NCBI GenBank assembly: GCA_037379345.1
Contig: CM074514.1
Location: forward strand, 49,042,001 to 49,106,000
Length of the DNA stretch: 64,000 bases
From: Perna viridis
Taxonomy: Eukaryota
Direction: 5' to 3'
In this document: piece after piece, positions 1-64,000 of the stretch
Layout of the letters: each line of letters opens with the position of its first letter
Position numbering within the stretch: the first letter of the stretch is position 1
Translations under genes and position numbers: made by a program
Notes under the pieces: model-generated
The model's input: the letters and a program-made list of their open reading frames with translations, nothing else
Told to the model about the DNA's origin: nothing
Databases searched by the model: none

Positions 1-13452: not shown

Positions 13453-13911
13453 GGATTCTCGGTCAGCTATTGACAGACTTAGTACTGTGGGTTATACCAA
13501 TATCTGACTGGTTCCCGGTTATGTCCTCTGATTTTATAGTCAGTCTTGTAACTATCAGTAACGTAAATACAATGTTCAGTCGATAAAGTTTGATCGCGGG
13601 TCAAAATTTAAAAATGACGAAGTTAGATCTCTATTTCAAAAAGAAAAGTTCCGATAACGACAACAGTGCCATCGTGAAGCATGCAACTATGGAAGTCACT
13701 TCTGTTGTACCAGAGTGGAATTCACATGGGACGAAACTTATAGGAAAGGATGACCCTCCGTATCCGGATATGGCTAAATTATAAAACGATGAACTTTTAA
13801 AGCATGAAGTTGAAGTATACATTTTGAGTCAAGAGTGGGAACCGAATTCATAAGCTACCTACTCTTTCCCTACAAGGTAACTATGCAATTTCTTTACATA
13901 TAATATGTATA

Positions 13912-14100
13912 CATGAGGGGGTGGAGAGAGGGGTATGCAGTTCCCTTTTCCCGCCCTAATTACTTCCGGCTCCCTCCCTTTTTTTCTAAAAACAAATTAC
14001 TCCCTCGGTCCATTTTAAAATTCCCGTTCCCGTTCCTCTACTTCCGGTTCCCGACCCTAACTCCCGGATTCAAGCCCCCCCCCCCACTCCACCCATACAT
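13912..14100. mobile_element. MITE-like insertion in transposase intron
   Basis: G-rich left end (GGGGTGGAGAGAGGGG) is complementary to the C-rich right end (CCCCCCCCACTCCACCC), with internal TTCCCG subrepeats. Confidence 0.55.
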
Positions 14101-14997
14101 ACGTGTAGCTAGTGGCTAATCAAGCCAGTGGTGGGTCCGGGGATTGCCCTATTCGTTTCATGATTTCTTCTATCATTTGGCAATAGTCGTCAGATATTTA
14201 GCCACAATGGACAAAAATTAGCATCTTTCCTACTGCGCCCTGGGTCATACTAATTCCCTTTTCCAAAAATATTTATAATATAAAATAGGTTCAAGAGACA
14301 ACTGTTCAACCATTAATTCTGGGATCGAGAAAAAATCGTCAAAGGGACATTTCATATATTTTCATTGAAATTATTATTTTAATTGGTAATATAAAATTTT
14401 GAAACGACATGTAAATGGGCCGTTATAAATTGAATAATAAGCAAAGATCCTCGTGTCCCCTCCTTCCCTACTATTGTAAATTAAACAAAAACACACGTCT
14501 AGTCTACCCTAGTTGTGTAAGATACACCGATTTACTTTGACCAGAGTAAGTGTAGCTCGAAAGATTCAGCGCGCCCTCTTCTGGTCAGAATACCTATTGT
14601 AATGAAGTAGGGAGCGAAAAAAAATCCAACTGATTTATGAAATATAACGGAAAATATATTTCAATATAATGCAGTGTAACTCCCCCTCGAGTCCAGCGCA
14701 CGCCGTCTCAAATCGCTCGGAGTACGGCGTGCGATTTAAAGCGTACGTCACTCACGGACAGGTTTTCCGCATACGCTTTAAAACATCCCAAATCCTGCGT
14801 ACGAAAAAGGGGATGGGTTATAAACAATAATAACATATTTATACTTGTAACGTGTATTTTTGCCCATACGATGTAGCCGGAAATCGCGGCTTAATAGTAT
14901 CACTATTTAAGGGTAATAGCACATTTCCTATGTTAGCAGCCCAGGACTGATAACGGTGTATCACTTCCAGTTATAGAAATAAGTGATAGAAATGTTT

Positions 14998-15128
14998 TCA
15001 CATGTCATTTTCCATATCGCACGGGCATCACACTCTATTCAAGTCAGCCCTCTACTACGGCTCGGGCTGGATATATGAGTCTAGTGCTGATTCCAGTGCT
15101 GATTTGAAATGGAAAATGCCATGTTATA
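14998..15128. repeat. Imperfect palindromic non-autonomous element
   Basis: CATGTCATTTTCCAT...CAGCCC-loop-GGGCTG...ATGGAAAATGCCATG fold-back symmetry. Confidence 0.55.
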
Positions 15129-15340
15129 CCCACCGCTAAATGTTGCGGAAGGAATGTAGAAAAATACCAGTGTCCGTCCGTGCGTCTGTGCGTCGGTGCA
15201 TCCGTATAAAATTGTTTTTTTTACAATAACTTATGACGAGCTTCATTTAATTTCATCAAACTTGCACAATTGAAGGCTAAGAGAGTTAGGAAGAACCTAT
15301 TGATTTTGAGTTGTTCAAAGATCAAAGTCACACCGACTAA
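15124..15340 (+). mobile_element. Helentron-associated (HINE/DINE-1-like) fragment
   Basis: TTATACCC subterminal motif followed by a (GTCC/GTGC)n microsatellite and a TTCATCAAACTTGCACA core. Confidence 0.55.
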
Positions 15341-17736
15341 GTGAAATACACGCGGCGGCGTACTTTAGCTTCCTGTTGTGACATATTAAAAATGGTTGTT
15401 TGTAAGCATGCAGGTTAAATTAGGTAAATGTCATCTTTTAATTTTGTAGAGTAATGAAAAAGAATAGCACAGAATGTGTGGTTTAAAGAGCACAACTGGC
15501 TCAGATATTCCGTTTCAGGCGATTGTCTTCATTGTGCACCTTGTGTATTATTTGGTGGAAAAGATTCCAAGGAGAAAACTTTTATCAAACCTGTAAATTA
15601 CTGGAACGATATCTCATGATACTTCAAACGACATGAAAAACCCGTTTCAAGTCATCATAAGTTTGTTAAAACGGCTGATAAGTTTTGAGTAATACGCCAC
15701 GAGAAACCATTAATTAGCGATGCTCCCGCCTCAAGCAGGAAACTTCATATTGGAAAAAAAAGACATATCGTGAAAAAAAATTTCGAAAACCTAATTTTGT
15801 GTGGAAGACAAAACATAGCTGTCAGAGGTCACATTGAGGACCGCAGTAATTTTATGGTCGTTTTGAGATATGCTGCTGATGCTGACGATGTCCTGTCTAA
15901 CCACCTTACAAATCCATCAAATGTAAAAGGAAAATTCACGTCCCAATAAACAGTATGAAGTCCTGTCTATCGTTGGTAAACTAAAAGACAATATCGTCAG
16001 CGATTGTAATAAAAGTGATGACTTCTCTATTCTTGCTAACGACGCAACCGACGCTTCAACCAAAGAACAAGTTTTACTTTGTCTTTGTTCCAAAGATTCT
16101 ACATGCAATGGTTCTGAAATTCGTGAAGAATGTGTTGGTTTCCTGCTCATAGTATACGAGGTTAAGCTTTGGCTACTCTTCTACTCTATACAATTGATGA
16201 ATACGATATAGACGGGGACAAAATGCGTGCCCAGAGATATGACAGGGCAGAGAATATGGCCGAGATACATCAAGGAGTACAAGCGCAAATAAGGCAACGT
16301 TTCCCTGAAGTAGCCTATGTACATTGTAGAAGTCATTGCTTAAATCTAGCAATTGTTCACTCTTACAAATATCCGAGCGTTCGCACCATCATGGGAACTG
16401 TTCAAGACATAGCGTTTGCGTTTGATTACTCAACAAAGGGTACGGAGGCATTCTACAGTTAACTAGAATCAGATGAATAAACCAAGGATGAACACGTTGG
16501 ACAAATCGTCCTGATACTTTGCATACATTTAAGGTAGCATTTCCCGTTATAATCAGCGCCCTTGAACATCAGAAACAAAATGGTGATGACAAATCCAATC
16601 AGTACTTTGCAGCAATATTGCGGCTCCATTTTATAAGCGTAAGTTGTGATTTAATAGAAGCCGTCCGCGAATGCAAATTGGTTATAGATTAATTATCTGA
16701 TGAACGTTACGACGAAACTGTGAGATTCGATCTTTAATTGTGCAGTTACGATTTCTGACAAAATTGAGGTAGAGCCGCACATGCCAAGAAGAGTCTGAAG
16801 ACAAGCTAACAGAGCTAACCGTCAGGCCGAAACTCAAACTGAATACTGGAAAAAGGGCATTGTATTACCCATTTCTAGATTACTTTATTGTAGAATTGAG
16901 AGGGAGATTAATGAAAAATAGCGACAGGTTAAATGGACAAAAATTGATACCTTCCCGTTTAGAATCATAAACTGACGATAATCTGTTTGAAACATAAAAT
17001 CATGACCTTACTGAACACGAGAAGCGAGCTTTTCGAATCTGAGATCAAACGATGCAAAAGACGGTGGTCTGATCAGAATGCAGAGGCAGAGATCTGGTAC
17101 ACTCATGTCTACTCTGTCGGTTACAAACAAAGTTCTGTATCCCTCTGTTTTTTTCAATTTTATCGATTTCGATTACTATGCCCGTGACTACATCGACCAC
17201 CAAAAGGTCCTTTAGTGCTCTACGAAGGCTTGAAACATTTCATCGTTCGCCCATGGTTCAAGATAGATTGTCGTCTCTCGCACTGATACAAATCCATAGA
17301 GACATGAAAATAGACCGTGAGGAAGTTCTCCGTGAATTTGCATTAGCGAAAGACTTCGACTGTTAACTTCAATAGTTCTTTATGCGCAGCAAGACATTTG
17401 CCTTTACCTGAATATTTCGACAAATCAAAGCACAACAATTTGCATTTGATGAACAATTTCCCGATCTGTTAAGCTAGGGACCCTGGTTTAAGTCTTTAGT
17501 AACTATAATTAAAACATTTATTTCCGAACTTATTGTTATATCCACATTGATTAACCTTTGAATGAATTGAGATCTCGATGGGATTTTCATGAAACTGTGC
17601 TACTATTCATTTTGGTGACTTTTTTCTAACATGGAGTTCCCCAGTTATATTGTCACATCGCAAAAATGGAAATACTAGTATATTATAAAATAAGATGTGC
17701 AGTATGGGCAAAAAGTTGAACCTTAAGTTCATCTGA

Positions 17737-17960
17737 TTATACCTCCGCTCTGAAAGGATGGGGTATACTGTTTTATCATTGTCCGCACACTTTCGTCCGT
17801 CTCATTTTTTCTTCCCTATTTAAAACAGTCACCTACTTTTTGGTATGCACTTTGAGTAAGATGGCCCATTTGGCGCGATATATTTTTCAAGTCTTCTGCT
17901 ATCTACTTTCCTTCCAATACCATAACCATGGAAATCACTAGTGAGCCGTCGCTCACATAT
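17737..17960 (+). mobile_element. Helentron-associated (HINE-like) fragment
   Basis: TTATACCTCCG...GGGGTATA short inverted repeat, then GTCCG..GTCCGTC microsatellite. Confidence 0.55.
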
Positions 17961-18624
17961 TTATATCAATGTTTTAGTAGTATGTTTATGAATAAAAAAT
18001 ACAATGTAGCAATACAAATAACTAACAATTGTGGTCAGTGATATGGTTTTTTTTTTACAAAATAACCCTCTAAATCGTCAGGTCTTCTGAGCTTCCGGGA
18101 GTTTCGCCTCCTCCCTGGACAAGCTTGGGACCTTGTTCATATGTTTTGATCATTCACTCCTTCCAATTCATGATCCTGTTATAAACACTATCAAGAAGAA
18201 AAAGACGAAGATTTTGCCGAAAACACTTTTTTCCATAAAATAATAACGTGACGCGCAGCAGCCTTACAGTGAAATCATCTGTTTTACATTATGTACATGG
18301 TCAAATATCCAATTAAAACGAGAATTCAAAACATGTCATGTAGTTCAAATAACTTTGAGCTATGAACGTCGCAGATAATGTGTGATAAGGATTGACGACT
18401 TAACATGCAAGATTTGCTTTGGCAACATAATATCACAAAAACGGTGGCGGGAAATGGCGTTGGTTGTTATTTAGTTACACGAAACCAGTACTTGTTTGAA
18501 AGTTCTTGGGTAATCTGTACTTTGAGAGGGATTATTAGATTAAATGAGTATATATGTTGAACATTTTCCAACCAACGGCATATTGATGAAGTATTATTCT
18601 TTTTTTTCATATATAAATTGCTTC

Positions 18625-19318
18625 TCTGTTTCCGCTATATAGATGACGTATTATCTTTAAACAATCCTTATTTCGGGGATTTGATACATCGCATCTAGCC
18701 AAAAGAACTTGAGATAAAGGATACTACAGACACTGTGAAGTCAGCCTCATATCTTGACCTACACTTAGAAATCGATAGTAAAGGAAAACTATTGACCACA
18801 CTTTACGACAAACGTGATGACTTTTCATTCAGAATTGTCAATTTTCCTTTCATCTGTGGCAACATCCCTTCAGCACCTGCGTATGGCGTGTTCATATCAC
18901 AACTCATATGTCATGCCAGAGCTTGCCAAGCTACGCAGACTTTGTGTATCGCGCTAGAACTCTAACAAATAGGCTTCTGGAACAGGGATATGTTGCTACA
19001 AGATTGAAGTCATCACTACATAAGTTTTATGGTCGTCATCATGAACTCGTGGATCGTTGTGGTGTGTCCATCTGCACCTTGAGAACTGATTTATTCAACG
19101 GGTCATAGTTTTCCTTCCTCGTTTGTCTACCCCGGACTTGACTTTTTATGAGCAACTCGGCGGGTGTTTCTAGAAAAGCAGAGGACGCTTACCCTACCGA
19201 TGCACCCGGTCCATGCTCCCAGTTTTTAGTGGAGTCCGAGTTGCTCATTTCTTTTTTACTTTGTATGTATAATTTTAGTTACTTTATGTTCTTTGTTATG
19301 TATGTCTGTTTTCCATGA
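18625..19318 (+). mobile_element. Naiad-type PLE, young 5'-truncated copy
   Basis: FRYIDDVLSLNNP..KELEIKDTTDTVKSASYLDLHLEID..YDKRDDFSFRIVNFPFICGNIPSAPAYGVFISQL...KFYGRHHELVDR, plus a near-consensus tail. Confidence 0.93.
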
Positions 19319-20389
19319 TATAACTAGAATACAAATATGTTTTTGGTATTTTGTAATTTCATGTGCAATATAGGTCGCCTCATGCTTTTTCCACCTTTAC
19401 AGGACCGGAAGTATTAAACAAACTGACTAAAATTAAACTCATTATGGTCAAACCTCGATGTTGAACATTGTGAACATAATGGTTTATATGATTTTTGTTA
19501 TACTTATTTTTTCACTTGTTTTCTTATTAACTATATCAATACATCACTGATATGTTTGATAGGTAATTAATAAGGACAAAAACAATTGTCAGCGTTGAGC
19601 GGAATAACGCATTGTTTAGATTGACTTACATGCAATGTAATGCTTGTGTATGTTTTGAATACCTTGAATGTCATTTATCGTATAAATCAAAATGTATAAT
19701 TCCTAGAGATTGAATATATTTAGTTATCCCATTATGGTAGTAGGAAAAAAATCGTCTTATATTTGCGTACCTTCAATGCCCCATCATAGAGAATTTCGTT
19801 GTTGATCAGAATGAAGATAGTTCAGACAATGCCTACGGTAATTTGTCTAAAGCAATAATCGTAAGTAGCGTCGTTAATTACTCTTTTTGGTAACGTTCAT
19901 TTCGTTCTCCCTTCAGGTATTCCTGTCGAAATAACCAATCATGAAGTAGTATGGTTCAAACTAATTGTTAGTTGTTCAATTGTATTGCACTGTGTTGCAG
20001 TCTCTAACAATGGCTTCGAGGTAACACTTATGTCATTAATTCTCACCCTCAGACAGATAATCAGAAATATTTATTTTGTCCTATACCTTTTTGTTAAATT
20101 GAAATGTTCTTAGTGTCACCAAGTTTGCCACCTGTAAAAGGTGTAATGAGCAATTTTATGATGTTATTGTACATATTAATGCATCCTCCTGGTAGAAACT
20201 TCTGAATGATCAACAACGAAACAATTCAAATACAATGCGAATGCCTCGCCTGAACGTGAGAACAGAACATTTCTGTTACTTTTCAAATTGTTAAAACATT
20301 ACAATGGTATTTTTAAAGACAACCTAACAAGTATAAAGCAAAATGAGTAAAGAGTTTTAAAAATATATTATACAACGAGAATTGATATT

Positions 20390-21000
20390 GTGAATATATC
20401 AAGAAAACAATAATCCCACCAAGATACAAAATGTCAGCTCAAAGCCATCCATTGGTCTTCGATGAGTGATGATGAAACCCTCACACGGGGATGCTACAGC
20501 TGGCCAAAATAAAACATCATAGTCAGGTGCGGCGAGATAGTTGCCCCTATAAAATCAATACGAAAATATACATACAGTGGCAAGAAATTCCTAATTTGGG
20601 ACATACGCAGAAACAATGCGGCGTGATAAAATACTTTGGCGTCATTACAACCTTCCCCGCTTTTTTTCAAAACTTGCCACTGAGAAAAAACTATTTCAGA
20701 ACCAAACGCATCTAAAAATTTAATTCAAATAGCTCGGAGTCTCACGTAAAAAAGAAAAAAAAAGACTGATAATTCGTTTCACAAATGCATAATCAAGGAC
20801 TACTAGCAGTTACTAGGCGTTTTATCTAAATGAAAATATCCTGTGTCACACGGGAGAAAGAAACTTCATAAAGGTATATCCTTGCTCCAAATCAGGTCTA
20901 TGTACAACTCACATGGACAACATATCGACCAAGAGTGGTTCACAATTTGTTCGAACAGCTATTCCATATTCTACAAACATTTAGTCAAAAAGTTTTGTGC
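20390..21000 (-). mobile_element. Decayed PLE-derived/SINE-like element with Nin/Deu-domain-like core
   Basis: Minus strand of ~20915-20970 encodes YGIAVRTNCEPLLVDML (decayed GIPMGTNCAPLLADL). 20585-20660 is the reverse complement of the GGTTG..ACGCCAAAGTA..CGCATTGTTT..CCAAGTCAGGA core also at 27570-27650. Confidence 0.55.
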
Positions 21001-22598
21001 AATTCCATGTTTACTAGGTGAGCGAAACAAATGTGTGAAATGCAAATTGCATTTCTCTCATAAGAAATCTCAGATTGTCGATAGGAATAAGCATACGTGT
21101 AAGTGCTTAATTTTGAAGAATAAAACAAACAAAACAAACATTAAAACAAAAAAACAAATCACTGAATGTTATACCTAGGGAAAAAAAACACAATCTCCAT
21201 TTATTATAACTAAATGTTCTTGTGAAACTGCGTTGCAATAAAAGCAACTCGCCTTTGATAATACTAAAGCCTTTGAAAACATTAACTTTTGGTTCAATAT
21301 CTGATCTTTGTAATGGCATATAATACAAGGTTTGATGTACCTGTCTTTATATCGACAAAAAAGCATTAATGGGGCATCCAACAATGTCATGTAAACTGAT
21401 GTATTGTTATTTTTATTACCATGGCTACAATGTTTTATGACAAAATAAAAAAAGAAAATCTATCTTTTTTTTCATATATCTACATAATGTAAAGAAAAAA
21501 AAAGAAAAAAAAGAAAAAAACCTTTTACAAGAATCAAATGTCAGATTTGCTTGTTTGAGTGTTTCTGTATAATTTTATTTCTACGTTTTGTCATTACATT
21601 ATCTGCAGTGACCTATATTTAGAGTTGAACCGCAATGTTAAGCAACAAGGACGTTAACATGAATAATCTGTAATCAGTGATTCATATTTGTTAAGTATGT
21701 ATTGTTGTTTGAGTTGTGAAATTTTGTTGACAGTAGATATTTAATCAATATAGATATCAGCTGTACATTCACAATACACAAAAATACTTACAATAATTTT
21801 ACAACTAATACCAATTCATTACTATTTTATATTTCATTTATCAGGAAACTTTCCTAATGTGCCGTTTTGCGATTACTGGGTCGTATTTTGAATAACTTTA
21901 TTACCCATAAGAGAATTATTTCCTTATTTAAAGTACAAAACAATAAGTAACTTTATTGAATTGATAAACAAAACAACATTATGTCCAGTCGTTTTGATGA
22001 TGGTCTCAGATAAACGCTGCAAAATTGACGAAATTGGAACCTATACTGCCAATACTAATCAAAATTTATGTTTCCTCCAATCGTAAAAGCATTGTTTTTG
22101 TGTCAGAATGCCTTCAAATTAATGATGAATGATCCGAGATTGTGTCATACCGGAAACGGATACACCGCCATTATCACATCAATGTAAATGATGGGAATTG
22201 CCAAAACGCTGTATATTTGCGTTCTCAATCTATAAGGATCTTACACTTCATAAAAAAAAAATTAATTTGTAAGGATAATGATTTATGCCTTGAACACTTG
22301 GCGCCTTGATACTATTGATATAGATCGATCATATCATACAACAAGATAAAAAATGACTCAATCAGAGACATGACACTAAAATTGATATGATTATTATTTA
22401 TTATTCTACAATAACATGTACCATAGATAAAATTTTCTGAACAATAAGTCATATTTTTAATGAAATTAAAATGCACATATAATCTGATTTCAAATATAAT
22501 TGTTTTCTTTAAGACAAAGAAAACAATGAAATAGGATAATATAATAGATTTAAAAGGAAACAACCTTACCAAACATATATTAATTATTGTGCTTAGCT

Positions 22599-23250
22599 AT
22601 GGGGTCACGACATTTGTTAGTAGTTATGTATCAATAATCTGGATGATAGAAAAAAAATAACCTGTCTTCAAGAGCTCAACACAGGTTTCAATGGGGTCGA
22701 AGTTGAAGGACGATACCTTGCTAATGGTATTGCTCTTGAAAGATAAATAACGATAAATTTAAAAGTTTAAAACCGATTTCCTTTAAACGATATTATAAAG
22801 AAAGGAACATTCAATCTATAAAATTATCCCTATGATCTTTATGCCTACACAAGGTCTATCTGGTTAAAGTTGTAGGATGATGCCTTCTTAGTTGCAACAG
22901 ATGCAAACCATCATGTTTTTTTTTATTATTTTTTTAACCAATTATCATGAAAACCATTCTATTTTTTTTATTTGCTGTGATAAATCTTATGACCAGTCCA
23001 ACTAACAAATCAACTAAAACTTTATACGGAAAGATTCCTAGTAGAAGGTAATGTCTGAAATTAAGCATATGAGTAACTTTTTTTGTAGTGGAAACCTTAT
23101 AATGTCACAATTATAGAATAAGAACCAGATAGGACAATTTTGTAAATTTATGAATATTACTTATTCCTGACATAAAATTTTCCTAAGACAAAGACATTGT
23201 TGCAAGATGAGAAATCCGACCTTTTATGACCTATAATATCTGCTTTCATG
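22599..23250 (+). pseudogene. Possible highly decayed single-exon LRR (TLR-like ectodomain) gene remnant
   Basis: ATG MGSRHLLVV (22599), then scattered LRR-like peptides in shifting frames: CLQELNTGFNGV, LKPISFK..NIQSIKLS, DDAFLV, KHMSNFFCSGNLI. Many stops. Confidence 0.3.
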
Positions 23251-25334
23251 TCATGTTTGTAAAACATTTTAAAAATGTATTATTTTTACGGACAGTCATT
23301 GGGATAGTATGGCATGTTTCTTGCAAATAGTTTTAACCCTTCAAATTTAAGAAGAAACTAAATGCGACCCGCTTTGTGATGCTCGTCACTGTGTGTAAAC
23401 GGGTTTATATCTTCCTTTATGTTGTTTCTTCTTATCAGTTGATGTGTCTTCAATTGTGTTATTACCCATATTGTGGTACTTTTGTATAGCAGTGCTATAG
23501 TATATAGTATTTTCGTTTTACAATTACTCCTTCGTTGTGTTTTATATTTATGACTTCTATTCATTTATACAGATCAAAAGTGAGAGGTAAACATCCGAAA
23601 CTGTTAGTTTGTCGTACATCATATATCACTTAAGATAAGTATGTATTTTCATGTCATTGCACATTCTATTTCTTCACCAAGTTTATAAAGGAACGATCTT
23701 TAATAACAACATTCCGTATAGGTTACTGTTATATCTCAATGGTCATTTCTACTTTTATGTATAATAAAGGATGTATTGTGATCAATTTTTCTTCTTTAGT
23801 ACTCAAACGGCGTACAAATTTGTAATGATGATAGCTTCTTAACTCAATTACTACTACTTAATGACGTTCTTCCGATAACATTCCAAATCTTGTGCATAAT
23901 TCGATTATCCCTGGGATCATTTAACTATGATTTGCATAGTTCTTCGATGTTAATATTTTTGAACATTGAATTCATATTTTTATTACTCAAAAGCCTGTTA
24001 TGCTTGTAGGTTTGATAAACTGATACACATACTTTATCCAAGTGATGCAAAGATAGTAGGGTAAAGGCAACACATGTTTTTTAATGAACTGCGGAAAGCA
24101 TTCAGTGACGATAATTGATAATATGGAAGATTGTTTAGAAAGTTGTTAAAATTTTCACTGTTTTACCGTAACTAAATCTCTCATTAATGCTAGTCTTATA
24201 TTAGAGAAAATGAGAACTTTCAGTATATTCGAGTTCGATTGATCCAACTATAAAAAATACCATTATATGCAAACACCAACATCGGCATGGGAATTTGATA
24301 TTAAAAACAATCGGCCAAAAAATAATCAAGCAAATCCGTAACGGCTTTACAATCATAAGATACACGTTTAAAGAACACACAAAAAGAACCAAATGCTATT
24401 TCTTACCATATTATGTTTCAATTACAAACAACACAGTACAGCTATACGCCTTTATTCTTGAGCATAGAATGACCTTAATGAAATTGTGCCCTGCGAATTT
24501 TTTCTACACCATCCAATTTTCATTATTGCTATATTCCTTTTATACATTGTTCGATTGATATAATGTTTAAGTATCAGCTAAATGATTGATATTGCTGTAC
24601 GAAATCACAATTAAAGCAATAAAATGTTCGTCAAACATTTATTTATTTACTGCTGATATCTAGAATATCCGAGTTTGCTAATAACCAGGCGATGTGTATT
24701 TCTCATACTAGTTCAAAGGGTAAATTTAATAAATAAAGGAAAAGAAGTGAGTGAGAAGAAGAAATCATATTAGCCAGAAAGATTGCTTACATTGATAAGA
24801 GCACATAACGAATAGTGGATTATCATAATCATTCAATTTTATCAGTCATATTCGAGAATAATGTATAAAAAATCTATGGCAGAAAATACAGTAATTATGC
24901 TGGCTTTGTTTTCCAATTAAGATTTGTTTGGTTTTGAGTAGCAAATTAATTTTAGATTATGGTCTACCGATGCATTATGGTCTTGTATTGTGTAATAGAA
25001 GTTATTCCTTGTAAGACGTGTACTGCATATTGAAATTTGTAATATTAGTATGAGTGGTATTTTTGTATTTCACTTCAGACTATGATTGAAATTTATGTGT
25101 AATTGGAGGAATGTATATCTTATTTTTTCCAAGGTCACATCAACACACACTTTATTTTCTTTTATATGCTGAGGGCATAACTTTAAAACATTTTTTCCTA
25201 TCACAATTTCTCCACGAAATTTTTTTCTCACAGATTATATCATACATGATCTGTCTATTTATTTTTCAACATATTGTTTGAATATTAATTTGACAATTCT
25301 CAATTTAAATATAAGAGGTACGGTACGATTGCCA

Positions 25335-25495
25335 AATACTAAAGATTCTGGCAGAATTCCAGGGACAAAGACCAGACATTGGAAACTGACACACAAAGCA
25401 AAGAACATAAAATAACCAAAATAATACATACAAAGTAACAAAAGCAAGTGAGCAACTCGGATTCACTAAAAGCTGGAAGCATAGACCTTGCACCA
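25335..25495 (-). mobile_element. Naiad 3' tail fragment
   Basis: CAGGGACAAAGACCAGACA..AAAGTAACAAAAGCAAGTGAGCAACTCGGATTCACTAAAA matches the tail consensus. Confidence 0.85.
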
Positions 25496-26809
25496 AGTAA
25501 CGTACAATTAAACTTCTACAGGTCACCACATGGTTTTCAATACTAACATGTTAACAAATCGGACAAAAGACAACAAACATAAAAGTCTTGTCCAGCAATG
25601 ATTTCTCAGATCAGTATTGCATTGTATTGTTTTCTATTTGTAATTGCCATCTTTAGAACACAGACAAAATAATCGCAATGTTTAAAATGGGTTTCGCTTT
25701 GTAAACAGTTATTTTGTCTGTGTGCTAAAGAACAAAATTAAATTTAGAACCATTCAATATAAAAACAATGAAAAGCAAGACAAATTTGATTACATCAATG
25801 AAATGGACACCCACAATCCAATATTTTGGTGTGAATGTTTTTTATATAGATGTGAATGACCAGGAAATCTTTAAAAAATCTTCTTGATCGGTATGAGTGA
25901 TAATTACCATATATATACTTTTCGTGATGTTTAGACAGTGCAAACATAATCGAATAAGGGAAAATAAGAAGTCGTTAGAACGTCATATATCACGCAATGT
26001 TTATACGTGGTTTTCGCAGCGGTGTGCCAGAATTTTTTCTTGATCTATGTTCAATAATGTAAGCGTCAATGAGTTTGTTTAATTGAGATATATGATATTT
26101 CTTTGTAGATTCTTTTGGAAGAAAGTATATTATTGTGCTTTGTGTATATCCCTTACGGATACTGATCTTACAGATCATTGTTCGAAATATGTTTATATTT
26201 TCAAACCAAAAATATTACGTTGATTCCTTGAAAATATTGTGGAAACATTTTGTTTTCAGATTCAATTTAGAACAATAGTAGGAACAGCAATAATAATTTA
26301 AGTTTGTAATCATTGATCATCATGATATATACAATTTTAATTTAATTGTTGAAACTAAGGTATGTAACATGTCGGGACTTTAAGAGCTAAACCAAATGGG
26401 TGTTTGCACTTGTTGAAGACCTTTTGGTGATCCCTGACAATATTCAGTTTTTTTGTGTATTAAGGTAATACGCGGATACATTAGTGACGTTTCACCTAAT
26501 CTGTTATTTTTTTCTGTGTATTTGCGTGGTGCATGGAAAAGCTGCAAAGTACATGTATCGGTGTTGATTGGATAAACATACCGCTGACTCATAAAAAAGC
26601 CGTGTACAAGTCACATTCACAAGAGAATCAGTTCAACTGTGATATATATTCCGTAGTCTGAAGAAGTTGATGAATTTCAACTTAAAAGAGAGAAGTTTAC
26701 AAATAGACACTCAAAATCAAAACATTTGTCATAAAATTCCAATTTTTACAGCCTGAATAATCAAGGAATAGTTAAAGTCTAGGTATGAAGCATCTAAGGA
26801 TAAAACAAT

Positions 26810-27010
26810 GAGGACGCTTACCCTACCGGTGCACCTGGTCCATGCTCCCAGTTTTTATTGGGGAAGAGTTGCTCATTTGCTTTTGTTACTTTGTATGTAT
26901 AATTTTAGTTACTTTAAGTTATTTGTTGTTGTGTGTCTGTTTACCATGTCTGGTCTTTGAATTACATTCTATTGATTACCGCTATTACCTTGGTTCCCTT
27001 GATTACTCTT
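26810..27010 (+). mobile_element. Naiad 3' tail fragment
   Basis: GAGGACGCTTACCCTACCGGTGCACCTGGTCCATGCTCCCAG...CTTGGTTCCCTTGATTACTCT. Confidence 0.9.
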
Positions 27011-27564
27011 TCATACAGGTTTACATTTTCTTTTATGCTGCCTACCCCAACTCATTGGCGATTAAAGTACTAATGTTTATATTTGTTCATTTTCTGATAT
27101 TGACAAATTCATAAAACTCTACAACAATTAATCTCCAGGCCTACACTTAACACAAAAACACTGTTAGACATCAATTTTAGTAAAATTGATGTTAATGTCC
27201 TGTCATTTTAATCGTTAATGCGAAAAACATAATTTTATGAATTGCCATGTTTTCCTGCAAGTGACAATGAAAACGATTAATATGCCAGAAAACTTTGAAT
27301 ATCCTATTGCTGCAAAGTGATACGATACTGTAAACTAAAATGTTTTGATTTTCTGATGAGACGTTTTTAGGGGAAACTAAAACATGACCTGATCGTGAAC
27401 ACAAAAAGTTGTCTTCATATTGGCAAAAATTGCCGGTGCGTCAACAGTGGGAGACTCCAATACATCGAAAGTTGAGTACGTGATCTACACAGACAAGAAA
27501 AACACAACGTATAAACGATCTACATACCATACACAATGCAGCTAACCAAATTAAGAAATATATT

Positions 27565-27760
27565 ACAGAGGAGGGTTGGGATAACGCCAAAGTACTTCAA
27601 CCCGGACGCATTGTTTGAGCCTCTTCCAAGTCAGGACTTTCTGGTCTCTGTCTTGTTTCGTTTTTTGTTTTCTTTTTTGATAATGCTGGAGTGTATACGA
27701 GCAAATATTTTGTTGTGTCTGTATTAACAGTTTTTTTGTGGCCCGCTTCTATATGAACTC
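27565..27760 (+). mobile_element. SINE-like fragment with Nin/Deu-domain-like core
   Basis: GAGGGTTGGGATAACGCCAAAGTACTTCAACCCGGACGCATTGTTTGAGCCTCTTCCAAGTCAGGA, homologous to the 20585-20660 minus strand. Confidence 0.5.
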
Positions 27761-28673
27761 TCTCACACAAAATATGGAATGACACCATTAAAATTAAAAG
27801 CAAAGAAATCCTTGATGTTTCTTTCTTTTAAACTTTTAAAAGTGATTGCAACAATTTTAAGATAATTCTTTGTGCCCATTTCATATTCATTTCCCTTAAC
27901 TTTACTTTTGAAGGCGACTGATACGTCATACAACCGATAGTGTTTGATACTTAATTTGTTTTCCCCTGCATTCAACATTGGATCACACTTTCTATAAAAC
28001 CATATCTTCAGCATTTTAAAAGCATAATAACTTTATTATAGTACTGAGTATTCTGTTCATTTGTATCTACATCATTAGCTTTTTTGCACTCATTTGTTTT
28101 TCACTTCTTTAATTCTTAGGTCACTTATCTTATCAAATAATATTTGATATATAGTTCATAATTCGATGTTATCAGACAGTGATAATTATTAATGCCATCC
28201 TCTTTTACGAATAACTATTAGTCGATTTTTTTTTAAATTGCACAATATGCTACTTTTAATAATTAAAAAAAACAAAGCTTTCTGTAAGAACAAGCCTTAA
28301 AACGTTTTAAGTCATCTCAGTTAACAAAAGCTTGGTCTCAGGTGGCCGAGTAACACAATTGGGTCATAAATTGAAATCTAAGTATTTAAAAATACGCTCA
28401 CGTTATCCATTTTCTTGATATAGTTTTAGAAATACACAAGTAAAAATGAGTCATTTATATATTCCATTTTCAAGCCTTTCTATTGATGTGATTGACGTAG
28501 TCAATACTCGAATGTTCTATGAAAATATTTTCTCCAAGTAAAATGTTGAAATATAAAACATGTAGCTACGATATCAATGATGATTAAATATTATTTATAT
28601 GTATGTACCTAGTACATTTTGATTTCCATTAGTATGACAATTACATGCAGTTTTCACATTAAATGTATTTCAG

Positions 28674-29110
28674 GATAACGAATACAAAATATTTGTACCT
28701 CAACTTTGAAAACATTTGACAAATATAGTGTTTATGGATTCTTTGAGCGAGCTATGTAACCAAATTGATATATTGTTAAATCTATAACACCAAAACTCGA
28801 ATTAATAGCATTAAAATATTTATTAAATCTTTCAGCAACTACATTGTTTATGTCAATGAAATCTACATGTATTTGACTTAAATTTATAGCTGTAAATGAA
28901 AGGACTCACAATTTTGTGTTTTTGTTAAAGAAAAGGAAACAAACAAAAAAAAAAAACAAAAATCATTTTCAACAGTTTAAAAGAAATAACAACTGACTTT
29001 GTTGATTGCTTTTCTTGTTTTCTAAATTTGCCATTTTCAGTAACAATCACTGGTAATAAAAGTGATAAGTATGTTAATAGGACAAACTAATAAAACCGCA
29101 TAATGCGTAG
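28674..29110 (+). pseudogene. Possible decayed LRR exons
   Basis: After TTTCAG (28673): ITNTK..FVPQL*KHLTNIVFMD..LCNQI. After TTTTCAG (29040): TITGNK..YVNRT. LRR-like register, but needs frameshifts. Confidence 0.25.
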
Positions 29111-29700
29111 TAATCACTACCGACAAAGAAGGATTAATATCAATATTCATTTTATTTTTGGTTTTTGATGTATTGTTGCAAAATATCCTCATAATAATGT
29201 TATTTCATTACTTATTACTGTAAACTTTAAATTTTTTTTTGTTTTGATTTTCTTGTTTCCTTATATTTAAAAGTTGACCACTAAACTGACATATTTCATA
29301 TTAAAAATAAAGAAAATAAGGATTTTTTTTCTTGTTAATATTAACTCAAATTTCAAATACATTTATATAAAAAAAAAGATGTTCCCGCCTGTTATCGCCC
29401 CTTTGAAATAATTTTCAAGCCAACCATCTCCCATTTATAAAGGCTATTCACAGTAAATCTACTAAACACTAATGTAAAACACTATTTTAAAATAATTAAT
29501 TAATAAAATGTAAACATATCGGAATAATTTGACAAGATGACAGTTCAGAATGCCCCGTGTAATATATCTATAGTTCTGACCTAAATCATGGGTTGATAAA
29601 TCATTTGATAACCAATAATATCTTCAGTGACCAACTGTCATTTGCGCCCTTAGGCTTTTTTGAAGGATTTCCGATCAAACCATTGTGGGATAAAGATGCG

Positions 29701-29960
29701 TAAGGGACGATAATTGATTCATAGGGGTGGAAGATGTTGAAAAAAAAAATATCTGTCTCCTATTATTTTGGACATAAATAATATGGCATCATCTCATACC
29801 AGAAAAAATTAGCCTGACAAATTGCTGAAAAATAAATATTCCGATCTTGGCTAATGAATTGAAAATAAATATAGTGACCTTGCCTAGTAAATTGAAAATA
29901 AATATTCTGACCTCCGCAAAACCTTTATATGTTTTTCCTCCCCATAGTTTCATAAATCAG
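29701..29960. mobile_element. MITE-like element with GAAAATAAATA subrepeats
   Basis: TAAGGGACG start, GGGGTGG near the left end, CCTCCCC near the right end, three AAAATAAATA copies. Confidence 0.4.
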
Positions 29961-32187
29961 AAAAAGTATACATGCTTAAATACTCCGCAAGTTTATAGAA
30001 CACCCTAATAGTCTCCATGCAGAGGCAATATTAAATGCATGTACATAAATGAATGGGGTAATGTGTAGTCCAGAAGTCTTGGATGGTCCACCGTGCATCC
30101 CCTTCATCAACTTCATGGTGATTTTTAGGTACCTTTATATCTCCAATTACCGAATTAATTCGTCGCCAAAGAATATTCTTGGATTCTTTTTCAGTATAAG
30201 CAAATATTTGTATCCAACTGGATCAAAAAGCCAAGATTTTTGTGACTCAATTGTTTGAGCGTCTAGGTCTTCCCGAGTCAGCATGTGTGAACATACTAAA
30301 CAAATATAGGTATCATCATGAAGCCTAACGTCTCAATCTTACAAGAAATCTGCGGTAACATTTCGGGTTTCGGGGTAAAATGAAAAAAATATACAAAAAA
30401 AAACCTGCTCAAATATTTTTCAATGTAAAAACCCCCATAGTATTTATACTTCAGGAAAAATGGCTTATTGGAAAGGAAGGATGCTACATAAATCTGTTTG
30501 AATATGCGAAAGATTGTTTGAAGTACTGTACTTAAAAAAATGCCAATTACAGGTGATATGGAAGAAGATATGAAATTCCGGAAATTCCCATTTTTATGAG
30601 AAACTAATCATTTTCACATTGAAACTGAAAAATACTCGCAAGAAATGAAAAGATATATTGGCTACATCGATAATTAAAACAATAGTACATAACATGTTTA
30701 TTGTACACCGTGTATATGCACAAAATTACATTTTATTTCATGTTGCGGTATTTTTTCATGGGTAGGGGTGCCAAATGTTTTACTAACTTCACTTTGAAAA
30801 ATTCAAGTATGCATTACTTAAGCTCATTTGGAAGCTTAGACAATATATCATCGTACTATATCACACGAAAGCTTGTTTAAACTACGGTATTCTTAAAAAT
30901 GACAATAACGGAAGATACAGAAGAAATTCGGAAATTTCGAAAATTACCCTTTTTACGATTTTACATTTATTGTAACCCCAAAAAGAAAATCTTAGTACCA
31001 GTATTGAACAGATATGTTGTGTATACATTTGTATTATTATCATAATTATGAATGCCTGAAATATATGTTTATGGTGTCGGTATGCTGTGAATGAGAACTC
31101 TGTTTGATACTAAGATCAGTTTTCTTGGTATAGTGGTAATATCTTCATTTTTGCAAAATTCTCTATTGAACATTATTTTTTTTCTTGGTTTATTGATGTA
31201 AAAGATTAAATTATCCATTGAATGATATTTGAGACATTTTAATTTTTTTACCAAAAAAATCGAAAGTCCCATTTTCTGATAAATTCTTACTACAAAAATC
31301 CCAAAATTTCATCAAAAGAATTCCAGAAGTATTAATTGTGATAATACTAAACAGAAAACACCAAAATTATATATAAGCCATTCATTACAGAAGCATAAAT
31401 ACTGTAGTGGTTTTGACATGGAAAACTATGTCAATTTTAGCGTTTTTTGTCGGTGGGGTAGGAGTTCATTTTTAATGGAATCATTGTAAAGTTGAGACAT
31501 TGGGCTACATGATGATATATAATCGTCTAAATAAAAGTCAACAATCACTCTTACGGGGTGATGGATCGTTAAAAACGATGCAAAACATAACAATAAATTA
31601 AATAAACGTCTAAATATGTTTTTAACATCACCAGAAGATGGTAAAATTTACATTGAATATTTCGGAAACTGATATCCTTCTTCAACATAAAACTCGTACA
31701 ACTTTATGAGCATATATTTATATATTTATACGAGGTATAAAAAGTAGCAGCACAAAATACAAAAAATGCTTCAGTTTATTTTTTGGCAACAAAAAGATAT
31801 GTCAGTGAGAGGTATCAATGTATCTGAAAATCATAATTTGGTTGATGAGTGGGGGTGCACGGGGGTTATCTCAGCCTACATACTATAGATATTTGAGTAG
31901 TGCAATTGTAGATTTTTTTATATACATAGATTTGCGAATCTGACCACTTGAAAGTCCCTCGCAACATTTCCCGCTAAATGTGGGGCCTATTTCAGGTCCA
32001 GAGATGCCACCTGGCGGATGAAGTAGAGACTATGCCTTGTATCATTGAGAATGAACTTCATTTAATGTCTTTAATAATAAACATAAAAAGTAACACATCC
32101 TTTGATATAGAACCCAAACGATATATTTTGCTAACCTGGATATGCACATTTAAATTTTCATAGAACAAAAATAGACTCTTTTATATC

Positions 32188-32360
32188 CTCGTTGATGGAT
32201 TTGGCTTCCTCTTTCGATAGTTTTAGTTTTGAGTAACCTCTTGTATACAACTAACATTTTGATTATGATCTTCCTACATATTTGATTTTAATGCTGCTGA
32301 TGAGAAGTTACTCCTTGAAACACGTGTACAGCATAAAGAAATTTACAATATATAAAACTG
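32188..32360 (+). mobile_element. ~175-bp hammerhead-containing repeat (PLE pseudo-LTR / non-LTR retrozyme-like), copy 1
   Basis: Aligns end to end with 35514-35685 and carries a type I hammerhead. Confidence 0.8.
32291..32334 (+). ncRNA. Minimal type I hammerhead ribozyme
   Basis: ATGCTG [CTGATGA] GAAGTTACTCCTT [GAAA] CACGTG [TA] CAGCAT: 6-bp stem I, intact core boxes, weak stem II, palindromic stem-loop III. Predicted cleavage after A32328. Confidence 0.8.
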
Positions 32361-32831
32361 GTGTACTTTGTAATGAAGAACCATTGGGCCGATAGCTCTA
32401 CTGACGGACCTGAGGTCCCCGAAGATATTCACCAACCGAGTAGTCAGACTTGTCTGACCCCGAACTATATCATATTTAGCTACCCAATTAATGAAATCTT
32501 GCAGGATTCTAATAAAAAAATAAGTAAAACACCTAGGCTTCATTCCTTGCATTAATTATATATAGGCTAAAATGTAAATCAAAGTGTTTTTTTCAGGTGG
32601 GGGTGCGATCTCAACCGTCGCACCCCCTGTCTACTGCCTTGACATCCTGTAGTACTTAATAAATACCGAGCCATGCACATTGTTTTCAGTGCAAGCGAGA
32701 GTGTCAACTTCCTTTAGTTTGGCTGAATGACTGGTTCAAAGCAGGGTCTGTTCGATTGGTAAAGTAGTTCTCGATCTTTCTGCCAAAGAACGATAAACCA
32801 TATCAGTAAATGGTAAAATGTTTGAAGATCG

Positions 32832-33020
32832 TTTTTATACCCAAATTGCAAAGTTGGGGAATACAATTATGGGGTGTCCGTCCTTCTGTCCGTCCCTGCT
32901 TCATTCCCTCTGTTACAATTGGGACGCATCTCTGATCTCTCATATCTTCAAGTTGTAAATGCATAAAGTATGTTTTTGTTTCTCTTTTGGAGTTAAAAGT
33001 ATGTGTAAACTTAAACATAT
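32832..33020 (+). mobile_element. Helentron-associated (HINE-like) fragment
   Basis: TTTTTATACCC...GGGGAATA..GGGGTGTCCGTCC..GTCCGTCC. Confidence 0.55.
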
Positions 33021-33350
33021 GATTATTCTGGATGGCAACCTATTCATTTCTTTTATAATTTTTATCATTATATAATAAAACACACACACACACAACATAA
33101 AAAAACACAAACAAAAGAAGAGAAAAGAAAAGAAGAAAACTATGTTTTGTTTAATTAATCTTTCATACGAACATAATATATCACCATAGATCTGTAATAA
33201 AATTAAAGGTCTATGGTATGGTATATATGTAACATTATCAGTTTATGCGTCACCATGTTAATCTCTTATGAGATTGAAGTAATATAAGGTATATTGTGAT
33301 TTCGCGGATCGTAATAACTCTGCCACGGACCTGGTCGGTTGCACGGTATA

Positions 33351-33505
33351 CTGTGGCAGATCTAGGGCGCGGGCCCTTAGAAAAAAAAATTGTTGAAAAA
33401 TTGTGCGAGTTAAATGATGAAAAACACTTCGTGATCCTCATCAGTGATTCTGTCAAGAAATATTTTTGCCTCCCCCCCTTACCTATTACTTAGGATCCGC
33501 CACTG
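33351..33505. mobile_element. MITE with CAGTGGCGGATC-type TIRs
   Basis: Left CTGTGGCAGATCTAG, right TAGGATCCGCCACTG, with GTATA directly flanking both sides (possible TSD). Confidence 0.7.
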
Positions 33506-35269
33506 GTATATTGTCTAAATATCGTTAATGCTCGTATATATTTTTTCTAGTATATTGATGAACGTAACATACTAGTGCAATGTATCTAAACAATTGATCG
33601 TTTTCATCTAGCTCTGTGTGTGTACCCAGGACTCCTGAGTTGTGCTTAGAGGCACCGAATGGCAATTCAGATCCTGTTAAAAAATACATTTCGGGGCGGA
33701 ACGGGGATATTTGAAAAAGAGGGGCCCAGAGGTTACCATAGATGGGGATTTAAGCTATAATAATCTGCACATTTTATCACGAAATTAAACGTTTCCAGAA
33801 GGGAAGCAATAAATGGATGTTAGAATGCGATATACTAACGCACTTTAGCACATTTGCGTTAGACATTACACGTACTTCAGCGTTGACAATCGCAAGTCAA
33901 CGCGACCATCGCACTCCCGCGTCCCCATCTTACTGATAAACTAGTCGCCTCTTCCTTGGTCTTGACTTGATTATGGATCCGATTAGTGTTCGATAATTTT
34001 GTTTTTATCCTTATTTTAAAAACATTTTGCTTTCACACTACCATGAGGTTCAATTCAGCGCCCCACACCATAGTCAAATCTCCAATAATAATGAAATAAT
34101 GATTGATTTAGTTCCATCTAATGTAAGTTTTAAATTTTGAGAGTATATTTTCGTTTGAGAAATGAAACACATCTTCACACTCAGACTCGACTGGGGAAAT
34201 GTGTTAAGTAAACTAAATGAATGCCTTCACTCCTTCATTTTAGAGCGATTTTTTAAGCTGATGAAACATTCGCAAGTAACCCGACGTTCTATTATTATAG
34301 TGTACATGCACCTAACCAGGATCTAAAGAAAATATCCATGAAGAATACAATTTGTTTAGGCATCTTCAATGTTTTTTTCTTTTCATTTAATTAAGGAAGA
34401 TGTTTCGATATATTTAATTTTATCGTCAGACTAATTAACAGAGTTGTGATTTAATTTAAGGCGAGTTGACACGGTTGTTTATTATACCGCCTGTCTCCTA
34501 TATACGCTTATATATCCCTAGGACGTGTTCACTGAAATGAGTAATACAGGCAGTGAATCGCGTTTTGAAAAAAAAAAGAATATCGAAATAACTAATTTTT
34601 CCTGACATTACTATATATGACAATGATGATTGTCCAATTTTGGCTGAGTTTCTCACACAGTTTTTCACATTCAATTAAGACGAGAAGATTTTTTTAGAAC
34701 TATTGGACATTTTTGTTTGCATTAATTCTATATTTATCCAAGGAGGTCGATAACAACCATATTATTCATATGATTTTCAATTATAGTGTAGTAATCCATT
34801 TCATATATATTGACATATGCCCCTTTCATTTAAAATTATAAAGGTGTTACTTTTCAAAATGACTTAGTTAGACTTTATCTACATTGTGTTTTTTTTCATG
34901 AATATTCTATATTTATCCCTTAATTACAATTGTTTTTATTACTTATAGTAATAAGCCTTCATTCGTTTATCAATGAATTAATTAGTTTATAAATGTATTT
35001 ATTTATTTATTTTTCTTACTATGATAAAGAAAATAATAAACAGAATTATAATTTACAGCCCACCAAATTTAACCGTCCCTACGAGATCCGACATGGGTAG
35101 CCAAGGACGTTAAAAAACCTTAGTAACTACATTTTAAATTTTGCATTTTTAAATAAAGCTAATTTAAGGGAGATAACTCAATCTGATTTAATATATTATT
35201 CTAGTATAAATATAATGTTAGTCTGTTGAAGTTATGTGCACTTAACAATACTGGCCAATTACTTGCTTT

Positions 35270-35499
35270 CCCTCTCCAGAAAATACTGAACAGTCTTAAC
35301 GCACTCTTAACACTACTAAATTGATGTTGAGTGAAGCTAGTGAATTTACTGAACAACTGGCAACTCTTAACGACATAAACTGAATTTCCACTGAATTGAC
35401 ACTGAAACTCTTAAAACTACTGAAATTAAATTTGTTAAGAGTTTTCAGTAGATGTTAAGTAGGAAATGGCCGATTCAGTAAAAGTTTCGGCTACTAGTG
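35270..35499. mobile_element. CACTA/EnSpm-like terminal fragment
   Basis: Direct and inverted subrepeats (ACTCTTAAC / GTTAAGAGT, ACTGAA / TTCAGT) ending in CTACTAGTG, the reverse complement of CACTAGTAG. Confidence 0.5.
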
Positions 35500-35513
35500 A
35501 TATGGTAGAATCT

Positions 35514-35685
35514 CTCGGTGATGGATTTGGCTTCCTCTTTCGGTAGCTTTGGTTTTGAGTACTTCTTGTATAAAACTAATATTTTGAGTATGATCTTCCT
35601 ACAGATTTGATTTTAATGCTGCTTTTGACAGGTTATTCCTTGAAACACGTGTACAGCATATCAAAATTTACAACATATAAAGCTG
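35514..35685 (+). mobile_element. Hammerhead-containing repeat, copy 2 (core mutated)
   Basis: 35616-35659 ATGCTG CTTTTGA CAGGTTATTCCTT GAAA CACGTG TA CAGCAT. The CTGATGA box is broken, while stem II AGG/CCT is better preserved. Confidence 0.78.
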
Positions 35686-35738
35686 ATCTTTTCTGTTCTT
35701 AGAAATCGATATAAGATAACGCTCTTACCAGGGGCATG

Positions 35739-36009
35739 ATTGTTCTTCAATCAGCCGGTTTATACAACAATATTGTTCTTCCATTAGCCGCTTTGCACAA
35801 TAATATCGTTCTTCCATCATCCGGTTTGTACAATAATATTGTTATTCCATCATCCGATTTGTACAATAATATTGTTTTTCCATCAGCCGGTTTGTGCAAT
35901 AATATTGTTCTTCCATCAACCGGTTTGTACAATAATATTGTTCTTCAATCAGCCGGTTTGTACAATAATATTGTTCTTCCATCAGCCCGTTTGTACAATA
36001 ATATTGTTC
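35739..36009. repeat. 33-bp minisatellite, ~8 units
   Basis: Unit TTGTACAATAATATTGTTCTTCCATCAGCCGGT. It explains the four overlapping repetitive ORFs (11-aa period). Confidence 0.95.
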
Positions 36010-38054
36010 AGTGTTTGTCTGATGATTCTTGTTTTGCCGGTGATATTTTTCTTGCATGTTTTTTTTTTATTATTAACATTGACTTAATTACAACATTTTA
36101 CAGATAAATACTGGTATATTGATTTTAACATTCTCCTTATTCAACGTATTTAAACTCTTATCCCCTTTTCAATGATCTACCAACATACCATAGAATTGAA
36201 TGTTTACCTTATACACATACTGTCATGTCATATTCTATGAGCTTGTTCAAATTGTAATATCATGGTGAATACATTTTGCCCATTTGAGATTAGATTACTT
36301 CCATGAAGAATTCATGGAAAACTAGGAGTGGATGCAATATTTCAATTATTAACCATAAAAACTAATATTACGTGTTCGTGACAAGTTGGAATTTTACACT
36401 TTGATAATACTTTAAAAAGTTATGGTCTTCAGTTTTATCACAAGTTGTTCAAAAAGTGATAAATTTCTTACGCATTCAAAGTCTATATAGTTTTTCATTC
36501 CTAAGCAACTGTCGATCTCAATTACAAAGATGTCGAAGAAATGATGTTTAATGGACCTGTATGATCAATTTAGCATGTTTATAACGTTGTTAGTTTTTTT
36601 TAAAAAGAAAACTCATTAGTACGAAAGAGATCGACGCACATTTATTTGCTCAAAAACAAAAAAACAAAAAACAAAAAACAAAAAAACAAAACAAAACAAA
36701 AAAATCGATACATTATCACAGTCAAACATAAACTGATACAGGCGAAACATCTAATATATTTTAATTCTCTAAGGTATATAACGGAAATTATAATTATAAT
36801 TAATGATAGTTCCAAAATTGGCACTAATAAACCGAACATTCTTTAAAAAAAAAGGTAATTCAGTGACATTAAAATACAAGTACATGAGCCAACGTAAAAG
36901 ATAATAATTATAGGGTATTCAATTTCCTAGTAATCAGACTAGTATAACCACGAACTTTTATATCATACAATTTTTTACCGAAGTTTGTCGAAAAAGCATT
37001 GAGTCCTGATTCCTTTTGTCAAACGTGGGATACAATATTTTTCTTTGCAATATACTGATAGAAATCATCGGTAGTGGGTCTGGCCTCTTCTTTCGATATT
37101 TTTTGTAACAATTTCCTTTGAATCTTGAACTTGGTAAGATGTTCTAATACTGTTGATAATAGTGTACTCAATGGAACACGTGTACGACATACCGCAATAA
37201 ATTCACATATAGTACTGAACATAATGATGACAAAGCAACACACAAAAATTAAGAACTTAAAAATGATCACCAAAAAAACCTGAAATGAATTCAGCTCCAC
37301 TACACAGGTAAAGAATTTCTACTCTGCTAGCAACACTTGCTGCATTGAAATTGAGTGGTGCACGTCCAATTTAGTGGATTATCAATCCGGTAAGACATGG
37401 CAACATTAAAAAAACGTCTTTTTAGTATTAAAATATACATGGATTTGTGATTGTCTCATTTTCGTGATTCTATGAAACTATCTAATTTAGAAAACAATTT
37501 GTTTTGTATAAGTTAATGAGTCCATTGTTCATAAACTCACTTTATTCCGTTAGAAGAATGAGTTTGAATTGATATAGCAGTTGTTAGAAGTAATAACGCG
37601 TCTATTTTAATTAATTATGTACTTTTGTCATAAGTGTACATTTTTAATTTGTGAGAAAAAAAGATAGACTCGTATTTTATACTTTATGAGTTACGTTCTG
37701 TGCAATTTATACATTTTGCACAACAACGCAATATATATTGAGGTTAATTGCGAAACAAAACGCTTTGACGCGTACTTACTGTTTATCATTTATGAATGTT
37801 TTACTAGAGTAAATAAGCTATATTTTAATGATGAAGAATATCTGTGAACAATAGATATGCAGTAAACTGCTAATAAAAAGCAAAAATGTCCGCATTATAC
37901 CAGCCAAGTCCCAATCCGTACTCCCTTTTATGATTCCCCTTTCCAGCAATAATATCCATTGTATTTCACTGTATGATATCCTATATTTTTAACGTTTAAC
38001 TCTTGTTTTCAACTAAATTAAATATAGTTTGGACTTCATCACATTAGAACTGGA

Positions 38055-39552
38055 TTTAATTGGAATTATAACGTTAGAGTGCTTATGGATGCTGTGGAGG
38101 ACTACTAAAAAACATGAATAAAGCGAGAACAAGACGACATTGATTCTCTGTCAGATTGGTTAAAGGCCGTGAGGTTTTTAATTTTGAAACGTATGAAAGT
38201 TTTGAGTAGGTCAATGAGTGTCAATGCTACATCAGTTTTCAAAGACCCCGATGTAACAAAAACATTGTCTACTATACATGACAAATATGTTGTCGTACCA
38301 GCAGACAAAGTCCAAAACAATATTGTTTTTGTCTGCAAAACGTTTTACATCCAATGTTTATTATCAGAGGTAGACGTAGAAAATAACAGCAGTGATAAGA
38401 CCTATACTGCTAACACACTTTCCAAAGAAGAGATTGTGGAAAACTATAAATCTCTGCTATCCTCTTTTGGTCTCTCTACCATGGATCATAATTGTTATTT
38501 ACCATCTATGTACTGGATTCCTAACCTCCACAAGAATCCATACAAACAACGTTATATAGCTGGATCTGCATAATGTACCACCAAAGCTTTCTCTAAACTT
38601 TCAATTTCTGTACTCACAACTGTCAAGGAGGGTCTGCAATCCTATCACAACACTTGTTACTCCCGTAGTGGTATTAATTCAATGTGGATCCTGGAAAATT
38701 CGAAAGATCTTTTGGAGACAATCAATTCGACTATTATTAGTATATAATAGCATTAAAACATGTGACCTTTCAACACTGTATACTTCTATTCCCCATACTT
38801 AGTTAAAATCCCGACTTATAAACATTATACATCATTGTTTTTCCAAAAAAGATGGAACGACTAGATATAAATATATAGTTCTTGGTAGAGATTCCTCATA
38901 CTTTGTAAAAAAGAATTCCAAATCATTTTCCAAATATACAGAAGAAGATGTTTACAAAATGCTGGAATTTTTACGTGATGACTTTTCATTCAGAATTGTA
39001 AACTTTCCTTTCATCCGTGGCAACATTCCTTCAGCACCTGCGTATGGAATGTTCATATCACAACTCATACGTTATGCCAGATCTTGCCGAATCTACGCAC
39101 TTTTTGCATCGCGCTAAAATTCTAACAATTAGGCTTCTGGTTCAGGGTTATGTTGCTACAAGATTGGAATCATCACTACAGAATTTTTATGGTCGTCATC
39201 ATGAACTCGTGGATCGCTACGGTGTATCCATATGCGCCATGAAAACTGATTTGTTCGACGTGTCATAGTTTTCCTTTCCTCTTTCGTCTACCCCGGACTT
39301 GACTTTTTTATGAACGACTCGGCGGATGCTTCTAGAAAAGCAGAGGACGCTTACCCTACCGGTGCACCTGGTACATTCCTGTTTCAGTTTTAAGTGGAGT
39401 CCAAGTTGCTCATTTGCTTTTGTTACTCTGTATGTATGATTTTAGTTACTTTATGTTTTTTGTTGTGTATGTCTGTTTTAATGTCTGGTCTTTGTTCCTG
39501 CATTACATTCGTTTGATTACCACTATAACCTTGGTATCCTTGATTACTCTTT
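38055..39552 (+). mobile_element. Naiad-type PLE with internal deletion of RT core
   Basis: NWNYN..REQDDIDSLSDWLK..HDKYVVVPADKVQNNIVFVCK..LPSMYWIPNLHKNPYKQRYIAGSA..DLSTLYTSIPH..KMLEF joined at ~38972 directly to RDDFSFRIVNFP. About 360 bp, including GIPMG and YIDD, is missing relative to the 9506-10846 copy. Confidence 0.92.
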
Positions 39553-40134
39553 TAAAACCCAAATCTCTCTCTTCACATTTCCCAATACCTATCACTATCA
39601 CCCTTAATGTTAATATACCGCAATATATTTTACCATAGAGTTGGCAGTTCATTCTATATACGTACTGTCATGTTTGCCTCAAACTAAGCCGTAATCAGCA
39701 TATTATATACAGTTTGGACTTATTATGCTTTTTGTATCACTTTTTTTGAAACAGGTATAGAACCTACTCGGGGGAATTTCAGTGTTAATAGTACAATAAG
39801 TAGAGAATAGTACTTATAAAGTTCATTTCATTATTCCCTTTAAAGAAGTAGCTCTTATTAAGCATAAAAGCTAACCACCAATTTGTGCAAGGGATAAAGT
39901 TGAATGTAATTCGGTTTGTTATTTATTTTAGGCAAAAATTTGTAGTGAGCATTTTGTCATCTACCTCCATGGTTTCTACCAAACGAGGAAGGATATAACT
40001 TCCACTAATCAAGTTGTTTTTACTTATTTGTTTTGTTTTTTTCTTCCAGATTCCTTCTTTTTTTTCATCTCGGTGAGAGCTTAGTATAAATCATGGGGTT
40101 TAATCACCAGATAAACTACATTCAATACTTATAC

Positions 40135-40369
40135 AAGAGTAATCAAGGGAACCAAGATTATAGCAGTAATCAAACGAATGTAATCCAGGGACAAAGACCA
40201 GACATGGAAAACAGACATACACAACAAAGAACATAGAGTAACTAAAATCATACATACAAAGTAACAAAAGTAAATGAGCGACTCGGATTCCACTAAAAAC
40301 TGGGAGTATGGACCAGGTGCGCCGGTACGGTAAGCGTCCTCTGCTTTTCTAGAAACACCCGCCGAGTTG
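40135..40369 (-). mobile_element. Naiad 3' tail fragment
   Basis: AGAGTAATCAAGGGAACCAAG...GGACCAGGTGCGCCGGTACGGTAAGCGTCCTCTGCTTTTCTAGAAACACCCGCCGAGTTG. Confidence 0.9.
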
Positions 40370-41107
40370 GCATGTAGAATAGAAGAAGGAACAGATTTGG
40401 TTAACGCAACACATGCCTTATTATATAACCCCTATCAAAAAGGACATACTTGCAGACATCATTAAATGGTCGTCAATAAGTTTAAACACCTTAGAGTAAG
40501 CTCGGAATGGCTCTGACAACAAAAGTAATAGAATCCACAGTAACAAAAAGATGATACCCCTTCAACATTAATTAAAAAGTTTAAAACGACACGAAGACAC
40601 ATTTGCTGACCAACATCGCCTTTAAAGCAAAGTCATTCATTTCTAACCAAGTATCACGCTGCAAATAGAGCAGACTACGTACAGTGAATATTCTATATAC
40701 TATATAATATTTAATAGCAATTATAAAAGCTTCCACTGCAAATTTCCGACCTCTCTTTCAAAGAAATGTGCATTACGAGATAAAATAATCGGCAGTCTAT
40801 TTTATTCCATCGATACAAATTTATATTAGAAGCTGATAAAAAAAAGTGAAACGGGTAGTTGAACGTCGGTAATACAACATTAGTCGACACGACCATGAAT
40901 AGTTGAGTAGGGGCTAATAAAGTATATTATTTTTTTTTGTTTGGCAGTCGCGTGAATGAACGTCTGGATTATTTTAACACAGTATTGTTTTCATTAAATA
41001 TTAAAAAGTTGTATTATGATAAAGAGTTTTGTGCATCGTTGAAATTCAAAAACGATATAAGTGACATAGAAATGGAATGGTTATTGCCTTTGTTATGTCA
41101 TGTTTAG

Positions 41108-41180
41108 AATCAAAGGTTCTTAAATTTAGAAATTACCTCCAGGGGATCGTTCAATCAAATGCTTTTCAATCTGAGTAAAT
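41108..41180 (+). pseudogene. Decayed LRR exon
   Basis: TTTAG|A IKGS*I*KLPPG/SFNQMLFNLSK, with two stops and a frameshift in the G run. Confidence 0.5.
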
Positions 41181-42010
41181 AAGATAACCGGGGAATGACA
41201 TTAAGTCTAAGATTGAGGGAATAATGACAAAAAAAGATTACATCCTTGGCCATCTTGATCTCTTGAAACACTCTAAAAAATCTAATAAACAAATGTTTAC
41301 TTTATGTCTCAATCGAGAAATATTTTGACACAATGTATACCATTTGATTGACGGCACAGTTTCTGACAAATTGCTTTTCATGACCTAAAACATTTTCCCT
41401 TAGTTTTCAAGTTCATGCAAAAAATTATAAATGTAAAAGTTGGCCGACTTTTTCATTAAGCGTATTATTCAATTTTCAATTACATTTACGTAATAAGTAT
41501 ACAGGCAAATTTGCGTTTCGTTTACGTAATACACAAAGAATGTAATGTCTTTTACTTGAAGGCTTGTGACTGGAAAGAATTGGTTTATTTGAATAGTTAG
41601 CATCGTAGACAACATAAAATTGAAATCAGCAAAAGTAATTCAATATTAGGCAATCAACCAAATTTATTTAATTTAGGAATAAGTAAAAATAAATTCAACG
41701 CCGAAAACAATAAATCAAGTAAAGCAGATTTTTCTCCATGCTCAGTTTCTCGGCAATTATTAAATGGCCGCCGAATTTTTCAGAAGAACTAAATTAGCAG
41801 TCTTTATAAAAATCAGACAGTAGGTGATTTATGCATGTCACAAACCCATCGACTATCTTTTTTATATACATTATATACATTGTATATGCATTTCTCGCTT
41901 TGCAAGAGGTGTCCTTCTTGGTTTGGACGAATCGATAGTTATTATTTGGAGATGAATGTAAAACTAATAAATTCCATTTCTTTAAACAGAAAGGATTGTT
42001 GTTTTATTAG

Positions 42011-42076
42011 CATATATTATATATGGACCAATTTTATACACCATGAATCAGTTCTACCATTGGCAATGTCTGAATT
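42011..42076 (+). pseudogene. Candidate LRR exon (66 nt, phase 2/2); duplicate at ~47670-47735
   Basis: TTTTATTAG|C IYYIWTNFIHHESVLPLAMSE TT|GT. The duplicate has GAA>TAA. Confidence 0.45.
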
Positions 42077-42226
42077 GTGTATGGCTTGGTACTTAGAAAA
42101 TCAATCTGAACATAGCTACAATGTATAGCAAAAATGATAAAAACGGCTAAATATTATAAAGAGAAATAGACGAAAAGGCACACCATAGAAAGATCAATAT
42201 TATCTCAAAACTTGGCTGTATTTTAG

Positions 42227-42300
42227 GTTCATTTGTATCAAGTAAAATAAGAATGTTTCCTGAATATAATTGATGGAAAACATGTGGAATTGAATTCAAA
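42227..42300 (+). pseudogene. Decayed LRR exon; duplicate at ~47886-47959
   Basis: TTTTAG acceptor, 23 codons SFVSSKIRMFPEYN*WKTCGIEF in the same register as the 46035 exon. Donor decayed (GGGGAG). Confidence 0.45.
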
Positions 42301-42490
42301 GGGGAGATACGATTTGATCTATAAACACATTTGTGATATAATTTCTGACATTAGTAAATTTACATGCCCGTACACGGAGGATGCGAGCTGATTCAACTAT
42401 GATTATTAAAGTCAATATTTTGTATTGGAAGAAAATCCCTTTCCTTTTCTCGTACTTCCATGGTAAATAGTTTCTTTCTTACCATTTCAG

Positions 42491-42574
42491 TAAATTGTGT
42501 AACAAATCAACGTTAAAACATGATTGTGTGATTTCTCATTGAAGAGAGTTTTATTCGGAAACTGAACTTAACAT
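42491..42574 (+). pseudogene. 84-nt phase-2/2 exon with in-frame stop; duplicate at 48150-48233
   Basis: TTTCAG|T KLCNKSTLKHDCVISH*REFYSETELN AT|GTAAGC. The TGA is present in both duplicates. Confidence 0.5.
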
Positions 42575-43309
42575 GTAAGCCCGGTTGCTTTTGTCGTACA
42601 TGATATCTTATTCCCGATGGAAGGCCTGATGAAATACACATACGCACGCCCTAGGATATTCACAGTATAGTTCTATATTAATGTAGAAGAAAAATCATAA
42701 AAATGAAAATGACAGTGAAGAATTATTAATTAAAATTATAATTATAAAGATTATTTCAATTTCTTATTTAAATAATCTGATTTAGTCTGGTTGTCAAGGG
42801 TTATTCATTATTTCACACAATCCAATATACAATGACAAGACATTTAGAGTTATTCTTCTTGTTCATGCGTGCCTTGGGATGGAGGGTTCTACCTTAGTTT
42901 AAATAGTTTGTGAGTGCACGACTGAAGCCTTTTAATCACGTGCGCAACACGCGCATAACCCACATCGCGTGCATAATCTTTTAATACCCACCCTCCCTCC
43001 CTTTAAAGAACTTTTGATGCTGCTTTTTTTTTAAATTATTTTGCGGATTACCTGATGGATCTAGTGGTACGTAGAGAATCCTCACATGGTCTATTTCCAA
43101 ACAAATCTATTCACCCATGAGCAGAGTGTACCCACGAATTTTATGAGAATGATCCATGTGTATTCAATTAGCGTTATTTTCATGCTAATAGACAATCGAA
43201 CATTACTTTTTTGGATGAAAATTTTAATTGTCGTTAATTCCAAATTATAATTTTGGATTTTATACATGAATATGAATTTGTAAACTCTTTTTTTTAGGGG
43301 GGGGGAGTA

Positions 43310-43827
43310 TGAAGTACTTCAGGCACAAATGTTTATCACTCGGGGAATTGGGGAGAGACTTGTAAGTGATTTGGGAAAGTTTTATTACTTGCAGGTATTG
43401 GGTTAAAGGTTGAATTTGGGATTTACAGACGGGTAACACTGAAATCTCGTCCACCTCGTAACATAGAAAGGAGGCCCACTCTTGTTAACAGGAGGGTAAA
43501 CCAGGTCCTGGGGAAGGGCATCAATACGGGAGGACCCCCAATTACTTCCCGTGGCTGTGGAACTTCCAGGGATTTCACACTATGTTCACATAGGTCATTG
43601 TCGGCCAGTTGGTTAAAGGAAACCAGGAGTCTCCCCTTGTGCTTAACAAAAAATGTTTCTGTAACCAAATTATGCAAACTCTGTAGATAAGTTGTATTTC
43701 TATAAAAGGTTGTATATAAATGTTATGTTACATTAGTCGTTCTTATTAACGGATGTATTAGAAGAATATCTGAAGTATATGAATCATCAGTGGCAGCAAT
43801 TTAAGATGAACTAAGTTAACAACTTCA
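43310..43827 (+). mobile_element. LTR-like segment (~518 bp) preceded by polypurine tract; duplicate at 48977-49493
   Basis: AGGGGGGGGGAG (43296-43307), then TA, then TGAAGT...ACTTCA terminal inverted repeat. GC-rich U3-like body and TATATAAA at ~43713. No TSD and no internal gag/pol. Confidence 0.55.
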
Positions 43828-44891
43828 AATCATGTATTCCCTGCGATTTCGTTAAACCGTCGTGTGCCACAATCCAAAAGTACCAATGATAAACTCGAAA
43901 ATTTCTGGTAAAACAAGAACAAATACCTGCTATCTTCGTGATTACAGTACATATTGTGCAGCTCACTTCAGGGTATACTAAGTAACATACTGTCAAGCTA
44001 CCAGGGTCATCCTGTCTGTCTGTCCACGTAAAATCCAGTTTGAGCATATCATAAATAATAAACATGGCATAAAATACCAATAATATCGATATTCAAAATA
44101 TCTTCAAGTATAAAACTACTCTAATCAGCAGCCTTAGAAACAGATATTCAGGCATTTCAAGATACAAAAGATGCATAAACAAGAACTATACCGAAAACAA
44201 GAAATATCGCAATAAGAAGAAAAATGACACAAAAATGGGTTCAAATAGTCAAAACGTTTGTTCCTTAATCCATGAAATAACATAATAAAACAAATTATGA
44301 AGCAATATCAGTTACATAAGCAAAATGGTTTAGGAAATATACAATTACACATAGAAAACAAAGAACGGTAACTCGAATTTCTCCAAGATGCTAAATACTT
44401 ATACTATAGACTTTTGTATGACACGTCCATCGATAGAAGTCCGATACTAGTAGTTTCGAAAGTTGAAAAATGAAACTGAAGTGATATGTTTAACCTGAAA
44501 AAAAGTTTGAAAATTATTTTCGTAGGTATTTGACGGTATGTTTTTATCCCCACCATGAGAATAGAAATTCCGCCAGTTATTGCTCCTAAATATTATCGAG
44601 ATCACTTTAAATATTGCAAGAAAAAAAAAGAAATATTCCATTGAAAATTTTGAAAAAAAGACATGATTGGCTGTCTATTTTATTTTGTTCGTCAGCATTT
44701 CAACACACAATAAAAATGGATGCGCTGGTGTTGTTTTTCAACAGTATTTTATTGGTGATATGCGGTCCCTGACAGTAAATAACACTTTGGTAGTTTATAA
44801 TTTGTAAGTAAATATTAAAAATAACTACATTAACCTGTAAATTATAGAAAAAAAAACAATTATGGTTGATTTATTTTTATTTTGCTTACCA

Positions 44892-45004
44892 AATCAGTGA
44901 ACACAAATATGGAACATTATAAACGTTCATAGACGAATCTGTGTACAAAAGTTTGGAACCTTATAAACGTTTACTACCGAATCCGTGAACAAAAGTTCAG
45001 AACA
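44892..45004. repeat. 44-bp tandem repeat, ~2.6 units (also ~50558-50670)
   Basis: AATC.GTG.ACA.AA.T.TGGAAC.TTATAAACGTT.A..A.CG starting at 44892, 44936 and 44980. Confidence 0.8.
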
Positions 45005-45759
45005 GTTTACAAGATTACCTGCATTTGTCCAAAATTTGAGTTTGCATACTCTAAACAATTTAGTATCAAATTTTCAAGAAAGACGGTGGTTTTGACAGTT
45101 TAAAGTTTCATGCGATGAATTTCACACATCTTCTCATTTGAAAATTATTGCACTATTTTTTACAAATGTTTTGAAGAAGGTTTTCAGTGATATTTATCTT
45201 TTAATGAATCAAGCACCTTTTTGTAAGTCAGACACACAGAAAACTAAAACATACTTGTGTATGAAAGCAGATTTATGGGCCGAAATTAACGAATATGAAA
45301 GTAAAACATGAAAGTAAAAGATGACCTTTAATCGGCTTATCGTACACCAAATACAATGTTTCTTTTTTATGTTCTGCTGAGTTGAATGTCAAACGCAATT
45401 AGTCAGAAAATCAAGCTCGGAAGAGTGTCTGTGTTAATATGTTTTCTCTTAAAGCGACTTCAATTCAAACAAGCTAACTTTTAGTGATGACCTATTTGGC
45501 AGTTTTGCGGACAATTTCTTGTCGTTTCATAAAGACTATGGACACTTGGTACTGTAAGTCTTTTTTTATATTTGAAAATGATATCAGTCAGTCAAATTTT
45601 TAATATGATCTTGTTCAATATCAACTGTAAATAAACAACATTCTAATAGGAGTCAAAATATAACAGTTTATAGATAATTTTTTTCAAACGATAGTTGCAA
45701 TTACAATTGCAATTTTTTTTTTCATTTTGAAAAAAAATTATCTTAACGGTAAATAGGAG

Positions 45760-45958
45760 GGGAGTAATCAAGGGAACCAAGGTTATAGCGGTAATCAAAA
45801 GAATGTATTCCAGGGACAAAGACCCAGATATGGAAAACAGACATACACAACAAAGAACATAAAGTAACTAAAATCATACATACAAAGTAACAAAAGTAAA
45901 TGAGCAACTCGGACTCCACCAAAAACTAGGAGCATGGACCAGGTGCACCGGTAGGGTA
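45760..45958 (-). mobile_element. Naiad 3' tail fragment (duplicate ~51416-51614)
   Basis: GAGTAATCAAGGGAACCAAGG...GGACCAGGTGCACCGGTAGGGTA. Confidence 0.9.
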
Positions 45959-46034
45959 TATGCCCATCACGTCCATTTTAATCAGATTAACTTGCAGGAG
46001 TGTGCATCATTACAATAATACATATTCATTTTAG

Positions 46035-46106
46035 GTTTATGAGTAGGAATCCATTTAAGTCATTTCCAAAACAGATTGGAGACATATTAACAGGAATCAT
46101 ATACCT
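46035..46106 (+). pseudogene. Open 72-nt LRR exon (phase 2/2); identical duplicate at 51691-51762
   Basis: TTTTAG|G FMSRNPFKSFPKQIGDILTGIIY CT|GTATGT: canonical 24-aa LRR exon length, with the intron in the Leu codon. Confidence 0.75.
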
Positions 46107-46841
46107 GTATGTACAGTAAGATAGGTATAATTAAATCGGCAGAGAACACTTGTAAACACAAAACCATTTAGTTATTACCTCGGGCGAAATAAAACTATTA
46201 TTACCCTCAAATCCAGTCAATAAGTGTATGCTATTTTCAGTTCAAAACACATCAAATTCGTTTTCTTAGTTTTTCATTTGGTTTTTACACTTTTGAGATG
46301 GAATTTATTTAGATTGTATATAAAATTGGCACTCTGCAAGAGTTTTCATAATTGAATCAGTTCGATTTGTTTGATTTTAGTGGGAAATGAAAGTATAGTA
46401 TTTCCAAAATGCAGATGTATATGAAGGAAGGACTATCAATGTGTATAATATAGCATAAGTAGACCGATAAAGGTTCGCTTTTTCGTTGGGTCACTCGGTA
46501 GGTTTTTTTCGCACCATAAGTAACCTCTGACATAAAAATTAATATGGACAAGAACTTAAAAAGACAAAATTGCAGAGACTAAAAAGAACTATTACTAGTC
46601 CTGATTTCATTTAAAAGCTTATAAACTAGTTTAACCCTATCGCAGATTTAATTTGCCTATTCAACAATCGGGTGGTTATGTCATTTATTATGTTTTTGTT
46701 TGTTATGAAGAGTTATCACCTTCTATTACAATGAATATTATCTCTTGCGTTTTCGTTGTCGGGGATTTTCAACGCTTACTTTAAGGAGAGTTAACACTTG
46801 TTGACGACCTTTAGGTGATCTCTCCAAGTAATAACTATCCG

Positions 46842-47035
46842 TACCCTACCGGTGCACCTGGTCCATGTTCCCAGTTTTTAGTGGAGTCCGAGTTGCTAAT
46901 TTACTTTTGTTACTTTGTATGTACTATTTTAGTTACTGTATGTTCTTTGTTGTTTTTTTCTGTTTTCTTTGTCTGGTCTTTGTCCCTGGATTACATTCCT
47001 TTAATTTCTACTAGAATATTGGTTCCCTTGATTAT
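46842..47035 (+). mobile_element. Naiad 3' tail fragment (duplicate ~52498-52691)
   Basis: TACCCTACCGGTGCACCTGGTCCATG...TTGGTTCCCTTGATTA. Confidence 0.9.
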
Positions 47036-50000
47036 TCGTTATACGCTGACTAATTTTCATTTGTTACGTTTCAGTTGGCATTTTTCAAAATCGCTGCTTT
47101 CGTTTTTCGAAAACAAACTGCATGAGAATAGACTTCGAAATTTTGGAAAGTTTTTGTTGATTCATTTTAATGCTGGCATCTTGATATTGAGACTTTTCTT
47201 ACCAATTTTTAAGCTTATTTACTATATGTTTGTCGCTTTGGTGTGGACGAGTAATGATTTGATTCAGTCGTTAGCATACTGTAACTCTCTAGTTATCATA
47301 CACTGTATTTCCTTTGCGGATTTCCATTTGTGTGTATACGTGCTTCAGACACTTACATCTGCGAAAAAGAACAAAAAACAGAAAACTATTTCAATTCAAG
47401 GATAACGTAATGACTAGCATCAAGCATCTCAAAAAGTTGCGAACAAATAGCATTAAAAAAGCATATAAAAATCAGACAGGAGGTGATTTATGCATGTCAC
47501 AAACCCATCGACTATCTTTTTTATATACATTATATACATTGTATATGCATTTCTCGCTTTGCAAGAGGTGTCCTTCTTGGTTTGGACGAATCGATAGTTA
47601 TTAGTTGGAGATGAATGTAAAACTAATAAATTCCATTTCTTTAAACAGAAAGGATTGTTGTTTTATTAGCATATATTATATATGGACCAATTTTATACAC
47701 CATGAATCAGTTCTACCATTGGCAATGTCTTAATTGTGTATGGCTTGGTACTTAGAAAATCAATCTGAACATAGATACAATGTATAGCAAAAATGATAAA
47801 AACGGCTAAATATTATAAAGAGAAATAGACGAAAAGGTATACCATAGAAAGATCAATATTATCTCAAAACTTGGCCGTATTTTAGGTTCATTTGTATCAA
47901 GTAAAATAAGAATGTTTCCTGAATGTAATTGATGGAAAACATGTGGAATTGAATTCAAAGGGGAGATACGATTTGATCTATAAACACATTTGTGATATAA
48001 TTTCTGACATTAGTAAATTTACATGACCGTACACGGAGGATGCGAGCTGATTCAACTATGATTATTAAAGTCAATATTTTGTTTTGGAAGAAAATCCCTT
48101 TCCTTTTCTCGTACTTCCATGGTAAATAGTTTCGTTCTTACCATTTCAGTAAATTGTGTAACAAATCAACTTTAAAACATGATTGTGCGATTTCTCATTG
48201 AAGAGAGTTTTATTCGGAAACTGAACTTAACATGTAAGCCCGGTTGCTTTTCTCGTACATGATATCTTATTCCCGATGGAAGGCCTGATGAAATACACAT
48301 ACGCACGCCCTAGGATATTCACAGTATAGTTCTATATTAATGTAGAAGAAAAATCATAAAAATGAAAATGACAGTGAAGAATTATTAATTAAAATTATAA
48401 TTATAAAGATTATTTCAATTTCTTATTTAAATAATCTGATTTAGTCTGGTTGTCAAGGGTTATTCATTATTTCACACAATCCAATATACAATGACAAGAC
48501 ATTTAGAGTTATTCTTCTTGTTCATGCGTGCCTTGGGATGGAGGGCTCTACCTTAGTTTAAATAGTTTGTGAGTGCACGACTGAAGCCTTTTAATCACGT
48601 GCGCAACACGCGCATAACCCACATCGCGTCCATAATCTTTTAATACCCACCCTCCCTCCCTTTAAAGAACTTTTGATGCTGCTTTTTTTTTAAATTATTT
48701 TGCGGATTACCTGATGGATCTAGTGGTACGTAGAGAATCCTCACATGGTCTATTTCCAAACAAATCTATTCACCCATGAGCAGAGTGTACCCACGAATTT
48801 TATGAGAATGATCCATGTGTATTCAATTAGCGTTATTTTCATCCTAATAGACAATCGAACATTACTTTTTTTGGATGAAAATTTTAATCATCGTTAATTC
48901 CAAATTATGATTTTGGATTTTATACATGAATATCAATTTTTAAACTCTTTTCTTTTTTTTTGGGGGGGGGGGAGTATAAAGTACTTTAGGCACAGATGTT
49001 TATCACTCGGGGAATTGGGGGAGACTTGTAAGTGATTTGGGAAAGTTTTATTACTTGCAGGTATTGGGTTAAAGGTTGAATTTGGGATTTACAGACGGGT
49101 AACACTGAAATCTCCTCCACTTCGTAACATAGAAAGGAGGCCCACGCTTGTTAACAGGAGGGTAAACCAGGTTCTGGGGAAGGGCATCAATACGGGAGGA
49201 CCCCCAATTACTTCCCGTGGCTGTGGAACTTCCAGGGATTTCACACTATGTTCACATAGGTCATTGTCGGCCAGTTGGTTAAAGGAAACCAGGAGTCTCC
49301 CCTTGTGCTTAACAAAAAATGTTTCTGTAACCAAATTATGCAAACTCTGTAGATAAGTTGTATTTCTATAAAAGGTTGTATATAAATGTTATGTTACATT
49401 AGTCGTTCTTATTAACGGATGTATTAGAAGAATATCTGAAGTATATGAATCATCAGTGGCAGCAATTTAAGATGAACTAAGTTAACAACTTCAAATCATG
49501 TATTCCCTGCGATTTCGTTAAACCGTCGTGTGCCACAATCCAAAAGTAACAATGGTAAACTCGAGAATTTCTGGTAAAACAAGAACAAAATATCTGCTAT
49601 CTTCGTGATTACAGTACATATTGTGCAGCTCACTTCAGGGTATACTAAGTAACACACTGTCAAGCTACCAGGGACTTCCTGTTTGTCTGTCCACGTAAAA
49701 TCCAGTTTGAGCATATCATAAATAATAAACGTGGCATAAAATACCAATAATATCGATATTCAAAATATCTTCAAGTATAAAACTACTCTAATCAGCAGCC
49801 TTAGAAACAGATATTCAGGCAGTTCAAGATACAAAAGATGCATAAACAAGAACTATACCGAAAACAAGAAATATCGCAATAAGACGAAAAATGACACAAA
49901 AATGGGTTCAACTGGTCAAAACGTTTGTTCCTTAATCCATGAAATAACATAATAAGTCAAATTATGAAGCAATATCAGTTACATAAGCAAAATGGTTTAG

Positions 50001-53000
50001 GAAATATACAATTACACATAGAAAACAAAGAACGGTAACTCAAATTTCTCCAAGATGCTGAATACTTATACTATAGACTCCTGTATGACACGTCCATCGA
50101 TAGAAGTCCGATACTAGTATTTTCGAAAGTTAAAAAATGAAACGGAAGTGATATGTTTAACCTGAAAAAAAGCTTGAAAATTCTTTTCGTAGGTATTTGG
50201 CGGTATGTTTTTATCCCCACCATGAGAATAGAAATTCCGCCAGTTATTGTTCCTAAATATTATTGAGATCACTTTAAATATTCCAAGAAAAAAAAAGAAA
50301 TATTCCATTGAAAATTTTGAAAAAAAGACATGATTGGCTGTCTATTTTATTTTGTACATCAGCATTTCACCACACACATAAAAATGGATGCACTGGTGTT
50401 GTTTTTCAATAGTATTTTATTGGTGATATGCGGTCCCTGACGGTAAATAACACTTTGTAGTTTATAATCTGTAAGTAAATATTAAAAATAACTACATTAA
50501 CCTGTAAATTATAAAAAAAAAACAATTATGGTTAATTTATTTTTATTTTGCTGACCAAATCAGTGAACACAAATATGGAACATTATAAACGTTCATAGAC
50601 GAAACCGTGTACAAAAATTTGAAAACTTTTAAACGTTTACTACCGAATCCGTGAACAAAAGTTCAGAACAGTTTACACGATTACCTGCATTTGTCCAAAA
50701 TTTGAGTTTGCATATTCTAAACAATTTTCAAGAAAGACGGTGGCTTTGACAATTTAAAGTTTCATGCGATGAATTTCACACATCCTCTCATTTGAAAATT
50801 TTGCACTATTTTTTACAAATGTTTTGAAGAAGGTTTTCAGTGATATTTATCTTTTAATGAATCAAGCACCTTTTTGTAAGTCAGACACACATAAAACTAA
50901 AACATACTTGTGTATGAACGCAGATTTATGGGCCGAAATTAACGAATATGAAAGTAAAACATGAAAGTAAAAGATGACCTTTAATCGGCTTATCGTACGC
51001 CAAATACAAAGTTTCTTTTTTATGTTCTGCTGAGTTGAATGTCAAACGTAATTAGTCAGAAAATCAAGCTCGGAGGAGTGTCTGTGTTAATACGTTTTCT
51101 TTTAAAGCGACTTCAATTCAAACAAGCTAACTTTTAGTGATGACCTATTTGGCAGTTTTTTCGGACAATTTCTTGTCGTTTCATAAAGACTATGGACACT
51201 CGGTACTGTAAGTCTTTTTTTTATATTTGAAAATGATATCAGTCAGTCAAATTTTTAATATGATCTTGTTCAATATCAACTGTAAATAAACAACATTCTA
51301 ATAGGAGTCAAAATATAACAGTTTATAGATAATTTTTTTTCAAACGATAGTTGCAATTACAATTGCAATTTTTTTTTTCATTTTGAAAAAAAATTATCTT
51401 AACGGTAAATAGGAGGGGAGTAATCAAGGGAACCAAGGTTATAGCGGTAATCAAAAGAATGTATTCCAGGGACAAAGACCCAGATATGGAAAACAGACAT
51501 ACACAACAAAGAACATAAAGTAACTAAAATCATACATACAAAGTAACAAAAGTAAATGAGCAACTCGGACTCCACCAAAAACTAGGAGCATGGACCAGGT
51601 GCACCGGTAGGGTATATGCCCATCACGTCCATTTTAATCAGATTAACTTGCAGGAGTGTGCATCATTACAATAATACATATTCATTTTAGGTTTATGAGT
51701 AGGAATCCATTTAAGTCATTTCCAAAACAGATTGGAGACATATTAACAGGAATCATATACCTGTATGTACAGTAAGATAGGTATAATTAAATCGGCAGAG
51801 AACACTTGTAAACACAAAACCATTTAGTTATTACCTCGGGCGAAATAAAACTATTATTACCCTCAAATCCAGTCAATAAGTGTATGCTATTTTCAGTTCA
51901 AAACACATCAAATTCGTTTTCTTAGTTTTTCATTTGGTTTTTACACTTTTGAGATGGAATTTATTTAGATTGTATATAAAATTGGCACTCTGCAAGAGTT
52001 TTCATAATTGAATCAGTTCGATTTGTTTGATTTTAGTGGGAAATGAAAGTATAGTATTTCCAAAATGCAGATGTATATGAAGGAAGGACTATCAATGTGT
52101 ATAATATAGCATAAGTAGACCGATAAAGGTTCGCTTTTTCGTTGGGTCACTCGGTAGGTTTTTTTCGCACCATAAGTAACCTCTGACATAAAAATTAATA
52201 TGGACAAGAACTTAAAAAGACAAAATTGCAGAGACTAAAAAGAACTATTACTAGTCCTGATTTCATTTAAAAGCTTATAAACTAGTTTAACCCTATCGCA
52301 GATTTAATTTGCCTATTCAACAATCGGGTGGTTATGTCATTTATTATGTTTTTGTTTGTTATGAAGAGTTATCACCTTCTATTACAATGAATATTATCTC
52401 TTGCGTTTTCGTTGTCGGGGATTTTCAACGCTTACTTTAAGGAGAGTTAACACTTGTTGACGACCTTTAGGTGATCTCTCCAAGTAATAACTATCCGTAC
52501 CCTACCGGTGCACCTGGTCCATGTTCCCAGTTTTTAGTGGAGTCCGAGTTGCTAATTTACTTTTGTTACTTTGTATGTACTATTTTAGTTACTGTATGTT
52601 CTTTGTTGTTTTTTTCTGTTTTCTTTGTCTGGTCTTTGTCCCTGGATTACATTCCTTTAATTTCTACTAGAATATTGGTTCCCTTGATTATTCGTTATAC
52701 GCTGACTAATTTTCATTTGTTACGTTTCAGTTGGCATTTTTCAAAATCGCTGCTTTCGTTTTTCGAAAACAAACTGCATGAGAATAGACTTCGAAATTTT
52801 GGAAAGTTTTTGTTGATTCATTTTAATGCTGGCATCTTGATATTGAGACTTTTCTTACCAATTTTTAAGCTTATTTACTATATGTTTGTCGCTTTGGTGT
52901 GGACGAGTAATGATTTGATTCAGTCGTTAGCATACTGTAACTCTCTAGTTATCATACACTGTATTTCCTTTGCGGATTTCCATTTGTGTGTATACGTGCT

Positions 53001-53193
53001 TCAGACACTTACATCTGCGAAAAAGAACAAAAAACAGAAAACTATTTCAATTCAAGGATAACGTAATGACTAGCATCAAGCATCTCAAAAAGTTGCGAAC
53101 AAATAGCATTAGTGTCCTTAACACTTATTTTGTTGCCGTTTAGTATGTATACAATTATAAATTGGTTTCAATGTTAATATTTAATATTCACAG

Positions 53194-53265
53194 AGAACTA
53201 TCAGATTGTGACTTAACGGAATTACAGGAAGGTACATTTGCTAATATGGTGCACCTTCAATGAAT
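53194..53265 (+). pseudogene. 72-nt LRR exon with premature TGA
   Basis: TTCACAG|A ELSDCDLTELQEGTFANMVHLQ* AT|GTGAGT, with TGA at 53261-53263. Confidence 0.8.

Positions 53266-64000: not shown

Follow-up and report, generated by a model that had tools for sequence, protein, structure and literature searches.

What is the function of a conserved RNA fold of about 100 nt that follows the reverse transcriptase (RT) gene of certain Naiad retroelements? The question is raised by a locus of Perna viridis within a 64,000-nt stretch of DNA (assembly GCA_037379345.1, contig CM074514.1, positions 49,042,001 to 49,106,000; in the following, “the window”). Naiads are PLEs for which, in the accessible parts of their description (PMC8557442), canonical hammerheads are reported to be lacking and some “HHR_core” strings are listed. 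An earlier note made from the sequence alone regarded the fold as a candidate non-canonical ribozyme, hammerhead-like on the antisense strand, or as an RT-recognition element, and proposed covariation analysis and an Rfam comparison as checks.

Host element and fold anatomy

The focal Naiad copy is truncated at its 5' end, its translation is interrupted by stops, and the final ~68 nt of the element are missing. The host element shares 5' truncation with the Naiad clade, together with DKA instead of DKG (PADKAQNN in the long copies L053, L056 and L059), a CxC motif upstream of the RT (PDCSCK in L056, also found at 59581-60036 of the window), and an N-terminal GIY-YIG domain with an upstream Zn-finger, the GIY-YIG domain preceding the RT in the long copy L456 (Pfam E 0.0018, which is under the curated cut-off, with the motif visible). 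DKA, CxC and the N-terminal GIY-YIG are given as diagnostic Naiad traits in the available text of Craig et al. 2021 (PMC8557442, section 6). The features to which the text refers are as follows.

18625..19317, plus strand: Naiad copy bearing the motif, 5'-truncated and frameshifted, with 95% identity to the 3' portion of L456
19106..19108, plus strand: RT stop codon (…TDLFNGS*)
19148..19160, plus strand: P0 5' strand, closing helix; sequence variable between families with pairing kept, 11/13 pairs changed on both sides
19161..19166, plus strand: P1 5' strand CGGGTG, invariant in sequence
19167..19176, plus strand: palindrome 1, 10 nt, self-complementary up to and including the centre and predicted to form an intermolecular helix; 5/5 pairs with two-sided change
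19177..19189, plus strand: P2, R-GCAG-N4-YGC-U, a small hairpin containing an A-Y pair or a bulged A; invariant core
19187..19189, plus strand: edge of the 5'-truncation pile-up (22/75 junctions); candidate scissile bond G19187^C19188 or RT stop
19190..19194, plus strand: conserved strand YACYC, which has no partner in the main model but could also pair with GGGUG
19195..19202, plus strand: palindrome 2, 6-8 nt, damaged here by G-to-A at 19200
19203..19208, plus strand: P1 3' strand CACCYG (here CACCCG), from the covariation alignment
19215..19235, plus strand: P4, hairpin with variable loop, 2/5 pairs with two-sided change
19236..19248, plus strand: P0 3' strand, pairing with 19148-19160
5949..6059, plus strand: second motif copy, same family, palindrome 2 intact

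Several helices had been described in the earlier note, and the 13-bp closing stem (19148-19160/19236-19248), the 10-nt palindrome (19167-19176), the AGCA..GCT hairpin (AGCAG..CGCT, 19177-19189) and the CTCC/GGAG hairpin (GCTCC/GGAGT, 19215-19235) are indeed present. The GGGTG/CACC pairing it named also exists, but comprises 6 bp rather than 4, formed by CGGGTG (19161-19166) and CACCCG (19203-19208). Palindrome 2 was absent from that description; it is mutated in the focal copy, where the family sequence ACCGGT reads ACCGAT (19196-19201), with one pair lost and a duplex of -1.3 vs -10.3 kcal/mol. The folding z of the focal copy is -4.4 on the sense and -4.7 on the antisense strand, with 0/200 shuffles equally stable on either. 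An alternative pairing of GGGUG with YACYC is 97% paired and displays no two-sided change.

The motif begins 40 nt past the RT stop. It had been placed at the Naiad 3' end, yet it lies ~140 nt inside this end, which is sharply defined ~200 nt downstream of the G19187-equivalent. The same fold had been noted at 5950-6049, where it is present; however, this is a copy of the same family with 94.7% identity and, thus, not independent support. As it is one of 15 motif-model matches inside the window, recurrence of the motif there reflects a repeat family. The Naiad family occupies 45,672 of 800,000 sampled bases, and a degenerate pattern of the motif core has at least 12,222 exact matches in the Perna viridis genome, with none for the reversed control. 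Copies within the genome decay neutrally (41 copies), which is why no covariation signal is seen among them; two minor, older families with different palindromes are also present. No full-length copy with a clear upstream pseudo-LTR, from which it could be read whether pseudo-LTRs begin at the motif, is found among 20 long loci.

Covariation, folding strand and distribution

Covariation was assessed in an alignment of 14 copies from seven families, chosen for intactness among the fetched loci, in which the individual cells are non-independent events. Of 518 cells, 94.8% are paired according to the model, and 19/37 pairs display two-sided change, whereas 0/500 shuffles match the model pairing and slid controls reach 41-46%. 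RNAalifold finds P0, P1, P2 and P4 unaided. The structure, hence, covaries across divergent families, and both the alignment and ten published consensuses (accessible part of PMC8557442 File S5) contain an unpaired invariant core enclosed by covarying helices. Read on the sense strand, the wobble cells comprise 65 G-U versus 6 A-C; since neutral transitions would yield both alike, selection acts on the sense RNA. Furthermore, the sense fold is more stable than the antisense fold in 8/8 representatives, clearly so in five. The motif is, thus, an RNA fold conserved on the sense strand of the 3' untranslated, pseudo-LTR-forming part of one Naiad branch.

In palindrome 1, all five pairs change on both sides, the central pair included. 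At the family level, its central tetramers are CCGG, CTAG, CATG, TATA, TCGA and TGCA, with no other tetramer among the families and consensuses available. A hairpin can neither form the central pair nor does it need a self-complementary centre, which argues for intermolecular pairing. Given that 16/256 tetramers are self-complementary, five independent changes of this kind would occur by chance about once in a million. Among unselected metagenome copies, a self-complementary centre is retained in 66/84, the other 18 being rare one-letter variants. G-U wobbles occur inside palindrome 1 in Naiad_Sglo and 2_Pfla (accessible consensuses) as well as in one fetched locus (L217); this tolerance points to RNA pairing and speaks against palindrome repair at the DNA level. 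For palindrome 2, the computed alignment contains one two-sided change only, and the remaining covariation comes from the available part of the supplement read by eye, where the centres CCGG, CTAG, CATG and TCGA are seen.

Palindrome 1 adjoins the 5' strand and palindrome 2 the 3' strand of P1, so that a symmetric dimer would place each P1 at a four-way junction with both duplexes. Thermodynamic cofolding, which makes palindrome 1 intermolecular in 5/8 representatives, cannot depict two crossing intermolecular helices and is excluded from the support. The covarying self-complementary centres suggest that the two palindromes likely pair between two motif copies, in agreement with the dimerisation through the palindrome that had been considered from the focal sequence.

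At least 10/54 published Naiad consensuses (PMC8557442 File S5) have this architecture downstream of the RT stop, a lower bound given that a part of the file was scored by eye and that line breaks can hide matches. These include consensuses from bivalves (CGi, Sglo, Olur, Tgra and Pmar), hemichordates (1_Skow, 2_Skow, 1_Pfla and 2_Pfla) and a fish (Cmel, toadfish), between which the core letters are conserved. In the same material, also by eye, the motif is absent from nine other Naiad ends (Mcor, Mgal, Bpla, Mphi, Scon, Mmer, Adux, Ebur and Tama). The layout in the accessible consensuses is composed of a variable P0 strand, CGGGTG, palindrome 1 (10 nt), 0-1 nt, GCAG-N4-YGC and TYACYC in the 5' half, and of 0-2 nt, palindrome 2 (6-8 nt), CACCYG, 5-6 nt, a variable hairpin and the P0 partner in the 3' half; exceptions are ACAG in Tgra, TTACTA in 1_Pfla and a palindrome 2 with a wobble in Pmar. 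None of the ten motif-bearing families is annotated with a 3' RNA motif in the portion of the PMC8557442 metadata sheet available, and the open-access literature contains no description of the motif, while subscription papers and supplements may hold one; a retrozyme preprint of 2026 (10.64898/2026.07.22.740005) is concerned with hammerheads in its first part.

Beyond published consensuses, a tight core pattern matches at least 120 metagenome loci, mostly from few related animal families, and many of the loci listed carry Naiad RT sequence upstream. Viral contigs yield neither core-pattern matches nor protein relatives. In GTDB genomes, three pattern matches are found, a number expected by chance, and none of them has the flanking architecture. 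No dataset recorded as RNA is among the listed holders of the pattern.

A putative dimer-dependent ribozyme and its alternatives

[quoted passage not shown] The comparison with Rfam (E up to 10; focal stretch and nine loci) yields nothing that matches the motif, including twister. The hammerhead box CUGANGA is contained in none of the 8 representatives on either strand, as had been seen in the focal copy; GAAA next to stem III with UH is not found either, since GAAA is an arm of the variable palindrome and is absent on the sense strand in 4/8. Non-circular hammerhead permutations exist and, according to the text available, still need CUGANGA (PMC10085705). The twister L4 loop (G-C pair, U.A pair, T1/T2 strands; pattern from accessible parts of PMC5408937 and clam Naiads) is present in 0/8, a partial look-alike at 19208-19217 not being conserved in other families. 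Twister pseudoknots and a conserved A at the cut with an A.A pair were likewise looked for and not found, and the invariant columns are without conserved AA or GA. For HDV-like, pistol, hatchet and hairpin ribozymes, there is no match to the Rfam models, which permuted or split forms would escape, and a comparison by eye with their consensus features gave no fit for class-specific catalytic residues in permuted order. By these comparisons, no catalytic core of any known class is recognisable, and the motif appears to be outside every RNA family tested, with pistol, hatchet, hairpin and HDV-like ribozymes set apart via Rfam and this comparison by eye.

The reading that we favour, with slightly more weight for it than against it, is that of a putative self-cleaving ribozyme that depends on dimerisation and represents an undescribed class. 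Two motif copies would pair over 10 bp in palindrome 1 and over 6-8 bp in palindrome 2; they might reside on one partial-tandem transcript, as its two pseudo-LTRs, or on two RNAs kept together by the protein of the element. The dimer would close two identical four-way junctions, each composed of P1 of one copy and the GCAG/YGC hairpin with the UYACYC strand of the other. A cut is predicted at or beside G19187^C19188, in the dimer only and probably slow or protein-helped. Cleavage would free the element from read-through transcripts, and occasional reverse transcription of the 3' product may give rise to the ~200-nt copies beginning at 19188/19189. The more specific proposal of a new ribozyme class in animal genomes, i.e., an obligate, symmetric dimer joined by two helices, whose active sites are formed in trans and cut UG^CUYAC, is one on which we are evenly divided.

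Apart from the covariation, the palindromes and the conserved core, three lines of evidence favour a ribozyme. First, other PLEs bear palindrome-dimer hammerheads at the same position. These dimer-dependent type I hammerheads (Cervera and de la Pena 2014, PMC4209133, as far as accessible) occupy the same pseudo-LTR place in the same retroelement superfamily, and their palindrome likewise renders the motif dependent on another copy. They differ from the present motif, which is without CUGANGA and GAAA, has an invariant core of hairpin plus strand flanked by two separate palindromes and is predicted to form a four-way junction inside a three-way junction.

Second, sister Naiads contain a twister-like two-palindrome fold at the same place. 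After the RT stop of Naiad_Scon and Mmer, a 4-bp P2, T1, a covarying T2, P3, P4 and two palindromes can be discerned by eye in the accessible consensuses, and less cleanly so at the Mgal, Bpla and Mphi 3' ends, the call being judged against the type-P5 features in the available text of PMC5408937. This fold in clam and mussel Naiads shares with the motif the place after the RT stop, a 10-nt and a second palindrome, and a closing stem; in contrast, the motif lacks the L4 loop, the T1/T2 pseudoknots and the conserved AA or GA, and its palindromes are split by the core, while they are adjacent in the twister-like fold. The 10-nt palindrome of Mgal, which has the twister-like fold, is identical to that of Naiad_Tgra, a motif bearer. 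Pistol, hatchet and twister-sister were discovered through ribozyme classes substituting for each other at one position (PMC6765202, PMC10085705, in the parts seen).

Third, the pile-up of truncated copies has a sharp 5' edge. With G19187 numbered as 0, a pattern for copies without the upstream part of the motif gave 722 matches, 100 of which were listed and 98 used after removal of two near-duplicates; a further 23 with element-derived flanks were dropped, leaving 75 junctions. Among these, 12 fall at +1, ten at +2, two at 0 and one at -1. When uniform breaks are simulated, allowing 0-3 nt of microhomology, 7.5-12.9% fall at +1/+2, in comparison to which the pile-up at 19188/19189 (22/75) has p values of 2e-8 to 1.4e-4; the +1/+2 window was picked post hoc and retains p<0.005 after 31 windows. 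Such an edge is compatible with an RNA whose 5' end follows G19187 as well as with a pause of the RT.

If the more specific proposal is correct, Naiads would exchange ribozymes of at least three unrelated kinds, all palindrome-gated, at a single position, and the new class would number tens of thousands of copies across animal genomes, with a new catalytic fold. Activity requiring two-helix pairing of two copies would constitute a natural copy-number sensor, and the question of the Naiad paper, how Naiads thrive without hammerheads, would be answered. A construct of ~100 nt with a predicted cut site makes the proposal testable within days, and even without cutting, a defined dimerisation signal would be relevant to tandem and inverted PLE insertions.

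The latter is the basis of the main alternative, a non-catalytic dimer or RNP signal, which we rate as possible rather than probable. According to it, the palindromes join two template RNAs, in likeness to a retroviral dimer-initiation site, and the core is bound by the RT-EN protein; this would promote the template jumps that result in PLE tandems and inverted copies, and the truncation pile-up would be an RT pause at the bound core. The invariant sequence within helix P1 suits reading by a protein, and YACYC could replace CACCYG on the GGGUG strand, making switch-like behaviour possible. Truncations also cluster at helix bases, so that RT pausing can account for the pile-up: in a wide sample (60 of 1,482 matches), ~31 independent junctions are spread out, with three at +1..+3 and three at +61..+63 (P0 base), and in a random sample, at least six of the ends listed are at +21..+24 (P1 base) versus at least four independent ones at +2/+3. 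Of the element-to-element junctions, i.e., internal deletions, 4/23 are at +1 as well. Moreover, read-through copies dominate (12,222 intact pattern matches vs 722 filter-passing truncated ones), so that any cut must be rare in the templates used. Against a signal of this kind, RT initiation takes place ~140 nt downstream of the motif, at the fixed 3' end, and the sister Naiads, as far as their consensuses are accessible, combine a related RT with an unrelated, twister-like fold at this place, which fits interchangeable ribozymes better.

Reads contribute little to this choice. In one RNA-seq run, raw reads over the motif come from both strands and are mostly chimeric read-through, and molecule ends do not pile up. 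For a protein-assisted PLE hammerhead, the accessible text of PMC11167929 reports the same, wherefore the missing pile says little; counting against the ribozyme reading, that text also states that hammerhead cleavage is unnecessary for insertion of a Poseidon PLE in vitro. The loose ends seen at +0/+2 among the RNA-seq reads, like those at +1 in a contig set, reflect truncated genomic copies and not RNA ends.

A heavily altered known class is improbable, the most plausible form being a twister-sister-like “lantern” loop, in which GC-AG faces GCUYAC and the cut is Y^A at 19190/19191. Reconstructed from the parts of PMC11620745 available, the long strand agrees in 5/6 letters and the short strand in 4/5 with one deletion, the shared element being a GCUYA string facing a GC..AG string. 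However, of the 5+6-nt internal loop with its C^A cut, the 5-nt short strand is missing from the core in 8/8 representatives, being one letter shorter in the motif; the supporting P2 stem is absent; position 12 is a C, a change reported there as abolishing activity; and Rfam gives no match. The truncation edge, furthermore, is not at the C^A bond: the predicted cut is at +4 (1/75 junctions), whereas copies begin upstream of it, at +1/+2.

Very little weight is given to a DNA-level element, i.e., an endonuclease site or internal promoter whose palindromes would be bound by factors. The palindrome of the focal family resembles a heat-shock element. Pseudo-LTRs contain promoters (PMC8557442, in the part seen), but the palindrome sequence varies freely between families with complementarity retained, and long-range covarying helices and the G-U bias point to RNA. 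Finally, the antisense hammerhead-like ribozyme of the earlier note is already largely refuted and scarcely credible: the focal antisense strand folds as stably as the sense strand, but CUGANGA is on neither strand (8/8), the GUAA proposed as a GAAA stand-in is not conserved, reading GUGA by eye in the accessible Naiad_CGi, Sglo, 1_Skow and Cmel consensuses, and both the wobble counts and the stability of the representatives favour the sense strand.

Other repeats and observations in the window

Decayed motif copies of other, older Naiad families are found at 58403-58510 (plus strand) and 37245-37353 (minus strand), and longer Naiad fragments at 9506-10845, 8919-9508, 38058-39553 and 58972-60118. 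Near 9500, a Naiad pair is inverted head-to-head, an arrangement typical of PLE insertions. A tandem duplication of ~5.66 kb (41805-47405/47464-53061, 95-100% identity) contains two truncated Naiad tails in duplicate (45762-45958/51418-51614 and 46842-47040/52498-52696), each of which begins at +3. Truncated Naiad tails are also captured inside other repeats and co-amplified with them, with a shared junction at several loci (L517, L531, L532, L545-L549), and the last ~38 nt of the element (equivalent to L003:1734-1771) are repeated in many reads and contigs, which is the PLE “tail” signature.

In the motif itself, the conserved core at 19186-19195 reads GTRAGC on the antisense strand, like a 5' splice-site consensus, and its sense strand resembles the U1 snRNA 5' end; the antisense GTRAG splice-donor reading was rejected, given that the junctions miss that boundary. 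Elsewhere in the window, 15900-17350 contains what we take, judging from translated motifs, to be a degenerate hAT-like/zinc-finger transposase remnant, and 35706-36068 is a tandem array, made of 33-nt units, that contains a 130-codon open frame.
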